Assembly: GCA_027262695.1 (NCBI GenBank)
Contig: GCA_027262695.1_4722.1
Direction: 5' to 3' (one strand)
DNA from: a phage
DNA length: 64,000 nucleotides
In this document: piece by piece, positions 1 to 64,000 of the stretch
Layout of the letters: the number at the start of each line of letters is the position of its first letter
Position numbering within the stretch: position 1 is the stretch's first letter
Translations under genes and position numbers: made by a program
Notes under the pieces: model-generated
What the model saw: the letters and a program-made list of their open reading frames with translations, nothing else
The model's database searches: none
Told to the model about the DNA's origin: nothing

Positions 1-452
1 TTTTTCCATCCTGTGTTTCTCTTGTTAGGCGTATGTATTAACGACGCCACCGTCTTTTCTGGATCATCCCATAATGCGCGACGAAAACTGGACACCACCA
101 TAACGGTAGGATAGATCTGTACGACCTCCCAACCGTAACGATGCGCATTCGTCGTGCGCCCAACATTGAACAAACACAATTGATTTAAGAAACAGAGCTG
201 CATCTTCGTAAACAACAGCGTGTCTTCACGTTTCACGTAACCGAGGATGTAGGCGTTCTCGAACGCTTCACGTGCTAAGACAGGACGGTTAAGATAACGT
301 AGCGACAACACCAACAACGCAGTGATACGCAACGGATCTTCGGGTCCTTTTAAATCATTCAGCTCGTTCTGCAACCAATCCGGAATCGCCACCGTTAGGC
401 GATAGGTGTCTGTTCCACGGTCAACCACATTTAATGTTGAAAAAGGCAACAT
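1..452 (-). CDS. hypothetical protein, 3' end truncated by window edge (begins MLPFSTLNVVDRG)
   Basis: Manual minus-strand translation stays open from the ATG at 452..450 to position 1; AAGGAA RBS about 10 nt upstream; not in the ORF track because no stop lies inside the window. Confidence 0.45.
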   Translation of the reverse strand, partial: MLPFSTLNVVDRGTDTYRLTVAIPDWLQNELNDLKGPEDPLRITALLVLSLRYLNRPVLAREAFENAYILGYVKREDTLLFTKMQLCFLNQLCLFNVGRTTNAHRYGWEVVQIYPTVMVVSSFRRALWDDPEKTVASLIHTPNKRNTGWK

Positions 453-1044
453 ACCCGTGAATTCCTTCTAACTCGAGGTCGTTCTCGTCGGTTTTCGGTA
501 AAAGTCCGTTAGCTGCCAGCATCCTTGTCATCGCGCCATCGAAGCACGGGAAGATAAGGTTAATAGTTTCATTAATCGCATCAACGTAGCTATACACCGC
601 TTCGAAGTAATCGCCGTCATGATCGATACTCACCAGATCTTGACATAGGTCTTCGGCAATCGTTTCATATACCGGCGGATACCACGAATGAAACGGTCGC
701 TGCATACGTAACGACCAATACTCATACGTCGTATACTGAAGCACGTCATAGGCTGATACGTTAATGCAGTCAAAGAAAGCATACGTGTCCATGTGTTGGT
801 ACAACATCGCCAACACGGTTTCCAAACACACAGCTATCCGCACGCCATCATCTTTCCCGTTAAGGAAATTCGGTTTCTGCCGGTAACGCACGAATGCCGA
901 TAGCCTTGATTGTACTATTCCACCACCAACCATAATGTCATACTCGTATCTAACGTGAAATTGAAATGCCACCAATCTTCCACGCGTGGAATCCAGGTGC
1001 GGAGGATCTGATGAACCTCGCTTCGCATCACGGACAACCGACAA
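421..1044 (-). CDS. hypothetical protein (start uncertain, possibly internal Met near 933)
   Basis: ORF track; N-terminal ~37 aa look like out-of-frame read-through of the upstream gene, the remainder has balanced composition. Confidence 0.4.
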   Translation of the reverse strand: MSVVRDAKRGSSDPPHLDSTRGRLVAFQFHVRYEYDIMVGGGIVQSRLSAFVRYRQKPNFLNGKDDGVRIAVCLETVLAMLYQHMDTYAFFDCINVSAYDVLQYTTYEYWSLRMQRPFHSWYPPVYETIAEDLCQDLVSIDHDGDYFEAVYSYVDAINETINLIFPCFDGAMTRMLAANGLLPKTDENDLELEGIHGYVAFFNIKCG

Positions 1045-1472
1045 CGGAAATCAAACTTCTCATCACGGCCGTAGTCTTCATGCAGGAAAACTTCATCCAA
1101 AACAAACTCAAGTTGTGTATCGACATCACGACCCGAGATATTTCGTTTGTACAGATAAAGTTCAATCGTGTCATAAAGCAACGTATGGATATCGTAATTG
1201 CCATTCGGTGAGAAATAAGGTAAGCGCTCATCGAACATCAAAAACAGATATTCACTGTAGTTTAAGAACGGGATGATGTACCGACGTCCTGTCTGTGGTG
1301 CGCGAATATGTATCGAAACCTGACCTGGACGCGGAATCGCCGACGGTTTAGCATCGTCTCTCTGAAATTGCTCTAAAGATCGCAACAAAGGTGGCCGCAT
1401 TGTAACTCTCCAACGCCCAATTGTAAGGCCCTTCCAACATATGTTCCCATACGTGAATAAACTCACTACCAA
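915..1472 (-). CDS. hypothetical protein (start uncertain)
   Basis: ORF track; overlaps both neighbours out of frame; only the C-terminal ~120 aa look protein-like. Confidence 0.35.
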   Translation of the reverse strand: MVVSLFTYGNICWKGLTIGRWRVTMRPPLLRSLEQFQRDDAKPSAIPRPGQVSIHIRAPQTGRRYIIPFLNYSEYLFLMFDERLPYFSPNGNYDIHTLLYDTIELYLYKRNISGRDVDTQLEFVLDEVFLHEDYGRDEKFDFRCRLSVMRSEVHQILRTWIPRVEDWWHFNFTLDTSMTLWLVVE

Positions 1473-1977
1473 AAACCGGTTCTAACGTCATCGTAAGATG
1501 CGTAAGTTCAGAAGCTGCAGCGTGATACGCGTCCACGTGTCTTTCCATCGAAGGTTCGTCTTCGTTGAAAATCCGCTCGGTATCACCAGCGCATTCAATA
1601 AGTTCGGTAATGAGATCGATCCAGGTTTCGTGGCATGTCAGCGTTTCCTGTTCTCGACTTTGTATGCCGATGTCGGCGTGTACGCTGGACTCGAACCGGT
1701 CGAAAAGGACCCGAAGAACGTGCACCTTGTCGATGTATTTCACCGTTATCCAGGAAAGCGGTTGCCATCGACTCAGCATCCATCCGGTGCTCGGGAACCC
1801 CAAACTCATATAGTACGGGTTGCACGGGGCCAAGGACGGAACGGCGTTGTTTGTAGCGTTCCTTAACGGCGAGGCCTTGTTTAACATAAATGGGTTCATT
1901 GGCGAGTTCTGCGGCTTTTCGTTTTGCGTGGGCCAATCGAAGTTCTTCCAATTGTCCAAGCCATTCAAATTGTTCAT
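1348..1977 (-). CDS. hypothetical protein (start uncertain; may be a frameshifted continuation of 1595..2572)
   Basis: ORF track; N-terminal ~60 aa are low-complexity N/P-rich (alternate frame of the upstream gene), the rest is protein-like. Confidence 0.35.
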   Translation of the reverse strand: MNNLNGLDNWKNFDWPTQNEKPQNSPMNPFMLNKASPLRNATNNAVPSLAPCNPYYMSLGFPSTGWMLSRWQPLSWITVKYIDKVHVLRVLFDRFESSVHADIGIQSREQETLTCHETWIDLITELIECAGDTERIFNEDEPSMERHVDAYHAAASELTHLTMTLEPVFGSEFIHVWEHMLEGPYNWALESYNAATFVAIFRAISERRC

Positions 1978-2572
1978 CTGTTAGCTCCTGGGGACGTTCA
2001 ACAACCACGCCCGATGGGCAGACATTGATCGTAATGTTAATTGATGGCATCGCCATCACGCGAGGATGACTGTTGCGCATCCGAACAACGTGTTGACCTG
2101 CATTCTTACGATCGACATGAAATTCTGTTTCCTTAAAGTCAAAGGCTTGTACAGGAACAGGTTTCCTTTTACGTTTCGGAACGCGGCCAAGATCGACGAT
2201 GAAAATGTAATCACAAACACGCTCGACCCCATAAACACGATTTTCAGACCAACTCTTACCGAATACATTCGGATGGTAATACGACAAATACTCGGTTACC
2301 ATTCCCTGGACAAGATCGAAGTCTTCTCGAAATTCAGGTTGGTACCAAATCGGACCGAGGATTTCTGCAAACGCTTCATGTCGATAGCGGCAATCATGCC
2401 GTGTCCAGGGCATTCTCTGATTAAGATCGAAATCCACCAACAATTCGGTTAATTGCAGTTTTGCCTTCGGAGAAAGCTGGCGTTGATGATGCAAACTCAG
2501 GCAATCGATAAGCGGTAACGAAACCCACGACGCTAACGTATACAAATCGATCCTGGCTAATCTCTTGGTCAT
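1595..2572 (-). CDS. hypothetical protein
   Basis: ORF track, 325 aa; first ~250 aa protein-like, C-terminal ~80 aa Arg-rich and possibly out-of-frame read-through. Confidence 0.45.
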   Translation of the reverse strand: MTKRLARIDLYTLASWVSLPLIDCLSLHHQRQLSPKAKLQLTELLVDFDLNQRMPWTRHDCRYRHEAFAEILGPIWYQPEFREDFDLVQGMVTEYLSYYHPNVFGKSWSENRVYGVERVCDYIFIVDLGRVPKRKRKPVPVQAFDFKETEFHVDRKNAGQHVVRMRNSHPRVMAMPSINITINVCPSGVVVERPQELTDEQFEWLGQLEELRLAHAKRKAAELANEPIYVKQGLAVKERYKQRRSVLGPVQPVLYEFGVPEHRMDAESMATAFLDNGEIHRQGARSSGPFRPVRVQRTRRHRHTKSRTGNADMPRNLDRSHYRTY

Positions 2573-2663
2573 ACTCTTTTCCTAAGTCCCCATTGTTTAT
2601 ACACACGATATCTGGGAATAGTTAAAATATACGGCGTAAAACGAAACAGGAGAGTTTCTCGCG

Positions 2664-2984
2664 CTATTTTCTTCCTCTTTTGATACAACCGATACCCCTT
2701 TCATTTAAAGCCCCCCAGGCGCGGTTTATTTCATCTTCTGTTGCTCGCGTATCTCGCGGAACCACCATCACGCAGTCTTCTATCGGCCAATGCGTCGGTC
2801 GAGGATCAGCAAATAAATCGTCCCACTCAAACGTCCATTTCCTCTTCGAACGGTTATAGTAAAGCGTGAGGTACGTACGCGTATACGCTGGGTAGCCTTG
2901 TAACACGGCGAAGTCTTTTCGATCCTGATGTGCTTGATTCCATTCGTTAAAACGGTTTCTTATTCTTGTCCACCATTTTCCCAT
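2664..2984 (-). CDS. hypothetical small protein
   Basis: ORF track, 106 aa; GGAGAG RBS upstream of the ATG; sits directly downstream of a terminator hairpin and TATGCCG box. Confidence 0.6.
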   Translation of the reverse strand: MGKWWTRIRNRFNEWNQAHQDRKDFAVLQGYPAYTRTYLTLYYNRSKRKWTFEWDDLFADPRPTHWPIEDCVMVVPRDTRATEDEINRAWGALNERGIGCIKRGRK

Positions 2985-3006
2985 AAACTCTCCTACACGG
3001 CATAAA

Positions 3007-3028
3007 AGCCTGCCCCGAAGGACAGGCT
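3007..3028 (-). terminator. rho-independent terminator hairpin with UUCG loop and T-run (minus strand)
   Basis: Minus strand reads AGCCTGTCC-TTCG-GGGCAGGCT followed by TTTTATGCCG; the same 31 nt recur at 61927 in the opposite orientation. Confidence 0.6.
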
Positions 3029-3041
3029 CATCATGATACTT

Positions 3042-3239
3042 TTAACCTTCCATCTTCAATGAGGGATGGTTGACGATATGTGCATGTTTGGTTGGGTCGT
3101 ACGACTGATAAGGGAAATAGCCATGCCATTGACGGCCTTGACATTTCGTACACAGGAACTGACCATCACGGCGTTGATGCTCGTAGGCCAGTTCAGTGCT
3201 ATCAACGTGACCGCAACGTTCGCAGATAAACAGCGACAT
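3042..3239 (-). CDS. small Cys-rich protein (CxxC...CxxC, zinc-ribbon-like)
   Basis: ORF track, 65 aa (MSLFICERCGH...CTKCQG); GGAG RBS; followed by the terminator at 3007. Confidence 0.55.
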   Translation of the reverse strand: MSLFICERCGHVDSTELAYEHQRRDGQFLCTKCQGRQWHGYFPYQSYDPTKHAHIVNHPSLKMEG

Positions 3240-3255
3240 AGCGCATCTCCATGGA

Positions 3256-4236
3256 TTAGAAAAGCAAGAAACCGCTGTTCTTCGCTTCCGCTACGGTTTC
3301 ATCACCCACCTTCGGTGCTTGTTGACGTGCGTTACGATGTTCAACAAAACGTTTTGCTTCGTCCGCGATTTGTTTGATAATACCCCCTAAACGATCGGTG
3401 CTTAATACGAACGATGTCGCTTCACGAATCGGGCTGCTTTCCGGCACAAAACCATCACAGCTATAAATAGCATTAACACCCATGACTTTCGTCGCGTCTT
3501 TCGGATACAACGTACAGAAAGCAATCGGGCTATCATGCTCTTTGGTCCACTCGTATCCCATGAACGTGTTCAATTCGGTGATGGTCGGTTCCAAACCGGT
3601 AACACGAGGATGGTTTAAGAAGTTCTCCAGATCAGCGCTATCCAAGCGACGGTTCTCACCAGAGAACAACACACAGAGTTGGCTGATAACGATCTGGACA
3701 TCCAGGTTAACGTCTTGCTCTGATTTTCCGTTTTCGCCATTCATGTGGTAGCTGACAATCACAGGACGTTTCAACCCTTCTGCGGCTGCCATCAGTCCTT
3801 TGAACGTACGGTCAGCATTGATGGTCTGACGTTCATCGTCAAAGGAGGCAACGATACAGCAAACAACACGCTCACCGCGTTCCAGCAGGTTAGCGACCAG
3901 CGCAGGGCCTGCAACGGAACCCGAACCACCGCTTAAGCTGAAGACGACGATGTTGAATTTACCTGGCGTATGCTTATTAAGAATACCTGGGATTTGTGAG
4001 CAGATCAGTTCAGCATTCTCATCGCGTTTCTTACCGGAACCATCAAGCTCGCGGCCTGCTGCATCTTTAAAGATGTAAATGTGATCATCGTCCAGTGCGC
4101 TATCACGTAGGTTAGCACGGCTGGTATCAACATACGTCATGCTGTGTAATCCTTTCGCGACTTCGCCTTCAAATGCTGAGCCGATTTCGCCACCACAACC
4201 ACCAACCGCCCAAATATGTACTTGGTTCTCTTGCAT
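3256..4236 (-). CDS. phuZ: tubulin/FtsZ-like GTPase, PhuZ-like phage tubulin
   Basis: 326 aa; N-terminal VGGCGGEIG resembles the tubulin GQCGNQIG loop and SGGSGSVAGP resembles the tubulin GGGTGSG signature; AGGAG RBS 6 nt upstream; size matches known PhuZ proteins. Confidence 0.65.
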   Translation of the reverse strand: MQENQVHIWAVGGCGGEIGSAFEGEVAKGLHSMTYVDTSRANLRDSALDDDHIYIFKDAAGRELDGSGKKRDENAELICSQIPGILNKHTPGKFNIVVFSLSGGSGSVAGPALVANLLERGERVVCCIVASFDDERQTINADRTFKGLMAAAEGLKRPVIVSYHMNGENGKSEQDVNLDVQIVISQLCVLFSGENRRLDSADLENFLNHPRVTGLEPTITELNTFMGYEWTKEHDSPIAFCTLYPKDATKVMGVNAIYSCDGFVPESSPIREATSFVLSTDRLGGIIKQIADEAKRFVEHRNARQQAPKVGDETVAEAKNSGFLLF

Positions 4237-4300
4237 GTGAACTCCTAACTTGATATGTATTTAACGCACAATGAATCTTTCTTTACTAAAGGGGTGACCC

Positions 4301-5143
4301 ATGGGTGCTATTGACTACAGTGTCGATCGTATCTGCCGTACAATACCGGCAGATATTCTACAGTATTGCTATATCGATCGTTACGATTGGCGTAACCGCT
4401 ATCCGCGTTCCGTTGAAGATATCATTACCGATTGGGTAATCCGTAAACGGGTTATCGGGGACATCGACATCTACGGGGGACTACAAACCGTTATCCCTCT
4501 TGATGATGCAGGCGTTACGATTGAAGAAGTCACCATTAACTGTTATGTTTTCCATATTCCGCTGGAAGCGACACAGGGACGTTACATCACGTCAGCCTTG
4601 TCGATTATCTCCGGAAGCGTGAATAACTACGGAATCAACTATAACGGTCAATGGGGGGCGTTCAACCAAACCCAGTTCCAACGTCAACTTTGCGGATGGA
4701 ACCCCGCAAGCAACGCATTGCAACAAGGAATGAATGCATTCGGTCCTGTGAACATCCTCAGTACCGCTAACGTTGACATCATCGCACCTAACACCATCAT
4801 GGTGAACAACGTCACACCGGTTCAATTCCCGTTGAGCTTACGCTGTTTCCTTGCCCATGATCCAGAACTAACCAACCTCAGCATGGAAGTCTGGAACGAC
4901 TTTTACAAGCTCTGTTTATACGCCACACAAAGTGACATCTATAACAGAACCGTTATTCGTCTCGATCGTGGTGTTACCGCACAAGGTCAAGAAGTCGGTG
5001 CATTCAAGGAATACATCGATCGCTTCGCTGATGCGGAAAACACCTACCAGGAATTCCTGAACGAGACGTGGGCAGGCGTTGCTGCATGGAACGACCCACA
5101 AACGAAACGTCGGGCAATACGTCTGCAAACCGGTTACTTCTAA
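4301..5143 (+). CDS. hypothetical protein
   Basis: ORF track, 280 aa; AGGGG RBS; transcribed divergently from the phuZ candidate. Confidence 0.6.
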   Translation: MGAIDYSVDRICRTIPADILQYCYIDRYDWRNRYPRSVEDIITDWVIRKRVIGDIDIYGGLQTVIPLDDAGVTIEEVTINCYVFHIPLEATQGRYITSALSIISGSVNNYGINYNGQWGAFNQTQFQRQLCGWNPASNALQQGMNAFGPVNILSTANVDIIAPNTIMVNNVTPVQFPLSLRCFLAHDPELTNLSMEVWNDFYKLCLYATQSDIYNRTVIRLDRGVTAQGQEVGAFKEYIDRFADAENTYQEFLNETWAGVAAWNDPQTKRRAIRLQTGYF

Positions 5144-5146
5144 AGA

Positions 5147-5668
5147 CTATGCCGCCTTTTCCAACAATGTTGGTTGAGGCGGTTGTTGTTTGAAAACCAC
5201 CATCATATCAGCAAACATCGCAGCCACAGTCCCTACGGACGTCGCTAACTGAATGCTCAATTCGACATCAGGTGGAAGACAATCAAAATGAACACCGTAT
5301 TGCGTATGTGTCTGTTCAACAACGATACGGGGAACGATCTTGCTCTTAACCGCATCGGTCATGAACAAACGTAAGAACGTTTCACCGTCTTCGCTATCCG
5401 TAAAGCGATACGCGTTACCAGAAAACTCGACGCTTGGCGTAACGATAAACTGCACGCGATCGTCAGTCGGATGGATATTTAGCCACCGTGCAACATCGTC
5501 CGTGTTAACGTTACGCATACTCAGCACGGTATACGCAAACAACGTATCATGGTGTTTAGAATAATGCAGTACATAAGCCGCATCTTTCTTTTTGTGAACC
5601 CCTTCATTGTATTCTATTGTCGTGTAGCCTGATTTATATAGCTTTACTTGCGGTTTCTCGCTCATCAT
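5147..5668 (-). CDS. hypothetical protein
   Basis: ORF 5147..5749 trimmed to the ATG that overlaps the upstream stop (ATGATGA). Confidence 0.5.
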   Translation of the reverse strand: MMSEKPQVKLYKSGYTTIEYNEGVHKKKDAAYVLHYSKHHDTLFAYTVLSMRNVNTDDVARWLNIHPTDDRVQFIVTPSVEFSGNAYRFTDSEDGETFLRLFMTDAVKSKIVPRIVVEQTHTQYGVHFDCLPPDVELSIQLATSVGTVAAMFADMMVVFKQQPPQPTLLEKAA

Positions 5669-5964
5669 AACAACCCTTCCCGTTTCATCGCAGAACGCAT
5701 ACTTGCGTAAAGCGCATTCTTCATTGCACCTGGACGTAACGGATAACAAATCTCATATCGACGTCCTTGTTTTACAGCGATCTTTCTTCCATTCAAAAAC
5801 AACGTTCCATTATCCAGCAAGAGCTCACCTTGCAATACCATGAGCCCTGCCTTAACATGCCGTCCTTCTTCTTTGGTTAACACTTTGTAGCCGTGTTTAT
5901 CCAATAACCACAACTCGTAAATACCGTGCGCAGCCTTTGGCGTTACTTTCTTTTTCGTCGTCAT
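5665..5964 (-). CDS. hypothetical protein
   Basis: ORF track, 99 aa; strong AAGGAGG RBS. Confidence 0.6.
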   Translation of the reverse strand: MTTKKKVTPKAAHGIYELWLLDKHGYKVLTKEEGRHVKAGLMVLQGELLLDNGTLFLNGRKIAVKQGRRYEICYPLRPGAMKNALYASMRSAMKREGLL

Positions 5965-5976
5965 GATCGATCCTCC

Positions 5977-6357
5977 TTAAACTCCTTGTCGGATCATCAC
6001 CAACCGGAGCATATTGTATTCCAACGTGGCGCTTTCTAATTCGAATTCATATCGATACCAGAAATTCGGCTCCAATTGGTTTACAATACAACAACGCACC
6101 TTCGTTTGCACCTTCCTTGACAGCTCACGTAAGAAACGGGTTACCTCCGGTTTGAAGTAATACGCCAAACCTAACTGATCGGAATAAAACAGGCCGCTAT
6201 CATTCGCAGCCTGCAGGATAACATATTCGACCATCAGATGACGTACATTCGGTTCAGGTACCGACGAACATAACGCAAGATCCAACACATCAACGATCGG
6301 ACCAACGTACACGGCAGCACGGTATTCACGAATAACATCAACGTTATCCATGGCCAC
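5977..6357 (-). CDS. hypothetical protein
   Basis: ORF track, 126 aa; AGGTGG RBS. Confidence 0.55.
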   Translation of the reverse strand: MAMDNVDVIREYRAAVYVGPIVDVLDLALCSSVPEPNVRHLMVEYVILQAANDSGLFYSDQLGLAYYFKPEVTRFLRELSRKVQTKVRCCIVNQLEPNFWYRYEFELESATLEYNMLRLVMIRQGV

Positions 6358-6364
6358 CTACTGA

Positions 6365-7189
6365 TTAGTTGTTGTTTTCCGATAAGCTGATATAGTTAAA
6401 CGTACGATCGCGTAAACAGGCATAGCGCGGTAATGCGCTAAGGATGATCATCTTCAGCTGCATCGCAAGCGATGTGCGTTCTTCATCGGTCGCATCATCC
6501 CCCCATTTACCCGGTTTAACCTGGATGGGTTCCTGAGGATCCTGCGGAAAGATAAAACTCAACAGCAGGTAATCCGTGCGGAATTCCCATACCTCCCGTC
6601 CATCGCTATTGGTTTCTTTACGCAACGTGAACGGCTGACGCTCCGTGGTAGGATCCAACATCAGTGGACGACCACGAACAACCTCAAGTTTACGTGGGCT
6701 GACGAACGTTGTTCGTTCTGGAAGATGCTTTTCAACCTCGTCGGTATCTAACAAGAACAAAATGATATCATCAAAATGCTCGGGTGCGAACGTGTGTATT
6801 GGCTCACCGTCGGTGTAGGAACAGATCGCCTGGAGTATGGGTGTTTTATCCGAGAAGCTCTGGCATGACCCGCGCGTGATCGGTAAGGTATTCCAAAGAT
6901 GTTCTGTAGACAACTCCACCGGCACCAACGGCTGATCATCGATGAACACCACGCAGGTCATCCCAACAGGAATATGTCCGTCGTTATTCGGTTCGAAGAC
7001 CAAGCGAAGTTTACCGGTGATCAATGCTAACTCATCCGGCAGTAAACGATTCGCTGAACGCGCCAAACGGAATCCGGTTGCTTGGTGATACGGTTCGGGT
7101 TTATAACCACGGACAATAAGGGAAACCTCCGCAAGTTCGATGCTTACGAAGGCGTTTTTGATGTCCTTATTGTTCATCGTTAACGTCAT
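6365..7189 (-). CDS. hypothetical protein
   Basis: ORF track, 274 aa. Confidence 0.55.
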   Translation of the reverse strand: MTLTMNNKDIKNAFVSIELAEVSLIVRGYKPEPYHQATGFRLARSANRLLPDELALITGKLRLVFEPNNDGHIPVGMTCVVFIDDQPLVPVELSTEHLWNTLPITRGSCQSFSDKTPILQAICSYTDGEPIHTFAPEHFDDIILFLLDTDEVEKHLPERTTFVSPRKLEVVRGRPLMLDPTTERQPFTLRKETNSDGREVWEFRTDYLLLSFIFPQDPQEPIQVKPGKWGDDATDEERTSLAMQLKMIILSALPRYACLRDRTFNYISLSENNN

Positions 7190-8204
7190 TGTTCATTTTC
7201 TCCGTTGCAACAAATCGTTCAAGTTCATTCAGTAAACGTGCTTTTAACGTCGCATCCACGTCTGGTGCATGTTTATCACGGTACCATTCTGTTCCGTTGT
7301 ACTGTAAACTTACATGCCATGTGCCTAATGGACTATCTTCTGCCGCTGCGATGAAGTTCTTAACACCGGTTTTGGTTGGATACTTCATGATCGGCACGGC
7401 TTTATCTGGATCCATCAGTGTAAGATCCTGGAAGTTATAATCCAGAAGCGTCAACATGCGTTGCTTGCGTAATAACACCCCGCATTGCAGGATGGTAAAA
7501 TCGATTCCCCAGAAACGAAGTTTACCTCCTACGCCTATTGGCGTATGCCCACGATAAACCGCAAGATAGATTTCCCCTTTATCGGTTTCTTTGTTGTAGC
7601 CTGCGATGAATGCCGCGGTGATCAACGGTTGATCGCCTTTCGCTAAAAAAGCGGGATGGCTACGATACAACCAATCGCTACGGATCAAATCGGTAACCTG
7701 ACCTAAACGTGCGGTTGGTACCATCGTTGATCCTAAAGTTTCATCAACAGGAATCTGATAATACTCGAACAGAACCCCATCGATTTCTTCGGTTGCATAA
7801 GGCGTACGCTCTGGATCGTTAAGCACCTTACGAAGTTTCTCATCGATTTCGTTTACACGATCGTCATGCGCTTTCTCACGGCTTCCAACAACGAAAGCAA
7901 CCAGATTGCGTACACTTACGAAGACGTCATCTTTTTCGGTCTCGGTAAGATCTTCCGCATCAGGCATCGTTGTCCAGTGCAAAGGACCTTCTACCACCTT
8001 AAGCCACTTATCTTCACGTTCAGGATAAACAAACGGTTTATGAACAGGAACATCCGTGTGTTGAACACGTAACAGTAAATTGCATAACGGAGGTAATGTT
8101 TTCTCTAACGGTGGAACAATACCTGATGTAACAGCAATGACATAACGGTTAAGAACAAGAGAAGCGGAATAGGTAATGTTATCTAATCCTGGTAATTGAT
8201 CCAT
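7167..8204 (-). CDS. hypothetical protein
   Basis: ORF track, 345 aa; AAGGA RBS; preceded by an AT-rich intergenic region. Confidence 0.6.
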   Translation of the reverse strand: MDQLPGLDNITYSASLVLNRYVIAVTSGIVPPLEKTLPPLCNLLLRVQHTDVPVHKPFVYPEREDKWLKVVEGPLHWTTMPDAEDLTETEKDDVFVSVRNLVAFVVGSREKAHDDRVNEIDEKLRKVLNDPERTPYATEEIDGVLFEYYQIPVDETLGSTMVPTARLGQVTDLIRSDWLYRSHPAFLAKGDQPLITAAFIAGYNKETDKGEIYLAVYRGHTPIGVGGKLRFWGIDFTILQCGVLLRKQRMLTLLDYNFQDLTLMDPDKAVPIMKYPTKTGVKNFIAAAEDSPLGTWHVSLQYNGTEWYRDKHAPDVDATLKARLLNELERFVATEKMNNDVNDEQ

Positions 8205-8420
8205 GATAGAAATCCTTATTGGTTTTGATCTGTTGTTTAATTAACATATTAAGTTTTAAAGAGGTTATGTTTTACGTCATATTCGATGTTTGTATTGATG
8301 AATTAGAATACTTGTATTTTTAAGCGAGTATAATAATAGTAATAAACCTAAATTAATCTCTGTTACTTACTGTTCTATCTAAAGATAGTAAACTGATATA
8401 ATGCTCCCCACCACCCCATT
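8205..8420 (-). promoter_or_regulatory. AT-rich intergenic region, putative promoter for the 7167..8204 operon
   Basis: Long AT-rich stretch with several TATAAT-like boxes between two minus-strand genes. Confidence 0.3.
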
Positions 8421-8432
8421 CTCCCAAGTAAT

Positions 8433-8488
8433 ACTGGCCTACCGGCCCTCTCCTTTTTAGGGAGAGAGGTAAGCAACCAGTATTGCTC
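8433..8488. other. nested stem-loop element (outer 11-bp stem with G-U wobble, inner CTCTCC/GGAGAG hairpin)
   Basis: AGTAATACTGG...CCAGTATTGCT enclose CCCTCTCC-TTTTTA-GGGAGAGAGG; lies downstream of gene 8542..8892. Confidence 0.3.
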
Positions 8489-8541
8489 AAATGAATAAGC
8501 AAAGCTGTAGAGATTTACTGCCGCTTTACCTCTCTTATCTA

Positions 8542-8892
8542 TCAACACCCTATCTCTGCATAAACCTTCAATGCTTCGAATGCATCTCCCTTCTTTGTCA
8601 TCGTCTTGTACAGACGTGATTGAGCAATGATTTTTACCCATTGCTTAGGATCATGAAAATTCACGTTTTCAAAATGAGGTGTGTGATCATCATTGAATTT
8701 GATGTACCCTAAAAGCAATCCGGTATGAGAACCTCGACGGAGTTCGATATGGGGTTTGAAGAAGATACGATTGTCTGGTGGATACCAGCTTACCGTGTAG
8801 TAATGGTTTCCCGAAACAACGATTTCATGAACCTGTTTTGTTTCGTCATCGATAACCGCGTTCACGCAAGGAATCATTAATTTTTGAAGCAT
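8542..8892 (-). CDS. hypothetical protein
   Basis: ORF track, 116 aa. Confidence 0.5.
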   Translation of the reverse strand: MLQKLMIPCVNAVIDDETKQVHEIVVSGNHYYTVSWYPPDNRIFFKPHIELRRGSHTGLLLGYIKFNDDHTPHFENVNFHDPKQWVKIIAQSRLYKTMTKKGDAFEALKVYAEIGC

Positions 8893-9476
8893 GGGACATA
8901 AACCTCCATCAACATCGCATAAAGCGCACCAAGCCCGTGTAGGACTCGGTTAGGGGCAAAGGTAGGTGTATAGCAGACTTGTTCAGTGGGCGCTTGCTGA
9001 CGCAGATCGAGAGGATCCCCGTTGATAAGCATTTGCAGAAGGTCGGTGTCGTCCTGTAAGGTATCTTCATCGATATATGCATCAACACAGAGCAGTCGAT
9101 GTAACTGTTCGGGTTTAATTGAAATGCCGACAACCATGCAGTTGTTGTAGGTCGCGTTGTCCAGAAAGAAGTGAATAACCCCTGCCTGCGGATCGCCGCT
9201 GTAATGTAGCCATTGAGTAAAACCCGCCGACATCATCCACAACGGGTTATGTTGCAATGCGCCGACAACACGGGTTTCGAATTCCAAACCGAACTTCTGG
9301 AAGATCGCGCCCATCTGGAAACGATCTTCATCCAAACGGTAACGGAAGATACAGGCATCAGAGCCTGTTGAGTTATCATACACCGAAAGATACCCACGAT
9401 GGATTTCCACGGTAACGTTGTTATCATTAAGCGTAGCGCTTGCGACGCCGTTAGCAAAGGTTGGTACAAAGCTCAT
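8877..9476 (-). CDS. hypothetical protein
   Basis: ORF track, 199 aa; AAGGA RBS. Confidence 0.55.
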   Translation of the reverse strand: MSFVPTFANGVASATLNDNNVTVEIHRGYLSVYDNSTGSDACIFRYRLDEDRFQMGAIFQKFGLEFETRVVGALQHNPLWMMSAGFTQWLHYSGDPQAGVIHFFLDNATYNNCMVVGISIKPEQLHRLLCVDAYIDEDTLQDDTDLLQMLINGDPLDLRQQAPTEQVCYTPTFAPNRVLHGLGALYAMLMEVYVPCFKN

Positions 9477-10024
9477 CTTGTAATCCTTAATTTACCTGAA
9501 TGAATGATTGTTGTTGGGTCGACGACGCGACCGTATTTCGCGTTACGTAGTACACGATGCCCAAAGAAGTCAGCGGTTTCTAACACAACCGTATAACAAC
9601 CCAGTTGATGTTGGTGCCCCCAAAACCGCTCAATGGGAATCCAGCATGGTGTCATGCCTTTATGTCGCCAATCGGTAACGCAACCAAATTCAGCAAACTG
9701 CTCAGTAAACCACTCGTCGATATCGGTATCCGTAAAGAGAAAGACATGATCTCTAACCAGATAAGCGAATCCAGGATAAAAAAGCTGCGGGTCGTCAGCG
9801 TCACGAAGATAGACACGAAGTTTATCTAACGTGCCCTCGATAACGATCGTATCGGGTAATCCTGGCGGTGTGAATCGAAGTTGGAAATTATCCTCGTTTG
9901 CTGAAGCGTTAACCAAATACCCCAATTGAAGAGGTCGATGCAATTCGAAGAGATTGAACGTTAGTGCATATTCGATATACTCTAATCCTATATTCATGTT
10001 TGACCTATGTGGTATGGATGACAT
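9473..10024 (-). CDS. hypothetical protein
   Basis: ORF 9473..10051 trimmed to the Met (MSSIPHR) that has a GAAGG RBS. Confidence 0.5.
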   Translation of the reverse strand: MSSIPHRSNMNIGLEYIEYALTFNLFELHRPLQLGYLVNASANEDNFQLRFTPPGLPDTIVIEGTLDKLRVYLRDADDPQLFYPGFAYLVRDHVFLFTDTDIDEWFTEQFAEFGCVTDWRHKGMTPCWIPIERFWGHQHQLGCYTVVLETADFFGHRVLRNAKYGRVVDPTTIIHSGKLRITR

Positions 10025-10135
10025 TACGTTGCCTTCCGCGGATATAATCATGAAGGTAATGTAGGTTTATTTTAATCTCCATTTCGCGATGATATGACAG
10101 TCTTTATTACGTTTACCATCTGAGGGAGCATGCTC

Positions 10136-11374
10136 ATGTCTTCTATTTTACAGGTGTTTAATGCGCATGCGGAAGGCATTGACATCGACGAGTATTTTGT
10201 TAATCAGGTTATCCGTTACGCAACACGCTTCCGTACGCAAGACCAAGAACACATGCGTTTTTTCGGTGGGGTTTTATTAGGCGTACAGAAAATCCGATTC
10301 ACAACAAGACATAACGATATGTGGTTTTCCGACGTCTTGATGATGGATGAAGAAAGCTTACGACGCGATTTAAGTAAACTACCTTTTTACAACACGCAAA
10401 CCAACCGTGTTGCGTCAAACGCGTTTAACCTTAGCTGCTGTTGGTTGCTTCATGCGATTTTCCACAGCAAACAGATCAAAAAAGAAAAGGTTCGTGAAGC
10501 CGGGATGCTTGCAGCAATGCAAGTCCTTCATTATAAATTCATTTGTGGCCTGGTGGCACGCCGTTATCCGTACAACGCTGATCCAGCGATTGCTATTAAG
10601 GCGTATGATGAGTTGACCCTCAAATCAGGCATCAAGCGCATGAACAGCTGGAACGAGTATATCGATGAACGCTGTAATGCCATCATTGCGCGTAACAGTA
10701 CCCACTTCAGTCGTTGGTCGACCTTAGAACCGGATAGCGTTGCTGAGCGTTTCGTACGTGACGTGAATACGGGGATTCGTAAAGTGATCAACCGTATCAC
10801 CGACACCTATTACGCGATGTATGAAGAAGGTAAGAAAATCGGCACGTCATCACAAACCGTAGAATTAGATGACGGTCTCGCTGTTCGCGACATTAAACGT
10901 AACGAAACCACCTACCGGCAATACCTGTTCGAAATCGCTTATGACCGAACAAGTTTCGTTAAACGCGAACTAATGGTGGTTATCCTCGACGTGCATCATA
11001 CAACCAACCTCCTGTCTCTTGAACGCGCATTAAGCTATATCAGCGCTAATGTAGAACGTCCAACGAAAGACGGAAAACAGGTCTCTCAAATGCTGCGGCT
11101 TGTAATGGAACATGCGATCGAATACATCATCTTGAATAAAGTCGATATGCGTGACTTAACGTTCTTATTCTACATGCGTAACGTCTACACGTCTAACCGT
11201 ACCAGCAACCCGAAACTGTTAGAACTTCGTAAGATCGGCTCTGAAGTCATTAAGAAAGCAACCAACGCAAGAAACGATGCTGAAGCAGCAGCAACCCGCA
11301 CCGGGGTCTTTCTGTATATCCTGCTTCGTGTGTTTAGTCGCAACTATTACGTTCGTCGTGCGATGTCACGGTAA
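10136..11374 (+). CDS. hypothetical protein
   Basis: ORF 10130..11374; second ATG preferred because of GAGGGAG RBS spacing. Confidence 0.6.
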   Translation: MSSILQVFNAHAEGIDIDEYFVNQVIRYATRFRTQDQEHMRFFGGVLLGVQKIRFTTRHNDMWFSDVLMMDEESLRRDLSKLPFYNTQTNRVASNAFNLSCCWLLHAIFHSKQIKKEKVREAGMLAAMQVLHYKFICGLVARRYPYNADPAIAIKAYDELTLKSGIKRMNSWNEYIDERCNAIIARNSTHFSRWSTLEPDSVAERFVRDVNTGIRKVINRITDTYYAMYEEGKKIGTSSQTVELDDGLAVRDIKRNETTYRQYLFEIAYDRTSFVKRELMVVILDVHHTTNLLSLERALSYISANVERPTKDGKQVSQMLRLVMEHAIEYIILNKVDMRDLTFLFYMRNVYTSNRTSNPKLLELRKIGSEVIKKATNARNDAEAAATRTGVFLYILLRVFSRNYYVRRAMSR

Positions 11375-11513
11375 AGTTTTACTGCCGTTGGTTATTATTT
11401 GAAGCATAGGGCTTCACCCAGGAGTACCATCCCTTTAAGCCATTTATCCTCTCCTGGTTAACTGTCGTTCTCTCACAGTGCTCGACAGACCAAAAATGCT
11501 CAGGCCCCATAGT

Positions 11514-11542
11514 CCTCCTCTGGGAATGGAACCCAGAGGAGG
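11514..11542. terminator. GC-rich hairpin CCTCCTCTGGG-AATGGAA-CCCAGAGGAGG, putative terminator
   Basis: Perfect 11-bp stem followed on the plus strand by CTATGTTTATT. Confidence 0.4.
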
Positions 11543-11562
11543 CTATGTTTATTATGCTGTCG

Positions 11563-11871
11563 TTAAAACTCAATTCGACCTTTTGTGGTAAATAATACAC
11601 CTCTTTGCCAACAGAAAAGATCCTCCGATTGCGCACATACACGAATACCCGCATCGAACAAATGTTTTGTTCTGGCGCTTAAACAATCTGAATCTTCTAC
11701 GTACAACAGAAGACGTTGACATTTATTCTGAATGCGTTCAACAAGAATGTTCTTATCGCTTAAAATAGAATGCGCGTTATCCGTTAAGTTATCGTCTGTT
11801 TCCAGCTGTTTAACAAGTTTGATTAAAATACGTAATTGCTCGAGTGTGTCATGATCAAGTGAATCGCCCAT
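11563..11871 (-). CDS. hypothetical protein
   Basis: ORF 11563..11883 (TTG start in track) trimmed to the ATG with a GAGGT RBS. Confidence 0.45.
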   Translation of the reverse strand: MGDSLDHDTLEQLRILIKLVKQLETDDNLTDNAHSILSDKNILVERIQNKCQRLLLYVEDSDCLSARTKHLFDAGIRVCAQSEDLFCWQRGVLFTTKGRIEF

Positions 11872-11953
11872 GGCGTACCTCAACGTTATACGTCGTTCGT
11901 ATTATAATACTTAGACTCCCCATCGGAATTAACGGGGAGTCTGCAAATCGTGC

Positions 11954-14185
11954 TTAGAAAAAACCTCCCGGACGGTATTGTCCCATCGTCATCCACGCGT
12001 TACGAGAAATATTCCGTTCGTTTGAGGAGCGGCTTATTTGACGATACGTGTTCGCGCGTTCTTCCCTTGCTTTCGTGATCATCGCGTCAATAGAAACAGA
12101 CGCTGAATCCTCCCCACGTATCTTCCCTTTATACGTAAGAAGCTCTGCCTCCAAACGATCCAAAATGAGGCCGTTGGTTTCGGTTTTGAGCAGCTCATAG
12201 ATTTCAGCAACACGTTGACGTAACTTCGCCTGCTGTTGGTTCAGATACGCTTCGTAGGGGTCTATTTCACCGGTCACCGATGCCGGTAAACGACTCATGA
12301 CTTTAAGGGGATCGATACCATAATGGATCTGTTTCTTAGCACGCTTAATGAACCACATCGCCAACATCCACGCAAAGGTCATGTCATCATGCATTCCATC
12401 TTGGTGGTCAACACGTCCGTCTTTAATCACCAGTCCGAGAATCTCAGAACACAGCATCTTGTCGCGTAATTGTCCACGCGTTTCTACAATACCTTCCATC
12501 AAGATGTCGGAATATAATTCCATACGTTTGCGCGCATCCGTGGTGAAACCCAGATGCTTCTTACGTTGTGCGTACCAGCTTTCATCACGCATGCTTAACG
12601 GTAATTTCAAGTCTTCAAACATCGCCGGGTTGTCAGCATGTCTGTCCACAATGGTGTTATAGACACGTTTGAATACATCGATACCCGCTTGTCTTAGGAA
12701 CTCCTCGATCGCGTCTAACAGCATAATCGCACTGCTTTTACGTTCAGGAATCAACGTCACATTTTTATATCGCATCAGGAAGTTCGCTATCCAGCGCGCA
12801 AATGAAAGCAAGCTTAACTTATTAAAACGACCTGTCGCCACAACCTCTGCTGTTTCCACGTCAACCATGACCAGACCGATAGCATCTCGACCAATCGCAT
12901 CACTGGTATCCAAACCCGCAACCACCTTATTGTTCTGCATGTAGGTTTCGATCTGACCTCGAGGGATATACCAGTTAACGCAGTAGCCTTCAGGTGAAAT
13001 CTCAATGTGGTCGATTTCACGTTGTCCCGCCATGATCATTTCAACCATCTCAGCGGTTAACGGGCTTTCTGCTGAACCGTTGGTCCAGATGTTCATGTAG
13101 TCGCGGTCTTTCTGGAGTTTGTCACCTTCCGTTTCGTTCATGGTTTTCGCTAACCATTCATCACTGAATCCCAGCTGGGCATGGTTCCATTGCGCACCAA
13201 TCCTGACGGTCGCCTTGCTAAGTTCGCACGGTACATTGTTCAATACCGTTTGATGTAAATGTTTTTCGTTACGGCAATCAAAGAAACTTTCAGAGAACGG
13301 CGCTGAACGCATGAAAACTTCATACGCCCATTTTCCTTCACGTTTATCCAATTCCCCAGCCGTTGTTGTGTAGATGATACTGGTTAAGTCACCGTTACTT
13401 AACGCTTCATCACGTGCCGCACCCATCGCACCGATACCGGCAGGAACAATGATTTCAATGTATTTCGTAAACGCGGTTTCGTCGCTATGGAATATCGGGG
13501 TGGTTAGACCACGGCCGATGTTCGTGGCTTGTTTCTTATCCGATCGCGGAATCTTCACCGAAAGCTTGTTCTTAAAACGCGTGTAGGTGACGTTTTCTTT
13601 GTTCGATGAGTCACGGCTATCCAGCGTCCAGAGATACGCCGGTAACAGATCACGGATACTACGCACGTCTTCTACTGTTTTCGTACGCGCATCACCGTCT
13701 TTTGTTAGCTGGATGACTTCGGTGTTACGACTGCGTACATACGTCAGATAGCAAAACAAACCTAACATGGTCATGGATTTACCAGTCTGACGTATCTGTA
13801 TCTGATACCAGTTCGTTCGTGTGAATATCCCCCACAGCATCGGAATATTACCGCGGTTAGCACGGAATGAGATTTTGTTGTCACCCGCTTTTGCTGGGAC
13901 ACGCATCACTTCACGGAAGAAGTACCATGGATTGAGGTAACATTCTGCACTGATCATCTGAATCTGTTCAGACGTCAAATTCGGCGCATGAGGATCCACA
14001 CCAATCAATCTTGGATTCAACAACGCCATGAAGAACGCGGAGTTACGAACGCCGAATTCACGACGGTATAAAATCGCTAAATCACGCCAACTTGTGTTTG
14101 TTGTTTCCCAGTGCGGAACCGCTTGAGGAAAATAATCCCAATCCTCCTCAAACAGAATGATTTTCTTCGGATCAACAATCGACAT
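11954..14185 (-). CDS. terL: terminase large subunit (ATPase plus nuclease)
   Basis: 743 aa; Walker A-like QTGKS in the N-terminal half, AGLDTSD...D nuclease-type acidic motif in the C-terminal half; GGAGGAG RBS. Confidence 0.65.
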   Translation of the reverse strand: MSIVDPKKIILFEEDWDYFPQAVPHWETTNTSWRDLAILYRREFGVRNSAFFMALLNPRLIGVDPHAPNLTSEQIQMISAECYLNPWYFFREVMRVPAKAGDNKISFRANRGNIPMLWGIFTRTNWYQIQIRQTGKSMTMLGLFCYLTYVRSRNTEVIQLTKDGDARTKTVEDVRSIRDLLPAYLWTLDSRDSSNKENVTYTRFKNKLSVKIPRSDKKQATNIGRGLTTPIFHSDETAFTKYIEIIVPAGIGAMGAARDEALSNGDLTSIIYTTTAGELDKREGKWAYEVFMRSAPFSESFFDCRNEKHLHQTVLNNVPCELSKATVRIGAQWNHAQLGFSDEWLAKTMNETEGDKLQKDRDYMNIWTNGSAESPLTAEMVEMIMAGQREIDHIEISPEGYCVNWYIPRGQIETYMQNNKVVAGLDTSDAIGRDAIGLVMVDVETAEVVATGRFNKLSLLSFARWIANFLMRYKNVTLIPERKSSAIMLLDAIEEFLRQAGIDVFKRVYNTIVDRHADNPAMFEDLKLPLSMRDESWYAQRKKHLGFTTDARKRMELYSDILMEGIVETRGQLRDKMLCSEILGLVIKDGRVDHQDGMHDDMTFAWMLAMWFIKRAKKQIHYGIDPLKVMSRLPASVTGEIDPYEAYLNQQQAKLRQRVAEIYELLKTETNGLILDRLEAELLTYKGKIRGEDSASVSIDAMITKAREERANTYRQISRSSNERNISRNAWMTMGQYRPGGFF

Positions 14186-14235
14186 ATAAACTCCTCCGAT
14201 GGAGGGTGCTCGGCACCCTCCATCGTTGTATTACC

Positions 14236-15975
14236 TTATGCGACTTTACTAATAACGACGGCAGTGATACCGAGATGGAGGTCAACGCCGTTCTGTACTT
14301 TAATCCAGCGGATATACAGGTTAGCGTTATCCTGTCCCGTACCACCTGGGACGTTATTGTTCTTATTCCATTGTGAGATTTCGAAACGTTTCTGCACGTT
14401 AGGGCCAACCATGATTTCAAAGTGGGTTGGTTCTGGTGCTTTCGATTCCGTCTTCTCAAGATAAAGCGGATGGGTTGAGTAGTAAAGCTGATTCAACCAT
14501 TCACCCAGGTCTGAGTGTTTGTTCGTCAAGTCAACGTACGCGTTACCGGCAACGTCGTAAGAGAACAACGCTTTCGTATTACGGCCGTATACATCCGTTG
14601 TTGTTGGGGTGGTCTGCGAACTGAAGGTAACTGTCCAGTAATCACCGGATGTTGCCGAACCGGCTTGCAGCAACGTCATGCGAATCGTCTGTGTATGACG
14701 TACACGTTTGTAAACGGTAGGGTCGACTTCATCCAGCCAGATGTTGTACGCAAACTCTTGAGGTTGTCCGTATTTCTTCGGACTGAACTCAGGACTGTTC
14801 AACGCTAATTGGACTTTGTCGGTAACGTTGTAATACCGTTCACGGTCAACGTTATACAGCCAGAACACCAGCTCGTAACCCACAGCGTCAGATACCCATT
14901 GCGGATAACAGAACAGCTTAACGCTATACGCGCCCTTCGCTTCTTTCGAAACGACGGTGTATGGAACACTGATGTGTTTCACTGCACCTGGTAATGCGTA
15001 GGAGGTATCTTCATCATCATCCAGGTAGTAGTGCAGCGCCAGTGGGTGTTTGCTGTTAATGACCTGAGACGTGAAGACGTTAAGGCCATCCAACACAACC
15101 TTGTTCCCGGTAACAGGCCAGTACTTGATAGAACCGTCGCTGTACGTGACTTCTGCCTGAAGGTCGACGGAGTCCAAGTTGACGTTGATTGGTAGCTCAA
15201 GGAGTTTGGAATCGCTGCTGCTAAGCCAGGTCGATTTCAGTCGTACTCCGTCTTCCAGGATGTACTTAATACCTTGGTCTGGTGTACGGACATAATCAGT
15301 AATACGAACGATCATGCGTTTCATCGACAACGGTTGTGGACCATCACCGTAACCGACCACCATCACTTGTTCGAAGTCTTCTACAGGTTTAATGCAGTAG
15401 CCTTCACGGGGTGCCCAGATGGCTTTGTTCGTTCCGTCTTTATAAGCGATAAGCTGACAGGGAATAAAATCGCTGATCTTATTACCGCTATTATCATACA
15501 TCGCACTGATGATTTCGCCGTTGGCGCTGATATCAGAACCACGGAAGACCGCAATACGTCGAATATCCGAACCGTGTAGATGGAAACGACGGTCGATGTT
15601 CATCGTTGCTGGAATAGTGTTCGTATTAATCAATACCCGCCAGGTATCGTACGACCAGGTTGGGTCGATCCCTTCAAAGGTTGTTGTTTCATCACCTTTG
15701 CCATCGAAGGGCGCTGACAATTGACCAATGAGCTTAAGGGTACTCAGTTTCGTTCTGTCATCAACAGCGATAACCCGATACACCGCGTTGGTGTCCCAGT
15801 CTTCAACTTTATCATCCACGTTAGGAACATAAAGCTTCCAGTCTTCTTCAACACCATTGTAGATCTCTTTATACGCATATGTGGTATAGCGTCTGTCGAG
15901 ATCCTGAATAGCGAGTTTATCCGGATGCTGTTGTGCGTAAAGCACCGGATTGGTAATCTCTCTTCCCATTATCAC
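14236..15975 (-). CDS. hypothetical protein (possibly virion structural)
   Basis: ORF track, 579 aa; adjacent to terL and overlaps the next gene by 4 nt. Confidence 0.55.
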   Translation of the reverse strand: MIMGREITNPVLYAQQHPDKLAIQDLDRRYTTYAYKEIYNGVEEDWKLYVPNVDDKVEDWDTNAVYRVIAVDDRTKLSTLKLIGQLSAPFDGKGDETTTFEGIDPTWSYDTWRVLINTNTIPATMNIDRRFHLHGSDIRRIAVFRGSDISANGEIISAMYDNSGNKISDFIPCQLIAYKDGTNKAIWAPREGYCIKPVEDFEQVMVVGYGDGPQPLSMKRMIVRITDYVRTPDQGIKYILEDGVRLKSTWLSSSDSKLLELPINVNLDSVDLQAEVTYSDGSIKYWPVTGNKVVLDGLNVFTSQVINSKHPLALHYYLDDDEDTSYALPGAVKHISVPYTVVSKEAKGAYSVKLFCYPQWVSDAVGYELVFWLYNVDRERYYNVTDKVQLALNSPEFSPKKYGQPQEFAYNIWLDEVDPTVYKRVRHTQTIRMTLLQAGSATSGDYWTVTFSSQTTPTTTDVYGRNTKALFSYDVAGNAYVDLTNKHSDLGEWLNQLYYSTHPLYLEKTESKAPEPTHFEIMVGPNVQKRFEISQWNKNNNVPGGTGQDNANLYIRWIKVQNGVDLHLGITAVVISKVA

Positions 15976-18566
15976 TCACCTTTGATTGTGTAAAACTTCG
16001 TGAAGTCCACGCGATCTTTCAAGAACTCACGACTGACACGTTCTAAGAACCGCAACTGTTTAACTGTGACTTCAAGCGGTGTCCAACTGTCGTGTGGATG
16101 AATAGAAACCATCCGCCAATCGTAATTGCGTAACGCAGGATCGTAATCATAGAACCATTTATACGGTTTCATGAAATCCATCAACTTAACGTCCTGCATA
16201 TCGGGATCGGGATCGATAACACCGTTGATAAGATCGTACGTTACCGCCATCAGCGTTGGACTGATCAGCTGATATTTGTTTTCGATCGTGACCGGCGTAT
16301 CGTACTGCACGCGAGGGAAATACAAGGACATATAGTCTTCAACGCGTTTGTCGGTTTCAAGACTCTTATCACGCAGGTAATACGTGTCTGTATTAACCAG
16401 ACCACGGATGGGGGCAATAACACGGTAAATCGCATAAGGCAATCCATCATTGACTTTGATGGTTGCTGGGTATTGGGTATCTTCAGCCAACACCACTTCG
16501 CTGCGATCCCAAATCCGACCACCGGCAACGATACGAACAACATGATCGTCACGAACGTTGAACACATCATCGTAAGACAGCTGACCATGCATCGTCCAAC
16601 CGGTGTCATACACGGTTTCACCGGTTAAGTCCGTACGTGGGAAACCCGTGCATCTTATCGTGACCGTATGTGTATTCCCTTCACCGAAATAACGCTTCGC
16701 ATTGATGACGATCGTTGGCCATTTTACGATATAGTCGATATCGCGTACCAGACTGTAGCTCTTAGTAGCTTTTTCGTCACCTAACCAGACTTCGATTTGA
16801 CCGGGTTCGAACGGCAGCGGGTATTCGATATCGATACCCGTAGTAACGTCCAACCACACGGTATGGTTACGATGTTGTATGGTGGTCTTGTAGGCCAAGA
16901 AGTAGGTGTCGAACAATACCAACCCGGTTTGTTTTCTTCCATCCAACGACCACTTAATCACACCGTTCTCTTCCGTTACCACAGAAGCATCATCGGTAAC
17001 ATCTTTCCATGTGTTTGCGACAGGTTGCCCATTACGAAGATTGACGCTATAGCAGCGATAACTTGCCCATTCACGAACAGGTACATCAGCAACACCCTTC
17101 ACGTAATCAAGCGTTCTTCCACCGACACCTGAACGACCCTCAACATACGACGTTGTTGGGTATTGTGGATAGAAATGTCGTCCAGCAGGATGTTGGGTGA
17201 TCCCTAACAAAAGGCCATTGCTATCATACTCGAAGAACGTTGCATTTGCACGCAACCCCCATGGGACTTCAGCAGCAGGCGTACCCATATCGTCGGTAAC
17301 ACGTTGTGGGCTATCCGCAACCAGTTTCGCCATCGCGTTATACCCGTAAGCAGAAGTCACCATGTCGATCGTGATATTGCTTTCCTTATTACGCATGATG
17401 CGTGTATAGTTGCTGGCTTCAAGTGTGCGTGCAAAGAACTCGGGTATATTCGCGTTCTGTTCTAACATCGCACCGATAATGACGTCGTCTGGAAGTTTAT
17501 ACAACTCGTGGATGCGATTATGTTCGAAGGTCAAATGCGTTTTCAAGCCGCTATCACGGACAATAACTTCCAACGTTAAATCGCGAAGTGATTCAGCCCC
17601 ATCAACACGTTCAACGAAATAGCTGACGTAATCAACAGGAATCCCGTAATCACGATGCGTAAGCATGCGGATACTATTTTCCTGGTTGGTGTGGTAGTAA
17701 CGTCCTTTTCCGTTAGGGCCTTTCACGTAAATATCGACATCATCACGATACTGAATCTTAATATCTTTCTCATCTTTCGGTGGATGAATCAGATACTTCA
17801 CTTTCTTGTCCAGATCGCTGTTATACGTTTTAAGGTCTTCGACACGGAAACTGTAACGATGGACAACCGTACCGTCGTAAACGACCTGAATGCTATCACC
17901 GATCTTAAAACTTGACGGCGGAATGTCTTCAACCGCTTCACCATTGATGCTGCAGTGCGTCCAGCCGATACCGGTTTCCTGGATCTTTTTACGCCATGCG
18001 TATAGCTGACGTTGCCACTGCAGAACCTGTGTGGAACTCGTCACGATACCGCCCAGGATATGCACTTCACGACCCGTCGGTTTTGTATACGCTGGATAAC
18101 CTTCAGCGAAGTCTGCGTTGAGATAGGTACGCCAGTAATAATCACCAACACCAAGATCGGCGATATTCGGTTGATCCAGTACGCAGATCAACATCGTTTC
18201 ATTTTCCAGGTTACCGGTCCACGTCAGTGTTAACGGGAATTCTTTACCGTCTTCGGTATAGATGTTGTAATAAGACCCTTTCACTTCGCAGAACTTGCTC
18301 AGTTCTCGCCACCATAACCGACCCGCCCCGACATTAAAATCCTCCCCCATATGGCGTCCGATAACAAACACATGGAACGTATTGGTATCATCAGGAAGAT
18401 TGAAGGTTCGATGCCAAGCGGTAAAATTTTTTACAGCGCCGGTTTTTCCGGTGATACGACGCATCTTGATACGATGCTGGTTGTCCATTAACGGACGGCA
18501 GTTCACGTTCAGCGCAGCATGATTGATCAAGTATTGCGCGGTAGGATTAGAAGCGTTCAACACCAC
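15972..18566 (-). CDS. hypothetical large protein (possibly virion structural)
   Basis: ORF track, 864 aa. Confidence 0.6.
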   Translation of the reverse strand: MVLNASNPTAQYLINHAALNVNCRPLMDNQHRIKMRRITGKTGAVKNFTAWHRTFNLPDDTNTFHVFVIGRHMGEDFNVGAGRLWWRELSKFCEVKGSYYNIYTEDGKEFPLTLTWTGNLENETMLICVLDQPNIADLGVGDYYWRTYLNADFAEGYPAYTKPTGREVHILGGIVTSSTQVLQWQRQLYAWRKKIQETGIGWTHCSINGEAVEDIPPSSFKIGDSIQVVYDGTVVHRYSFRVEDLKTYNSDLDKKVKYLIHPPKDEKDIKIQYRDDVDIYVKGPNGKGRYYHTNQENSIRMLTHRDYGIPVDYVSYFVERVDGAESLRDLTLEVIVRDSGLKTHLTFEHNRIHELYKLPDDVIIGAMLEQNANIPEFFARTLEASNYTRIMRNKESNITIDMVTSAYGYNAMAKLVADSPQRVTDDMGTPAAEVPWGLRANATFFEYDSNGLLLGITQHPAGRHFYPQYPTTSYVEGRSGVGGRTLDYVKGVADVPVREWASYRCYSVNLRNGQPVANTWKDVTDDASVVTEENGVIKWSLDGRKQTGLVLFDTYFLAYKTTIQHRNHTVWLDVTTGIDIEYPLPFEPGQIEVWLGDEKATKSYSLVRDIDYIVKWPTIVINAKRYFGEGNTHTVTIRCTGFPRTDLTGETVYDTGWTMHGQLSYDDVFNVRDDHVVRIVAGGRIWDRSEVVLAEDTQYPATIKVNDGLPYAIYRVIAPIRGLVNTDTYYLRDKSLETDKRVEDYMSLYFPRVQYDTPVTIENKYQLISPTLMAVTYDLINGVIDPDPDMQDVKLMDFMKPYKWFYDYDPALRNYDWRMVSIHPHDSWTPLEVTVKQLRFLERVSREFLKDRVDFTKFYTIKGE

Positions 18567-19494
18567 GGCATGCCTCCAGGAGGTATTTCATGTTGGCTTG
18601 GAAGTCGTTGACGTCACGCGCCATGCGACGCTGATCCGCCATGAGACGAGCCAACACGGTATCACGATAACCACGGTCGTGGTCAGCAGCAGAGCATAAA
18701 AGAATAAATGTTGGCGGATGCTCTAAAGCGATCCCGGCAACTTCTTTACTGTACCCCCCAACCCAACTGTAGGCGGTAATCTCAAACAACAGCGCTTGCG
18801 TTAACGTGTTCAAACGTGGGCTGATATTGCTTTCTTTTAATGCGGTAACAAAAGCCGCCATGTTAGGGATAAAGCCCAGGTTCTCGGTAACGATTCCGAT
18901 GCTCGCAAAGTCGTAACGAAGCGTTGTCTGGATGGTGCGTACCATCGTGAGTCTTTCATTATTTGTAAGGCTATCTTTAAATAAGCAAAGATAGTACCAC
19001 GCTGTTATGATGGCAACATCACGACGTTGTTGGAGATCCAGACCTAAACGTTGAGTAATTTGTCCGCTGATCCAATCGCAGAAGACACGCATTGGGATAG
19101 GACCAAGGCGTTCAAAAGGACGTGTGCCCAAGGATTCCCATCCTACCTGAAGATACGCACGTGATTGAAGAAAGTTATATTCACGTTCGTTAACGACGGT
19201 AGTACGCGATCCTGGGCGTGAAGTGTCAGTTGGTGTGCGGGCATAGGCACGCTGGTCGATGACGACGCGTTGCCCATCCATCACCGTTTTAATCACCAGC
19301 GGATGACCGAAGGAAGGAATATCGTCTAACGTGTTTTTGTTACCGATAACTTCTAAGACGGGGGTGTTTACACCATTTTCTTCTCCGGGTGCGCTTAACA
19401 ACCCACCGACATAAGCAACCTCGATGGCGGTGCGAATACGGTCAATCCCTTTGAGTTTTGTTCCAACAGTTGTGTCGTAAGGAGAGATGAACAT
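18547..19494 (-). CDS. hypothetical protein
   Basis: ORF 18547..19539 trimmed to Met 16 (MFISPYD), which has an AAGGAA RBS. Confidence 0.5.
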   Translation of the reverse strand: MFISPYDTTVGTKLKGIDRIRTAIEVAYVGGLLSAPGEENGVNTPVLEVIGNKNTLDDIPSFGHPLVIKTVMDGQRVVIDQRAYARTPTDTSRPGSRTTVVNEREYNFLQSRAYLQVGWESLGTRPFERLGPIPMRVFCDWISGQITQRLGLDLQQRRDVAIITAWYYLCLFKDSLTNNERLTMVRTIQTTLRYDFASIGIVTENLGFIPNMAAFVTALKESNISPRLNTLTQALLFEITAYSWVGGYSKEVAGIALEHPPTFILLCSAADHDRGYRDTVLARLMADQRRMARDVNDFQANMKYLLEACRGVERF

Positions 19495-19639
19495 AGATAA
19501 TTCCTTTATTACGGCATAGTAAGAAAACGGGTTACGCACACAGATTTAAGCATAATGGTAATATTTTACGTAATGCCTATGACATTGTGTCACGTGTGCA
19601 ATTATGTCATACAATTTCCTTAATTTAAGGAGAGTTATA

Positions 19640-21718
19640 ATGAGGCTCAAAAACAGTACGCCTCGCGCGATTTTCACGGGCTTTAAAGAGGGTCTCACTA
19701 CGGATCCGGTAACCGCCCCTGAGATCACGCCCATTCACCTCCCGTATGTATACATTCAGGGTGGTCGTGGTAAAGAGGATACCTTGCTTTTAACAGGGGA
19801 CGCCCTGTCCACCGTTTACGGTGACGAAATGTTGAATTACCGTAGTAAGTATGCTTCTCCTGCAACACTGATTGCACGTCAAGCGGCTTCAACCGGTAGC
19901 GCAATTTTCACCAAACGTTTGGTATCACCCGATGCAAAATACGCACGTATTCGTATCGGCGTAGAAGTGGTTGACGATGTTCTTCCGGTATGGCAACGTA
20001 ACCCCGACGGTTCCTATAAAAAGGATCAGGACGGCAACCGTATTCAGGACGGCGACAAAGTCACCAATAAAATCAAAATGCGTTGGGTCGTTAACCACGA
20101 CAAAGACGCTGACTCACCGCATGAATTCGGTAAAGATGAAGCCACTATCGGATCAATGACCGCAACCGCGGACGACGCTCAGAGTAACTACTATCCGATT
20201 CTGGATGGTCTGGTAAGCTGGCGCGGTGAGGAAGGTAACAATATCGGTCTGCGTTTAGAAGCGCCGACCGCATTGAGCAGCAATCCGACCCGTACCGACA
20301 TCATCGAACGCATCGGTGCATTCCTGTACCGCATCCAGTTCGTTGAACGTAAGTCTGCACGTACTGCGCCGACGGTCATCCGTACCATCAGCGGTATGGA
20401 GCAAGAAACGTTCGCATTGCAGACAGGTGTTATCCATCCGGACGACGAGACCGATCTGTCCTTTGATAAAGTCGTTGTTGATGCCTACGAGTACAATGAA
20501 ACGGGGAATACCCCGATCTTTGCACCGATGGATCAACTCCACATTTATCAGAAGAATATCGACGAGCTGACTAAGCGTCTGTATGATGCTGAGAAAGCGG
20601 AAGCCGGAAACCATCTGCTGACCGACGTGGAATTCGTTGAAGGTCAGATGAACATCCTTACCGGTGTTGACTATAACGGTATTCCGTACTACGCGGTGGA
20701 AGTCCTGGATGCAGACGAAGGCGGCGTTATCTTTGATGGCAGCAGCACCTTCTACGCGATCGACGGTAGCGATGGCACCGTTGACTGGGATACCTTCGAT
20801 GCGTTAGCGCAACAGCAGTTCGCGTCGTTCGGTAACATGGGTGAAGACCTGGAAGACATGGCGTATTATCCGTTCTCTATCGTGTACGACATTGGTTACA
20901 AAGTCGATACGAAGAAAGCAATGGCTAATGTCTTGTCCCTGCGTCCAGACGTCATGATCATTGCGTCAACCCATACCTGGAAAGGTGTGGAACTGAACGT
21001 CGACGAAGAAAGCTCCATGGGTGCAATGCTACGTAACTATTACCGCCTGCATCCAGAAAGCGTGCTTTACAACACCCCAGCGTGTCGTGCTGCTGTGTTC
21101 ATGCAGTACGGTGAAAGCATCGAAGCGCCGAGCTTAGGTAAAGTTCCATTAACCATGGAAGTGGCTAACAAGCTGGCAACCTACATGGGTGCTTCCGATG
21201 GGGTTATTCGTGGAACCCGCATCGATAACAACCCTGGTAACGTTGTCACAACGATGCGTAAAATCAACAAGACGTATCGTAACGCAACGGTTCGCGATCG
21301 TGATTGGGAAAACGGTTTGAACTATGTTCAGACTTATAACCGTAATTCCAACTTCTTCCCAGCGTGGGGCACGATATACAACAACGACCGTTCGGTATGG
21401 CGTTCGTTGATCAACGTGATCATCGGTTGCGATCTGACTCGCGTGTGCTATCGTCTCTGGGCAGAAACCACCGGTACAACAGGAATGGATGAAACCCTGT
21501 TCCTGAAACTGATGGGCGAACGCTTCCTGGAATACACCACGGGTCGTTATAACGACCACGTGACTGTTAAGGGACGTTTCTACCTGGATAAAGAAGACGG
21601 TTATAACGGCTTCAGCTATCATGGTGATATTAGCCTGATCGGTGATCCGGGTATGACCGTGGGTACGTTTACCATCACCGGGCTGCGTCGTAACACCGAA
21701 GCAGCTGAAGCGGCGTAA
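19640..21718 (+). CDS. putative tail sheath protein
   Basis: 692 aa from the ATG after an AAGGAGAG RBS; size and the following ~296-aa gene match the myovirus sheath-tube pair; no motif-level proof. Confidence 0.4.
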   Translation: MRLKNSTPRAIFTGFKEGLTTDPVTAPEITPIHLPYVYIQGGRGKEDTLLLTGDALSTVYGDEMLNYRSKYASPATLIARQAASTGSAIFTKRLVSPDAKYARIRIGVEVVDDVLPVWQRNPDGSYKKDQDGNRIQDGDKVTNKIKMRWVVNHDKDADSPHEFGKDEATIGSMTATADDAQSNYYPILDGLVSWRGEEGNNIGLRLEAPTALSSNPTRTDIIERIGAFLYRIQFVERKSARTAPTVIRTISGMEQETFALQTGVIHPDDETDLSFDKVVVDAYEYNETGNTPIFAPMDQLHIYQKNIDELTKRLYDAEKAEAGNHLLTDVEFVEGQMNILTGVDYNGIPYYAVEVLDADEGGVIFDGSSTFYAIDGSDGTVDWDTFDALAQQQFASFGNMGEDLEDMAYYPFSIVYDIGYKVDTKKAMANVLSLRPDVMIIASTHTWKGVELNVDEESSMGAMLRNYYRLHPESVLYNTPACRAAVFMQYGESIEAPSLGKVPLTMEVANKLATYMGASDGVIRGTRIDNNPGNVVTTMRKINKTYRNATVRDRDWENGLNYVQTYNRNSNFFPAWGTIYNNDRSVWRSLINVIIGCDLTRVCYRLWAETTGTTGMDETLFLKLMGERFLEYTTGRYNDHVTVKGRFYLDKEDGYNGFSYHGDISLIGDPGMTVGTFTITGLRRNTEAAEAA

Positions 21719-21733
21719 TGAGAGGAGTCCATA

Positions 21734-22624
21734 ATGCGTCCTGATAATACCCTACTCGGTGAACAGGGTGTTGGTGCTCTTAGCAACGCGGCTATGGTCG
21801 ATATTCGTGCAGGTGCCCAAAACGGGTACATCAGCAATATCGGTACGTACGTTGCTAACGCCAACTACATTCCGAACCAAATGTTCTGCCTCCTGCTGGA
21901 GGCACCACGTGGTTTCAACTACCTGCCTAACCCGGATGTCCAGATCGGCTATCTGAAAGCGCTGGTAGAAGAAGTTGCGCATTCGATTACCGGTCTGCAA
22001 CGTGGACTGGAAGTTGAATTCGTTAGCGTCCCGGTTTCTGGTTCCGGTGAAATCCAGGAAGAAGTCTCTGACGTTAAACGTCCTCGCTCTAACCCGACCT
22101 TCGGGATCTATGAGAAAGAAGGTCGTTCCGTTAGTTACTTCCTGGAACAATGGATCACGTATTTGTTGATGGATCCGGATGCCAAATACCCGATGTTGTC
22201 GTCTATCGTATCCACCGGTGGTCCAACCGACCTGCTGGCGGATTATCGTAGCGCAACAATGCTGTTCGTTGAGCCAGACCGTCAACACAAGAAAGTGGTT
22301 AACGCCTGGCTGTGCACGAACATGATGCCTCACGGTACCGGTGACTGGACATCACGTCGTAATAAGAACGACGCACCGAACGTTGTAGAACTGAGTATTC
22401 AGTTCACCGCGTTAACGCAGACCAACTACGGCGTGCGTGCATTTGCACAACGTCTGCTGGATAAGATGAACCTGCTCAAAGTTAACCCGGATTTCCGTCC
22501 GGCTTACTTAAGCGATATCGATCCGGCTGTTGCTGCACAGAAGGTGGGTTATACCTTCGACTTTGATAACAACGATACCTTCGAGGTACCGAGCGCTTAT
22601 CAAAACGTAACACCTCGCGTGTAA
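21734..22624 (+). CDS. putative tail tube protein
   Basis: 296 aa immediately after the sheath candidate, followed by a strong terminator; call by context only. Confidence 0.3.
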   Translation: MRPDNTLLGEQGVGALSNAAMVDIRAGAQNGYISNIGTYVANANYIPNQMFCLLLEAPRGFNYLPNPDVQIGYLKALVEEVAHSITGLQRGLEVEFVSVPVSGSGEIQEEVSDVKRPRSNPTFGIYEKEGRSVSYFLEQWITYLLMDPDAKYPMLSSIVSTGGPTDLLADYRSATMLFVEPDRQHKKVVNAWLCTNMMPHGTGDWTSRRNKNDAPNVVELSIQFTALTQTNYGVRAFAQRLLDKMNLLKVNPDFRPAYLSDIDPAVAAQKVGYTFDFDNNDTFEVPSAYQNVTPRV

Positions 22625-22644
22625 CGTAAAAAAAAAAAATATTA

Positions 22645-22684
22645 CATCCTCCTTCCCTAGCCATCAGGCCGGGGAAGGAGGATT
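22645..22684. terminator. bidirectional rho-independent terminator
   Basis: ATCCTCCTTCCC...GGGAAGGAGGAT hairpin flanked by an A12 run upstream and a T-rich run downstream, between convergent genes. Confidence 0.6.
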
Positions 22685-22693
22685 ATGGTTTAT

Positions 22694-23233
22694 TTACTGT
22701 TGGTTCTTAGCTTCACGAATGAAAATGACATCAGGGTATTCTTGGGATTCAATGAATTCAGGATTACGATAACGACGAATATGACGCATCGTCGTACAGG
22801 CAAGTTTGTAAAGGTGTTCCTCCTCACGTTGGGTTAACAACATCAATTGCGCATCAGGGATCACAAAAGGAAGCCTCTCATTCACGTATTCTCGCAGATC
22901 ATCGAGATCGTCATGATGTATCCCCTCTGAGAGTTTGTAGAGCGCTTCTAATAGCTCCAAACCACCGAACTGGTAGCTTCCTATTGTTGTTTTAAACAAT
23001 GCGCCAGAACGCGTGGTGGATGCCCTATCGGCAACATCGTACTGTTCTAGCATATAACCATAAACCATGCTGCGTTTATCTAGCGTATCCTTAACGAGAT
23101 TACGCCATCGTTCTAACCTTTCGAGTGCCTTGTCGATAGAATAGACGATCATACCGTGCTCATCTAACTCTTCGGCGATACCCAGAAGTTCTGTATCGTT
23201 AGGTTTTGCAGCACCGATAAGAAAAACGCTCAT
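22694..23233 (-). CDS. hypothetical protein
   Basis: ORF track, 179 aa. Confidence 0.55.
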   Translation of the reverse strand: MSVFLIGAAKPNDTELLGIAEELDEHGMIVYSIDKALERLERWRNLVKDTLDKRSMVYGYMLEQYDVADRASTTRSGALFKTTIGSYQFGGLELLEALYKLSEGIHHDDLDDLREYVNERLPFVIPDAQLMLLTQREEEHLYKLACTTMRHIRRYRNPEFIESQEYPDVIFIREAKNQQ

Positions 23234-23646
23234 TACTCAAACTCCTTATTCCAAAACTCGATTAATGAATCGAGCTGTTCCTTACTGGTTATCTCACCCC
23301 CTCTAACAAAATGGAATCGTTCTTGGATTGCGATCTTTTCAAGAATGTCGGTGAGTAAGTGACGGTGACAGAAACTCCCTGCCGGACAGTAACACCCTAA
23401 CACAACAACTGGATGGGAAAATAACGCCAGCCATGACGGGGTGTTTTCAACGAAGCTTTTACGCATCATCGCGTAAAAGCCTGCTGTGTATTCATCCTCG
23501 GTTAACGTTTTTGATTTGATTCCGGTAACAAGCTCCCATGAGGGTGCAAAAAGCGGGTTACCTGTTTTCACCGTCGTGTCCAGTAGGAACGCTCGTGTGT
23601 CTGAAAGCCAACGGTATTTGGCTAATTGAAGGGTATATAAAAACAC
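23233..23646 (-). CDS. DUF488-family protein
   Basis: 137 aa; FAPSWEL ... VVVLGCYCPAGSFCHRHLL matches the DUF488 (YeaO-like) pattern APSxxL...LLCxC...CHR. Confidence 0.5.
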   Translation of the reverse strand: MFLYTLQLAKYRWLSDTRAFLLDTTVKTGNPLFAPSWELVTGIKSKTLTEDEYTAGFYAMMRKSFVENTPSWLALFSHPVVVLGCYCPAGSFCHRHLLTDILEKIAIQERFHFVRGGEITSKEQLDSLIEFWNKEFE

Positions 23647-23688
23647 AGCGCTAACCCCAAAGGATAAAAATAAAACCGTAACATAGCC

Positions 23689-23719
23689 ACCACCGCAACC
23701 CCATGACAGGGCTACGGTG
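23689..23719 (-). terminator. possible terminator hairpin
   Basis: CCACCG...CGGTGG stem; on the minus strand a T-rich run follows after a ~14-nt spacer; weak. Confidence 0.25.
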
Positions 23720-23752
23720 GGGTTTATACAGAGAGACGAGTTAAATTACAAA

Positions 23753-24232
23753 TTAGCCTTTCAGCAGCTCAGCGGCATATGCACTGATGTTATCGCGAAT
23801 ATGCTTAACCTGAGTTGTTGGGAAGGATTTCTTATACGCGGTAGTCAGACGTCCGTAAACCTGTTTCTTCTCGTTAGAACCGAAACCAACTTCAGCGCTA
23901 CGTTGAACGGTTGCTGATACAACGTCTTTACCCAGCGGCAGCGTAACAGAAACAACGTCAACCTGCTTGTTGTCTGCCATGAACTGCGCACCAACGCGAC
24001 CTACTGCCAGACCATGAGCCAGACCGATGTCTGTTGTCAGTTTCTGTGCTTTTTCCAGGATTTCTTTTTCTTCTGGTGTTACCAGCGTACCAATGAAATC
24101 ACTGCCCAGCTTCTGGCTACCTGATTCGTCCAGTTTGAGACCAGCAGCGATTTTATCAGAAAGAGCCTGAACTTCCGGACGTACGTTAGAAGTGGTTTCA
24201 GTCGCTACGGTGGTTTCTACAGCTTCAGACAT
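23753..24232 (-). CDS. hypothetical protein (Ala/Val/Thr-rich)
   Basis: ORF 23753..24265 trimmed to Met 12 (MSEAVETT), which has a GGAG RBS. Confidence 0.55.
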   Translation of the reverse strand: MSEAVETTVATETTSNVRPEVQALSDKIAAGLKLDESGSQKLGSDFIGTLVTPEEKEILEKAQKLTTDIGLAHGLAVGRVGAQFMADNKQVDVVSVTLPLGKDVVSATVQRSAEVGFGSNEKKQVYGRLTTAYKKSFPTTQVKHIRDNISAYAAELLKG

Positions 24233-24367
24233 GTTAATACTCCAATTAGTTTTTCGATCGATCAAAAGGATAAAATCAGAAGATTCATTTCTTCATAGGG
24301 AAAACACAAGTCGGTTAAGGTTTACTTCTCAAACTCCTTGCGTTCTATCAGTTAGGTAATATAGACC

Positions 24368-25165
24368 TCAACTTTTTTCCAATAATGTCGCAACGGAACG
24401 GGCGAATCGGATAACCTTGTAGTTGCGTGTCTGTGTGACATCTTCCCCATCGCTGTCCTCTTCGGACGGATCTTCCCACGTGAACTCTTGTTCCTCCGCT
24501 TTCTGGAGGTAACGATACAACTGCACCATACTGCGGGCTGTCGGAGAGATCGCTTGAAGTTCAGTTAAGTCATCTTCCGTCAACAACACGTGCGGTGAAC
24601 GCAGCGGTTCCATCGTGGTATTGCATAACAGACGAATCAGAAGATCCACGCATGGAATAATCGAACCTGGTGACGCGATTTCAGGATGCAGCGTATACTG
24701 CCAATATACGGTGTTGTAATACGTCAATACCGCAGGTAACGACGGGTGTTCCATTACACGTGCGATTTGCTGTCTTACGATAGAAGCGCGATCATTCAGA
24801 ACATCAAGCGTGATCTGTTGTGGTTCCATCACCGCCATTGAAATGCCGTATGCGTCAGCCACGCCCAGGATTTCATGAAGGGACTGACGTTCTTCTTCAA
24901 CAGATGTTGTTCCAACGGCTTTACGTCCAGCCAGCTCAATAAGCATGGGTGTAACGGTCTCTTTAACCGCGTTAAAAGAAGCCTGGTAAGCATGCTTGTG
25001 GAGATACAACGTCCAGGCTAATGCACGTTCTGCCGTATGCAGAAGATCAACATAAGACAGATCTTGATAACAAGGTCCGTATACGCTTACGGCAAGCTTG
25101 GTGGCTTTCTCGGATGCAGCCATAATAGCATCTGGTGATTTAGGCATATCGCGTTCTTCTTGCAT
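24368..25165 (-). CDS. hypothetical protein
   Basis: ORF track, 265 aa. Confidence 0.6.
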   Translation of the reverse strand: MQEERDMPKSPDAIMAASEKATKLAVSVYGPCYQDLSYVDLLHTAERALAWTLYLHKHAYQASFNAVKETVTPMLIELAGRKAVGTTSVEEERQSLHEILGVADAYGISMAVMEPQQITLDVLNDRASIVRQQIARVMEHPSLPAVLTYYNTVYWQYTLHPEIASPGSIIPCVDLLIRLLCNTTMEPLRSPHVLLTEDDLTELQAISPTARSMVQLYRYLQKAEEQEFTWEDPSEEDSDGEDVTQTRNYKVIRFARSVATLLEKS

Positions 25166-25273
25166 CTTTTTAATTCCTACTCAACAAAAGGTTCATGTTC
25201 GACATCACGTGTCATGTATCCGTAGAATAATGAGTCCTGGTAAGCTTTTACATCAAAAGGCGGCATAAAAAGT

Positions 25274-25302
25274 ACCTCCTCACCCACAAGGGGCAAGGAG
25301 GT
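25274..25302 (-). terminator. terminator hairpin followed by TTTTTATGCCG (minus strand)
   Basis: Minus strand: ACCTCCTTGCCCCTTGTGGGTGAGGAGGT then ACTTTTTATGCCG; downstream of gene 25450..26259. Confidence 0.5.
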
Positions 25303-25449
25303 TCGTCCATCACGACGGAAGGACGTTATGTGACGCGGTGTCCATAACGGCCCTGGTAGCAGGCATTAAAGATAACAAAAAGGATGTAAGTTGAGCTAAA
25401 CCACCTAAATACGGTAACGATGACTTCCGTACACAATATACTGCAACAC

Positions 25450-26259
25450 TTACCACTGATTAAAGCTTCCTGCTTTAACGACGTCGCAACGCAGATGGTT
25501 ACGTAATTGATCCAGGAAGACAACCGGGCTATCGCCGGATAGCATGGTCAGGGCGTGCTGCCCACCGGAACGAACAACCAGCTCATCAACCATCGGTGCG
25601 GTAATCGGAAGATCGTACGCATCCATGATGGCTTTAGCTTCCTGTTCGAGGTCTTTCTGGAAGCCTTCCATCGTCGGAGAGTCGTATTTGGTTGCAAACT
25701 CGATCCCAGGTAAGTTGACATAATCGTACGTCATAACGCGGGTCATTACACGACGTCGCTCACGTTGCCAAATCTGAGGATCGGTTAACGCACGTACTGA
25801 AAAACACACGTTCACCAACGGCGTTTCAAAGTCTTTACGTAACGCATCGCCATACGGACCACAAGGAATAACATCCCCCATCACCATCACGACAGGACGA
25901 CCGCGACGATCGCGTCCCGATTCCTCTAACCAAATCTTAGAAAAGCAATGGCTTACCTTGGTTTCTTCGATTCGTAACGCACGCTGTAAAAAACTGGTTG
26001 CGTCCTGCCCAACTTCTGGTTTCGGATGACCGTACTCACCTTTCAATGAACGGTTACGTGCGTTCGTTTGCAACAAGCTGTTTTCTAAGAACAGCGGTTT
26101 CGAACGTTCAAGTTCGTAATATTCTTCGGTATTGTTAAAGCAGTTAAATCCGCCTATGACACAGGTGTAGGCACCGTCGGCGTTAGGACGGATAATGCCT
26201 TTCTTATTCACACCAAGATAACTGGTGCAAACAAGATTACTAATTGGTGGTTGCATCAT
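25450..26259 (-). CDS. hypothetical protein
   Basis: ORF track, 269 aa. Confidence 0.6.
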   Translation of the reverse strand: MMQPPISNLVCTSYLGVNKKGIIRPNADGAYTCVIGGFNCFNNTEEYYELERSKPLFLENSLLQTNARNRSLKGEYGHPKPEVGQDATSFLQRALRIEETKVSHCFSKIWLEESGRDRRGRPVVMVMGDVIPCGPYGDALRKDFETPLVNVCFSVRALTDPQIWQRERRRVMTRVMTYDYVNLPGIEFATKYDSPTMEGFQKDLEQEAKAIMDAYDLPITAPMVDELVVRSGGQHALTMLSGDSPVVFLDQLRNHLRCDVVKAGSFNQW

Positions 26260-26292
26260 AACCCCTTAATAAGCAACTAAATGAAAACACGA

Positions 26293-27024
26293 TTACCACG
26301 CATACGATCCAGCGCTTTGATGTCCTAAAAGGACTAACGCATCATCTTTAGCAGCCAGGTATTTATCCATTGTAATTTTCGTTACCGACACATTGGAAAA
26401 ATCCATAACCCCCAATCGATGATCGTAATGGTTAATTTGCATTCGGTAATACCCTTTCTTTACAACCAGGAACTCACCTTGACGCAACCATAACGGAACA
26501 TCATCGACTTCCGCATGAATGTAGAACACAGGACACTCTGTCGATACGGAGCTGTCTTTTCCGTCTTTGTCCTTGATCTTACCTTTGGGTATAGCCGCAA
26601 TAAAACATTCGCCAATACGCTTGGTGTGATAACCTTCCGGGTATCGTGGGTCGTGAAATAACCAATGTTCGTCACTGATATCAACATCAGATAACAGCGT
26701 ACGATGAGGACGTAATGCAAGATCGAATGGAACCCGATAGATGACATACCCGCCCAACCAGTGCGCGAGATTACCACCGGAATAGTACTGCTTAATGGCG
26801 GTGCTATAACCGTATATGCAACCCATCAGGCTGCTGGATACACAAATCCGTGGAAATGAACCATCCTCCATTCTCAAGGTACGCTGAGGAATACGAGGTG
26901 TCATCGTTTTCAATTCGGTATCGGTGCTGATGTGTAATAAGCCGAACGGTAACGTTCTGCTGGGTACCCACGCACAGCGTTCCATAATTGCTCTTGGGAC
27001 AATTGTCTCGATAGCCGATAACAT
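26293..27024 (-). CDS. hypothetical protein
   Basis: ORF track, 243 aa. Confidence 0.6.
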   Translation of the reverse strand: MLSAIETIVPRAIMERCAWVPSRTLPFGLLHISTDTELKTMTPRIPQRTLRMEDGSFPRICVSSSLMGCIYGYSTAIKQYYSGGNLAHWLGGYVIYRVPFDLALRPHRTLLSDVDISDEHWLFHDPRYPEGYHTKRIGECFIAAIPKGKIKDKDGKDSSVSTECPVFYIHAEVDDVPLWLRQGEFLVVKKGYYRMQINHYDHRLGVMDFSNVSVTKITMDKYLAAKDDALVLLGHQSAGSYAW

Positions 27025-27025
27025 A

Positions 27026-27736
27026 TTACCCCCTCAGAATCGCTTCTGTTTCGCTGATCGTATCCGCAGGATAAACCAAACTACTGTCGATGGCGTTATT
27101 GACGTAACCACCCATTAAGTTGGTGATGGTGTTTGTACCGCTATCGATGATGTTTCGTAATCCGATATCGATGGCTTTTAACGTACTGCGTTCCTCATCA
27201 GAAAGCAAACGCCAGGCTCGACGACGGTCGTTGGGATCACGCGTGGTGATAGACGCCAGAACAGAATAAATGCTGCTGTCTGCGTTCAGCTTAACCCCAG
27301 CTAATTTTGCAGAGGTATACAACAACTGATATTTCTCTTTCTCGGTGTACCACCATGGCACCTTACCGAGTGTATAGATCTCGTTATACATCAACCAAGG
27401 AAAAGAGTTGCGCATAACAACATCGGTCGATACCAACACGGTATCACCTGGAAGAAAGACAAATTCATAAAACGGTTGACCATCCATGGTAATCTCACGG
27501 ATGTCGGACGGGTCGATATGGAGCTGGGTCAATGCGTGGCTGACACCATACTGACCATCGGGAAGAATAATCGGGCAGCACGCACAAACCCGGTTCTCAC
27601 TCCCGATGATAGATAAACCCAATCCCTCGTAACGGACGGGTGTCAGAATCGAACACCCGCCACGAGTAACAACAGATTTATCTTCTTGTATGTCCCAGTC
27701 CGCAAGCACCGCAGCACCGTTGCGGACAAGCGCCAT
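27026..27736 (-). CDS. hypothetical protein
   Basis: ORF track, 236 aa. Confidence 0.6.
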   Translation of the reverse strand: MALVRNGAAVLADWDIQEDKSVVTRGGCSILTPVRYEGLGLSIIGSENRVCACCPIILPDGQYGVSHALTQLHIDPSDIREITMDGQPFYEFVFLPGDTVLVSTDVVMRNSFPWLMYNEIYTLGKVPWWYTEKEKYQLLYTSAKLAGVKLNADSSIYSVLASITTRDPNDRRRAWRLLSDEERSTLKAIDIGLRNIIDSGTNTITNLMGGYVNNAIDSSLVYPADTISETEAILRG

Positions 27737-29257
27737 TTACACCTCGCTAATCTGGATAACGTAAAGCTGCTGGGCCACGTAATCGGTGGTCAGATGCATC
27801 GTTGCGATCGTTGCAGCTTCGAAAACGGTAAGCTCCGGACGTTCGCGCATGATCAAATCGATCTCGTCGATCAAACGGTTAACGCCCTGGGCGTCTTCAT
27901 GATGCATGACTTTGACGTATAGCGTACGGAAGTATTGCTGGAAGTTAGCCACGTCGGTATCGGTCAGATTAGCCACTTCACCACGCACGATTTCCAACAC
28001 TTTCTTACGGGTGTCTTCATCAAGGTCTACCGTAATCAAATCAGCAAATACGCCTTGCAGCGCCAACGCGTATGCGCGTAAGCGGTTTGCAGCTTGCTGG
28101 CTGGCTTTCATGTTAATATAATTACGATAGTGCTGCATGAAGCCTGCACCGTTCGCTAACAGTTCATCTTTGCTGATGAGTTCACGTTCCAACAGAACCG
28201 CTGCGGTTAATGCTTCTGGTGATCCACCTTCTTGCAGATAACTCATGTAGACGTCAGCATTCACGAAGATCGTCATCGTTGATGCATCTTCGGCGCGTTG
28301 AATCTGAGACACGGATGGCGCAGAAAGAATCAGTTCGCCACGCTCCATACGCAGGATACGATCACGACCAATACGTGCCATCCCGTTGATCGCTGCACTA
28401 CGGGCCTGTTGCATCTTCGCACGATAGTTCTCGAGCATCATGTCGTTACCGTCCTGGATATCTTCCAGTAGGTTAACCGCCCACATATAGCAGAGGAAAG
28501 CCGGTGTTGCAGCAGCACGTGAACCCTGGAAGGCGACGTTGTCGCTATCTGGATACGTGATCAGGAAAACGTTGTTGGTAGCGGACGCCGAACCACGGAA
28601 GAAATGATTGTAAATATCTTCCAGTGCTTGATCGCTCATTCCTTCGGTCGCTTGCTGTACGAAACGATCCAGGTTTTCATTACCGGTATACAACAAATTG
28701 CGGAGTTTGTCGCCGGTGATATAAGCCAGCTTCTCGGTTGGGGTAAATTCATTGTTAACATCGATCAGGCCGTTAAGGTTATACTCGCCCACCAACGCCT
28801 GATATTCTTCAGAGTTATAAAACTCAGGATAGTAACTCAAACTTACTGTCGGGATCAGTTTAGGTGCCAGGATGATCGCGTCGATGCGTTTCTCCAGTTC
28901 CGGGTACAAGGCACGGCATTTCGGCAGGATGGTATTACGTGCCAGCTCTTTGGCATACACCACCTTTTCCACCACGTCTTGAACTGCGGTCTGTAGAACT
29001 TCATCATGGATATAAACCTCGCGTTCACCAGCAGGTCGTACGGCACCGTCCTCGGTTTCATCAAGGGTTTCAGCGACCATCACACGCTCAGCACTCAGCT
29101 GTACTAACGCATCAGCATCTTCTGGCGGTTGGTTCCAATGCATGGTTTCACAAACCGCAGCAAGCGGGGTACCTGGAATTGCTGCAACGATTTGATTGCG
29201 TTTAATAAACCCTTCAACGATCGGCTCAACAGCATAAACGGTTTTATTGGTAATCAT
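27737..29257 (-). CDS. hypothetical protein
   Basis: ORF track, 506 aa; start overlaps the upstream stop. Confidence 0.6.
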   Translation of the reverse strand: MITNKTVYAVEPIVEGFIKRNQIVAAIPGTPLAAVCETMHWNQPPEDADALVQLSAERVMVAETLDETEDGAVRPAGEREVYIHDEVLQTAVQDVVEKVVYAKELARNTILPKCRALYPELEKRIDAIILAPKLIPTVSLSYYPEFYNSEEYQALVGEYNLNGLIDVNNEFTPTEKLAYITGDKLRNLLYTGNENLDRFVQQATEGMSDQALEDIYNHFFRGSASATNNVFLITYPDSDNVAFQGSRAAATPAFLCYMWAVNLLEDIQDGNDMMLENYRAKMQQARSAAINGMARIGRDRILRMERGELILSAPSVSQIQRAEDASTMTIFVNADVYMSYLQEGGSPEALTAAVLLERELISKDELLANGAGFMQHYRNYINMKASQQAANRLRAYALALQGVFADLITVDLDEDTRKKVLEIVRGEVANLTDTDVANFQQYFRTLYVKVMHHEDAQGVNRLIDEIDLIMRERPELTVFEAATIATMHLTTDYVAQQLYVIQISEV

Positions 29258-29490
29258 TACTGCGCTCCCTCCAACGCGTTATTACGTACCGGCTCTTTGG
29301 TTTCCAGACGGCTGTTCAAGCGCGCAGCAACCGCATCTTCCAATCCCAACGGCATAACCTTTTTATTCACATCAGGATCCGCTGCATCGTTACCGACGGT
29401 CTGACGGACGACCTCAGCAACCAACGTTACCGCGTTCGTCAGCGCAACAAAGCTCGCTGCCCGAGCCGTATTAAGTTGTTCTTGGTTCAT
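29257..29490 (-). CDS. hypothetical small protein
   Basis: ORF track, 77 aa; AGGAA RBS. Confidence 0.5.
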   Translation of the reverse strand: MNQEQLNTARAASFVALTNAVTLVAEVVRQTVGNDAADPDVNKKVMPLGLEDAVAARLNSRLETKEPVRNNALEGAQ

Positions 29491-29524
29491 TCACTTTTCC
29501 TTTACCACGTTCAGCGAAATAAAT

Positions 29525-29550
29525 GAGCAGGGGCATAACGCCCCTTGCTC
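29525..29550 (-). terminator. terminator hairpin after the RNAP beta 3' exon
   Basis: GAGCAGGGGC...GCCCCTTGCTC; on the minus strand followed by ATTTATTTCG. Confidence 0.5.
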
Positions 29551-30651
29551 TTATTTGGCTTCGTTAAAATAAATATCAACGGCACGTTCCGTTGCGTAGA
29601 GAAGACCCAGATTCACGGTCCCTACCACTTCCGGTGAACCGATGATACGGTTAGCGATACTGGTGCCACTGAAGATAGCATCAAGGGTGTGCCCGTCTTC
29701 GGTTTTGTTCACACCATGACCCACGGAAGAGACAACGGATTTTGCCTGTGCTGCGAAGGTACCTTTATCCCCCATTCCCGCACCCAGGTCGTAACGCATG
29801 AAAATACGGATGGCGATCTGGTTCTCGCCTAACGGATTACCGTCTATTCTCACGTTACTGTTGTTGATGCGTCCCGTTGTTGCTTCGTTGAGTTTCAGTT
29901 CCTTAACGCGTTTAGCTCGCGCTTTATCCGCTTCACCCACAAGTGCTGCCATGGTTTCACTCATGTCTTCAATCTGGGCACGATACAACACATCGATCTG
30001 TACGACTTCACCATGCACGTCAGCCCGTGGGTTATACTGACTCATACGGCGTAACGCTTCAACCGCTTCCTGACTTTCATCGCTCAGATCGGTCGCAATC
30101 GGTTCTTCCAGTGTTGCCAGGATCGTCCGAGGTTCAACATGATCGCCGATTTTCACCAAACCACGAATGTTGAGATGAGCGTCAACAATGAGCGTACGAC
30201 TCTTAATCGATGGTGTTACGAGACGATCAGCGAGATTGTCGAAGATATACGAACTGTCCTCGTGCGTTTCTGGAATATCCAAAATACCAACCAAAGACAG
30301 AACGCCTGCGCGCCAAACCACCTGACCTGGGTTCCACCAATCCCGTTTGAAATAAAGACGATGGAATACCACTACATCCTGATCCTTAACGCGATCACCA
30401 ACTTTATAATCGGTAATGAGATCGTGAGGATAATACTTACCTGGTCCTTTCCCGATTATCGTACCGAGTTGGAAAACCTCTTCCCCTAATTCTGGATCGT
30501 CGTATTGTATCGTAAGCGCTGTTTTGGTGACCTTCTTCACAACACCATCGCCTTGAGCAGCTGCTGCGAAGAGTTTACCAACACGATGCGCGATAACAGT
30601 CTCACCACCTGTACGCCATGGTTGTACGTCGTAACCTTCAGCAGCTATCAT
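29551..30651 (-). CDS. RNA polymerase beta-subunit segment, 3' exon (GDK catalytic-region motif)
   Basis: 366 aa ORF; ...YDLGAGMGDKGTFAAQAKSVVS aligns to the E. coli rpoB GDKMAGRHGNKGVIS region, and IGDHVEPRTILATL / PRADVHGEVVQIDVLY align to upstream rpoB segments; the frame stays open upstream to a stop at 30796..30798, so the exon probably starts between 30652 and 30795. Confidence 0.6.
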   Translation of the reverse strand: MIAAEGYDVQPWRTGGETVIAHRVGKLFAAAAQGDGVVKKVTKTALTIQYDDPELGEEVFQLGTIIGKGPGKYYPHDLITDYKVGDRVKDQDVVVFHRLYFKRDWWNPGQVVWRAGVLSLVGILDIPETHEDSSYIFDNLADRLVTPSIKSRTLIVDAHLNIRGLVKIGDHVEPRTILATLEEPIATDLSDESQEAVEALRRMSQYNPRADVHGEVVQIDVLYRAQIEDMSETMAALVGEADKARAKRVKELKLNEATTGRINNSNVRIDGNPLGENQIAIRIFMRYDLGAGMGDKGTFAAQAKSVVSSVGHGVNKTEDGHTLDAIFSGTSIANRIIGSPEVVGTVNLGLLYATERAVDIYFNEAK

Positions 30652-31148
30652 GCGGTTGTGCTGTATACCTATAAATACGAGACGCTTTGGCGAAATCCAG
30701 CAAAATACAATTACTGTGCGTCTAGATTGTTCAGATAAGGTCGTTAATCTTATCCCGGTGGTGATGATAGGTGCATCACCAACCCGCTTGCGCTCTCACG
30801 CAAGAGCAGACTATATCACATCTCGTTTCAAACGGTGCTTCTTCAGCGCCTCAACGAGAGTTCACTTCTTCCCAGCGCATCCAGCGCCATTCTCTTATCC
30901 AAGGAGAATGCCTCACTCGAGGGGTACAGGGGGATGAATCCCTTAGTCGTTGAACCGTCACCCTAGAACGTTTCACAACGATCCTTAGGCGATTGGCTGC
31001 GGATTGTCCTTAAGCTATTATCTGTTTTATAACCATACCGTCTTTCTTTTCAGAATCCGTTTTGGTCGATAACAGCGATGGATGTCTTCGCAATTCAGTG
31101 AATCTCATCTACATGTCGCCATATAGACGGACCCTGCTATTAAAAGCG
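30652..31148 (-). ncRNA. group I self-splicing intron (boundaries approximate) in the RNAP beta gene
   Basis: Minus strand carries an R-like element GGTTCAACGACTAAGGGATT (30956..30937) and an S-like element TGATATAGTCT (30818..30808) that can form P7 (GACTA/TAGTC), followed by a P9-like hairpin (30806..30786); no ORF >60 aa in the correct orientation. Confidence 0.55.
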
Positions 31149-34100
31149 TTAATCATCTCTGTCGGCAGCAGGTACTGCAAGTGCCGATGTACTCATTATT
31201 GACGAGCTACCATCCGTTTTCTCGTCGTAAGGTTTTGTTTCACCGTATACAGACACGATGTTTGCGTTAGGTGCAAGATAAGCAGAGATACCTACATCGC
31301 CACTGTCCTTCGTACCTTCAGATACCACACCGATGTCTGACTTGTCGTATTCACGATCGCGTGCGCGTCGAAGCGATGTTTTCGAACGACCCCCGATACC
31401 GGTCATCGTTGCTTCTTCACCCTGCTTGATATCCAACATCGGGTTGGTTTCATCGATGACAATAGAAGCACTGTCGTCAAGGATTTGGTTCCAAACGCTC
31501 ACCGGACTGATTGAGATCTTCTGTCGGTTGCCTTGGCTGCTGTTCTCGTTTTGACGAATAGCACCAACCAGATCCTTATACACCAACTCAGCGAACTTAT
31601 CGTACGTTTTGAAGCGCTGGTAGTTCACATCGTTCGTGTTCGGTGCCCAATCATCCAGAAGCAGTTCAACAGCACGTAATAACAACATGGCGAAATCAGT
31701 CGGTTCACCCATGTTCTGCAATAATGTACGACTTACCGGGTCGACGAAAAGACGCTCCATGAGTTCAAGTTCGCGAAGATGACGAACCTTAAGACCTGCA
31801 CCATCGACAACGTTAAAATAGATATCCCGATTGTCAAAAGCGCCGCGAGCGTAACCGATGTAATTACGGTATTCGTTAAATCCACCCAACAACAATGTCG
31901 TCATTCGATCATCTTTACTGAAGATCAAACTTTCATCGTCGAAGCTTACCGCGAATTCATCCGATGCTAAGCCCATACGAGAACCACGAACTACCGTACG
32001 GTAGTTCGCTTTAAGATGTTCTAATAACGGAGTAAGTCCGCCTAGGTAACTTAGCACAACGCCAACCGGGATACGTACGCCCATGAACTCAAGGTCAGCG
32101 GCTTCGATAGGCATCTTCGCGGCATTGATACCGAAGAAATCAGGGAACGTTCCAACCGGCGTTGGGGTTTGATTCGGTTCGTAAACGTACAACTGATTCT
32201 GATTATCCACCGCCAGGAATTCACCGTTGGTGTTTTTGGCGAACGTTAAGAATCCACCCGCCAGCTGTTCGGTGAACAAATCTGCGCCGATATGTTCTGG
32301 CAACGTTTTGATATCGAGGCGTATGTCCCAATCCGCAAATTGAATTTGGGTGTAGTTACGCGCAAGCACAGCGAAGTAATACGGAACTTTGACAGCCGGA
32401 TCAAAGACGTTACCACGTTTTAAGGTGGTTAGCGGGGAGGTTTTATCGTAATACATCGCTGTGAGTTGACGTGTTAACCAACGACCAGCATTATTCACGA
32501 CACGCTCTGAACGTTTAACAAACACCTTACCGTAGGCGGTACTCAACGCAACTTCGGATGATGATACCTTTCTGATAGGTTTATCAACACGTTGTTTACG
32601 CATCCGGTATTTAATACCGTTAACGACATAAATACCGTCCTTACGAACCTTCGGTAACATCACCGGGAACGTCGTTGGAACACCACCCACCGGAGCCAGC
32701 TTGATCGTGATGACCTGGTAATCACCCATCACGTCAACAACATCTTCAACTTTATATCCGGTAACAGGATAGCCTGCTTGTTGCACTGCCACAACGGCCG
32801 CTGCGATGTCCTTTTGCATCACGTGTTCAACGTAATGTTTATCCCACACCGCAAGCGTCGATTTACATAGGCTCTTATCGACGATAACATCCGCTTCCGG
32901 CATAACCTTTGCTGGCGCTAATTTCGCGGCTTTTGGTTTAACCTCAACGTATTCAGCAAGCGTTAGTCCAGAACCGTCAGGTGCTTCAATTTCATGAATC
33001 GCGTCAGCGTTACGCATCGCGGCTTTATATTGAACGCCGCTTAATTGACCCGCATCCGCGAGGTCGCTCGCACGTACCAACACCGCATCGGATAACGACT
33101 GAATATATTCACCGTGCGTTTTCGGCAACGTTGCCGCATCGAAGACATCATCTTTTTCTTCCGGCACGTCGTCGTTGACGACCTCAAAGAGATCATCGGT
33201 GATGTCTTGATCTTCGTCCGGTTGAAAATCGGGCTGAACTTCAACGCCCGGGACTTCACGAACATCTTCGAACGCACGCTCAACAACCGCGTTCCATGCT
33301 TCAGCGTCGTCATCCTCATCCGATCCTCCGATCAACTCGCTTTCCAGTTCATCGGGGTCAAGAACGGTATCGAGATCCTCACCGTTAGGAAGCACGACAT
33401 CACGTTCATCGTACTCCGCATCGGGACTGTCTGCGAGAATATCACGCTCCTGACGAAGAACCTGCTCCTCTTCTTGTTTCTGTTCTTCTTCGTTGGCGCT
33501 CTGCGACCACAGACGGGTTACCGCCATCATCCAACGACGCTGGAATGTTTCAAGCGTTGTCTTATCAAGTTCCTCGCCTTCCTTCGCCAAACCCGAACGC
33601 CATTCTTCCATTAAACCAAGATTCAGGGTAAAGAAATAGACGCCGTCCGTAAATACAACGTTAAGCTTATCCAGCGAAGCACGATCCAATGACGCCATCG
33701 TACTGTTCTCACGATCGACACCTAACCAGCGGAAGAAGTCAAAGAACGACAGCTCCTCTGAGGTGGCAAAATTCATGAGGTTATTACGGGTTGGGGCTTG
33801 TTGTGTCGTACGCATCAACGATATCTTCGGTAACGTCGACGGGATACGGAATAACAAGAACTGCTGACGGTCGCTTTGCTTGGCGATCTCGTTTGCTTGC
33901 GTCCAAATCGTTTTACGCACGTTGAACCACTCATCATACCAACGTGTTAGCGTCGGACGATAGATGTACATGTGGTTAAGATGCGCATAGTTAGCCACGA
34001 TCTGGGCGTTGATGTTCTTCTCAACCTTGCTAAGATCGGTGACCAAACGAAAACGACGATGCGATGCACGGTAATCCAGTTTCGCACGCGGTAGCTGAAA

Positions 34101-34358
34101 TCGCTGATCGCGTCGAGGCGCGCCTTGCTTGGTTGCGAGGTCATCCGCGAACGATATCCAAAGCTGTGCACTTTCTTTGCTCAGCATGTATTCGTTTTCA
34201 GGAGGACCTATTAACGAAGGATCGGTTGCTGTGTAATGATAAACAGCATAACGCGGCAGCTGCAAAAGCTGCACCAAACGCAATCTAGGTGATAATAACT
34301 CTTGATAACGTCGTACACCGAATTGTCTGTAGTAATCAAGGTATTTAAGTTTTGCCAT
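31149..34358 (-). CDS. RNA polymerase beta-like subunit, N-terminal and middle part (5' exon), with a long N-terminal extension
   Basis: 1069 aa; C-terminal region NPMLDIKQGEEATMTGIGGRSK...VSVYGETKPY aligns to the rpoB fork segment [26 protein letters not shown]...LSVYAQTNEY; own ATG with a GGAG RBS; acidic low-complexity insert. Confidence 0.65.
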   Translation of the reverse strand: MAKLKYLDYYRQFGVRRYQELLSPRLRLVQLLQLPRYAVYHYTATDPSLIGPPENEYMLSKESAQLWISFADDLATKQGAPRRDQRFQLPRAKLDYRASHRRFRLVTDLSKVEKNINAQIVANYAHLNHMYIYRPTLTRWYDEWFNVRKTIWTQANEIAKQSDRQQFLLFRIPSTLPKISLMRTTQQAPTRNNLMNFATSEELSFFDFFRWLGVDRENSTMASLDRASLDKLNVVFTDGVYFFTLNLGLMEEWRSGLAKEGEELDKTTLETFQRRWMMAVTRLWSQSANEEEQKQEEEQVLRQERDILADSPDAEYDERDVVLPNGEDLDTVLDPDELESELIGGSDEDDDAEAWNAVVERAFEDVREVPGVEVQPDFQPDEDQDITDDLFEVVNDDVPEEKDDVFDAATLPKTHGEYIQSLSDAVLVRASDLADAGQLSGVQYKAAMRNADAIHEIEAPDGSGLTLAEYVEVKPKAAKLAPAKVMPEADVIVDKSLCKSTLAVWDKHYVEHVMQKDIAAAVVAVQQAGYPVTGYKVEDVVDVMGDYQVITIKLAPVGGVPTTFPVMLPKVRKDGIYVVNGIKYRMRKQRVDKPIRKVSSSEVALSTAYGKVFVKRSERVVNNAGRWLTRQLTAMYYDKTSPLTTLKRGNVFDPAVKVPYYFAVLARNYTQIQFADWDIRLDIKTLPEHIGADLFTEQLAGGFLTFAKNTNGEFLAVDNQNQLYVYEPNQTPTPVGTFPDFFGINAAKMPIEAADLEFMGVRIPVGVVLSYLGGLTPLLEHLKANYRTVVRGSRMGLASDEFAVSFDDESLIFSKDDRMTTLLLGGFNEYRNYIGYARGAFDNRDIYFNVVDGAGLKVRHLRELELMERLFVDPVSRTLLQNMGEPTDFAMLLLRAVELLLDDWAPNTNDVNYQRFKTYDKFAELVYKDLVGAIRQNENSSQGNRQKISISPVSVWNQILDDSASIVIDETNPMLDIKQGEEATMTGIGGRSKTSLRRARDREYDKSDIGVVSEGTKDSGDVGISAYLAPNANIVSVYGETKPYDEKTDGSSSIMSTSALAVPAADRDD

Positions 34359-34361
34359 GGG

Positions 34362-34548
34362 TTAGGCTCCACGAGGTCCCGTTAAGTTGCGTAATAGGAA
34401 CGCAACCGTATCGTAACCAATATCAATGTTGAATTTATTTTTACCGCTTACCCAGAAAGCACGCTTCTTGTGCGAGTTGGTAATTTCGTCGATGGCTTCC
34501 ATGGAATAAAGAACGTTAACCGAGACCGTATCACCGTCGAACCTTGTC
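34362..34548 (-). CDS. RNA polymerase beta-prime N-terminal subunit, 3' exon carrying the FDGD catalytic motif
   Basis: Minus-strand frame open from 34562: RTEAKTRFDGDTVSVNVLYSMEAIDEITNSHKKRAFWVSGKNKFNIDIGYDTVAFLLRNLTGPRGA-stop; resembles rpoC [20 protein letters not shown]...SQDVVLGLYY; stop TAA lies 3 nt before the beta-gene ATG. Confidence 0.5.
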
Positions 34549-35198
34549 TTCGCCTCAGTTCGCTACGCTGAGACCGCCTGCATGGATACGTACATGACAG
34601 GCTGCTTGCACTTTCATGCAAGAGGAGACTATATCAAACCGGCAGCTTCACCTTCTCGATCGTATCGAGAATGCGGTGCTGAAGTATTCTTCAGCAGCAC
34701 CTGCTACGGTAACCTACACTTCGAAGACGCTTGTCCTCTACAGGGTGGTAAATCCCTTAGTCGTTGAACCTGCGTTGTTTCCCATTCTTGGTTGCAAGAA
34801 TGCCGTATTACTACGCAACAACCAGGCTGCTGATTGCCCATTGTCTCGCACCTTAGCACCGCTTACGCGGCTTTTCTTTCAGCCTAAGCCTCTTACGGAG
34901 GTAGTGCATCTCAACTGTTGTTTCTGCCTTTCGGCACCCCATGGGTCGTTGAGCTTTAGGGGTTCCCAGCAATTCGTAGGTTTTTCAAGCACTCCCTTTC
35001 GGGAATACCGGACAACTTCCCTTGAAAAAAGTCTTTATTTTTCAAGGACTTATCCCCGCCGAGTCCCTGGAGGTACGGGCTCGGAATGCAAACCGTTTCT
35101 ACGAACGATGCTTTTTGTTTCCAATCAGGGTATTCCCATGCGATATATCGTTCGTCAGTAATCGGTTCCCAATTACTATCAAGTTCTGTCTTGGGAGA
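34549..35198 (-). ncRNA. group I self-splicing intron (boundaries approximate) in the RNAP beta-prime gene
   Basis: Minus strand carries R-like GGTTCAACGACTAAGGGATT (34770..34751), S-like TGATATAGTCT (34636..34626) and a P9-like hairpin (34622..34605) that shows a compensatory pair change relative to the other intron. Confidence 0.55.
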
Positions 35199-36518
35199 AG
35201 CGTTAACGGTTGTACGCGCATAACAGGTTAACGGAATGACTGACTGCATGCCCGATACCGGATAACGTGTTACCATCGCAGCCAGGTTGTTCCAGTATTT
35301 ATATCCTGCGATATAGATAAGCTCAGTATAAGTAATGGGGTGAACATCCGCACCAGGTTTGTTAAGCATCTCTGGCGGTATTTCACTCATACCGCGGAAA
35401 AGTCGGAATGAATCGTTGTTTACATAAACCAAACAGAGATAACGACCATTCACCATGATAGGTTCGTTACGTACGCCTGGATCGCTTAGCGTGTTCAATA
35501 AACGTTCGATACCATCCCAAGTAGTAAAGTCATCGATGGTGTCAGGATCAAGTACGACTCGTTCACGTTCCATCGTTTCGGTATCGATAAGCTCAACCTC
35601 GGTAACATCACGGACGAAGATCTCTTGCAAAATACCAGTACGTAATGCGTGTTGCGTTATCGGAAGGGCTGCTTTGCTCATCTGGTATAGACCAAGCTGT
35701 ACAGATGTACATGACGTTTGGTTTGGAGAACCGAGAACCTCCGTTGTGGGGTTAATTGCCGAAATAACGTTACGGGTTGAGTTCCAAACACGACGTGAAC
35801 CGAACTTACCTTGGAAGATCCCTTTCTTACCCTGGAACATATCCAACAGCAATGCGTAGATATCATTGAAGGTTCTTTGCAGGCTCCAGCGCTGTCCGTC
35901 GTAGACAGGATCGTTGTAGTCCTTTAATCCATCGGGAACGGTATTGGAGATAGCAAGGAAACGACGGTAGAGCTCCGTGATTTCTTGTTCGCTTTCATAC
36001 CCGCCTTCCTTTACTTCTATTTCACGAAGACCAGCAGGTAACACCAATAAATGACGGGTCATCGCTTTGAACATGTTTTCTTCGACAACTTTAATACGCA
36101 GTTCTCGTTGCGCTGAACCTGTTGAAACGAACTTGATCTCCGCAACGTGTTGTGCGAAGAAACCGTAGCCGGTTTGTCCCGTTAATGCGTCAGCAGCAAC
36201 GAAATCACGCTGTTCTGGATCCCATCGTGCATAAGCTTTACCGGACATGATATCGCCATAAAGGTGTTTCAATCGAATAAGGCGATCGTAAATGACCGGA
36301 TGCAAGATTTCCACTTTACACTCGATGACCGCAAAGCGGCGATCACGATCTTCACTACCCGCACTCCCAAAGATGGTGTATGAATAAAAACCATCATCAT
36401 GGAAATTACCCGTACTCGGGTCACGGATACTCATGCTGGTAATCTTAGGAAGGAAACGCAACTGCTGCTTATCAAGATGCAGTATACTGATATTGAACGG
36501 CTCTCTGACTTTAGCCAT
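35199..36518 (-). CDS. RNA polymerase beta-prime N-terminal subunit, 5' exon (ORF reads through into the intron to 34956)
   Basis: ORF 34956..36551; start trimmed to Met 12 (AAGGAG RBS); LPAGLREI...GGYESEQEITELYRRF resembles rpoC [44 protein letters not shown] resembles GKRVDYSGRSVI; homology ends near ...ARTTVNA (about 35199). Confidence 0.6.
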
Positions 36519-36691
36519 GGATGCACTCCTTAAATAAGGCGGCGGTATCATCTGAACACATGAGAGACGTAATGGGTGAAGCCATCACCCATCGCTTCCC
36601 TGCTTGATGCGAGGAAGGTATTAAATTACGTACCTGTCCGATGGCCTCGAACAGGCGATGTATGAAGCTATGCTTCAATTTGGAGGTATAC

Positions 36692-39600
36692 ATGGTAGAT
36701 AAAACCCGTGTTGAGGGTGATGATAATTGGGATAACTGGGATGAGGACTTCTCCCTGGATCTCGATTTTGATGAACCCAAAGACGACCGTAAGCCCATAA
36801 CCCGTTATGCAATAGGTGTCGCCAAAGGGGCTGCTGAAGATCTTACTTCCTACGAAAGAATGAAGGAGATCGCCAGAAACGCATTACCTAAGGGTTATAG
36901 CGACGGTATGGATCTTATCGATTCCGCCGTCGGATCCACGAAGGAACTATACAATGAAGCCGTTCGTGACATTCTTCCGAAGGTACAAAGCTCAAAACGG
37001 TTAGCCGCACAACTGACGAAAAAATACCGTGCGAGCATGCCCGATTTCTCGAAGAAAATTATCGAGCGTTGGGAGCAAGAAGCCAAGGAAGAAGACGAAC
37101 GTAAACAGGCGGAAGCCGATCTTAAACAACGCATGGCGAATGCAGGTGATGAAGAAATCGCTCGCAAGGTCGCTGAGGCGTTAGGAGAAGCGGCTAACCA
37201 GAACGCGGATCAGTTTGCAGAACAACAAGCAAAAGAAAGTATCCGTGACGATATTGCTGATAAACGTTATAATGTCACCAACAAACAGATGAGCGCGATG
37301 CAGGAAGGCATCGCCAAGATGGTTGGTTTCAATAACGAATTCGCCGCACGCTATATGCGTAAAAGCCTGGAACTAAAATACCGTTCTTTGGCGATACAAC
37401 GCGCGAGTTTCGATCAGCATAAAAAGTTAGCCGAAGTCTATATCGGTTTATTACAGAACATCCAAAAGAACACGGCTTTACCGGATGCGGCTAAAGCAAA
37501 AATGTCGGAAGAATTTCGTCGCACAGCGTACCAACGTTTCTTTGGTAACGCATTGAATGCGATGAGTTCTTTCGAGAACCGTTTCTTTGCTGATGTTAAG
37601 AAAAACCTTGCAACCAATGCGTTGGGTGCGTTGAAAGGTGTTGTGTCTGGCGCACACGACGCCCTCTCCGGTTTAAACGAAGCACGCGACTCGATGTCCA
37701 TGATGGACGGTATGGGGTCAGAAGGCGATATTAAGGAAATGCAAGGGAAGATGCTGGGTCAGTTGATCGGCTCAACCGTTGCACCATGGATGGCGAATAA
37801 AGGCATGACGGCATTGCGGGATTTAGCAAAACGTCATCCTAACGCTAAATTCGCCAACGCGTTAAAAGCGGTCGATCAAGGCGGTGAAGCTGCTGCTTAT
37901 ACAACGCGTAACGTTGGGAAACTGCTGCAAGAAGATCTTCGTAAAAACGAATTCAACCTCAGCGATCCCTTCTACAAACAGTTCCTGCGTGGGGCTGGAC
38001 GTTGGGCCTTCAATCTGGACGGTGGTCGTAACTTCCGTGTGATGAACGACACCGCGGAGACGTTAGCTGAACAAACATCTTTCGATGGTTTAACCTATCG
38101 TAGCATCAACGAGGTCATTCCCGGATTTCTTGCTCGTATACTGAAAAGCACTGAAGGTATCCGTACCGGTGAAAATGATCCTGATTACGAGGTCTATGAT
38201 GGCATCAGCGGGCAATTCGTTGCTCAACGTACCCGCGAACAAGGTGTAACCGACACCCTCTTTAACAAACGTTCGTTCGGTTATTACGCCGGTCGTTTTA
38301 ATGAAGTTATCTCGGTTATCGATCCCGATAAACAGCTGTCAGAAAAGGCAAGGAAAGCCTTGGCTAAACAGTTAGCACGCGACAGCGATGCGAACATGGC
38401 TTTCGATCCTGCTCGATATACCGACGAAAGTAACTTTGATCGCAGCATCGATAGAGACGCCATTAAAGAACTTTCTGCGTATTTCAAAGATCGTTACGGC
38501 ATTCGTGACGATGTTGATGATGAAGGTAACCGTCAACAGGTTATTGAAAACCGTGGGCAGTACTACACGGAACGTAACCGCGCTGATCTGCGGTACGGTA
38601 ATCTGAAATCCTTGCAGCCGGATATCCAACGCAACCTTAACCTTCTGAAACGTACCGGTGATGTTCAATACCTGGAACGCATCGGGATCGTAACAAGAAA
38701 CAGCGATGGCAGTTATTCGGTTAATCACGATCGTTACTTCTCTGAAATCGATCAATACATCGACCGACCGGAATACGCTGACCGTGGTGATGTTAACACG
38801 CGACTCAGTGCCCAACAGACCAGGGCGTTGGCGTTAGGCTATCGTGACGACGTTGCGTCAAACGCTGACGTACAAAATCGTGCGTTACCAAACCTCGATC
38901 GAACAACGGTCGGAACGGTAAACATCGATGAGAACATCGGATACGAGAAATGGTGGAACGATGCGGGTGTTATCACCACATCGCTTGAAGACCAAAATCG
39001 AGCATGGCAAGAACTCTATCTTGAAGCGCTTCAGGAAGCTTCGCATCAACGTGAAACGATGCTGGAACTTCTGAAAGCGATCTCAGAAAAAGAATGGGGT
39101 GGTAGCGGCGTTGGCCGCCAGGGCGAACCTGGCGGTGAAGAAAGTGATGATCGCTCTATGTTAGGTCGGATCTCCGACCTAACACTAGGTAAAGCCGGTA
39201 GCTATGCCTGGAAAGGTGCAAAAGGAGCTGCCAAGTTCGGATGGAAATGGGGTCGAAAAGCGGCGACATGGGGCGCAAAACGTACGTGGGGAAGCTTCGT
39301 AAACTCAGCGCGTCGAATTATCAACTTCAACCGTTTTGTGTTCGGTGCGTTATCCAAGGTCGATCAAGTTCCGTTTGACATTTACGTTAAAGGTGAAGAT
39401 CGTCCACGTATCTTAGCTGCAAAACTTCGTCAAGGTCTGTATTTCGATGAAGCCACCGGCAAAGCCGTCAAACGGATGAAGGATATTAAAGGTCCGTTAG
39501 TTGATGCTGACGGCAACATCGTCATCAGCGCTGAAGATATCGAGAAGGGATTGATTACGCGCGCTGGACGTGCCTTCGAAAACTCCGGTTTGAAAGCATG

Positions 39601-42600
39601 GGCACGTGAAGGTATCAACGGCATCACCACGGTATTAAGTTTACCAAGACTTTTAAAACGCGGTGCTACGGAGCTTTACAAGCATTTCGATAAAACACCT
39701 GACGTATACGTGACTGGTGAATCCACTCCACGTCTGCTTTCTCTGGTGATGGCGGCAGGCGGTTATTTCCGTAAGTCCGATGGGAAAGTCATCAAGCATC
39801 TGGAAGACATCGACGGTGATGTGGTTGACGCACAAGGAAACGTCATCCTGACCCACGCTGATATGCAGAAAGGGTTGGTCGATAAATACGGTAAGAAGAT
39901 ACGTCGCCTGAAAGAAAAGCTGATCAACTTCGGTGTGAAAGCTTTCACCTTACCGTTAACCTTATTGCGTAAGACAAAAGACATCCTGAAGAATCTCCCC
40001 ACGAAAGCCATGAACGGGTTGCGTCGTATGGGCCTGAACTTCCGTTTACCGGAAGAGGTGCTTATCGGTACAACCGCAGGCATGGTGGATCGTCTCGACG
40101 CTATTTATCAGCTTCTTGATAAACGCATGCCAGGTGGGGATAAGGATTATCGTGATTGGAACGGTGATGGTGTTCGTGAAGGATCGCTTGAAGATCTGAA
40201 ACGTAAACGCGCTGAGAAAGAAGGAGAAAAAGGAGAAGGTACAGGTAAAGGATCCGGGAAAGGAGAAGAGAAGGAGAAGAAAAAAGGAATTCTTGGGAGC
40301 CTTTTCGACATGCTTGGTGACACCGCACTTGGTAAACGTTTAATGGCGAGTCCGCTTGGAAAGATTCTGGGTGGCCTTGGATCCATTCTCAGCGGTGGTG
40401 CATCATTAACGGGGTTACTTGGGAAAGGTTTGCTTAAAGGCTCAGGCGCACTCCTCAGAGGGGGTTTAAGTGCTGCGGGTTGGTTAGGACGTGGTGCCCT
40501 GATGGCAGGCGGTGCTGCGCTTAATGCGGTAGGAGGATTATCCGGGCTTGGTGCTGCGCTTATCTCCCCGGTTGGGTTAGCGATTGCGGGCGGCGCATTA
40601 GCTGCCTATGCGGGTTGGAAAATCTATCAACATTTCGCTGATAAGCCTGACCCGATGCAGAAACTTCGTCTTATTGCATACGGTGCAAAAGGGGATGATA
40701 AGGACTTCAACAAGAAGTTATTGCAAACCGAAACCTACCTTACCGACCATGTGGTCATGACGGGAGATACCATCGGATTCAATCCAAAAGCAGATTCTGA
40801 AAAGATTCTTGAAATCTGGGAACTGTCATTGGAAGATACTGACCGGATGAATGAATGGAAGCGCTGGTATCTACATCGCTTTATCCCCGTTTTCGCTCGT
40901 GCGTTTAAACTCTGGAAAGAGCACATGCCGGACGAGAAGAAGTTCATGGAGATGGACGACTACCCCAACGGTGAGAACAAAGTCAAATGGTCAGAAGCCT
41001 TCATCTGGCCATCGGATAGTCCAGACAGCCCGTACTATGTTGAAGCTAACCCGTTAGGTTCGGCTGGCGCAACGTTATACATCGCGGGACAGGATGTTAA
41101 AAAGCTCATGGAAAGCCAGCTGGAAGTCATCAGGAAGGAATATCAAAACCAGATCAAGAAATACACGCACGATGAAGCGATTAAAGACTGGTCGAAGCTG
41201 TCTGACGCCCAACGTAAGTCCGTTGCGCCTAACGCGTTACGTGGACAGAAAGCCTCTTTACGTTTCAGCGATAACAAGTATAACAGTGCGGGTGTTAAAG
41301 GTCGTCAGAAACTGGACGCTACTGCGGTTGTTGAAAGCGTGGATCGTCGCGGTAAGAAATGGATGGCCGGTGGGTACATCGATGAACTTACCAGTTTACG
41401 TATCCGCGCCTACGGGTTAGAGGTTCCGCTGTTAAGCCAAATCAAGGTATTGATGGAACTGGAAGACGCGGTTGAACCTGGCGTTGTTGCTGAAGGTAAA
41501 GGCGTCAAATACGGCGGTAATCTCGCGGAGCTGTATAAGAAGTTCGCATCGAAATTCGGTCGGGATGTCAACGGCAAACAAGACCAGAACATCTGGTTTG
41601 CCTGGATGAACAACCGTTTCTTGCCGGTCTTCTTAACGTACTATCAGCAAGTTGGCGAGATGGGCGGACAAGGGCTGTTATCAGATGTTGTACAGAATCT
41701 GAAAGACAGCCAGCGTTGGGAAATCGGTGAGGCGTTGGTTGCTGCGCAATACAAGGATGAGAAGGGTGCGCTACAGCCGGTATGGTCGTGGAACAGTTGT
41801 GGTTTCTCTGGCACCAAAGCAAACATGTCCAGCAGTTCAACCAAGAGCCAACTCGATCTGTTAAAAGAATACGCAGATAAAGAGAAGGTTCGTGAGAAGA
41901 ACGCTGAAGCATCGCAGGAGGATGAAGATAAATTATCGAAAATCCAAGAGCAGTTGATGAAGCAAGCGGGATATGAGAAGAAGGACGGTGTTTGGCAGAA
42001 GAAATCACGTATCACGGGTGGGATGAGCAACGCGGAGGCGAACTACAATCCGAACCGTAACGAGGTTGGCAGAAGTAGCTTTACTGCTTCAGCAACCTCC
42101 AGCGCAGGTTTGGGTAGTGGTGGACCGGATATCACCGGGTTACCGAACATGGGACTGAAGAAACCCGCATCAGGTCCTGGTCCAGAAGCGGGTCGTCGTG
42201 CGGCAATTAAATCAGCGGTGAAGCACGGTATTACCGATCCGATGGAAATGGCGATGTTCTTATCGAACCTCGAACATGAATCCGGTAACTACAGGTATGT
42301 CCGCGAACTTAACTACACAAAACCCGACAGTCTGAAGAAAGCGTTCAGTCGTAAATTCAGGGATGAGCAGGACGCTGCCCAGACCATCAGCATGGGTCCA
42401 GAGGCGGTATTCGAACGTGTGTATGGAATGCGTAAGGATCTGGGAAATACCCAGAAAGGTGACGGAGCGAAATATCTGGGGCGTGGTTATATCCAGGTTA
42501 CAGGTAAAGCCAACTACGCACGATTGTCGAAGATCCTGAATAAAGATCTGGTTAGCGATCCATCGTATTTGGAAACCCCAGAAGGTGCAGCCGAAGGGAG

Positions 42601-43363
42601 TGTTGCGTGGTGGCTTAACAGGGGTAACGTATTACGCGATCCCGCAAAGCGTGGCGATGTTCGCCAGGTTCGTTACCTGGTTAACGGGGGGTATAACGGG
42701 CTACGCGATGTTGAGCAACGTTCAGCGTATTGGATTCAAGCTGCTAAAAGCGGTACATTGAAGAAAATGATGGATGAGGTTGCAGGTTCAACCTCAGACG
42801 ATCAAGCTGAAGGTCCGTCTACCGCCAGCCAAGTGAAGAACGAGGAGGCGCAAGAAACCAACAGCACACCAACATCAAGCAACGATCCGCAAGCACCGTC
42901 GGCAACCGCGACGCCTGAAGTCAAACCGTCAGCGGCCTCCGGTACCGCACCGGCACCCGGAACGGCAACACCGACACCAGGAAGTTTCGATACCGCAAAA
43001 GCTGCTGCTGGACAACCAGCGTCAACACCAGCGCCTAGCGAATTACCGTCAAACCCTGGTGCAAATCGAGGAATTTCAGTTCCAAATACACCTGCACAGG
43101 TTGCGCAGTCCGCAACACAAACATCGGCAGCAAGTGAAAACTTCTACGGTAGTGCAGGTGAGATTCTTCGTCAGCAGTTGACCGTGCAACAAAACATCGA
43201 GAAGAACACCGGTAAGACCAACGAACTGATCTCAGAATTGATCCAGGCTGTTAAAGGATCAACGATCGGTAAAGGTTCGACAGGATCTTCTCAACAACAG
43301 ACGATGTCGCTACCTAATCGTCCGCAAGGAATCTCTCCAACACGGACAAGGTACGCGCAGTAG
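36692..43363 (+). CDS. giant virion-associated protein with a C-terminal GH19 lysozyme-like domain (tape-measure or ejection-type)
   Basis: ORF 36641..43363 trimmed to the ATG after a GGAGG RBS; coiled-coil-rich N-terminal two thirds, Gly-rich hydrophobic block, GH19 motifs LEHESGN and YLGRGYIQVTGKANY plus SVAWWLNRG (about 42200..42760), then an Ala/Pro/Thr-rich tail; length close to phiKZ gp181 as recalled. Confidence 0.75.
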   Translation: MVDKTRVEGDDNWDNWDEDFSLDLDFDEPKDDRKPITRYAIGVAKGAAEDLTSYERMKEIARNALPKGYSDGMDLIDSAVGSTKELYNEAVRDILPKVQSSKRLAAQLTKKYRASMPDFSKKIIERWEQEAKEEDERKQAEADLKQRMANAGDEEIARKVAEALGEAANQNADQFAEQQAKESIRDDIADKRYNVTNKQMSAMQEGIAKMVGFNNEFAARYMRKSLELKYRSLAIQRASFDQHKKLAEVYIGLLQNIQKNTALPDAAKAKMSEEFRRTAYQRFFGNALNAMSSFENRFFADVKKNLATNALGALKGVVSGAHDALSGLNEARDSMSMMDGMGSEGDIKEMQGKMLGQLIGSTVAPWMANKGMTALRDLAKRHPNAKFANALKAVDQGGEAAAYTTRNVGKLLQEDLRKNEFNLSDPFYKQFLRGAGRWAFNLDGGRNFRVMNDTAETLAEQTSFDGLTYRSINEVIPGFLARILKSTEGIRTGENDPDYEVYDGISGQFVAQRTREQGVTDTLFNKRSFGYYAGRFNEVISVIDPDKQLSEKARKALAKQLARDSDANMAFDPARYTDESNFDRSIDRDAIKELSAYFKDRYGIRDDVDDEGNRQQVIENRGQYYTERNRADLRYGNLKSLQPDIQRNLNLLKRTGDVQYLERIGIVTRNSDGSYSVNHDRYFSEIDQYIDRPEYADRGDVNTRLSAQQTRALALGYRDDVASNADVQNRALPNLDRTTVGTVNIDENIGYEKWWNDAGVITTSLEDQNRAWQELYLEALQEASHQRETMLELLKAISEKEWGGSGVGRQGEPGGEESDDRSMLGRISDLTLGKAGSYAWKGAKGAAKFGWKWGRKAATWGAKRTWGSFVNSARRIINFNRFVFGALSKVDQVPFDIYVKGEDRPRILAAKLRQGLYFDEATGKAVKRMKDIKGPLVDADGNIVISAEDIEKGLITRAGRAFENSGLKAWAREGINGITTVLSLPRLLKRGATELYKHFDKTPDVYVTGESTPRLLSLVMAAGGYFRKSDGKVIKHLEDIDGDVVDAQGNVILTHADMQKGLVDKYGKKIRRLKEKLINFGVKAFTLPLTLLRKTKDILKNLPTKAMNGLRRMGLNFRLPEEVLIGTTAGMVDRLDAIYQLLDKRMPGGDKDYRDWNGDGVREGSLEDLKRKRAEKEGEKGEGTGKGSGKGEEKEKKKGILGSLFDMLGDTALGKRLMASPLGKILGGLGSILSGGASLTGLLGKGLLKGSGALLRGGLSAAGWLGRGALMAGGAALNAVGGLSGLGAALISPVGLAIAGGALAAYAGWKIYQHFADKPDPMQKLRLIAYGAKGDDKDFNKKLLQTETYLTDHVVMTGDTIGFNPKADSEKILEIWELSLEDTDRMNEWKRWYLHRFIPVFARAFKLWKEHMPDEKKFMEMDDYPNGENKVKWSEAFIWPSDSPDSPYYVEANPLGSAGATLYIAGQDVKKLMESQLEVIRKEYQNQIKKYTHDEAIKDWSKLSDAQRKSVAPNALRGQKASLRFSDNKYNSAGVKGRQKLDATAVVESVDRRGKKWMAGGYIDELTSLRIRAYGLEVPLLSQIKVLMELEDAVEPGVVAEGKGVKYGGNLAELYKKFASKFGRDVNGKQDQNIWFAWMNNRFLPVFLTYYQQVGEMGGQGLLSDVVQNLKDSQRWEIGEALVAAQYKDEKGALQPVWSWNSCGFSGTKANMSSSSTKSQLDLLKEYADKEKVREKNAEASQEDEDKLSKIQEQLMKQAGYEKKDGVWQKKSRITGGMSNAEANYNPNRNEVGRSSFTASATSSAGLGSGGPDITGLPNMGLKKPASGPGPEAGRRAAIKSAVKHGITDPMEMAMFLSNLEHESGNYRYVRELNYTKPDSLKKAFSRKFRDEQDAAQTISMGPEAVFERVYGMRKDLGNTQKGDGAKYLGRGYIQVTGKANYARLSKILNKDLVSDPSYLETPEGAAEGSVAWWLNRGNVLRDPAKRGDVRQVRYLVNGGYNGLRDVEQRSAYWIQAAKSGTLKKMMDEVAGSTSDDQAEGPSTASQVKNEEAQETNSTPTSSNDPQAPSATATPEVKPSAASGTAPAPGTATPTPGSFDTAKAAAGQPASTPAPSELPSNPGANRGISVPNTPAQVAQSATQTSAASENFYGSAGEILRQQLTVQQNIEKNTGKTNELISELIQAVKGSTIGKGSTGSSQQQTMSLPNRPQGISPTRTRYAQ

Positions 43364-43411
43364 TCATTAGTTCGGGGTGGGGAATCCCCACCCCCTTCTT
43401 GAGGAATGGTA

Positions 43412-45554
43412 CATGGGTATTCTTGTTCAAAACGCCCTCATCACAAAACAAGCCTTTTTATTACCCGGTGACAGCAGCACGCTTAGTGCTGACATGATTA
43501 AAGCGAGACATACACCCTATTCCTACGATAACGTCGATGATACAACACTGGGTGGTAACTGGGTACTTAACCCGCCACCGCAATATACGAAATTTGCTGA
43601 TATCAAAGAACGACGACGTGCGGTTATGCCTGGATCAACGGGCATGGGTCGAGGCTATAGTGAAAGCATCAACAGCTTTAAAGAAGTTGTTACCTTACGA
43701 TTCGGTAAACCGCGCTTTACCGGCGCAGCTATCTTCTTTACTGACTTCTACGACGCGGATGTTGCGGTTACCGTGAAAACCGGTCGCGATCCCGGTATTC
43801 TTTATTACGCCGCCAAAGCGTATACCACCGTGCTTTCTTACCTCACACCGTTACCCTATATCTACATGCTGGGTCGTATCGGTCGATACTTCATGGGCAA
43901 ACCGACCAGCCAGTATTATTATCAAGTACCGACCATGCACGTTTATTGGTCTTCGTTCCAGACGTTGGTCAACCAAGCAGCAATAAACATGGGTATTGTT
44001 GCAGGGATGGGTAAGGACAAAGGGTACGTTGAGGAAGGCGGTACTGTACTCCACCAATTCTCGATTGGTGGTCAGGATGTTGAAGAATTCATCAACTACG
44101 CTTCTAAAACGCTCCCAGGCATTTACAAGAAAGGCGGTGGGATCGATATCTATCAAATTGCAACACGTCGTCAGCGTATACAGAACGCATGGGTTCGACG
44201 TATTCAATCCATGATGGAAAACGATTACGCGTCTTACGAGGAATTCTGGAACGATCTTGATAAACGACTTGATAGCGGCGCGTTTCCATCGGACGTTACC
44301 GGTCGTACGCTAACACAATACCTTGCTGATACACAGAAGTCTGCTGTTTACAGTGCAGCAGCAGGTGATAACAAACAGACGATGGACGACCTGTTATTCG
44401 GAAGGGCTTCCTACAGCAACAAAGATGCTGATGCTAACTTCAATGTCTCTGCTGCCACCTCCGACGGCGGTACGTCAACACATAGTCAAGGTACGACAGC
44501 CAACGTCGGTAATTCAACATCAGGGACCACACAGGCTTCAACTACAGCATCAACGGCTGGAGGTGCGAACGTACAGAGCAAAGGCATCGGGCAAACGAAT
44601 GCGGCTGAAGAAGCGACGTTCCTTGATCTGATGGATGCTGAACTGGCCGATGGTGCTCAGTTTATCAGTTTTCGAGTCGATTCCGTAACCAGTGTAACCG
44701 AAACATTCTCAAACAGTGCATCGGAAAGTTCAATCGCTCAGACGATGAACAGCAAAGCGCAAGCGAACATCGAACGGCGCTTTACGTTGTCAGGTGGTCA
44801 AACCGGTTGGGGTACGCTGGACGCGGCGATAAAGGGTGTGTCGGATACCATCAACGGTGCTATTTCAGGAATGGGTTTGGATGGTATCTTTGGTGCCTTC
44901 ATGGGTTCTGGCTTCGCAGACATTCCAAAGTTCTATTCTGGGTCATCGGTAAGCCTTCCACGTGCAGATCTGACAATGGAATTACGTTCCTGGAGTGGAG
45001 ATCGTTGGTCGATCTTTACGAACCTCATGGTACCGCTTTTAGCGATCCTTGCAGGCGGTTTACCGCAGTCTACCGGTAAATCGTCTTACGGGATGCCATT
45101 CATGTGCGAGTGTTATATTCCTGGTAAGGTCCAGATTAAAATGGGTCTTATTGATAATATCACAGTTACACGCCATGTCGGGAACGTGCCGTCAACACGT
45201 GAACGCTTACCGTTAGGTATTGATGTCAGTTTCAGTGTGTATGACCTGTCGTCGATCGTTGCAATGCCGATCACCACCACAGCAGCATCATTAGCAAAAT
45301 TGGATCCTCGTGGCTTCTTAAGTGATCTTCTTGCTGATGATACGCCGCTGAACAACTATCTTGCTGTGTTATCGGCGTTGACGCTTACCGAACAGGTTTA
45401 CATGGTCCCGGATTTAAGTCGTCGTATGCATAAGACCATGGCTGATATCGATAGTTTCTGGAGCAAAGGTAATTTTGCTAACTGGTTATCGGACACCATG
45501 CCTGGCAGGATAGCATCAGGGCTGTTATGGAAACGTACCGAACGACCGTTCTGA
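43412..45554 (+). CDS. hypothetical protein with Ser/Thr-rich linker (possibly structural)
   Basis: ORF 43377..45554 trimmed to the ATG with a GAGG RBS; follows the giant protein in the same direction. Confidence 0.6.
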
Positions 45555-45570
45555 TATTCGCCGCATAGAA

Positions 45571-45602
45571 CCCTCCTCCAACCCGTAAGGGAAGGAGGAG
45601 GG
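45571..45602 (+). terminator. terminator hairpin CCCTCCTCCAACCC-GTAA-GGGAAGGAGGAGGG
   Basis: Long GC stem with a GNRA (GTAA) tetraloop followed by TTTATGTT; the identical 32-mer recurs at 58419..58450. Confidence 0.6.
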
Positions 45603-45608
45603 TTTATG

Positions 45609-46676
45609 TTAACCTAACGTCACTGTCGGTAAATCAGAATAAAGTTTCTTCAATCCTGCCATCGTGGTCGTCGTTGTGTAATTCTTACCCACCACAGCAA
45701 GCGATGCGTATTTCTTACTGCGTGAGAAAAGAGAATAAAACCCACTGGAGGTTTCCATCCACATCGTGAGGCGTTCTGCATCCTTACCGTGGTAATTCGT
45801 TTTACCCCATCCTGGTTTAAACGCATCAGCAAAATCAATTAAACGTGACGCTTCAGCGTCGTATTCTTTAAGGGTGATGTACGACGGTATACGGTAATTA
45901 CGAAACAGCAAAGTAATCAGTTCAGGAACCACGCTACGTGCGCGTTCAGCCGTAATAAGTTCGGTGATAACAGCAGCTGTACGGAAATCGCCGTTCTGTC
46001 CAACGCTACTTAATGACTCTGCTAAAGTGGTTGCCATCGCCACTTTATCTTCCGCTGATCCTGAATCATACAAACTACGCACGTCGATATAGTTGCCCGC
46101 TAATGCAGCTTGACGAATCAACGACGTAACAACAGTTTGGTTCGTCTTGTAGTCGTTATAGCTGAACGACGTACGTTCCTTTCCTTGATCAGAAAGATAC
46201 TGATCAACGATCGTAGACAGTTTGTAATACTCATCGCCAGACATCAGACTGTCGAGAAGTTTTACATTACCCTCTTTATCGATAAGCTTCCCTAGCGCAC
46301 CATTAGACTGTTGGTTGATGGTGCTGTAAATCTGATCTTTGACTTGCGATAAGATGTTATCCGTTGATGTGATATTCAAGCCGGTAACATCTTTGATCTT
46401 ATTCATTAACGCGTTTTCATTCAGCGAGATTTTACCGCCGCTGATGTCGATGAAAGAGTTAAGATCACTGATGGAAATCAGGTTTCCTGTTAACGCTGAT
46501 AATGTACTGTTGATGCTGTTCGTAATACTGCTACGAAAACTGGTTAACGCGTCTGCTGCTGAAACAGCGGTACCGCTAACCGCTTTAAGGAGCGTGTCAC
46601 GCCCGGTTGAAAAATCGCTGGTGATAGTTTTGATCTTGGACGTATCTATACTCGGCAGTTTGTCGTAAAGACTCAT
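45609..46676 (-). CDS. hypothetical Ser/Thr/Ile-rich protein (possibly structural)
   Basis: ORF 45609..46727 trimmed to Met 18 (MSLYDKL), which has a CAGGAGG RBS. Confidence 0.55.
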   Translation of the reverse strand: MSLYDKLPSIDTSKIKTITSDFSTGRDTLLKAVSGTAVSAADALTSFRSSITNSINSTLSALTGNLISISDLNSFIDISGGKISLNENALMNKIKDVTGLNITSTDNILSQVKDQIYSTINQQSNGALGKLIDKEGNVKLLDSLMSGDEYYKLSTIVDQYLSDQGKERTSFSYNDYKTNQTVVTSLIRQAALAGNYIDVRSLYDSGSAEDKVAMATTLAESLSSVGQNGDFRTAAVITELITAERARSVVPELITLLFRNYRIPSYITLKEYDAEASRLIDFADAFKPGWGKTNYHGKDAERLTMWMETSSGFYSLFSRSKKYASLAVVGKNYTTTTTMAGLKKLYSDLPTVTLG

Positions 46677-46758
46677 CACGTCCTCCTGAAAAAGAAAAAA
46701 GAAATACGGCATAAAGCCTACCCACACAATGGTGGGTAGGCTAAGATCAACATCGATG

Positions 46759-47271
46759 TTAAACTTCTTCGTTTTCTGAACCTAATGATTCAGCATCTGG
46801 ATCGTCAACAGGAACGGTTGCATCAAAATACCGCTTCGTATGCGTGGTTGTGTACCCTACGCTATCCGTAATGGAAATCGTAAACGTCACTTCCCTTGCA
46901 CGTATTAAACGCAACTTGTTCATGAAGTTCCGAAAAGGCATGGATCCACGATTCAACTCCTTGATGACGTTTCCTCGAATGCTGGAAATGTCTTTATTCG
47001 TTTTATCGGGATGCCGTTTCTTCACGTCACGCATATGTCGGGTGATATACGAATTGAGCTGATTTGCGCCGATCCCTCTCTCCGTATAAATCTGCAACAA
47101 GAACTCCGTCAGGAAATCCTGTCTACCCGTAGGCGTCCAGAAGTTGTTACCGTGGTTATAGTTAGTCGCTCGTCCTCGATTACTTTGAGGATTTTCATCA
47201 TCGCTTTCGTCACGACGCTTAAGCGGATTAATGCGTGCGCGAAAAGAGACTTCGTTATATTTATCTATCAT
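46759..47271 (-). CDS. hypothetical basic protein
   Basis: ORF 46759..47316 (TTG start in track) trimmed to the first ATG (MIDKYNE); RBS weak. Confidence 0.45.
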   Translation of the reverse strand: MIDKYNEVSFRARINPLKRRDESDDENPQSNRGRATNYNHGNNFWTPTGRQDFLTEFLLQIYTERGIGANQLNSYITRHMRDVKKRHPDKTNKDISSIRGNVIKELNRGSMPFRNFMNKLRLIRAREVTFTISITDSVGYTTTHTKRYFDATVPVDDPDAESLGSENEEV

Positions 47272-47783
47272 AGTACACCAGTGTATTGACTGAGTGCGAA
47301 GGTTAGGAGTTCGCAACAGTCTCTCGCTAGTTTCCTTGTTTTGCGTAATCCATAAGCCGCATCCAAATCGTCACGTTCCGCCAGCGCGTCTAACCACGTC
47401 GCAAGTATGCGTCCATACTCGATAACGTCACGCATGAGAACGTCGAACTGGATAACACGACCATCGGCATCAGCAAGCCAACGATTGAATGTAATTTGTG
47501 GTGCTAATATTGCATAGGTTCTCTCCTCTAATGTTATTATGTTTATGTTGCCTTCGTTATCGAACGCTTGATGCCAACGGCGTAGGTCAAGCATCAACGA
47601 CTCAGCATCCATATACCACAACGGTAAATACGTTTTACGTGCAACACGTATATCGTAGATGTTGTGAACCCAGGACGTTGTTTTATAGAGCAACAAGAGT
47701 TCGTTTAACCGTTGCCTATCATCTTGAAACGTCTTCCTTTTATAACGTTGGAAAGCACGCCTCAAGAAAAAGCGATGTAACAT
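47268..47783 (-). CDS. hypothetical protein
   Basis: ORF track, 171 aa; ATG start confirmed in the sequence. Confidence 0.55.
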   Translation of the reverse strand: MLHRFFLRRAFQRYKRKTFQDDRQRLNELLLLYKTTSWVHNIYDIRVARKTYLPLWYMDAESLMLDLRRWHQAFDNEGNINIITLEERTYAILAPQITFNRWLADADGRVIQFDVLMRDVIEYGRILATWLDALAERDDLDAAYGLRKTRKLARDCCELLTFALSQYTGVL

Positions 47784-47851
47784 GGCATCACCTATGTATC
47801 ATTCTTGCAGGTATCAATGATACCGTCACAAGAAGGTAACGTTTTACGTCG

Positions 47852-47875
47852 CCTCCATGACTGTTATCATGGAGG
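47852..47875 (+). promoter_or_regulatory. leader hairpin CCTCCATGA-CTGTTA-TCATGGAGG with a nearby T-tract upstream of gene 47918
   Basis: Perfect 9-bp stem with a T7 run about 18 nt downstream; overlaps a CTATATTAC box on the minus strand. Confidence 0.3.
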
Positions 47876-47917
47876 TAATATAGTCCTGATATTTTTTTCA
47901 ATACGGAGAATAGAATA

Positions 47918-48532
47918 ATGAGCGAATACGGTGTTGTCCCCGTAGATGATGAACCGCAAGAGGCACCCGATAAATTCGAGGTCCGTCTCGATGAAACTCG
48001 TAACATCCGTCAACGATTTATTCAGCGTCTTGAAATGCTGTTAGATAGCGAATTCAAGGAATTTGAGCATAATCCCGGTGCGGATAATAAAGCCATCGTT
48101 GACGTAGAAAACGTCGACCGAATCGGGAAACTATTGCTGAAATCGTTGGGTGATAATGATAAAGTCGACTTAACGCTGAAACGTATTAGTGCTGACCAGG
48201 CCATGAACGACAGCGCATTGAAAACAGCGCAGGCCCTAACCGAAACCATGCTGCGCCGCTTAGGTCAGATGGATCAACATCCTCTCGCAGCAGGGGCTGT
48301 TTATGATGGCGAAGTCGTGCAACCGGTTACACCGGAAGAGCGCGATCGTCGACTTGGTTTTGCGTCGTTGGAAGAATTCGACAGCAAAGAGTTTTCACCG
48401 GGTATTCTCATCCAGGGACGTGTTGAAGAAACCAGCGATGCTTTTTACGCTAGAATGGCTCAACTGACGGCGTCGGTTCGTGAAGAGGTGTCTCAGCAGA
48501 TGACTGCTGAGGACGCACGCGAGGGGGAATAA
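47918..48532 (+). CDS. hypothetical acidic protein
   Basis: ORF track, 204 aa; GGAGAA RBS. Confidence 0.6.
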   Translation: MSEYGVVPVDDEPQEAPDKFEVRLDETRNIRQRFIQRLEMLLDSEFKEFEHNPGADNKAIVDVENVDRIGKLLLKSLGDNDKVDLTLKRISADQAMNDSALKTAQALTETMLRRLGQMDQHPLAAGAVYDGEVVQPVTPEERDRRLGFASLEEFDSKEFSPGILIQGRVEETSDAFYARMAQLTASVREEVSQQMTAEDAREGE

Positions 48533-49229
48533 AATAACTGAACCATTTTATTCCAAAGAACCGCATGAACATCACGGGTGCGTTAGAAAGTTCAATCGCT
48601 TCGTAAAGTTGATCGTAAGCCAGATCGGAGTCAGGAATGGTTTCGCTGATCCGTCTGGCTACCACCAATACGTTACAAATCGGATTATCTTCCAACAGCA
48701 TTTGATTCGGGAGATGCCAACGTTTGAAATCGTAAAAGAACATCGCGTTATACGTTTTACGGATTTCTGCGGGATGCATCGTCGCCGGATGACGGTAGAT
48801 AATCTCGACGATATCTTGCGCACCGAGATACTGTTGAATACCCTCTTTTAACGCAACAGCTGCATCACCGACAAACTCAAACGGGTATGTGTTGACATGA
48901 ACCGAAAAATCCGGCGATGCGATACCGGTTAATCGATCCTTCATGTAATCCGCAACCACATAACACAACCGCCACATTAACTCCGTAGGAATGCATTTAT
49001 CGAGAATGGTTTCGTCAATATTTGCTAACGCGTTCTTAAACTCCTCGTAGGTGTAGTTTACTCCCGCCTGTTTCTCAGGTTCCAGGTTATAGGGCCTGTA
49101 ATGCCATTTCTTTCCCCACTTCCTGATCGCTTCTGGATCCAACGTTGTCGCTACTGCCATCTCAATGTCGAGCAGCGCTTCGAGTTCGACATAAACCGTA
49201 ACATACGCTGCGCTTTCAATCATCATCAC
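48450..49229 (-). CDS. hypothetical protein
   Basis: ORF track, 259 aa; its 3' end overlaps the 3' end of the convergent gene 47918..48532 by 83 nt. Confidence 0.5.
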   Translation of the reverse strand: MMMIESAAYVTVYVELEALLDIEMAVATTLDPEAIRKWGKKWHYRPYNLEPEKQAGVNYTYEEFKNALANIDETILDKCIPTELMWRLCYVVADYMKDRLTGIASPDFSVHVNTYPFEFVGDAAVALKEGIQQYLGAQDIVEIIYRHPATMHPAEIRKTYNAMFFYDFKRWHLPNQMLLEDNPICNVLVVARRISETIPDSDLAYDQLYEAIELSNAPVMFMRFFGIKWFSYFIPPRVRPQQSSAETPLHEPTPSVEPF

Positions 49230-49927
49230 TCTCCAGTATTACCCGTTAGCATCTGCGCGTCAGGCGACGTTGCCATTTTCTTCTCGTACTCTTTGGTTTG
49301 TTTGAAGACCAACTCACCGATTTCTTCCAGTTCTTCAACGGTGACGGTATGCAAATAGAGTAGCGGAATAATCCAGGTGTTCGCATTAAGCATGTCGCGG
49401 ATATCATCAACGGATGGGAGTTCGGTAAAGAACTGTTCATCAACTGCGAATAAATCCCGTGCGATGCCGTCAACGAGTTTGTGATTGCTTTCATGGATCC
49501 ATGCGAAACTTTCAGCAAGATGTTCCACGAGCATTTTAATATCATCGTCCGTTGAGAACACCGTACGACGAACATGCGTTGTAAGATCCATCGTGAATCC
49601 CATCAGCGAAGGGGTATCCTCAGAACGGAGTTCGCGCCACAAACGAAGCATGTTTTCAGGGATAAACAAATCATGGATAAAGGTGACACTGAACTTCGTC
49701 ACCCAATCTCGAATCGTCGCGCCTTTCGAATACTGTTGCGGCGGGGAATACAAATACACCCAGCGTTTTGTATACGCGATGACTTCCTTTCGCATCATCG
49801 CATCTAAAACAAGCACATAACGATCGGAAGCAAGTTCTTCCAATAAAAGCTCGAACGCCGTATCGCTTTCTGGAGAGAACGATCGTTTGATCTCTGCAAT
49901 ACGTCGTGATAACGAACTACGTAGCAT
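49226..49927 (-). CDS. hypothetical protein
   Basis: ORF track, 233 aa. Confidence 0.6.
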   Translation of the reverse strand: MLRSSLSRRIAEIKRSFSPESDTAFELLLEELASDRYVLVLDAMMRKEVIAYTKRWVYLYSPPQQYSKGATIRDWVTKFSVTFIHDLFIPENMLRLWRELRSEDTPSLMGFTMDLTTHVRRTVFSTDDDIKMLVEHLAESFAWIHESNHKLVDGIARDLFAVDEQFFTELPSVDDIRDMLNANTWIIPLLYLHTVTVEELEEIGELVFKQTKEYEKKMATSPDAQMLTGNTGE

Positions 49928-49929
49928 GA

Positions 49930-50604
49930 TTAACCCTCGTCGAGATTATTCTGGAGATGCATTGCGGTGAGAATAACGCCAACTGCTGAAACCGATTTTG
50001 CTTTACTGTCTTCCGGAAGCTGTTCCAGACTTACCGTACCGGTTTCTAACAACATGCGGTTCATCGCGTTGAACTTCTTATCGTCACCACCACGCGCCTG
50101 CATCAACTCTCGGTTTACGTTCGGCATCGACCGTCCTAACGTCGCCTGCATTTCTGGCTGGCTCCACGTTGAGCCTTTACTGCCACCCGTCGGCTGGTTG
50201 GTCAACTGGTCTTTGGTGTTGTTGTTTTTCGGGATCGATATTTTAGCACTCAACGTTTCGGCTTGTCGGCGGTTTGGAATCAGGTACAATCTGGTTGGGC
50301 GGTCACGAAGCACCAATTGCCCTGTTTTCTGGTCGGTGAGATAAATGCGCTGGAAGAAGGGGAAACCGTATTTCTTACCAACTTCCAACGCACGTTTTAT
50401 CGTCACCTCGTTTTTGTTCATGTTGGGTACCCAGATGGGTAGAATCTCTTTCTTATCCCGACATAAACGCATATAGGCATCAAACGTCTCATCATCGATT
50501 TCAGCAAAACGTTTTTTGTAAATAGCGTAAGTCGGGCTAGATTCACCCACCAGGTCTTTGATATACCCAAGAATGAATTTTTCTGCTGCAGCGCGGTTGG
50601 ACAT
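49930..50604 (-). CDS. hypothetical protein
   Basis: ORF track, 224 aa. Confidence 0.6.
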   Translation of the reverse strand: MSNRAAAEKFILGYIKDLVGESSPTYAIYKKRFAEIDDETFDAYMRLCRDKKEILPIWVPNMNKNEVTIKRALEVGKKYGFPFFQRIYLTDQKTGQLVLRDRPTRLYLIPNRRQAETLSAKISIPKNNNTKDQLTNQPTGGSKGSTWSQPEMQATLGRSMPNVNRELMQARGGDDKKFNAMNRMLLETGTVSLEQLPEDSKAKSVSAVGVILTAMHLQNNLDEG

Positions 50605-50613
50605 AAACGTCTC

Positions 50614-50955
50614 CTATTGTCGTGTCTGTTGCGGAAATACCCGAAACACCTGGACAATGATGTTCTTGTCCTCGCGGTTGGCGATGTCGATCATGTGTTT
50701 TGTTCCAGGACTTTTGAAATCCCAGAACGCAATTAGATGCGTAATGACATCACCCATCCACTCATTGCGTCTGAATCCAGCACCTTTACGATAAGGACCA
50801 TCCCAATCGGCAGGAAACGTGGTGTATTTAAACCCGTAATCCTTCGCGTAGCGGCGCACATGCAAATCAGCACCTGAATGCGCACCGCCAGCAATGAGAT
50901 GAACTTTGTCGTGAGGAAGGTTGTGTAACATCTGGTTCATACGCTTTTCGAACAA
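50614..50955 (-). CDS. DUF2493-like (SLOG / DprA-like fold) protein
   Basis: 113 aa; HLIAGGAHSGADLH...FPADWD...GAGFRRNEWMGDVITHLIAFWDFKSPGTKHMIDIA matches the DUF2493 pattern GGxxGAD...ADW...AGxxRN...AFWDGxSxGT as recalled. Confidence 0.45.
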   Translation of the reverse strand: MFEKRMNQMLHNLPHDKVHLIAGGAHSGADLHVRRYAKDYGFKYTTFPADWDGPYRKGAGFRRNEWMGDVITHLIAFWDFKSPGTKHMIDIANREDKNIIVQVFRVFPQQTRQ

Positions 50956-51008
50956 GGGATAATCATCCCAGTAGCGTGATCCCGATACCCCTACACGATA
51001 GGGTTCGC

Positions 51009-51329
51009 TTATCTTCCACCGCGCAATGACTTTACGTTGCGTGCAATAAACGGTGCAACGTAGTCGCGGAAATTATGGATCCATCCTTTAATGGGTTGGT
51101 TGTCGAGCAAACATTCTCGTACTGAGAATGTGCTGACTTCTAATACGCCAAACTGCAATCGCCAATAACGGTTAATTTCAGCTTGGGTATGTTCTAATGT
51201 CATGTACTCAGGAACACGAGCCAGCAGGTCGTGTTTAAATTGCTCAGCAATCGCTGGTTGATGTGACGCAATTGTCTGCGTGATAACATCAATCAGTTCA
51301 TGCGCGTGCTTGATAGCAGGTGCTGTCAT
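51009..51329 (-). CDS. hypothetical protein
   Basis: ORF track, 106 aa. Confidence 0.55.
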   Translation of the reverse strand: MTAPAIKHAHELIDVITQTIASHQPAIAEQFKHDLLARVPEYMTLEHTQAEINRYWRLQFGVLEVSTFSVRECLLDNQPIKGWIHNFRDYVAPFIARNVKSLRGGR

Positions 51330-51341
51330 TTATTTAGCCTT

Positions 51342-52832
51342 TTATTTTTTACTCGGACGATTCAGCGCAGGCACCGGATTTTTCGGTTGCTTTGTTTTTT
51401 CATCCATCCAGTACGGGAAGTATTCACCTGTACGCATGCGCAGTAAGTCCATGGTGGAAAGGAACGGAAGCGGATTTGGGTCGTCCAGATACGTCCAATA
51501 ACCACGTGTGTTTAACAGTACATCCCAGTCGAAACCTTTTGCTTTAAGATCGTCGTACAGTTCCTGTGGGGTGCAATAGAGCTGTGGGTTCTCGTAAACT
51601 TCTTGACGCCAGAGATTATGCATCTGGCACAACTCCGAGGTAATCTCCAGAGCGCGTTGCAGATACTCATCTTCTTCACAGAGAGAACGAATGGTTGTAC
51701 GCTGTAGTGCAACATCCGGATAAATATCCAAATACACCGTAGAAGCACCCTCAGCAGGTTTACCACCGGATGCATGCATACCCCAACCACGCATCCATTC
51801 TTTATCGCGTAGGTAATGGTATTCTGTTAACGACGGTTTAACGCCTTCGCTCTGACTGACGACAATCGGAAACGGTAAACCTGTCGGTCCGTTTTTAGCA
51901 CGCATGTTGAAAACCTGAATCAACTGCAGATCGGTATCACCAATAAGGTTATCACCAGGTCCACGAGGATACAACACACGTTTATCGGCGTTCTGAAGAA
52001 TCGTCAGTTTATCGATTTTCCAGAGGTTGTTAGTATAAAACGTAAAACGTTCAGGGACGTTCTTAAACTTCTCGTCACCTTTAAACCCTTTCAGTTTTCG
52101 TACCGGTTGCTGGCCTGGCATACCGCCAACGTTGACACCATCACCAAGGTGGGCCGTCATGGTGATATAAATGCCTGCTGACGCGGTGAGTACCGGCATC
52201 TGGGATAAAATCTGGCTTTTTGCTGCTGCTGAACGCATGGCTTCAGCATTTAGCTTTGCACCACCTGCGGTTTCTTTATCGAACAATGCATCAACAGCAT
52301 CGATTGGTAATCCAGAGAAACTGTCAATGAGGACAACGGTTGGTAACCACCAGGTGTAGTTCTCGCCGTGTTTGTTAATAAATGGAACGGCTTTGCGTTG
52401 TGACTTGTCTTTAACTTTGTCGTCACGGAATTTCTTGATTGCGTCGAACCAGATGTTACCACTCATCTGAACAGCGTCGGTGATAAACACACGTTCTTCT
52501 TCGAACAGGTCAACACCCGCGATATTAGACATGTTCATCGCAAGCGTTAAGATACGTGTTGTCGTTAACGACATTTCTGTGTCGTAAACGCTACTATTGC
52601 TGTTCGCGTAACGATCGATAACACGTAACAAGCGAAACATTATGAACGTGGTTTTGTTCATGTTGCCGCGAGCGCCTGCGCCCTCAACAAGCATCATACC
52701 GCCGTTACAAATGCTTTCACCGTGTTTACCGACGTAGTACCGACCACCAGATGTGGGAATATCCATTAAGCAACCAATGTTGAGATTAAAACGCATCTCT
52801 TCACCGGGAGAAAGGTACTTATTAAGATTCAT
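51342..52832 (-). CDS. putative RecA/UvsX-fold recombinase-like protein with a degenerate Walker A
   Basis: 496 aa; LVEGAGARGNMNKTTF (P-loop-like, not canonical GxxxxGKT), VVLIDSFSGL (Walker B-like) and AMRSAAAKSQIL / GIYITMTAHLGDG resemble the RecA core as recalled. Confidence 0.35.
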   Translation of the reverse strand: MNLNKYLSPGEEMRFNLNIGCLMDIPTSGGRYYVGKHGESICNGGMMLVEGAGARGNMNKTTFIMFRLLRVIDRYANSNSSVYDTEMSLTTTRILTLAMNMSNIAGVDLFEEERVFITDAVQMSGNIWFDAIKKFRDDKVKDKSQRKAVPFINKHGENYTWWLPTVVLIDSFSGLPIDAVDALFDKETAGGAKLNAEAMRSAAAKSQILSQMPVLTASAGIYITMTAHLGDGVNVGGMPGQQPVRKLKGFKGDEKFKNVPERFTFYTNNLWKIDKLTILQNADKRVLYPRGPGDNLIGDTDLQLIQVFNMRAKNGPTGLPFPIVVSQSEGVKPSLTEYHYLRDKEWMRGWGMHASGGKPAEGASTVYLDIYPDVALQRTTIRSLCEEDEYLQRALEITSELCQMHNLWRQEVYENPQLYCTPQELYDDLKAKGFDWDVLLNTRGYWTYLDDPNPLPFLSTMDLLRMRTGEYFPYWMDEKTKQPKNPVPALNRPSKK

Positions 52833-52930
52833 TGGGTAAAAACTCCTTCGATTCTTCGACTAATTCTTAGTGTTCAGAGAATAACTATTTTTAGTTAAGA
52901 CTGACAACCGCTATTTCCACGAGGACAATC

Positions 52931-53773
52931 ATGCATAAATTTACCATTCCTGAAGACCCGATTACACTGCAGACCCTTTGGGATTCACATCGTGCTCTAT
53001 CAATGGAAGGCTTTGCACAAGACTTCGCTTCACTTACTGCAGTAACGAATCTTCGTAGTATGTTTACTAACGGTAAGAAGTTCGTTACCGATTGGCTTAA
53101 AAAACGTGATGTGACGGTTTATCCTAAAGTCTCCGATGACCTCGATACCATCTTTAGCAACAACGCTTACAGCGATCTCATTGGGTATCGTGCTTTTATT
53201 CCGAATGGTTTAAATGCGCCGATGTCAGATTATGTTGTTGCTTTAACCCAGAGCCTGGATAGCGTAATTGGTACCATCTTGCCCGATTTGGATAAGTTGA
53301 CCGTAACGTGCGCTAAAGCCGTCAACGACGTTAACTTCCGTCGTAGTAGTGGTATGGCTCAAACACTACCTAAAAACGACCCAGAGAACGTTTTAGAGAC
53401 GTTACGTGCGATGTTCAAACGTGGGACGGTAACACAGACCACTGTAGGTCGTGCATATAAGAACGAAGACGATATCCGTCAGATCGGAAAAGATCTGGAT
53501 GTTTCCCGTACCCGTGCGCTCGACGTTAATCCTAAAGACGTGAAGAAAGCAATCGAACGTTTCATGGAGGTGGCTGACCGCTTAACCGAAATCCTGGTTC
53601 AAGATTACAATGAGGGTGCGGTGAGCAACGCAATGATTCGTGATATTAGCGACGCTATCTACCAAACAGCCAAGCAGGCTGAACTGTATGCGTTTCTCGT
53701 GAACGCTTTGGCTGAAGCGATCATCGCATATAACGACACATGGGACGCCGTTAAAAAGAACGCGAAAAAATAA
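52931..53773 (+). CDS. hypothetical protein
   Basis: ORF track, 280 aa; GAGGA RBS. Confidence 0.6.
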   Translation: MHKFTIPEDPITLQTLWDSHRALSMEGFAQDFASLTAVTNLRSMFTNGKKFVTDWLKKRDVTVYPKVSDDLDTIFSNNAYSDLIGYRAFIPNGLNAPMSDYVVALTQSLDSVIGTILPDLDKLTVTCAKAVNDVNFRRSSGMAQTLPKNDPENVLETLRAMFKRGTVTQTTVGRAYKNEDDIRQIGKDLDVSRTRALDVNPKDVKKAIERFMEVADRLTEILVQDYNEGAVSNAMIRDISDAIYQTAKQAELYAFLVNALAEAIIAYNDTWDAVKKNAKK

Positions 53774-53781
53774 CATAATAA

Positions 53782-53817
53782 CCCACCCTACTACCCCGTT
53801 AAGGGCGGTAGGGTGGG
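53782..53817. terminator. bidirectional terminator hairpin
   Basis: CCCACCCTAC...GTAGGGTGGG 10-bp stem with inner CCCCGTTAAGGG, between convergent genes; T-rich run follows on the plus strand. Confidence 0.55.
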
Positions 53818-53824
53818 ATAAGGT

Positions 53825-54256
53825 TTATTTGCTGTATAGCTGTACCACTCGTTGTGTCGTAGGAACGCAGACTCTTACCAGAAGCTTTTTAATCTCCTGA
53901 CGAATCGTTGCTTTATCATCATAATAAAGCCATGGTGGAACGCGTTGCATTATGCGCTGCACGGCTTCATCGTAGTTCGTCGTCTCATTGAGTAACGTCT
54001 CACTATCCAGATCTTTCCATGCAGTAATACCAAGCCGCGCAGCAAACATCAGCGCTGAAACTGACTCCGCTATCTCCAGTCGCTCATTCATATCCGCAAG
54101 ACCTTTTAGCATGATGTAATTATCATCGTGCCGATGTAAGGTACCAAACAAACTTCCAAAGAGGAGGATGCGTTTGGCTTTTGCGGTTAAGAGGAACGAC
54201 AGGAGAGCGTGTTTCAACGGTTGTTTCTCACGTTCTACCTGTTCGACCATCTCCAT
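53825..54256 (-). CDS. hypothetical protein
   Basis: ORF track, 143 aa. Confidence 0.55.
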   Translation of the reverse strand: MEMVEQVEREKQPLKHALLSFLLTAKAKRILLFGSLFGTLHRHDDNYIMLKGLADMNERLEIAESVSALMFAARLGITAWKDLDSETLLNETTNYDEAVQRIMQRVPPWLYYDDKATIRQEIKKLLVRVCVPTTQRVVQLYSK

Positions 54257-54259
54257 TGA

Positions 54260-55786
54260 TTACTCCAACACATAACGTGGGTTACTGTATATGTTAGCCC
54301 ATATCCCCACATCGTTACCTGATTCAATAATCACAGCAAAACGAAACGCAATATCAGACTCACGATAGGTTACTGCATACGCTTTCGTTTCGGGCGATGC
54401 TAAATAGCTCAAGTTCAGACGTTGAGGCAGGTCTAACCCCAAGGACATGGTACATGACGTAACACCTTGTTTATCAGGGTTCAGTCTGTAGTTCATGTCC
54501 ACTTTTAGGCTTTTCGTCACCTGCGTAATCGCACTATGCACTTTGGTAACCGTTTTGCCTTTCTTATCCTTTTCTGTTTCGAAAAGAACGTCGGTAATTT
54601 CGGTTACGACCAGACGCGGTGTGGATTCACGGTTATTGTCCAGCCATTCATCCAGTAACGTCTTCAAGAAGTTCAAGGAATCAATCGCACGCCAAGCAAG
54701 GTTCGGCGGATTACATGCTTCCATGAGAATCGCGGTGTTCGATCCACCCAACGGAAGATGCACGCTCTTACCGAGGCCCGTTGGACGCATGGTAAGATCG
54801 CACTCGCCCTCAAGAATATCGCGATGGTATTGACGATGATGAAGGTTATCGATGTATGCAATATACACTGATTCCGTTGTCCCATGCTCTAATACCCGAG
54901 ATGCATGCATACGCATAATCTCGACAGCATCATCTGGTTTGCTTAGATAGACAACGCTATACGCACTATCGCTGATTCTTTTCCCTAATTCAAGACGTCC
55001 TTTATTATCTTTATCGGTGTTACCACCGAAGTAGATATAGCGACCATCTTTCGCACGTTCTTGCTGCTGGTTGGTGGTGAAGTAACAGCGCGAGAACGTA
55101 AAGAACGGGCTTATTTCCGGCTCGGGGTTCCAATAACCTTTCGCTGGAAGCTCTCGGCGTATTTGGGTTCGTACAGCCCAGTCCTGGTTTTGTGACAGAT
55201 ACGTTCCACGCGTCGCCAGCATATCGGCACGCTCGTTACCGATATTGCCCTCGTGTCCAGGAACGTATCGCAGCGAAATATCGATAGCGTCGCGCTTTGC
55301 ATCCCTGATTGCACTATCGAGTTTTCGCCACCGTTCAGCATTCAACAACGGTTTATTATCGGATTTCACCCAGTTGTTTTCTCGCCAGTTAGCAAGATGG
55401 TTGGTGGTACCTACAACAACATATTGGCTATCCGACAATAGCTGAATCCGTTTTGCCCCCTTCGCTTTTCCAAGTTCAATCGCACGAATCGCTGCGTCCA
55501 ACTCCGCCTGATTGTTCGTCACGTTGAAACCTAACGCTTCTAACTCATCCACGTACTCTTTGGGTTCGACCAGCACAGCGTCTTTAGGAAAGTCGAGTTT
55601 AGGATCGACGTAACCGTATTGCGTCGGTTTGGGCTTTCCACTTTTTGAAGGTTCCAAGGTGCCTTTCACTTCTTTCATCAAATCGTAGGTGTAGCCATGT
55701 ACACCATAGCCACCGTACCCACTTGACGTTGGACGGGATCCCCCGTCACAATAGAAAACGGCACCAAGCTCGTTATTTCCTGCCAT
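54260..55786 (-). CDS. RNase HI-domain protein with a ~320-aa C-terminal extension of unknown function
   Basis: ORF 54260..55798 trimmed to the Met (MAGNNE) with a GAGGT RBS; RNase HI motifs CDGGSR, NNQAELDAAIRA, LLSDSQYVV, VPGHEGNIGNERADMLA in the N-terminal ~190 aa. Confidence 0.65.
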   Translation of the reverse strand: MAGNNELGAVFYCDGGSRPTSSGYGGYGVHGYTYDLMKEVKGTLEPSKSGKPKPTQYGYVDPKLDFPKDAVLVEPKEYVDELEALGFNVTNNQAELDAAIRAIELGKAKGAKRIQLLSDSQYVVVGTTNHLANWRENNWVKSDNKPLLNAERWRKLDSAIRDAKRDAIDISLRYVPGHEGNIGNERADMLATRGTYLSQNQDWAVRTQIRRELPAKGYWNPEPEISPFFTFSRCYFTTNQQQERAKDGRYIYFGGNTDKDNKGRLELGKRISDSAYSVVYLSKPDDAVEIMRMHASRVLEHGTTESVYIAYIDNLHHRQYHRDILEGECDLTMRPTGLGKSVHLPLGGSNTAILMEACNPPNLAWRAIDSLNFLKTLLDEWLDNNRESTPRLVVTEITDVLFETEKDKKGKTVTKVHSAITQVTKSLKVDMNYRLNPDKQGVTSCTMSLGLDLPQRLNLSYLASPETKAYAVTYRESDIAFRFAVIIESGNDVGIWANIYSNPRYVLE

Positions 55787-55836
55787 TGTAAACCTCATTA
55801 ATCATTGTCCGTATGATAGCCCAAAGTTGTACGGTA

Positions 55837-56388
55837 TTACCGATTCTGTTCTGTTGATGTCGATTGATTGCGATTGACCTTCATTGACCTTAATTTTCCT
55901 CCGTTAATCACGCATTGATCGCGTTGTTCGACAGTAGTGAGGCTATTGCAGACGTAGTAAGTATCAATGAAACGATCCACGCGTTCTTGAAACTTCCTTT
56001 CATCAGCTTGTTCTCGTTCGTAAGTTCGTAACGCACGATCAACTTCACCCTGCAGGATCCGGTTCTGTTCAACCATACTGTCGATTAAACGGCCTCTTAC
56101 TTCGTTCGATGTGTAGAGTTGACGAATCAGTTCTCGGTTGGTATCACGCGCATAACGCAATGTTGCATTCTCCTGACGTAAGCTATTAACATCAGCCATC
56201 AGGGTAATGATTTTTTCGCCAGCAAATAACGTCACGATACCCAATACGATGAAAAAACCCGTAATCAAGAATATCGAGGACTGCCGAGCTCCATCTCGAC
56301 GAGAACGTGCAGGCGGTCGCTTACTTCGCCGAAACAGCTCGCGAAGAAAAGGGAAAAGCCAGGGCAACGCCTTGAGTGTAGTAAACAT
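55837..56388 (-). CDS. membrane-anchored coiled-coil protein (i-spanin-like topology)
   Basis: ORF 55837..56532 trimmed to Met 49 (MFTTLK) with an AAGGA RBS; basic N-terminus, one TM helix (IFLITGFFIVLGIVTLFAG), then a coiled-coil region containing Cys. Confidence 0.45.
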   Translation of the reverse strand: MFTTLKALPWLFPFLRELFRRSKRPPARSRRDGARQSSIFLITGFFIVLGIVTLFAGEKIITLMADVNSLRQENATLRYARDTNRELIRQLYTSNEVRGRLIDSMVEQNRILQGEVDRALRTYEREQADERKFQERVDRFIDTYYVCNSLTTVEQRDQCVINGGKLRSMKVNRNQSTSTEQNR

Positions 56389-56442
56389 GCGTGTGTCCTT
56401 GATAGTATGAAATTTCCAATACAACTTAACCGAGGACGTCGA

Positions 56443-57783
56443 ATGATTAATATTTTTGGTTTTTATACGTACAAAGGGTACGCTAATAACCACCCAAAAA
56501 CCACGGCGAAATTCGGTGAGTTCAGTCAGCACAGTGCTACGTTCAGTCGCGAGATCGGCATCTATACCAACACGGCGTACGCACGTACGACCTTATTAGT
56601 GTTGAATGCAGAAAACGAAGCTGGTGAGGCACAAACGCTGGATGACGACACCGCAGGCCGCATTCTTCAGGTTGGTCAATGGTTGCTGGAAAAAGCCTCA
56701 TCGGGCGAAATCCAGGAAGACAGAGACCAAGTTATCAGCTACCTAAAAGACGACTTCACAACGTATCTTGATTCTATCGACATCCCAACACCCACCACCG
56801 ATGGGAAAGTCTATCTACCGGCGTGGATCAGTTTCAAGATAACAGCCACCGGCGATGTTGTCAAGATTTGGTTGTCTGATAGCGTATTCCAAAGTCAATA
56901 TCCAAAATACGAATATGAAGTCGTTCCTCCTGTTCCTAAGGATCAGTTAGATACCTTCTTCGAAGATCTGGCAACATTGAAGAAACTGGTTGACAGTCGA
57001 AGCAGCGAGAAACTGACCGAAGAAATCAACGAGGTGCGCGACCAATTCCCAGACACACAATTGTGGACGAAAACCTATAAAGCGTACGATTACACCGACG
57101 ATTCGAAATACATTAATACCGATTGGACGGTGATCATCTACGGTGCGGCAGGTAACAACATTGATAATATCAAGGAGTTCCTGCAAAACTGGGTTCTTAG
57201 CAACAGCACGCACGGACGTCCAGACTGGGAAATCGTTCTGCCGGATCTTTTTATTCCGACGGAACACATCTTCATCCCAATCTGGAACCGCCACAGCGCC
57301 CCGGAAATGACCAATCAGGCACGTATCTATAGTCCTATCTTCGATGATTCGTTGATGGATACCTACCTGAAAAACTTTGCTGATGGTTACGGTGAAACCA
57401 CCGAAGTCCGTAAATCGCTTCAAGCTGTGCCGACGTTGTGGCGCTCGATCGGTTTCTTAAGCGTTGGTAACTCACGTAACCGTGACGGTAAGCTTAAGTT
57501 CTACGATCGCTGGCCGCAATACGCACTTATCAGCACAACCAGTATCGACATTAACCGTATCGACGATGCGACACGTGAATTCATCACCTTCACTTACGAA
57601 ATGCTGAAACTGGCAGAATCGCTCACCGAAGACGATCCAGTACCGTTGGGCTATAGTCGTGTTACGCGTGGCAGCAATAGCTTCTTAGCGAAAAGCCACA
57701 ACGATGTTCAGTATCTCTTCTTAACAAAAGAAGCGTTCCTGAAGAAAATGCCGGATGAAGCCGACACACCTGTTGGAGGTTGA
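56443..57783 (+). CDS. hypothetical protein
   Basis: ORF 56407..57783 trimmed to the Met (MINIFGF) with a GAGGA RBS. Confidence 0.6.
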   Translation: MINIFGFYTYKGYANNHPKTTAKFGEFSQHSATFSREIGIYTNTAYARTTLLVLNAENEAGEAQTLDDDTAGRILQVGQWLLEKASSGEIQEDRDQVISYLKDDFTTYLDSIDIPTPTTDGKVYLPAWISFKITATGDVVKIWLSDSVFQSQYPKYEYEVVPPVPKDQLDTFFEDLATLKKLVDSRSSEKLTEEINEVRDQFPDTQLWTKTYKAYDYTDDSKYINTDWTVIIYGAAGNNIDNIKEFLQNWVLSNSTHGRPDWEIVLPDLFIPTEHIFIPIWNRHSAPEMTNQARIYSPIFDDSLMDTYLKNFADGYGETTEVRKSLQAVPTLWRSIGFLSVGNSRNRDGKLKFYDRWPQYALISTTSIDINRIDDATREFITFTYEMLKLAESLTEDDPVPLGYSRVTRGSNSFLAKSHNDVQYLFLTKEAFLKKMPDEADTPVGG

Positions 57784-57785
57784 TT

Positions 57786-58412
57786 ATGGCTGTAACACGC
57801 ATGACGCCAAGTCCCGGTGCGGTCGGGGTATTCACAGTATCAGCGCCGTTCTCCGTTGGTGCATCGACGTTATATACCGTTACAGCGTTGCGAAGATTCA
57901 GCGAAGTCATCGGTAGTGGAATCGATCTATTTACGGAACTATACGAACCGTTATCGATAGACAAATCCACTTTCGAAGCGCATCTTGAAGCAAATGCTTA
58001 TCTCGTCACGTTACAGCCGGATTATGGTGCGCCAGTACTGGTACCAGATACGTATATCACGTCGTACCCAAAGAACGATTCCTTACGGTATCGCCGCATT
58101 ATTCTGGGTATTGATTTCGGGCCTCTTCCTCCCGGTCTTGACCTTTCGTATTTAACAACGATATTGAAAGGTAAAGCCAGTGATATTCTTGGTGTCGAAC
58201 CTGAAGTTAAAACGATGGAAATCACTCTCGATGATACCGTTACTCAGGAACAACATCAGATAAACGAAGCCCGTCGTCAGGCTGCGATAAAAGAGCGAGA
58301 TACCATTTACGCACGCTGTGAAACACAAGAGAAGCAGATAACGGCTTTACTTGCAACCCAAAAGCAACTTATCAAATTGCTTCAAGACGCCGGAATCAAT
58401 CCGACACCTTAA
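57786..58412 (+). CDS. hypothetical protein
   Basis: ORF 57780..58412 (TTG start in track) trimmed to the ATG after a GGAGGT RBS. Confidence 0.55.
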   Translation: MAVTRMTPSPGAVGVFTVSAPFSVGASTLYTVTALRRFSEVIGSGIDLFTELYEPLSIDKSTFEAHLEANAYLVTLQPDYGAPVLVPDTYITSYPKNDSLRYRRIILGIDFGPLPPGLDLSYLTTILKGKASDILGVEPEVKTMEITLDDTVTQEQHQINEARRQAAIKERDTIYARCETQEKQITALLATQKQLIKLLQDAGINPTP

Positions 58413-58418
58413 CATATT

Positions 58419-58450
58419 CCCTCCTCCAACCCGTAAGGGAAGGAGGAGGG
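58419..58450 (+). terminator. terminator hairpin, exact copy of the 45571..45602 element, followed by CTATGCCGTAAAG
   Basis: Identical 32-nt CCCTCCTCCAACCCGTAAGGGAAGGAGGAGGG directly after the stop of gene 57786..58412. Confidence 0.5.
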
Positions 58451-58481
58451 CTATGCCGTAAAGCAAAAAAAAAAAATGATA

Positions 58482-58514
58482 GTCACGAGCCCTCCAATGA
58501 AGGAGAGCCGTGAC
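58482..58514 (-). terminator. rho-independent terminator for minus-strand gene 58522..59223
   Basis: Minus strand: GTCACGGCTCTCC...GGAGGGCTCGTGAC hairpin followed by a T13 run. Confidence 0.55.
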
Positions 58515-58521
58515 CGTCAGT

Positions 58522-59223
58522 TTAGGATGCGGATAATCTAGCGTACTTTTGTCGAATATGGTTCTTACGGCGAACTTCGTCATCCTCGTCGCGCCATTCG
58601 AGGTAAGCTACGAATCGCCGTAACTGCGCTGCAGTCATTGTTGCTGACAGATCTTCTATTTCTAAAACAACATAGTGAACTTCGCCGACACCATCGCAGT
58701 CAGTATAACGGAATACCAAAAGATCCTTATCATATTCCGTGATAATAACCTTGAATCGTTTCTCGAACAAATAAAACAGTTCCGATTCGATAATCATCGG
58801 GATAACACAATTATCGTCACGTTCAATGATTTTCATCATCACACGTAACGCACGAAGCGCGTGATGGGCGAACGAACCATTAAATCGTTGATTCATTGCT
58901 TGTCCCACATCAACGATCTTTGTTCCTGGCCAGGGACGGATTACTGATTTCGGTGGTGTAAGACGGCAGCGGTACGCTTGTATAAACAACAGAATATCGG
59001 CGACATTAGGAAATTCTTCCTGGTCTTTGTACAGCTTACGGATAATATCCGGGATCGTAGTCAACAAATATTTCCTATCGCCTCCTACTTTCTCGAGATT
59101 AGCGATATGCCCTTCTACCACTGGCTGGTAAACGAAATTATACCAGTGGTGGTATTTTGCAACGTGTTGGTATTTCGGGATGAAATTAAGAACAGCGTTC
59201 ACTGCGCGTTTTAATGGGTTCAT
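58522..59223 (-). CDS. hypothetical protein
   Basis: ORF track, 233 aa. Confidence 0.6.
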   Translation of the reverse strand: MNPLKRAVNAVLNFIPKYQHVAKYHHWYNFVYQPVVEGHIANLEKVGGDRKYLLTTIPDIIRKLYKDQEEFPNVADILLFIQAYRCRLTPPKSVIRPWPGTKIVDVGQAMNQRFNGSFAHHALRALRVMMKIIERDDNCVIPMIIESELFYLFEKRFKVIITEYDKDLLVFRYTDCDGVGEVHYVVLEIEDLSATMTAAQLRRFVAYLEWRDEDDEVRRKNHIRQKYARLSAS

Positions 59224-59237
59224 CAGAAGAATCCTTC

Positions 59238-59672
59238 TTATGTTTTAATATGCACATCGTCAATCCCCTCGGTAATCCAGCCGATGGGAAGGACAATCGT
59301 TGTTATCGTGTTATGGGTGTAAGGATTAAGAAAATGGAAATAGTAATTTGTGTTAGATTGTTCGATGCGTAGGTCGAGCTGTGCGTCTTCAGGTAACCGT
59401 AACCAGGCACCGTACAGTTCATTAAACTTACGCTGAATTTTACCTGGGTTCATTGGAACCCCACGACCACGTTGATGTAGCTGACGTAATGATTCAATCA
59501 AACACTCAGAGATACCCGTTGTCGTTCCGTTATCGCTTGTATCGACAACGATGAACTCTCGTGACCCACGACCAAGATAAAAACCAGCAACAAAAGCTGC
59601 AGCAACAAAAAATATCGTACCGATACCAATATACCAATAGTAAGTATCCATAACGGCCTCACTTATACCCAA
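59238..59672 (-). CDS. hypothetical membrane protein (N-terminal TM helix)
   Basis: 144 aa; N-terminal YYWYIGIGTIFFVAAAFVAGFYLG hydrophobic segment. Confidence 0.55.
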   Translation of the reverse strand: MGISEAVMDTYYWYIGIGTIFFVAAAFVAGFYLGRGSREFIVVDTSDNGTTTGISECLIESLRQLHQRGRGVPMNPGKIQRKFNELYGAWLRLPEDAQLDLRIEQSNTNYYFHFLNPYTHNTITTIVLPIGWITEGIDDVHIKT

Positions 59673-60190
59673 TAGTCGGCAAGCGGTTTCACCTTATTAA
59701 CGGGTAATTGTACTTTACCGATATTCTCTACATCTGCATCCGCGTAGAGAACAATTTTATCATTGTCTCTTTCCCAACGAATAATAAATCGACCAGGAAG
59801 AAGATTACCCTGTTCAAGAGACGCAGTAACCTGCTGCGTTAACACCGACAACCAAGCAGGCATCAGTGTTGCAATATCTAAGTCATTTGACCATTCAGCA
59901 CGTTGCTCCACAGGGCGTAACATCCGTTGGATGGTGCGTTGAACCGTCGCAGTGATATAGCCTTTATCTTCATCACTGATCGGATCCGGACGAGACACAA
60001 AACGTTCAGTAGGCTTGTGGGTAATATGTTCATGCAATTCGATGAGTGGTGTTGTCATAGTACTCGCTCCGTCAGAATGTAATTGGGTAACCCGCAGGGT
60101 TGTCTGCATGGTATTCAGAAGCGCAAAAGCGCCATAAACAACAACGACACTAAGTACAACCAAAACAGAAATCATTAACGTATATTGCAT
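59663..60190 (-). CDS. hypothetical membrane protein (N-terminal TM helix)
   Basis: ORF 59663..60238 trimmed to Met 17 (MQYTLMISVLVVLSVVVVYGAF) with a GAGGAG RBS. Confidence 0.5.
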   Translation of the reverse strand: MQYTLMISVLVVLSVVVVYGAFALLNTMQTTLRVTQLHSDGASTMTTPLIELHEHITHKPTERFVSRPDPISDEDKGYITATVQRTIQRMLRPVEQRAEWSNDLDIATLMPAWLSVLTQQVTASLEQGNLLPGRFIIRWERDNDKIVLYADADVENIGKVQLPVNKVKPLADYWV

Positions 60191-60291
60191 TGATATCTCC
60201 TCTTCATACGCATCTTGAAGATTAGTTAAAATCAACAAAAGAAAAAACGATATAAAGCAAGGTCCTCTGATATCAGAGGACCTTGGATCAA

Positions 60292-60948
60292 TTAGCTTGC
60301 AGCTTCTTCATTTGTTTCAGGTTTGCTTCCCCCTAACAAACCGTCGAACAGACCCGTATGTTTCAGGTAGAAGAGAGCGATAGCGCCCATTGCTGCTGCG
60401 CTCGTCGCCGTTAATGCAACCCCTGCACGATACTGCCATTTACGGTCAGGCTTTTGATCAAGCGCCATACGACGCATGTATTCAGCCTCTGCTTCATTCC
60501 GATGAATTTCGGATTCGGCCAAGCGGGCTAAGGTATCGCGGTCAAGGTTATCATAACGTGCGTTCATGGTGGTTTCCTCTTGTTTGGAAGTTGATTGCTT
60601 GGTAGATTCTTGGTCAACAGTCGTTTCGGTTGGTTCAAACGGCTGGTTGTTCATTTTCTGATCTTTATTGGACATGATAGGCTCCTTCGATTTTTGAGAC
60701 GAAATTGATTTAAACCATCGTGGATGGCGGTATTCGGTTTTACATGTGCAGTTAAGTTTCTCGTGCAGGAAAGCGTAAAAACGTTTTGCGCCTACACGTA
60801 AGGCTTTCAGCATTACCCATCCACGAGCACTCAAACGGTGTAGCTGTTGCGGTATGTCGAGTTTCCTAGCCAAGCGAAAGTATCTTTCAATCACTTCGAT
60901 AGGAAACCATTGTTGTTCCACATCGGTGAGACTGAAAGTCTTATCCAT
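60292..60948 (-). CDS. hypothetical protein with C-terminal hydrophobic segment; strong internal in-frame start at 60675
   Basis: ORF track, 218 aa; internal MSNKDQ start has a GAAGGAGC RBS; C-terminal ALTATSAAAMGAIALFYL is TM-like. Confidence 0.5.
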   Translation of the reverse strand: MDKTFSLTDVEQQWFPIEVIERYFRLARKLDIPQQLHRLSARGWVMLKALRVGAKRFYAFLHEKLNCTCKTEYRHPRWFKSISSQKSKEPIMSNKDQKMNNQPFEPTETTVDQESTKQSTSKQEETTMNARYDNLDRDTLARLAESEIHRNEAEAEYMRRMALDQKPDRKWQYRAGVALTATSAAAMGAIALFYLKHTGLFDGLLGGSKPETNEEAAS

Positions 60949-61098
60949 GATTGAAATCTCGCTGGCTTACTTCACTTAAGTAATATAGCCGTGAAAAATG
61001 TTGGATTAAGTTAAATACCGCAACCGCAGCTAATTTTATAGGCTTTTAGCCTAAACCAATCATCTTCGGAATCATCATCTTTGAAACAGGAATCTATC

Positions 61099-61920
61099 AT
61101 GGAAAAAGTATTTGTTTGTAAGTTGTTTACCAACGGCAATAGCCAACCAATGTATCTGACCGATCCTGTTCTAGGTAATCGGAACAGTACCGTATTCAAA
61201 GAGGCTTTCGAATACGCTAAAAATAAAGCCGTGAGAACACTGACGTCTGATGACTGTATCGACGGTATCACGTGGGCAGAGTTAATCGGTGATGCCGTTC
61301 GACACTTCGTTCGGGATGCGAGAAAACGGGAAATCTGTCTCACGACTATTGTTGTGCGTGAAAACGCAGAAATTTTATCAAACGTTTTGGTTGATTTTAA
61401 TGACGTTTGCGTGTTTAATCCAGAGAACACGTTTGAACAATACCTTACTGCCCTGAACAACCAGCTCGGTAAAGATATTCATCCCGAATTCGCCAAGTTA
61501 ACGTATCAAGTGCTTTTTAACGACGTCGATCCAAACACAAAGATCAACACCAGCTTATCGCCCCTGGTAAAGAAATACGGATCGGTTCTTGCTACGGCAA
61601 CACCCACCACCGATGGCGGTTATGATATCGAATTGGATGGTCCATTAAAAGAACAAGAACCTACTGGGATTCGGGCGGTACATCACAACCTCGTCGTTAA
61701 ATCTGATGGATGCGATGAACATTACGCTATGATAAACGATGAAAACAATTACCGTTTAAGTCAAGCGATTGGTGTTCTACGCTATACCGAACCCACTGTT
61801 GTAGACGATTATACATCGACAACAACACACACCACGTGTTTCATTTTCATCTATCCCAATGAAAGTGTATACATTACCGACTGCTATGGCAATACCGTAG
61901 ATAGCTTACGTCGTTATTAA
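61099..61920 (+). CDS. hypothetical protein
   Basis: ORF 61081..61920 (TTG start in track) trimmed to the first ATG (MEKVFVCK). Confidence 0.55.
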   Translation: MEKVFVCKLFTNGNSQPMYLTDPVLGNRNSTVFKEAFEYAKNKAVRTLTSDDCIDGITWAELIGDAVRHFVRDARKREICLTTIVVRENAEILSNVLVDFNDVCVFNPENTFEQYLTALNNQLGKDIHPEFAKLTYQVLFNDVDPNTKINTSLSPLVKKYGSVLATATPTTDGGYDIELDGPLKEQEPTGIRAVHHNLVVKSDGCDEHYAMINDENNYRLSQAIGVLRYTEPTVVDDYTSTTTHTTCFIFIYPNESVYITDCYGNTVDSLRRY

Positions 61921-61926
61921 TCATCA

Positions 61927-61952
61927 AGCCTGTCCTTCGGGGCAGGCTTTTA
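61927..61952 (+). terminator. rho-independent terminator, UUCG-loop hairpin plus T4, followed by ATGCCGTTAAA
   Basis: AGCCTGTCC-TTCG-GGGCAGGCT then TTTTATGCCG; identical to the reverse complement of the 3000..3028 region. Confidence 0.65.
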
Positions 61953-62019
61953 TGCCGTTAAATAACTGGAATAAGAATTAACAAAATAGGAAAATGGTGT
62001 GAATATAACACAAAGGAGG

Positions 62020-62136
62020 GAGATGATTATGTTACTCATTCTAATGGAGAGAGCATTGCTGGCGGGTATCTGCGCATTCTCTGTTAAACACGCTGTTACT
62101 ATCATGACTGAAGAAAGGCGTAATACGCATAATGTA
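62020..62136 (+). CDS. candidate small hydrophobic peptide (38 aa)
   Basis: AAAGGAGGGAG RBS 8 nt before the ATG at 62020; MLLILMERALLAGICAFSVKHAVTIMTEERRNTHNVLR; below the ORF-track size cutoff; stop lies within a CGTAATAC/GTATTACG palindrome. Confidence 0.3.
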
Positions 62137-62255
62137 TTACGCTGAAAACAATGTCTGCATTAGTGTATGACGAGAAATCGTCGAGGCCCCCGTCTTCACG
62201 AGGGCCAACACCTATGCATGATTATTCATCGTCTGTTAAACAAAAGGTTATAAAC

Positions 62256-62564
62256 ATGAGCAATTTGAACGTTGAATTTACTTCAACAACGCCTGTCATG
62301 AATGGTGTTGGCACTGAAACCAAAATCGTATTAGAACCCATTCCAGGGTTACGCGATCTCGGTGATTTTTATCAACTGATGCCGCGTATACGGAAGGCCT
62401 TAAACAGTATCGATCTTGATTCTAATAAAGATTTCCAACACGATACAGAAAATACCGATCATGTATTGCTGCCATCAGGGATCGCAAAATTCACCTACAC
62501 GCAAACATTGAAAGCCTCCGATGGTGAAATCCGTCGTTTTATCGTTGAAGTAGAAAGCGCATAA
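62256..62564 (+). CDS. hypothetical protein
   Basis: ORF 62151..62564 trimmed to Met 36 (MSNLNVE) with an AAAGG RBS; the upstream part may be 5' leader. Confidence 0.45.
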   Translation: MSNLNVEFTSTTPVMNGVGTETKIVLEPIPGLRDLGDFYQLMPRIRKALNSIDLDSNKDFQHDTENTDHVLLPSGIAKFTYTQTLKASDGEIRRFIVEVESA

Positions 62565-62568
62565 AAAC

Positions 62569-62600
62569 CATCCTCCCGACCCGTAAGGGAAGGGAGGATG
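62569..62600 (+). terminator. terminator-family hairpin CATCCTCCCGACCC-GTAA-GGGAAGGGAGGATG followed by AAATATGCCGTTAAACG
   Basis: Same CCCGTAAGGGAAGG core as the 45571 and 58419 elements; lies between convergent genes. Confidence 0.45.
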
Positions 62601-62617
62601 AAATATGCCGTTAAACG

Positions 62618-63259
62618 TTATTCAACAAACCCTGCATTCAACAGATTGTCGTAAACACGATTAGCGACATCAACAGGAGAATGTGTGTTACTGGTATCTA
62701 TACGCAGCGTTTTCGCGTCGCCGAGATAGTCCATAAAATCCATGTAACGATAACGTCGTTTATTGAATGTCGCTTCATCGATGTTATCAAACATCTGATG
62801 TTTAGCGTGACGAACACGGAACCGCCTTAAATACGTAGGATAGTCGATATCCAGATAAACATAGTAAGACGGCATGATAATCGACGGTAGGTTCGGCAAC
62901 AATGCGTCAAACAACTTAACGTTGGCATCATTAACCTGATAAACATACGTCGAAGCAATCGAACGATCGCTAAGCACAGTCTTCCCTTCGTTAAGGGCTG
63001 GATGAATCACCTTGTTGAAGAGATGATTACGTTGCGACATCATCGCCAATAGTTCAGTTTCTGGATCGAATCTGTTCGTTGGTGTCTGATCTTCCAGGAT
63101 AAGTTTACGAATGGCTTCTCCGTAGAGCGTACCACCGGGTTCACGTACGACACAGACGTTGTTTAAACGACTGTGTAAAGACGAGATAACCGAACTCTTT
63201 CCTGAATAATCCAGACCTTCAATAACGATATATTTATTACGAGACATTCCCCGCTCCAA
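62618..63259 (-). CDS. tmk: thymidylate kinase (dTMP kinase)
   Basis: 213 aa; KYIVIEGLDYSGKSS P-loop, REPGGT, DRSIASTYVYQ match E. coli Tmk KYIVIEGLEGAGKTT, REPGGT, DRHDLSTQAYQ as recalled. Confidence 0.85.
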   Translation of the reverse strand: MERGMSRNKYIVIEGLDYSGKSSVISSLHSRLNNVCVVREPGGTLYGEAIRKLILEDQTPTNRFDPETELLAMMSQRNHLFNKVIHPALNEGKTVLSDRSIASTYVYQVNDANVKLFDALLPNLPSIIMPSYYVYLDIDYPTYLRRFRVRHAKHQMFDNIDEATFNKRRYRYMDFMDYLGDAKTLRIDTSNTHSPVDVANRVYDNLLNAGFVE

Positions 63260-63263
63260 TTAA

Positions 63264-63983
63264 CTACTTCGTTTTCGCCGTTATCGGCTGCGATACTGTA
63301 ATCTCGACCCGATCGACATCGGTACGTTTAACGATGATAAGGCTGCGTTCATCACCGAATGGTTCTGAGATCTTACAAGCCTCTTTAAGATTTTCGAGAA
63401 TCGTGCCATGGGGTTCAAACACCGCAAAACCGGAACTAGCGTCGATTCTTATTAAATATACACGCACATTGTTTACGGTAATGGTGTCATCCGTCTTGAA
63501 CCCACAGCAGGAGGGTAGACAGAACTGACCATTAACGCAATTAGCTAAGTATGCCTCACCACCGAACATTTCTATTAACGTCACCGGTTTAAATGTTTTC
63601 TCTGGGAAAGCATTATTAAGAATATCGTTTCCATTCACAAACCAGATCGTTACTTTATCTTCGGAATACGCTAGTCTGTATGGTTGGGTTGCGGACGCCT
63701 GCGCTTTATGCTGGTTAAATAACTTTGATTTTGTCGCAATCACAGCACGACCTTGGGCGTCAAAGTACAGAACTTCATACCCAACACATCCGATAAACAC
63801 GCGACGGTTATTAAGTTCCGGAATTCTGACTACTAACGCATTACCATCTTCCGTCGGTGTAATACCACGTAGGATGATAGATTCGTTGTTCAATGTTGAG
63901 TTGCTCACGATGACGCTTCGCATTACCGCTGGCGACACTATTTCATCTGCTGCAGGTTCAAGTTGCTCAGCTGTTACAGTCAC
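63264..63983 (-). CDS. hypothetical protein (GTG start as listed)
   Basis: ORF track, 239 aa; first codon is GTG with an AGGAAG RBS about 9 nt upstream. Confidence 0.5.
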   Translation of the reverse strand: MTVTAEQLEPAADEIVSPAVMRSVIVSNSTLNNESIILRGITPTEDGNALVVRIPELNNRRVFIGCVGYEVLYFDAQGRAVIATKSKLFNQHKAQASATQPYRLAYSEDKVTIWFVNGNDILNNAFPEKTFKPVTLIEMFGGEAYLANCVNGQFCLPSCCGFKTDDTITVNNVRVYLIRIDASSGFAVFEPHGTILENLKEACKISEPFGDERSLIIVKRTDVDRVEITVSQPITAKTK

Positions 63984-64000
63984 GGATCTGTCTTCCTTTT

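What the first reader, a model, noticed from the sequence alone, without database searches (positions are those of the whole stretch)
36692..43363. Giant 2240-aa virion protein with an embedded GH19-type lysozyme domain
The single ORF has a long coiled-coil-rich N-terminal region, a Gly/Ala-rich hydrophobic block typical of tape-measure proteins (about 40300..40620) and a GH19-like domain (LEHESGN, YLGRGYIQVTGKANY, SVAWWLNRG; about 42200..42760). It ends in an Ala/Pro/Thr-rich low-complexity tail. Its size and position beside the RNAP genes parallel the phiKZ giant tail protein as recalled, but the lytic domain here is GH19-like rather than a transglycosylase. It is probably the cell-wall-degrading ejection or tape-measure protein.
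Basis: partly seen in the sequence, partly recalled or inferred. Interest (0 to 1): 0.55.

Follow-up and report, generated by a model that had tools for sequence, protein, structure and literature searches.

The report
Giant phage tail protein with lysozyme

Summary
The ORF is real. The maximal ORF is 36641-43363 (2240 aa). The likely start is the ATG at 36692, behind a GGAGG, which gives 2223 aa. The window comes from a relative of the nucleus-forming E. coli jumbo phage Goslar (81% nt). The protein is 87% identical to Goslar gp204 and colinear with phiKZ gp181 (24% identity, E 2e-46 and 2e-35), with the same gene order: virion RNA polymerase genes on the minus strand, then the giant gene, then a baseplate or tube-initiator gene.

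The Gly/Ala/Leu-rich uncharged block (aa 1200-1317) is present in nearly all of 108 giant homologues. Their cell-wall-degrading module varies: SLT, GH19, M23, VanY, CHAP, phage lysozyme or amidase.

Published data place orthologues in the virion tail at about 3-8 copies and call them probable tape measures. The ruler function and the ejection mechanism remain inferred. Verdict: interpretation supported, already known, low interest.

The parts
36692..43363 (+). CDS of the giant tail protein (2223 aa plus stop); the maximal ORF starts at 36641
   Evidence: GGAGG at 36682-36686; a 99%-identical 2223-aa gene call in an independent assembly; 87% aa identity to Goslar gp204
36692..38011 (+). aa 1-440: acidic disordered N-terminus followed by long predicted helices; conserved in 107 of 108 homologues (aa 1-300)
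   Evidence: AF2 DSSP gives 85% helix for aa 35-440 at pLDDT 40-80; phmmer on the family; PHROG 3201, E 5e-301
38087..38833 (+). aa 466-714: confidently predicted mixed alpha/beta domain carrying the family motif RSI.EVIPG.LARI..IRTG; no known fold
   Evidence: pLDDT 80-92; no Foldseek PDB hit with E<0.8; conserved columns I476, P477, L480
38834..39361 (+). aa 715-890: clade-specific, low-confidence or helical spacer
   Evidence: aa 600-885 is found in only 5 of 108 homologues; pLDDT <50
39377..40006 (+). Repeat A, two copies (aa 896-1000 and 1004-1105): a small beta-rich unit followed by a helix
   Evidence: 33% identity between copies, E 3e-21; 2-4 copies in 94 of 108 homologues; pLDDT about 80; no Pfam match
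40154..40186 (+). DWNGDGVREGS (aa 1155-1165), matching the family-conserved motif D..GDG.R.GS just upstream of the hydrophobic block
40289..40642 (+). Gly/Ala/Leu-rich, nearly uncharged block (aa 1200-1317) with a TM-like segment at aa 1282-1310
   Evidence: an equivalent block is present in nearly all 108 homologues; AF2 gives disorder plus one helix at aa 1293-1317
40646..41998 (+). Repeat B, two copies (aa 1319-1489 and 1564-1769): confidently folded family-specific domain with no known relative
42146..42793 (+). GH19 endolysin-type muramidase domain (aa 1819-2034); catalytic E1863 and E1872, water-coordinating T1937
42794..43090 (+). Ala/Pro/Ser/Thr-rich disordered linker (aa 2035-2133)
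43091..43255 (+). C-terminal amphipathic helix (aa 2134-2188). Its core, aa 2158-2180, is conserved with 3-4 residue spacing across the family whatever the lytic module
43413..45554 (+). Downstream gene: orthologue of Goslar gp203 (tail-tube initiator in the baseplate hub)
   Evidence: colinear at 85% nt with Goslar; gene nt after the giant gene; PHROG 3181; role from the Goslar cryo-EM paper
34956..36518 (-). Upstream divergent gene: virion RNA polymerase beta-type subunit (Goslar gp205, phiKZ gp180 orthologue)
   Evidence: PHROG 2986, E 2e-162

Best explanation
The gene encodes the giant tail-internal protein of a Goslar-like chimallivirus. It is the orthologue of Goslar gp204, phiKZ gp181 and SPN3US gp239.

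Proposed mechanism:
1. A few copies (probably 3 or 6) sit inside the tail tube. The helix-rich N-terminal half runs along the lumen and probably acts as the tail-length tape measure. The conserved C-terminal helix anchors in the baseplate hub, next to the tube-initiator protein encoded immediately downstream.
2. On sheath contraction the protein is expelled ahead of the DNA.
3. Its GH19 muramidase domain (aa 1819-2034; E1863, E1872, T1937) cuts the MurNAc-GlcNAc bonds of peptidoglycan locally.
4. The central Gly/Ala/Leu-rich uncharged block (aa 1200-1317) then inserts into the inner membrane to help open the route for DNA.

Shown here: the ORF, its modular anatomy, the GH19 fold and catalytic residues, homology and synteny with phiKZ gp181, and the swapping of lytic modules across the family.
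Taken from the literature on orthologues: virion and tail location, low copy number, essentiality, and muralytic activity of the phiKZ SLT version.
Inferred: the ruler function, orientation in the tube, expulsion, membrane insertion, and activity of this GH19 domain.
For: GH19 module:
- PHROG 181 endolysin, E 1e-50.
- PDB phmmer hits to GH19 endolysins 7r6s, 9ms7, 9eoi and 4ok7, E 4e-23 to 4e-18.
- H1862, E1863, E1872, Y1911, Q1935, T1937, N1998 and R2010 are identical to PaGH19Lys H50, E51, E60, Y103, Q127, T129, N188 and R197; I187 is V1997 here. PaGH19Lys is a proven muramidase, and E60Q abolishes its activity. E-E-T is the catalytic triad of the GH19 endolysin subfamily.

Family and synteny:
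- 87% aa identity to Goslar gp204.
- BLASTP to phiKZ gp181 is colinear, E 2e-46 (aa 23-683) and E 2e-35 (aa 887-1621).
- phiKZ and the SPN3US-like protein carry SLT at the equivalent position.
- The divergent arrangement 'RNA polymerase genes, then the giant gene, then a baseplate gene' is the same in phiKZ, the SPN3US-like phage SPLA5c and Goslar.
- The N-terminal half occurs in 248 phage records; every listed hit is a 200-320 kb genome.
- 108 giant homologues have variable lytic modules and a conserved hydrophobic block.

Tail location and copy number:
- Goslar gp204 was detected in purified virions with 34 peptides. By my reading of the table columns the estimate is 3.4-8.0 copies, and the row is labelled 'Tail protein'.
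- SPN3US gp239, which that paper calls the tape measure protein, is absent from tailless particles.
- The downstream gene is the orthologue of the Goslar tube initiator gp203.

Shape:
- 85% predicted helix in aa 35-440.
- The C-terminal helix is conserved with heptad-like spacing.
Against: - No member has been shown to set tail length.
- Neither the Goslar nor the phiKZ whole-virion cryo-EM paper mentions a tape measure, models this protein, or describes density in the tube lumen.
- The protein has about 2223 residues and several globular domains (aa 466-714, repeats A and B, GH19). That is more than a simple helical ruler needs for a tube of about 46 layers, roughly 1750 A, or about 1170 helical residues at 1.5 A per residue.
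- My crude heptad test found no coiled-coil excess in the N-terminal half, and AF2 confidence there is low (mean pLDDT 57).
- Pfam GH19 scores 16.6-20.6 bits against a 25.5-bit cutoff.
- No tail-assembly-chaperone genes lie upstream, unlike the classical order chaperones then tape measure.
- No enzymatic data exist for a GH19 module of this family.
Confidence: 0.72

Rival explanations
1. It is a baseplate- or hub-associated virion lysin (the older 'needle-like cell-puncturing device' view of phiKZ gp181). It digests peptidoglycan on infection but does not determine tail length; another factor would set the length.
For: A review lists phiKZ gp181 as a 'needle-like cell-puncturing device, putative trimer'. 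The protein has many globular modules and is longer than a ruler needs. The ruler function is untested.
Against: In the Goslar baseplate structure the spike (gp13), spike cap (gp48) and tube initiators (gp203, gp62) account for all hub density, without gp204, so it is not the needle itself. No other tape-measure candidate is reported among the Goslar structural proteins. SPN3US and phiKZ authors call it the tape measure. The scaffold has been kept at about 2.0-3.1 thousand aa across distant chimalliviruses.
Confidence: 0.17
2. It is an internal head or ejection protein, like T7 gp16 with its transglycosylase domain. It would be packaged with the DNA and the virion RNA polymerase encoded next door, and would form a trans-envelope conduit after ejection.
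For: The gene sits beside virion RNA polymerase genes whose products are head-packaged (annotations). The hydrophobic block plus lytic domain resembles ejection proteins (established knowledge of T7 gp16).
Against: SPN3US gp239 is among the proteins missing from tailless, DNA-filled heads. The Goslar table labels the orthologue 'Tail protein' at about 5 copies. The gene is transcribed divergently from the polymerase genes and co-directionally with baseplate genes.
Confidence: 0.06
3. It is the phage's end-of-cycle endolysin, or a true chitinase as some records name it, rather than a virion entry protein.
For: GenBank annotations read 'putative chitinase' or 'endolysin' for orthologues. The closest structural relatives are free endolysins.
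Against: The catalytic module is about 10% of a 2223-aa protein found in virions. GH19 endolysin-type enzymes such as PaGH19Lys have no chitinase activity. The family swaps in peptidases and transglycosylases at the same position, which fits a peptidoglycan target, not chitin.
Confidence: 0.03

Closest known systems
Escherichia phage Goslar gp204 (YP_009820915 / QBO64023, 'putative chitinase' / 'tail fiber protein')
   Same: Direct orthologue. It is 87% identical over the full length, with the same GH19 module, hydrophobic block, repeats and flanking genes. It was detected in virions at about 3-8 copies and labelled a tail protein.
   Different: 13% sequence divergence. The Goslar annotation starts 31 codons further upstream. 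The neighbouring RNA polymerase region differs in intron content.
Pseudomonas phage phiKZ gp181 (tail-associated peptidoglycan hydrolase, 2237 aa) and SPN3US gp239 ('tape measure protein')
   Same: Colinear scaffold: N-terminal region, repeat A, hydrophobic block, repeat B and C-terminal helix. Nearly the same size and the same synteny beside the virion RNA polymerase genes. The phiKZ gene is essential, and SPN3US gp239 is located in the tail.
   Different: Only about 24% identity. Their lytic module is an SLT lytic transglycosylase (PF01464, aa 1885-1978 in phiKZ), not GH19. An SLT enzyme is non-hydrolytic and yields 1,6-anhydro-MurNAc (established knowledge), whereas a GH19 endolysin-type enzyme is a hydrolytic muramidase.
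Phage T5 Pb2 and other tape-measure proteins with built-in lytic domains (e.g. phiIPLA35, mycobacteriophage TM4)
   Same: Same logic: a long helical tail-lumen protein with hydrophobic, membrane-active segments and a C-terminal peptidoglycan-degrading module, expelled at infection (review table; established knowledge).
   Different: No sequence relationship was detected. Those are siphovirus tails. Pb2 carries a peptidase-type module. The present protein is about twice as large and has extra family-specific domains.
Free GH19 endolysins (PaGH19Lys 9EOI, SPN1S 4OK7, KTN6 gp46 8P8E) and the T6SS effector TseP (8XCL)
   Different: Those are small (about 200 aa) soluble enzymes. The endolysins act from within at lysis, and TseP is delivered by a T6SS. 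Here the domain is embedded at aa 1819-2034 of a virion protein.

Membership tests
Glycoside hydrolase family 19, endolysin subfamily | Lysozyme-like, mostly alpha-helical bilobal GH19 fold | tested here: met
   [not shown]
Glycoside hydrolase family 19, endolysin subfamily | Two catalytic glutamates plus a Ser/Thr that positions the water (SPN1S E49, E58, T130; PaGH19Lys E51, E60, T129) | tested here: met
   E1863, E1872 and T1937 align to them. H1862, Y1911, Q1935, N1998 and R2010 are also conserved, and I187 is V1997 here.
Glycoside hydrolase family 19, endolysin subfamily | Passes the curated Pfam PF00182 gathering score | tested here: not met
   16.6 bits for the whole protein and 20.6 bits for the domain alone, against a 25.5-bit cutoff; only profile positions 103-142 match. 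Goslar gp204 behaves the same way (18.3 bits). NCBIfam gives no hit. I attribute this to limited model sensitivity, given the fold and active-site results.
Glycoside hydrolase family 19, endolysin subfamily | Muramidase activity on peptidoglycan | not testable with these tools
   Needs a recombinant aa 1819-2034 fragment assayed on outer-membrane-permeabilised cells, with muropeptide analysis.
phiKZ gp181-like giant tail protein of chimalliviruses (PHROG 3201) | Colinear homology of the non-catalytic scaffold | tested here: met
   PHROG 3201, E 5e-301. BLASTP to phiKZ gp181, E 2e-46 and 2e-35, colinear. N-terminal region, repeat A and repeat B are present in 71-107 of 108 homologues.
phiKZ gp181-like giant tail protein of chimalliviruses (PHROG 3201) | Conserved locus: divergent from the virion RNA polymerase genes and upstream of a baseplate or tube-initiator gene | tested here: met
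phiKZ gp181-like giant tail protein of chimalliviruses (PHROG 3201) | C-terminal-third peptidoglycan-degrading module | tested here: met
   Present, but of GH19 type rather than the SLT of phiKZ. Across the family the type varies: SLT 58, GH19 10, M23 7, VanY 7, CHAP 6, PF18013 6, amidase_2 1.
phiKZ gp181-like giant tail protein of chimalliviruses (PHROG 3201) | Virion (tail) component | not testable with these tools
   Literature on orthologues only: Goslar virion mass spectrometry and SPN3US tailless particles.
Tail tape-measure protein (functional class) | Protein length determines tail length | not testable with these tools
   No genetic data exist for any chimallivirus. phiKZ (2237 aa, 43 tube layers) and Goslar (2252 aa, 46 layers) are too similar to inform.
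Tail tape-measure protein (functional class) | Long, largely alpha-helical or coiled-coil protein able to span the tube lumen | tested here: inconclusive
   56% helix overall and 85% in aa 35-440, but mean pLDDT is 57. The crude heptad test was negative in the N-terminal half. The C-terminal helix has heptad-like conservation. Several globular domains are present.
Tail tape-measure protein (functional class) | Gene lies directly upstream of baseplate-hub or tube-initiator genes, and the product is present in few (3-6) copies | tested here: met
   The copy number of 3.4-8 comes from the literature on the Goslar orthologue.
Tail tape-measure protein (functional class) | Preceded by tail-assembly chaperone genes (G/GT-type frameshift pair) | tested here: not met
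   The upstream neighbour is a divergently transcribed RNA polymerase gene. This feature is not universal among myoviruses (e.g. T4), so it counts only weakly.

The most novel reading that the evidence does not exclude
The family-conserved central cassette is more than a generic tape-measure membrane anchor. The cassette comprises the D..GDG.R.GS motif, the 120-residue Gly/Ala/Leu-rich uncharged block and the duplicated, structurally unmatched B domain. On this reading it is the chimallivirus-specific device that remodels the inner membrane at the tail tip and seeds or lines the lipid-bounded early-infection (EPI) vesicle into which these phages inject their DNA. The swappable lytic module would only clear the way.
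Probability: 0.12. Interest if true: 0.7.

Novelty: already known. Interest (0 to 1): 0.2.

Why it matters
As an identification it adds little. The same protein is annotated in Goslar, and its phiKZ and SPN3US orthologues have been studied since 2008-2016.

Its residual value is as a map. The family is a conserved scaffold of about 2000 aa with two uncharacterised repeated domains, a universal uncharged Gly/Ala block and a conserved C-terminal helix. At least seven kinds of cell-wall enzyme have been exchanged into it. How this protein leaves the tail, crosses the envelope and relates to the membrane vesicle that receives chimallivirus DNA is still open. The recent Goslar and phiKZ virion structures do not resolve it.

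Tried and rejected
- Pfam and NCBIfam scans of the whole protein and of eight sub-segments found nothing above threshold except the sub-threshold GH19 match.
- Foldseek of the N-terminal-half model against PDB gave no hit better than E 0.8.
- A 20-sequence profile of repeat B found nothing in PDB (best E 2) or Pfam.
- The crude home-made heptad scan did not support a coiled-coil-rich N-terminus. That scan is unvalidated, so I treat the point as inconclusive.
- I compared GH19 identity within the family (36-45% outside the Goslar clade) with identity to free endolysins (about 30-40%) to see whether the module was acquired recently. The two ranges are too close to decide.
- Tail-length scaling using phiKZ (43 layers) and Goslar (46 layers) is uninformative.
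- Literature searches for a link between this protein and injection or EPI vesicles returned nothing relevant.
I used alignments of 33-34 sequences instead.

Full report
**1. The observation**

The window holds one uninterrupted plus-strand ORF, 36641-43363, of 2240 codons. That start is the better one. A 99%-identical protein in an independent public assembly was called at exactly 2223 aa, and the N-terminus of the protein family aligns to this Met. So '2240 aa' belongs to the maximal ORF and '36692' to the probable gene.

The Gly/Ala-rich hydrophobic block is aa 1200-1317 (nt 40289-40642). Its best 100-aa window has 47% Gly+Ala and 8% charged residues, and it has a TM-like peak at aa 1282-1310.

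The Ala/Pro/Ser/Thr-rich low-complexity stretch is aa 2035-2135. It is not the end of the protein; about 90 further residues include a conserved helix.

'Coiled-coil-rich' is only partly supported. AlphaFold2 predicts 85% helix in aa 35-440, with helices up to 91 residues, but at low to moderate confidence. A crude heptad scan of my own did not exceed shuffled sequence there.

**2. Where the window comes from and what the orthologues are**

The gene is 81% identical in DNA and 87% in protein to gp204 of Escherichia phage Goslar, a nucleus-forming jumbo phage (Chimalliviridae). GenBank calls gp204 'putative chitinase' (COG3179) and RefSeq calls it 'tail fiber protein'. The surrounding 20 kb is colinear with Goslar at 83-88%.

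The N-terminal 1200 residues find 248 phage records; every listed hit is a 200-320 kb genome, and they include phiKZ gp181. Direct BLASTP against phiKZ gp181 (2237 aa) is colinear at 24% identity, E 2e-46 for aa 23-683 and E 2e-35 for aa 887-1621.

The locus is conserved. In phiKZ, in the SPN3US-like phage SPLA5c and in Goslar, virion RNA polymerase subunit genes lie on one strand, and the giant gene followed by a baseplate gene lies on the other. In the window the upstream neighbour is an RNA polymerase beta-type subunit (PHROG 2986, E 2e-162). The downstream neighbour is the orthologue of Goslar gp203, which cryo-EM shows to be one of the two tail-tube initiator proteins in the baseplate hub.

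**3. The lytic domain**

Residues 1838-2046 match PHROG 181 (endolysin) at E 1e-50. They match solved GH19 endolysins 7R6S, 9MS7, 9EOI, 9MS6 and 4OK7 at E 4e-23 to 4e-18.

In the HMMER alignment, H1862, E1863, E1872, Y1911, Q1935, T1937, V1997, N1998 and R2010 line up with the PaGH19Lys active-site residues H50, E51, E60, Y103, Q127, T129, I187, N188 and R197. PaGH19Lys is a demonstrated muramidase that is inactive on chitin and is crippled by E60Q (PMC12329726). E-E-T is the conserved catalytic triad of the GH19 endolysin subfamily (PMC8547705).

The one failed test is Pfam's PF00182 threshold: 16.6-20.6 bits against 25.5, matching only the central motif. Goslar gp204 behaves the same way. 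I treat this as a sensitivity limit of a model I take to be weighted towards chitinases, not as evidence against membership.

**4. Anatomy of the rest**

Two AlphaFold2 models and family comparisons give the following layout.

| Residues | Feature | Conservation or evidence |
|---|---|---|
| 1-33 | acidic, disordered | - |
| 35-440 | long helices | aa 1-300 conserved in 107 of 108 homologues |
| 466-714 | confident alpha/beta domain | no PDB fold match |
| 715-890 | clade-specific spacer | - |
| 896-1105 | repeat A, two copies | E 3e-21 between copies; 2-4 copies in 94 of 108 homologues |
| 1155-1165 | D..GDG.R.GS motif | family-conserved |
| 1200-1317 | uncharged Gly/Ala/Leu block | present in nearly every homologue |
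| 1319-1489 and 1564-1769 | repeat B, two copies, pLDDT about 88 | nothing in PDB or Pfam |
| 1819-2034 | GH19 domain | see section 3 |
| 2035-2133 | disordered linker | - |
| 2134-2188 | C-terminal helix | core aa 2158-2180 conserved with 3-4 spacing across 33 members, whatever enzyme they carry |

**5. The family swaps its enzyme**

Among 108 giant homologues (1.7-3.1 thousand aa), precomputed Pfam hits show:
- SLT transglycosylase in 58
- GH19 in 5, plus the 5 Goslar-clade proteins detected by phmmer
- peptidase M23 in 7
- VanY in 7
- CHAP in 6
- phage tail lysozyme PF18013 in 6
- amidase_2 in 1

Some proteins carry two modules. It is also one instance of a general pattern. Other isolated chimalliviruses whose matches extend through the GH19 region or are annotated 'chitinase' (EL, Miami, pAEv1810, AH04, Aeromonas D3 and D6) appear to carry the GH19 form too.

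**6. What it does**

Literature on orthologues gives the location:
- Goslar gp204 was found in purified virions with 34 peptides and 24% coverage. By my reading of the column order in Table S4, the estimate is 3.4-8.0 copies per virion, and the row is labelled 'Tail protein' (bioRxiv 10.64898/2026.04.21.720040).
- SPN3US gp239, called the tape measure protein, is among the proteins missing from tailless DNA-filled particles (PMC5105663).
- The C-terminal region of phiKZ gp181 is muralytic (review PMC5380687 citing Briers 2008).

The older idea that gp181 is the cell-puncturing needle does not fit the Goslar baseplate structure. There the spike (gp13), cap (gp48) and initiators (gp203, gp62) fill the hub.

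The best-supported model has four steps. A few copies lie in the tube lumen (about 68 A wide in phiKZ), with the C-terminal helix lodged at the hub. Contraction expels the protein. The GH19 domain, tethered on a 100-residue flexible linker, hydrolyses peptidoglycan locally. The uncharged block then enters the inner membrane.

The ruler function, the orientation, the expulsion and the membrane insertion are inferences by analogy with T5 Pb2 and other lytic tape-measure proteins. Neither virion paper models this protein or mentions a tape measure.

A simple length check is compatible but not diagnostic. Forty-six tube layers at about 37.7 A come to roughly 1750 A, or about 1170 helical residues, which is about half of the protein.

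**7. Rivals**

- A hub-associated lysin that is not the ruler (0.17) remains possible because no length genetics exist.
- A head-internal ejection protein (0.06) is contradicted by the SPN3US tailless-particle data and by the direction of transcription.
- A lysis endolysin or a true chitinase (0.03) is contradicted by the size, the virion location and the exchange with peptidases at the same position.

**8. Novelty and score**

The finding is a correct reading of an orthologue of proteins that are already annotated and partly characterised, including the GH19 variant, so I rate it 'already known' with low interest (0.2).

The most novel reading that the evidence does not exclude concerns the conserved central cassette: the motif, the uncharged block and the B domains. 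It could be the chimallivirus-specific membrane device that seeds the early-infection vesicle. I found no evidence for this beyond conservation and give it about 0.12.

Noticed in passing
window 30691-31151 (minus strand): An ORF-less group I intron (Rfam RF00028, 51 bits) splits the large virion RNA polymerase beta-type gene into ORFs 31149..34358 and 29551..30651. Removing about 461 nt restores a continuous 1448-aa ORF colinear with Goslar gp207, with a U at the end of the 5' exon and a G at the end of the intron. Goslar has no insertion at this site.
   Followed up: partly
window 34605-35037 (minus strand) and the 35014-35094 junction: A second group I intron (58.4 bits) corresponds to the intron annotated in Goslar (211817-212245). 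The adjacent 490-aa Goslar gene gp206 ('similar to phiKZ ORF179') has no counterpart here: Goslar 212226-213840 is missing. I suspect gp206 is a mobile or homing-endonuclease-type ORF but did not test this. The ORF 34956..36551 runs into the intron, so its true 3' end is uncertain.
   Followed up: partly
window 40154-40186 (aa 1155-1165): DWNGDGVREGS matches a motif conserved across the whole giant-protein family (D..GDG.R.GS..D), just before the Lys/Glu/Gly-rich stretch and the hydrophobic block. It resembles a DxNxDG calcium-binding loop but is not a canonical EF-hand.
   Followed up: no
window 39377-40006 and 40646-41998: There are two internally duplicated domains. Repeat A has 2-4 copies across the family; repeat B has 2-3 copies and is predicted with high confidence. 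Neither has any Pfam, PDB-sequence or fold match, so they are uncharacterised, family-specific modules.
   Followed up: yes
homologues P0024, P0052, P0053, P0063: Some family members sit on 140-490 kb contigs deposited as Caballeronia or Paraburkholderia genomes. One is named 'cell pole-organizing protein PopZ', presumably a mis-annotation driven by low-complexity sequence. These contigs may be jumbo-phage genomes or large prophage-like elements inside bacterial assemblies.
   Followed up: no
Goslar records MK327938 / NC_048170 (L001, L002): Public annotation of the orthologue is inconsistent and probably misleading: 'putative chitinase' in GenBank and 'tail fiber protein' in RefSeq and PHROG 3201. 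The annotated Goslar start lies 31 codons upstream of the family-conserved N-terminus.
   Followed up: partly
[not shown]
   Followed up: no

Follow-up and report, generated by a model that had tools for sequence, protein, structure and literature searches.

A known RecA/UvsX-like recombinase and a neighbouring SLOG gene with a probably unconventional start in a Goslar-like jumbo phage

Gene content of the locus and identity of the RecA-like protein

The window, by which we mean the whole stretch of 64,000 nucleotides of phage DNA that was analysed, is from a Goslar-like E. coli nucleus-forming jumbo phage of the Chimalliviridae, and phage Goslar is 93.8% identical to it at the nucleotide level. 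As Table 1 shows, the region considered here is a co-oriented block on the minus strand, in which a RecA-like gene, a gene for a small protein, a SLOG gene and a piece of RNA polymerase (RNAP) follow one another in an order that is conserved in relatives; an RNase H-like gene also lies within the same block. A sequence-only reading had pointed to two open reading frames at this locus, 51342-52832 and 50614-50955, and both are real and on the minus strand. It had also placed them two genes apart, which is correct since a single 106-aa gene (51009-51329) intervenes. One match to this small protein is 654 aa long, with seven matched stretches. A scan for promoters and terminators gave promoters near the shuffled expectation; such a scan is uninformative in a phage with its own RNA polymerase.

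Table 1. Genes and sequence features of the block, in window coordinates
Feature	Position	Strand	Evidence
RecA/UvsX-like recombinase, 496 aa	51342..52832	(-)	ortholog of Goslar gp193; ~38% identical to PhiPA3 gp175
Walker A / P-loop 8-mer ARGNMNKT (A54-T61)	52650..52673	(-)	translation, secondary structure, hhalign register, family distribution
E86 in YDTE, candidate catalytic glutamate	52575..52577	(-)	invariant in 36 sequences; aligned to T4 UvsX E92
Walker B strand TVVLIDSF, D170 invariant	52317..52340	(-)	alignment, model, translation
H228, end of strand 221-231	52149..52151	(-)	invariant; strand assignment from model
Small conserved protein, 106 aa, after RecA-like gene	51009..51329	(-)	Goslar gp194 ortholog, PHROG 6181
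A_AAG tetramer in the upstream gene's frame (GTA AAG)	51030..51033	(-)	only conserved shift-prone motif for -1 entry into the SLOG frame
GGTGG, Shine-Dalgarno-like, 3 nt upstream of ATA	51016..51020	(-)	conserved in 5/5 lineage sequences
ATAA junction: codon ATA (51012-51010) overlaps upstream TAA stop (51011-51009)	51009..51012	(-)	relatives have ATG/GTG/TTG there
YAcAr-family SLOG (DUF2493) gene, 132 codons from ATA	50614..51012	(-)	Pfam, tblastn, codon conservation, polymorphisms
Phage multisubunit RNAP beta-subunit piece, next gene downstream	49930..50604	(-)	PHROG 3233, E=1e-64; Goslar annotation

The 496-aa protein is not new: nucleus-forming jumbo phages are known to encode it as their RecA/UvsX-like recombinase. 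Goslar gp193 is 99.4% identical to it in amino acid sequence and PhiPA3 gp175 is 37.7% identical across 96% of the length. Homologs that each cover at least 80% of the protein are found in 288 phage records, many of them annotated as UvsX or RecA-like, and the sampled phage records that carry it range from 197 to 322 kb. Its RecA-like nature, which had been read from the sequence, holds on three counts: PHROG 97, "UvsX-like recombinase", matches with E=1.8e-32, the AlphaFold2 model (pLDDT 87.7) contains the RecA-type alpha/beta ATPase core fold, and the best Foldseek matches of that model are RecA filaments (E=3e-10, probability 1.0). Searches of Pfam and NCBIfam with the protein gave no match, including to Pfam RecA (PF00154) and Rad51 (PF08423), and PDB sequence searches with the single sequence and with a 36-sequence family profile returned nothing relevant. 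The hhalign comparison with T4 UvsX reaches a probability of just 17%, and that with E. coli RecA is insignificant. The family is too divergent for curated sequence models, and with these silent the RecA/UvsX link comes only from PHROGs and the fold searches.

In the model, only residues 3-5 are helical ahead of the core, so that no RecA-type N-terminal polymerisation helix is evident, and no long N-terminal helix is predicted. The low-pLDDT segments 181-190 and 234-237 sit where loops L1 and L2 are expected. In one relative (L004) the RecA-like gene was called at 862 aa, with LAGLIDADG Pfam matches that raised the suspicion of an intein; this proved to be a separate upstream homing-endonuclease ORF that the gene caller had joined in frame. 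Goslar gp193 has been termed a RecA homolog (bioRxiv 10.1101/2023.09.20.558163) and localises with the phage nucleus (PMC9891218), the RecA proteins of PhiKZ and PhiPA3 are imported into the phage nucleus (PMC11087766), and tagged RecA-like proteins have been reported to form puncta and foci (PMC9891218, PMC11087766). In PCH45, the RecA-like protein has been published as dispensable.

Extent and initiation of the SLOG gene

The ORF at 50614-50955(-) is a YAcAr/DUF2493 SLOG protein that has been mis-delimited. The earlier assignment to DUF2493 is borne out by Pfam PF10686 (YAcAr, formerly DUF2493), whose score of 34.3 bits exceeds the cutoff of 28.2, and PHROG 289 matches as well (E=6e-21). Extending the frame to 51012 raises the PF10686 score from 34.3 to 52.5 bits and the profile coverage from positions 18-64 to positions 2-64 of 66. 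The called 113-aa ORF represents the 3' three-quarters of a 132-codon gene, and it leaves out YRVGVSGSR (50974-51000), the stretch of strand beta1 and the Gly-rich loop. Homologs found by tblastn align from residue 14-16 of the extension, and the extension is conserved at the codon level in lineages L002, L003 and L004. Between the window and L003, the upstream segment shows 11 synonymous-only codon changes versus ~5 amino-acid changes, and in 9 distinct Goslar-type sequences the substitutions turn synonymous in the SLOG frame from the codon after ATA. The start-less segment is under purifying selection; the Goslar-clade comparison comprises only three independent lineages. Scans of metagenomes and IMG/VR for Goslar-clade SLOG genes gave only near-identical Goslar-type genomes and distant DUF2493 genes. 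A run of codon identity over YRV was considered as a special signal and set aside, as runs of similar length occur elsewhere.

The predicted SLOG secondary structure consists of five alternating beta-alpha units in a Rossmann-like topology, and the motifs GGAxSGAD, RN and SPGTKH can be recognised in the protein. The structural model is poor (pLDDT 65), and Foldseek searches with it gave generic alpha/beta matches only, none at E<=0.001. A PDB sequence search with a query starting at VGVSGSR found nothing.

For the first strand of the SLOG domain, no ATG, GTG or TTG was found in the extension up to 51012. Among distinct homologous SLOG loci, 121/128 have a canonical start just before beta1, and six of the seven that do not are Goslar-type genomes. 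In other chimalliviruses, the SLOG ATG or GTG overlaps or abuts the upstream stop. The codon aligned to the ATA of the window is TTG in L003 and GTA in L002 and L004. The sequence GGTGGA precedes the ATA, and the L003 TTG has the same GGTGG upstream, whereas the annotated ATG (Met35, 50910-50908) and TTG have no Shine-Dalgarno sequence.

Since the first possible ATG, GTG or TTG comes only after beta1 and the glycine-rich loop, unconventional translation is required, and since the first strand is under purifying selection yet has no canonical start, non-standard decoding is to be expected. We therefore lean toward the view that the SLOG genes of the Goslar clade, which have lost their canonical starts and are under selection, are decoded in a non-standard way at the junction, by either a -1 frameshift at A_AAG or coupled AUA/GUA initiation. 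Most likely, ribosomes would initiate or re-initiate at the AUA overlapping the UAA stop of the preceding gene, with ATAA taking the place of the usual ATGA coupling junction and the GGUGG just upstream assisting AUA initiation. In E. coli, initiation at AUA amounts to ~1-2% of that at AUG, and GUA is one of 57 codons for which initiation was measured at 0.01-1% of the AUG level (bioRxiv 10.1101/063800). Against initiation at AUA stands the GUA of sister lineages L002 and L004, which has two mismatches to the initiator anticodon. If decoding is indeed non-standard, either route would mean that a model phage carries a recoding signal missing from its annotation, and the SLOG protein would be held at a very low level, or at a level tied to that of the upstream gene.

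The other route, programmed -1 frameshifting at A_AAG (51033-51030), would produce the start-less N-terminus as part of a ~235-aa fusion of the small protein and SLOG; we regard it as unlikely, if deserving of serious attention. In every lineage SLOG lies in the -1 frame of the upstream gene, 5/5 sequences share GTA AAG, and the -1 frame downstream of it is open and conserved. Between A_AAG and the annotated ATG downstream of beta1, neither L002 nor L004 offers a canonical or near-cognate start codon. In the small protein, the conserved part ends before the slip site, and no tetramer in E. coli is more prone to shifting than A_AA.G (PMC4066793). The 37 nt around A_AAG are invariant in 9 distinct Goslar-type sequences, and the upstream gene shows no variation at its final 11 third-codon positions, versus 50 variable ones among the 95 before them (P=5e-4), an apparent suppression of synonymous change that is only suggestive because another 10-codon invariant run exists elsewhere in the gene. 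Other observations argue against frameshifting. The junction has no X_XXZ_ZZN heptamer, and shift tetramers without a stimulator operate at a background level of ~0.15% (PMC4066793). A hairpin located 5 nt downstream was rejected as a stimulator: it is no stabler than shuffles (z = -0.19, -1.34, -0.70), it is not the minimum-energy fold in L003, which folds differently, and it exhibits no covariation, all stem columns being invariant. Moreover, relatives initiate SLOG independently, and natural fusions of the small protein with SLOG number 0 among 74 homologs of the small protein.

It is very improbable that the Goslar-clade SLOG is instead an N-terminally truncated remnant, in decay or neofunctionalised, with translation from the annotated Met alone or none whatever. 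All gene callers and the Goslar annotation do begin the gene at ATG (Met35) or TTG, but no Shine-Dalgarno sequence accompanies these starts. Across three lineages, conservation of the 24 codons upstream matches that of the remaining protein, with synonymous changes dominating, and these codons add 18 bits to the Pfam match. A Rossmann-like domain needs beta1 and would not fold when missing it.

The gene neighbourhood of the recombinase

The PHROG 6181 gene and the beta piece of RNAP follow the RecA-like gene in 69-73 of 80 related loci. The small protein is present in 69/80 of these loci, the RNAP piece in 73/80 and SLOG in 32/80. Where SLOG exists, the order RecA-like, small protein, SLOG on one strand is kept in 31/32 loci, and in a single lineage (L080) the SLOG slot is filled by a syntenic ortholog in the form of a Macro+YAcAr fusion. 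The proximity of the two genes had been taken in the sequence-only reading as a hint of a recombination or repair module. The conserved gene order stands, but the module itself is unproven, since SLOG occurs in a minority of the loci and is fused to Macro in one.

As a functional module, the pair would comprise a DprA-like SLOG that binds ssDNA and loads the recombinase, perhaps with the intervening small protein, and this we consider unlikely. Besides the one-stranded, conserved gene order, it is supported by the fact that DprA shares the SLOG superfamily, and by the ortholog in phage Moabite, which has a sub-threshold Pfam DprA match (E=0.0047, 16.6 bits versus 29.6) and for which the annotators report an HHpred match to DprA. 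A SLOG/RecA recombination partnership in jumbo phages has already been proposed in print, Iyer et al. having suggested that SLOG-family DprA/Smf could be an extra ssDNA-binding protein beside jumbo-phage RecA (PMC7824862). However, ~60% of the loci with the RecA-like gene are without SLOG. The window SLOG has no Pfam DprA match at E<=0.1, with 132 aa against the 212 positions of the DprA profile, and it belongs to YAcAr, another SLOG clade than DprA. The fusion in L080 points to ADP-ribose/NAD chemistry, and for jumbo phages Iyer et al. have predicted that the roles of YAcAr are linked to NAD+ (PMC7824862). Finally, with genes for an RNA polymerase subunit and an RNase H-like protein in the same block, adjacency is no sign of function. 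The SLOG gene is best seen as an accessory gene of the block, present in ~40% of relatives, whose product would bind or process a nucleotide/ADP-ribose-type ligand, which is likelier than its loading RecA; its proximity to the recombinase would represent inherited synteny, not a demonstrated module.

The P-loop of the recombinase and comparison with known systems

In the sequence-only reading, the Walker A motif of the 496-aa protein was described as degenerate, with altered or lost ATPase activity. The segment on which this was based, GAGARGNMNKTT, is real, corresponding to residues 51-62 by translation, and it does not match GxxxxGK[ST]. The register of the P-loop was off, however, and the correct 8-mer is A54-RGNMN-K60-T61. 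In the AlphaFold2 model it falls between a predicted strand (49-54) and a helix (60-74), and hhalign places A54-R-G-N-M-N59-K60-T61 in register with G60-P-S-K-S-F65-K66-S67 of T4 UvsX, whose sequence was verified against PDB 3io5. The 8-mer fits the generic [AG]xxxxGK[ST], which permits Ala at position 1, save for one site: Asn59 replaces the Gly preceding Lys, where T4 UvsX has Phe. Among 120 relatives the residue before the Lys is F in 75, Y in 31, G in 10, N in 3 and H in 1, while the Lys, the Ser/Thr and Asn57 are each present in 120/120. A fully canonical GRGNMGKS is found in 10/120, and the family consensus is GRGN[TM][FY]KS. The Goslar clade has A at position 1 and N at position 6 where most relatives have G and F/Y.

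The segment VYDTEMSLT, which contains the candidate catalytic E86, is paired by hhalign with FYDSEFGIT of T4 UvsX, and D170 is located at the end of a hydrophobic strand (165-170) in the model. This Walker B strand has the expected register against IVVDSVAAL of RecA, in a weak hhalign alignment. On the basis of motif order, H228 would occupy the position of UvsX H195 and RecA Q194. E86, D170, S171 and H228 are invariant in the 36-sequence alignment.

On this sequence evidence, we read the P-loop as a UvsX-type variant ([AG]xxxx-x-K[ST]) that is apparently intact rather than degenerate, and loss of ATPase activity is not supported. T4 UvsX is an active ATPase. It is highly improbable that the ATPase has been lost or strongly altered and that the protein serves as a non-catalytic DNA-binding or scaffold protein: the strict motif is unmatched, Asn before the Lys is rare, and Pfam RecA and Rad51 do not match, but Lys60, Thr/Ser61, Glu86 and Asp170 are invariant across the family, T4 UvsX in the identical register is likewise without the Gly, Ala at position 1 is allowed, and invariance of catalytic residues across relatives that are 44-74% identical to the window protein would be unexpected if activity had been lost. 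ATPase and strand-exchange activity are therefore predicted for the RecA-like protein. The protein would bind ssDNA, hydrolyse ATP in a DNA-dependent manner and promote strand invasion, which may serve recombination-dependent replication and repair inside the phage nucleus.

Taken together, a known RecA/UvsX recombinase with a UvsX-type P-loop, next to an accessory SLOG gene that is started unconventionally, the two not being a demonstrated module, is in our judgement a quite probable description of this locus. The P-loop and module that had been flagged matter little, as nucleus-forming phages are well known to have this RecA, which already serves as a marker of nuclear import and as a carrier for importing other proteins. 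The residues to mutate in a first biochemical test of the recombinase are those of GRGN[TM][FY]KS together with E86, D170 and H228. Goslar gp195 and its relatives are annotated ~27-34 codons too short, and constructs made from the annotated gp195 ORF are without beta1 and probably misfold. The SLOG junction is short and open to experiment, and so offers a convenient example of non-canonical initiation, or of frameshifting, in a phage of E. coli.

Translational coupling of the ATGA type is known, and so are starts other than AUG, for example the AUU of infC. The SLOG junction has the identical geometry, in which the start overlaps the upstream stop by one frame offset, but the codon at the overlap reads ATA in the window and Goslar and GTA in L002 and L004, neither being a recognised start. 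With its N-terminus restored, the SLOG protein matches the whole YAcAr (PF10686/DUF2493) profile above threshold; it differs from its YAcAr relatives in having no canonical start, which 121/128 distinct loci possess. DprA/Smf (PF02481), the RecA-loading mediator of natural transformation, shares with it the SLOG superfamily and the vicinity of a recombinase gene; the window domain is ~130 aa against the 212-position profile, and the SAM/winged-helix extensions were not detected.

For the recombinase, identity to E. coli RecA (PDB 3cmu/2rec) is 10-14%, and the Gly before the Lys is replaced in the window protein. Compared with T4 UvsX (PDB 3io5), the window protein is ~12-15% identical and 105 residues longer, and it has two elements absent from UvsX, a beta-hairpin inserted ahead of the P-loop and a C-terminal helical region (~380-496). 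UvsY and UvsW are reported only from group 2 jumbo phages (Iyer et al., PMC7824862). The closest counterpart is the Chimalliviridae nuclear RecA (Goslar gp193; PhiPA3 gp175; PCH45 gp72), an ortholog of the same length class and neighbourhood, from which nothing of substance differs save for P-loop positions 1 and 6, which are A and N in the Goslar clade.

Gene order at the locus

About 4 kb around the RecA-like gene shares 93.8% nucleotide identity with Escherichia phage vB_EcoM_Goslar, a nucleus-forming jumbo phage of 237 kb. Goslar's own annotation labels gp193, gp194 and gp195, the counterparts of the three genes discussed here, as "hypothetical protein", and gp196, which comes next, is labelled "RNA polymerase beta subunit" (a piece). 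The four window genes are co-oriented on the minus strand with very short gaps.

Coordinates of the genes and ORFs discussed
Feature	Record	Coordinates	Strand	Length
RecA-like gene	window	51342-52832	-	496 aa
Small gene	window	51009-51329	-	106 aa
SLOG called ORF	window	50614-50955	-	113 aa
RNAP beta piece	window	49930-50604	-	224 aa
RNase H gene	window	54260-55798	-	512 aa
LAGLIDADG ORF	L004	3029-4102
Macro-SLOG fusion	L080	6886-8181
FLC4-3B gp55 (SLOG)	L007	4986-5465
SLOG query match in ICP1 helB	MW794178.1	80634-80963

The RNase H domain of the 512-aa protein (PHROG 3265) is confined to residues 91-198 (Pfam E=1.5e-24), with a large C-terminal region beyond it; in Goslar, Moabite, FLC4-3B and L010, the gene keeps its place two to three genes ahead of the RecA-like gene. 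L004, a Goslar-clade relative (contig from Logan ERR7764192), has an ORF for a LAGLIDADG homing endonuclease immediately ahead of the RecA-like gene and in its frame; the 862-aa product called there is a gene-caller merger of the two. The ORF is missing from the sister contig L002.

A SLOG gene longer than called

The 113-aa ORF matches Pfam PF10686 at 34.3 bits (cutoff 28.2), a family now named YAcAr ("YspA, cpYpsA-related SLOG family"), and PHROG 289 (E=6e-21), in agreement with the DUF2493 call of the sequence-only reading. As called, the ORF is mis-delimited, and the extension upstream of it is part of the domain. The lead came from the database fragment P0122, which runs through the called start and reveals a SLOG frame open upstream of it, ...RKVIARWKISEPYRVGVSGSRYWDDYP and then LFEKRMNQ...; YRVGVSGSR is the expected first strand and glycine-rich loop of DUF2493. 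When the ORF is extended to window position 51012, the Pfam score rises to 52.5 bits and profile coverage widens from positions 18-64 to 2-64, of 66. Homologs in other phages (tblastn) begin aligning at extension residues 14-16. The SLOG model was poor (pLDDT 65), and the fold search gave generic matches only.

No ATG, GTG or TTG lies between the in-frame upstream stop and the TTG at 50955. The start-less segment is conserved across the three available lineages (window/Goslar, L002/L004 and L003), and between the window and L003 it shows 11 synonymous-only codon changes vs ~5 amino-acid changes. A set of nine distinct Goslar-type sequences with 92-100% identity shows a clear pattern: as far as 9 nt before a CGTAAAG anchor, nearly every substitution is synonymous in the small-gene frame, 37 nt (window 51044-51008) carry no substitutions, and SLOG-frame synonymous substitutions begin at the codon right after ATA. 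On this comparative evidence, the start-less segment is very probably translated. A canonical start just before beta1 is found in 121 of 128 distinct DUF2493 loci from metagenomes and IMG/VR, and Goslar-type genomes account for six of the seven without one. The start-less yet selected N-terminus in Goslar-type phages is the one new item to come from this analysis.

Outside the Goslar type, only one of the 128 loci, L099 (metagenome contig Ga0210003_1054197), lacks ATG, GTG and TTG ahead of the first strand (upstream ...GIIIKKVGDFINKIIIAGSR); this may be a further non-canonical start or simply an artefact. For gp55, the SLOG gene of Ralstonia phage FLC4-3B, the deposited start leaves 72 aa and is misplaced downstream by 246 nt; beginning instead at the GTG immediately ahead of the first strand (MRICVAGSR) yields the full-length domain, with 38.8 bits vs YAcAr. 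In Vibrio phage ICP1 records, the SLOG query matches within "helB: accessory helicase" (39.5% identity, E=8e-17), so helB either contains or is overlapped by a YAcAr-like domain.

Elsewhere among chimalliviruses, SLOG begins with an ATG or GTG that shares bases with the small-gene stop, lies right next to it or sits slightly upstream. At the matching position, the Goslar clade carries other codons: the window and Goslar have ATA (giving an ATAA junction), L002 and L004 have GTA (giving GTAA), and L003 has TTG. GGTGG lies 3 nt upstream of this codon in all Goslar-clade sequences, and a Shine-Dalgarno sequence is absent at the annotated SLOG ATG and TTG. We favor coupled non-canonical initiation of SLOG, though with slightly less than even confidence. 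In E. coli, AUA initiates at ~1-2% of AUG, and 57 other non-canonical codons, GUA included, at 0.01-1% (bioRxiv 10.1101/063800).

A -1 frameshift at a conserved A_AAG, 21 nt before the small-gene stop, would also yield the SLOG N-terminus, and we regard it as somewhat unlikely. A_AA.G is the best E. coli tetramer for shifting, but it needs a stimulator (~0.15% by itself, rising to as much as 5.6% when a pseudoknot is present; PMC4066793). A hairpin predicted to form 5 nt downstream is no stabler than shuffles and lacks covariation, and 0 of 74 small-gene homologs are naturally fused to a SLOG domain. Third positions are invariant in the final 11 codons of the small gene, vs 50/95 varying upstream (P=5e-4), but a 10-codon invariant run is found elsewhere in the gene. 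What likelihood is left falls to SLOG truncation or something else.

In one chimallivirus subgroup from IMG/VR (L081, L087, L088, L090, L069 and L076), the SLOG frame, which is -1 relative to the small gene as in Goslar, overlaps the final 17-20 small-gene codons. The sole canonical SLOG start there, an ATG or GTG in A[MV]HDE or AVPDQ, is inside the overlap and results in an N-terminal extension of ~45-50 aa.

SLOG and the proposed recombination module

Among 80 IMG/VR loci with the RecA-like gene, the small PHROG 6181 gene is found downstream on the same strand in 69, the RNAP piece in 73 and SLOG in 32; in 31 of these 32, SLOG comes after the RecA-like gene and before the RNAP piece. This makes SLOG an accessory gene with a fixed slot rather than an obligate recombinase partner. 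That it forms a recombination module with the RecA-like gene, an idea already in print (PMC7824862) and raised in the sequence-only reading from the proximity of a DprA-related gene, is unproven, and we consider it quite unlikely. Against a DprA-like role, the window SLOG protein has no Pfam DprA match, and the SLOG in the same slot of L080 (IMG/VR contig 3300003848_000007) carries a fused Macro domain (PF01661, E=8e-11), suggesting ADP-ribose/NAD-linked chemistry for this SLOG group. Jumbo-phage YAcAr proteins are predicted to act on NAD+/ADP-ribose-type molecules and are often Macro-fused (Iyer et al., PMC7824862). The Macro domain of the L080 protein is N-terminal, with ~175 residues between the domains.

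By the same counts, the 106-aa small gene (Goslar gp194) trails the RecA-like gene far more consistently than SLOG. Of the two, its product may be the stronger candidate for a partner dedicated to the recombinase, perhaps a UvsY-like mediator.

The RecA-like protein and its P-loop

The 496-aa protein matches PHROG 97, "UvsX-like recombinase" (E=1.8e-32), with no matches to Pfam or NCBIfam models and no PDB sequence match, a 36-sequence profile included. The AlphaFold2 model from the 36-sequence alignment (pLDDT 87.7, pTM 0.88) places RecA filaments at the top of the Foldseek PDB ranking (E ~3e-10, probability 1.0, target TM 0.66-0.77). In model comparison, phage UvsX gave 20.5, the T4 UvsX core 18.9 and RAD51 paralogs 19-20, with DnaB and KaiC below them at 16-18. 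The protein is present in 288 phage records (tblastn; 197-322 kb among those sampled), each match spanning at least 80% of it, and in many of them the annotation reads "putative UvsX" or "RecA-like", as for PhiPA3 gp175. Goslar gp193 localizes with the phage nucleus (PMC9891218) and has been named "Goslar's RecA homolog" (bioRxiv 10.1101/2023.09.20.558163); nuclear cargo includes RecA of PhiKZ and PhiPA3 (PMC11087766), and, in PCH45, the homolog is found in the nucleus and can be dispensed with (bioRxiv 10.64898/2025.12.19.695335). This is a known chimallivirus RecA/UvsX-like recombinase. Both family assignments of the sequence-only reading, RecA-like and SLOG/DUF2493, are correct, and its finding, in the form in which it was put, is ordinary and was known before.

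The same reading took the P-loop to be degenerate and suggested altered or lost ATPase activity. The segment it cited, GAGARGNMNKTT, is present at residues 51-62, but the degeneracy reflects a register error and a UvsX-type variant. With hhalign, the family profile aligns residues 49-97 over residues 55-103 of T4 UvsX (100% identical to PDB 3io5; E=0.0015, probability just 17%), pairing A54-G60, N59-F65, K60-K66 and T61-S67, as well as VYDTE with FYDSE. In this register the Walker A 8-mer is ARGNMNKT. The generic motif [AG]x4GK[ST] tolerates Ala at position 1, and the sole departure is Asn for Gly preceding Lys. T4 UvsX, a known ATPase, carries Phe where this protein carries Asn59. In the 120 closest cluster representatives, position 1 is G in 116 and A in 4, positions 4 and 7 are invariably N and K, position 6 is F (75), Y (31), G (10), N (3) or H (1), and position 8 is S (110) or T (10); fully canonical GRGNMGKS occurs in 10.

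ATPase loss is unsupported, given the invariant K60, E86 and D170 and the P-loop geometry of the model, in which strand 49-54 leads directly to helix 60-74 starting at K60. Invariant in the 36-sequence alignment are E86 (YDTE), D170, S171 and S173 (VVLIDSFS), and H228, which ends strand 221-231 and, by motif order, would correspond to H195 of UvsX and Q194 of RecA. Low-confidence model segments 181-190 and 234-237 lie where the L1 and L2 DNA-binding loops would be expected. From conservation and the model, we infer that the protein is probably an active ATPase and recombinase.

Compared with RecA and UvsX, the protein shares only 10-15% identity and is ~105-145 residues longer. Its extra elements include a beta-hairpin predicted ahead of the P-loop (residues 31-43) and, at the C-terminus, a helical region of ~115 residues that is highly conserved. 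An N-terminal polymerization helix of the RecA type is not evident in the model.

Follow-up and report, generated by a model that had tools for sequence, protein, structure and literature searches.

Small membrane proteins of a Goslar-like jumbo phage appear to belong to two unrelated transcription units rather than to one lysis module

The source phage is a Goslar-like nucleus-forming jumbo phage (chimallivirus), and the 64,000-nucleotide stretch of its DNA that we analysed (the window) is 94% identical to the E. coli jumbo phage Goslar (Chimalliviridae). Three small membrane proteins encoded there, A, B, and C, had been proposed to form a lysis or membrane-remodelling module. On balance, we favor a different explanation, namely, that A on one side and B and C on the other belong to two unrelated transcription units, one nucleus-dependent (A) and one very early (B and C), and that neither unit looks like the lysis cassette of the phage. 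The features concerned are the following.

53825..54256, minus strand: last gene of the A operon, Goslar_00245, at the PhiKZ gp154 position (phrog_9853)
54260..55798, minus strand: RNase-H-like protein, homologue of PhiKZ gp155/Nlp2, starting 38 nt downstream of A
55837..56388, minus strand: A, a bitopic membrane protein (183 aa) whose gene opens the RNase-H-like operon, orthologue Goslar_00247 / HOV27_gp189
58522..59223, minus strand: gp001 homologue, soluble, 233 aa, last gene of the early cluster
59238..59651, minus strand: B, 137 aa, orthologue of Goslar gp002
59663..60190, minus strand: C, 175 aa, orthologue of Goslar gp003, with a GAGGAG Shine-Dalgarno sequence
60258..60285, minus strand: strong intrinsic terminator between D and C, with a 12-bp stem (CAAGGTCCTCTG/CAGAGGACCTTG) and a T-rich tail
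60292..60948, minus strand: D, 218 aa, orthologue of Goslar gp004, an overlooked fourth membrane protein directly upstream of C
60970..61012, minus strand: Chimallivirus early (virion RNA polymerase) promoter motif AACTTAATCCAACATTTTTCACGGCTATATTACTTAAGTGAAG, PWM score 56.2

All three predicted ORFs are present on the minus strand, and each encodes one strongly hydrophobic helix. By Kyte-Doolittle hydropathy, such a 19-residue segment occurs in just 7 of the 68 greedy gene calls of the window, and the one segment per protein lies at residues 39 to 57 of A (2.54), 8 to 26 of the ATG form of B (2.15), and 7 to 25 of C (2.75). This agrees with the original prediction, and A, B, and C are most simply read as real membrane-anchored proteins with one helix each. 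We also checked whether they could be virion proteins instead. Mass spectrometry of Goslar virions did not detect A, B, or D and found C as a one-peptide trace only (about 0.2 to 0.4 copies per virion); A, B, and C are not virion proteins.

The grouping of A, B, and C into one module did not hold. Two plus-strand virion-type genes and the gp001 homologue lie between A and the B/C pair, and the genes fall into different temporal classes. These classes are those of the Goslar orthologues (90 to 93% identical) in published RNA-seq, a single 30-min ChmA-knockdown comparison that splits early from nucleus-dependent genes and not middle from late ones. Upon knockdown, reads of the A orthologue dropped from 429 to 508 down to 2 (log2FC of -6.3 to -6.9), indicating that transcription sets in only once the phage nucleus forms; a late function would fit this. 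Two genes outside the window are nucleus-dependent as well, namely, those of the endolysin gp024 (-4.7 to -5.4) and of the holin-like protein gp085 (-3.8 to -5.6). In contrast, gp001 (+0.17 to +0.40) and the orthologues of B, C, and D, i.e., gp002 (+0.31 to +0.61), gp003 (+0.33 to +0.53), and gp004 (+1.2 to +1.28), form an early, ChmA-independent class.

Judged from its sequence, A has the gross layout of an i-spanin, with a basic N terminus in the cytoplasm, a single TM helix, and about 125 aa of helical ectodomain. A conserved N-terminal amphipathic motif (LKALPWLFPFLRELF) is followed by a basic stretch, the TM helix (residues 39 to 57), and the helical ectodomain, and the charges are biased around the helix, with five K/R in the preceding 15 residues versus two after it. 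We infer that A would insert N-in/C-out in the inner membrane, its roughly 125 ectodomain residues forming a helical stalk in the periplasm. A is 90% identical to the Goslar protein, and its conserved core spans residues 1 to 112. The i-spanin likeness noted originally stands for the basic N terminus, the single TM helix, and the presence of cysteines, while the coiled coil is only putative: although residues ~60 to 120 can be read as a continuous a/d heptad register, the crude heptad score is about that of shuffled sequences (z=0.4). Similarly, the ectodomain does contain cysteines (C147 and C159), but the conserved helical region does not include them, and the sister lineage (P0011-P0015) lacks them; nor is the C-terminal third of A conserved there.

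One reading of this layout is that A is the spanin-type outer-membrane disruptor of Goslar-like phages, an inner-membrane-anchored periplasmic helical protein acting after holin and endolysin, be it by itself, together with a so far unrecognised partner, or as a gp156.1-like anchor fused to a gp156-like ectodomain. We consider this unlikely. The type II topology, the long helical ectodomain, and the C-terminal Cys pair would suit such a role, and A shares the i-spanin layout and late-type (nucleus-dependent) expression with the two-component spanins lambda Rz/Rz1 and PhiKZ gp141/gp141.1, the latter feature also with gp024 and gp085. Furthermore, A is the sole Goslar protein with i-spanin topology, and Goslar offers no other candidate, as we found genome-wide no canonical spanin pair, no Rz-like homologue, and no lipobox ORF beside or within any TM gene. 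However, unlike the lambda and PhiKZ pairs, A has no o-spanin (none is embedded, overlapping, or adjacent), no match among Rz-like families, and no lysis-cassette setting, its gene sitting in a replication and nucleus-maturation operon and not beside holin or endolysin. That no lipobox-bearing o-spanin was identified had been noted, and our lipobox scan indeed revealed no lipobox ORF inside or beside A, B, or C, although it did pick up the positive control, the o-spanin published for PhiKZ. The lack of conservation of the Cys pair and the C-terminal third in the sister lineage likewise speaks against a spanin.

In addition, relatives of A coexist with genuine spanin pairs. PhiKZ gp141/gp141.1, an experimentally validated spanin pair (PMC12894885), matches phrog_7584 'Rz-like spanin', and PCH45 harbors, besides its A-like gene, a candidate i-spanin gene at 55.2 to 55.7 kb in which a lipobox ORF is embedded. 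The PhiKZ lysis-cassette genes except gp143 appear essential (TnSeq), and the A family is no substitute for them there. Because genuine Rz-type pairs are found elsewhere in both PhiKZ and PCH45, we favor the view that the A family would serve as a periplasmic tether or sensor distinct from the lysis spanin.

The A-type gene is located between the RNase-H-like gene and a gp157-type virion gene in all 10 chimallivirus lineages sampled, its counterparts in this slot including PhiKZ gp156.1, 201phi2-1 gp242, and PCH45 YP_011108451. The N-terminal motif and TM region of A align with PhiKZ gp156.1 (blastp E=0.007), and hhalign against the PhiKZ/201phi2-1/PCH45 proteins gave a probability of 81% (E=1.2e-5), while A compared directly with phrog_14813 yielded no significant match. 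A is thus probably a positional and N-terminal homologue of PhiKZ gp156.1 (phrog_14813 type), in its Goslar-lineage version. Besides the slot, the two proteins have in common the motif T[IL]KAL..[FW]PFL[KR], the single TM helix, the helical ectodomain, the operon partners, and nucleus-dependent expression. Indeed, PhiKZ gp155, which depends on ChmA and is high at 20 min, is cotranscribed with gp154, gp156, and gp156.1 (PMC12571901), and a terminator scan of the 38-nt gap between A and the RNase-H-like gene found no terminator-like site.

A is nevertheless about twice as long as PhiKZ gp156.1 (183 versus 96 aa), and Goslar-type phages lack the lipoprotein gene gp156, the RNase-H-like gene following A after 38 nt. 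The gp156.1/gp156 pair (phrog_14813, phrog_15897), whose members match only families of unknown function, has kin in 201phi2-1 (gp242/gp241), SPN3US (gp204/gp205), and Ralstonia phage FLC4-5C (gp60/gp59). In these four lineages the lipoprotein gene lies immediately 3' of the A-type gene, a spanin-like pair of the 'separated' architecture, and in FLC4-5C the same operon adds a secreted SLT transglycosylase, which hints at an envelope-lytic link; both observations count in favor of a spanin-type A. The inner-membrane component stands alone in Goslar, its sister lineage, PCH45, PhiEaH1, 2050HW, and Simmy50.

The second unit has the order early promoter, D, strong terminator, C, B, and gp001 homologue. 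The promoter core TATATTAC begins 39 nt upstream of the D ATG (for the PhiKZ/201phi2-1 early promoter consensus, see PMC7058600 Table 2). The same motif precedes chmA of Goslar, and TACATTAC variants found with the PWM precede gene blocks that RNA-seq shows to be ChmA-independent. The D/C terminator is annotated in the same place in Goslar. A divergent relative (L025) also has an early-type promoter motif upstream of its D homologue and a hairpin with a T-run at the terminator position. The first five elements, from promoter to B, are kept in a sister lineage at 25 to 30% identity (B 30%, C 25%, and D 26% in L012). Relatives of B, C, and D were not detected beyond the Goslar lineage and its sister lineages, a search of 1.84 billion cluster representatives yielding just 3 relatives of D, all divergent, and a family search with the gp001 homologue gave no matches.

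B and C are adjacent and each have one N-terminal TM helix, as predicted, but they do not overlap. The most likely start of B is ATG 59651, which has GTGAGG 5 nt upstream and is the start annotated in Goslar, while TTG 59672, used originally, has no Shine-Dalgarno sequence; B consequently begins 11 nt past the C stop. C consists of an uncharged 4-residue N-tail, the TM helix (~5 to 25), a linker of about 45 aa predicted to be disordered, and two helices plus three strands. Similarly, B has a 5-residue acidic N-tail, the TM helix (~6 to 26), GRGSRE straight after the helix, a linker, and two helices plus three strands, with the conserved motifs SECL and EGIDDV. D is built the other way around, its large soluble part coming first, followed by the single TM helix (~175 to 195) and a 23-aa acidic tail. 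Hydropathy together with a small positive-inside bias (a difference of 1 to 3 charges) suggests that the bulk of B and C is cytoplasmic (N-out/C-in), unlike the topology of a spanin. Only tiny periplasmic segments would be exposed, namely, the N-tails of B and C (4 to 5 aa) and the 23-aa C-tail of D, and the folded parts of all three would stay at the cytoplasmic face. This charge bias, the early ChmA-independent class, and the canonical early promoter of D argue against B and C being lysis genes.

We regard a holin/antiholin system made up of D, C, and B as highly improbable. In it, D would act as a class IIIB holin of the PhiKZ gp142 kind, with B, C, and gp001 as regulators. The tight packing of the three genes and the abundance of small residues in the D helix would be in keeping with this. 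B, C, and D also match class III holins (T4 gpt and PhiKZ gp142) in their small size and in having a single TM helix, and the arrangement of D, with a large N-domain in the cytoplasm before the helix and a short tail after it, is like that of gp142. However, D does not resemble gp142 in sequence (z=1.0, a score reached by 54 of 300 shuffles), B and C are predicted to be N-out/C-in, and the genes are early and not late, in contrast to the nucleus-dependent endolysin gp024, which lies 12 to 15 kb from the cluster. Moreover, gp085, a nucleus-dependent 2-TM protein, seems a better holin candidate than D, its relatives being adjacent to Rz-like spanin genes in Totoro and KpXa_1 and about 1 to 3 kb from them in PCH45 and Ea277G.

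It is also rather doubtful that B, C, and D work in envelope remodelling or at the early-infection (EPI) vesicle. The proteins would insert Sec-independently in the vesicle or the inner membrane, and their cytoplasmic domains would aid genome hand-over to the nascent nucleus, or bulging. YidC-type or spontaneous insertion is established for Pf3-coat-like and tail-anchored proteins, and the minimal translocated segments of B, C, and D would fit it. Early, ChmA-independent expression is in line with such a role, as are the injection of the Goslar genome into a membrane vesicle and the bulging of infected cells (bioRxiv 10.1101/2023.09.20.558163). The early genes also include those of a SleB-like hydrolase with a signal peptide (gp098) and of another protein with an N-terminal TM helix (gp182). 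On the other hand, the whole family has EPI vesicles and a nucleus, so that a core step would be expected to use core genes, while B, C, and D are confined to the Goslar lineage and its sister lineages. The structural models of B and C were uninformative in this respect: AlphaFold2 confidence was low (pLDDT of 52.8 for B and 59.6 for C), and Foldseek searches with these models returned no matches.

Our best guess for B, C, and D, made from the properties of their class, is an accessory early membrane-targeted role. Together with gp001, they would be transcribed before, and independently of, nucleus formation and may form an accessory complex on the cytoplasmic side of the inner membrane, with host take-over, superinfection exclusion, or counter-defence as candidate roles and not holin, spanin, or endolysin release functions. 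T4 Imm, Sp, and RI and T5 Llp are membrane proteins that phages make early to achieve exclusion or take-over. By analogy, B, C, and D resemble them in being small, early, lineage-specific, membrane-anchored proteins of a virulent phage, but differ from RI and Sp in their predicted cytoplasmic bulk domains.

Over bases 55000-61000, the window was 93.7% identical to Escherichia phage vB_EcoM_Goslar (Chimalliviridae, nucleus-forming jumbo phage), and the ends of the Goslar record fall within the span matched by the window. The genes of interest, designated A to D, and a neighboring homologue of gp001 correspond to Goslar genes as follows.

55837-56388, minus strand: A, Goslar_00247 (RefSeq tag HOV27_gp189)
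58522-59223, minus strand: homologue of Goslar gp001
59238-59651, minus strand: B, Goslar gp002
59663-60190, minus strand: C, Goslar gp003
60292-60948, minus strand: D, Goslar gp004, a further membrane protein missed in the original prediction

A, B, and C, which had been proposed to belong to a lysis or membrane-remodelling module, proved to be genuine ORFs with one strongly hydrophobic 19-residue segment apiece (Kyte-Doolittle means of 2.54, 2.15, and 2.75); such a segment was present in 7 of the 68 greedy gene calls of the window. B and C had been described as overlapping. However, the most likely start of B is ATG 59651, preceded by GTGAGG at a distance of five bases and used in the Goslar annotation as well, so that B would begin 11 nt after C, with no overlap. 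Scanning A, B, C, D, and gp001 against Pfam, PHROGs, and NCBIfam returned nothing above threshold.

Temporal classes were taken from a published RNA-seq comparison of ChmA-knockdown and control Goslar infections at 30 min (bioRxiv 10.1101/2023.09.20.558163, Supplementary Table 2); the knockdown halts infection at the early, vesicle stage. The log2FC values in this table were bimodal, and the classes below were measured on the Goslar orthologues and not on the window's own phage.

Expression classes of Goslar genes in the ChmA-knockdown data
gp001: log2FC +0.17 to +0.40, early
gp002 (B): log2FC +0.31 to +0.61, early
gp003 (C): log2FC +0.33 to +0.53, early
gp004 (D): log2FC +1.20 to +1.28, early
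gp005-gp007 (neighbors): log2FC -5.3 to -7.6, nucleus-dependent
Endolysin gp024: log2FC -4.7 to -5.4, nucleus-dependent
Holin-like gp085: log2FC -3.8 to -5.6, nucleus-dependent
HOV27_gp189 (A): log2FC -6.3 to -6.9 (reads 429-508 to 2), nucleus-dependent

Because the Goslar orthologues of B and C are early genes, the assignment of these two proteins to a lysis module fails. We also considered a holin among B, C, and D, all of which are small membrane proteins with at least one TM domain, as holins are. Holins, however, are expressed late and usually cluster with endolysin or spanin genes. This reading is unlikely, the Goslar orthologues of the three being early and ChmA-independent, with an early promoter ahead of D and the nucleus-dependent endolysin gp024 some 12 to 15 kb away, outside the window.

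The early promoter motif was found at three places in the window.

60970-61012, minus strand: AACTTAATCCAACATTTTTCACGGCTATATTACTTAAGTGAAG, upstream of D
24346-24388, minus strand: T-rich block, then CTATATTAC
47865-47907, minus strand: T-rich block, then CTATATTAC

Each copy lies on the coding strand upstream of the next minus-strand gene, and where the Goslar counterparts of these sites were checked, the genes behind them did not depend on ChmA in RNA-seq. The published early-promoter consensus of PhiKZ corresponds to the TATATTAC core, and that of 201phi2-1 fits the longer pattern (PMC7058600, Table 2). The extended motif occurs at 12 sites in Goslar, all on the coding strand; 10 are intergenic and upstream of a gene, 2 (166094 and 201969) start inside the upstream gene, at its 3' end, and chmA has 1 of the 12 directly in front of it. 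The genes predicted as early with the promoter matrix (gp014-021, gp037-040, gp044-047, gp182, and chmA) were all in the RNA-seq early class, which validates the motif.

Homologues of D, C, and B are found in the same order, at 25 to 30% identity, in a metagenomic sister phage of Goslar (L012/L025). There, an early-type motif stands ahead of D and a hairpin with a T-run behind it, and the TATATTAC core with its upstream T-rich block precedes both D and its L025 homologue. In the window, the gap between D and C holds a terminator with a 12-bp stem. For C and B, which both sit behind this terminator, no early motif of their own was detected, and neither they nor A could be assigned a promoter. 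A composite element, consisting of a GC-rich hairpin directly followed by (T)TTATGC[CT]GT and often placed 15 to 40 nt ahead of the next start codon, was observed at ~61920-61960 (plus strand) and at 46714, 25268, and 3005 (minus strand) in the window, and many times in Goslar. It looks like a terminator fused with a late (TATG-type) promoter. The copy behind D is the variant TTTATATCG, and none is present upstream of A.

Basic residues are missing ahead of the helix in B and C, and one to three follow it; both lineages show this pattern. Though slight, the bias favors an N-out/C-in orientation, which would leave the folded portion cytoplasmic. For D, the basic N-flank and short acidic tail favor N-in. 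The AlphaFold2 models of C (pLDDT 59.6) and B (pLDDT 52.8) are of low confidence; in both, a TM helix leads through a disordered linker into two helices and three strands. A Foldseek search of the PDB with the C model gave a best E value of 0.79. As hhalign detected no relationship between B and C (probability, 0.2%), we do not claim paralogy. Relatives were few: a word-indexed protein search with B and C returned near-identical proteins only, a full HMMER search with D against 1.84 billion representatives returned three divergent ones, and IMG/VR scans with the D and B alignments recovered Goslar-like contigs only. Nor did these proteins appear to be virion structural proteins, since among the matches listed for Goslar virion LC-MS/MS the orthologues of A, B, D, and gp001 were absent and that of C was a trace of one peptide (~0.17 to 0.41 copies per virion). 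Our guess for D, C, and B is that they act together early in infection, as an accessory complex at the cytoplasmic side of the membrane.

Outside the window, Goslar (NC_048170) gp182 (165504-165968) and gp094 (108183-108761) encode single-pass proteins which, like B and C, have an N-terminal TM helix followed by basic residues. The early promoter of gp182 is nearly identical to that of D, and expression of this gene does not require ChmA. Early proteins anchored N-out/C-in seem to make up a small family-by-topology in Goslar.

A had been described as i-spanin-like, with a basic N terminus, a single TM helix, and a Cys-containing coiled-coil ectodomain. The topology was supported, with a hydropathy of 2.54 at residues 39 to 57 and five K/R residues before the helix (15 residues) versus two after it, as predicted for an N-terminal TM domain oriented N-in/C-out. 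The ectodomain indeed carries two cysteines, but the coiled coil was not confirmed (crude heptad score no better than shuffles, z = 0.4); a continuous a/d register is readable by eye at residues ~60 to 120, and weak leucine-zipper-type Pfam matches fell under the cutoff. The cysteines sit in the C-terminal third, a region without conservation in a 62%-identical sister group. This group and near-identical relatives were all that a word-indexed protein search with A returned, and a tblastn search of 50,697 phage records with A and C matched Goslar alone.

In agreement with the original prediction, no lipobox ORF that could encode an o-spanin was present in or near A, B, or C. Around A, all frames were scanned over ~55.7-56.6 kb and none was found; the same scan recovered the published PhiKZ o-spanin gp141.1 and an ORF embedded in a PCH45 gene. 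A had no spanin match among the Rz-like families of Pfam, PHROG, and NCBIfam, a search in which PhiKZ gp141 matched phrog_7584 (Rz-like spanin) at 8.6e-70, and its profile did not match PDB sequences. In PhiKZ, the complementation-validated lysis cassette gp141-gp144 comprises i-spanin, o-spanin, class IIIB holin, regulator, and endolysin (PMC12894885). PCH45 has a candidate i-spanin, YP_011108437, at 55.2-55.7 kb and a separate A-type gene at 73.6 kb. With spanins present besides A-type genes in both phages, the A family coexists with true spanins. The 106-aa lipobox ORF of PCH45 (NC_091964, ~55214-55534, minus strand; LVGC; …MMLIACLTMVSLVGC…) lies out of frame inside YP_011108437 and appears to be an Rz1-type o-spanin. 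From gene order, we infer that the "gp54 Rz/spanin" of the PCH45 Tn-seq preprint is YP_011108437. Overall, the topology and timing of A fit a lysis role, but this spanin reading is weak, as A lacks both a partner and a family match, real spanins occur alongside its orthologues, and it lies in a replication-type operon.

The RNase-H-like gene (54260-55798), the homologue of PhiKZ gp155 (Nlp2), begins 38 nt downstream of A, and a gp157-type virion gene is divergent from A. This slot held a membrane protein in all 10 lineages inspected (Goslar, L012, PhiKZ, 201phi2-1, SPN3US, PCH45, Simmy50, PhiEaH1, 2050HW, and FLC4-5C), and in 4 of them it was paired with a lipoprotein gene.

Occupants of the A slot
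PhiKZ gp156.1: 96 aa, N-terminal motif TIKALLFVWPFLK (TLKALPWLFPFLR in A), then TM helix and helix
PhiKZ gp156: sequence start MSRKFFLILLPLISGC, a lipoprotein signal
201phi2-1 gp242/gp241: membrane protein, then lipoprotein gene
SPN3US gp204/gp205: membrane protein, then lipoprotein gene
Ralstonia phage FLC4-5C gp60/gp59: membrane protein, then lipoprotein gene
PCH45, PhiEaH1, 2050HW, Simmy50, and metagenomic sister lineage L012: lone membrane protein, no lipoprotein gene

Comparing A with PhiKZ gp156.1 by blastp aligned a 13-residue N-terminal motif only (E = 0.007 for the pair). By hhalign, the Goslar-type alignment matched the PhiKZ/201phi2-1/PCH45 proteins over the N-terminal 66 columns (probability, 81%; E = 1.2e-5), and hmmscan of A did not match phrog_14813. 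PHROGs classes gp156.1 and gp156 as of unknown function, the gp156-type lipoprotein family is widespread (73 phage records, each one annotated as hypothetical), and we found no characterization of the slot membrane protein in the literature searched. PhiKZ gp155 is essential for nucleus maturation, is ChmA dependent with high expression at 20 min, and is cotranscribed with gp154, gp156, and gp156.1 (PMC12571901). In PhiKZ TnSeq, genes 154 to 157 had no disruptive insertions, possibly due to a polar effect. We flag this slot protein, shared by the 10 sampled chimallivirus lineages, tied to the Nlp2 operon, and sometimes found beside a lipoprotein gene.

Judged by eye from the sequences, it is plausible for 2050HW and PhiEaH1 that the single A-type gene encodes a gp156.1-like anchor fused to a gp156-like Cys...helix...Cys ectodomain; for Goslar A, the case for such a fusion would be weak. 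Our guess for A itself is a tether or sensor in the periplasm, with a link to the Nlp2 operon. In FLC4-5C (LC819009, 56647-60189), the A-type, lipoprotein, and RNase-H-like genes and that of a signal-peptide-bearing SLT transglycosylase form one same-strand run, the sole hint tying the A family to cell wall lysis.

Lysis genes were also sought elsewhere in Goslar (NC_048170), outside the window. The endolysin candidate gp024 is GH108-like. The second candidate, gp098 (110508-111005), is a SleB-like cell wall hydrolase that carries a signal peptide at its N terminus (MQGILHTLILGLVMLLITPFSQA) and, unlike gp024, is early and ChmA-independent (log2FC of ~+1). An early secreted peptidoglycan hydrolase is unexpected and might be linked to Goslar cell bulging. 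Together, gp002-gp004, gp182, and gp098 are early candidates that may bear on the vesicle-to-nucleus stage, superinfection exclusion, and cell bulging.

The nucleus-dependent gp085 (93878-94447; 189 aa) combines an N-domain in the cytoplasm with two TM helices and is homologous to PCH45 YP_011108434 (E = 1e-10). Its relatives adjoin Rz-like spanin genes in Totoro and KpXa_1 and lie ~1 to 3 kb from them in PCH45 and Ea277G. The PhiKZ holin gp142 had no significant similarity to D, gp085, or YP_011108434, and gp085 is therefore a positional candidate only, the best one for the holin of Goslar-type phages. The sole clean lipoprotein signal in Goslar (MKKLCAIILGMLMVLSLGGC) was that of gp088 (97923-98426), which is abundant in the virion, reported at several hundred copies each, and is unlikely to be an o-spanin. 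No recognizable spanin pair was found anywhere in Goslar. These data keep a Goslar-type phage from receiving a mistaken lysis annotation.

We give a small chance to a wider reading in which Chimalliviridae possess a second, non-lysis spanin-like envelope module. This module would be family-wide and cotranscribed with the nucleus maturation factor Nlp2 (gp155), and it would consist of a gp156.1-type inner membrane stalk, joined in many lineages by a gp156-type lipoprotein. In the Goslar lineage, the inner membrane component would work without a lipoprotein. Separately, the early D-C-B trio, with minimal translocated segments, could decorate the early-infection vesicle or inner membrane from the cytoplasmic side.

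Finally, two group I introns were detected in the window.

30787-31153, minus strand: group I intron (Rfam RF00028, 51 bits)
34605-35037, minus strand: group I intron (Rfam RF00028, 58 bits), the annotated Goslar intron 211817-212245

The former seems to split the homologue of Goslar gp207, an intact, 4347-bp, RNA-polymerase-beta-like gene, into ORFs 31149-34358 and 29551-30651, and it would be an extra intron compared to Goslar.
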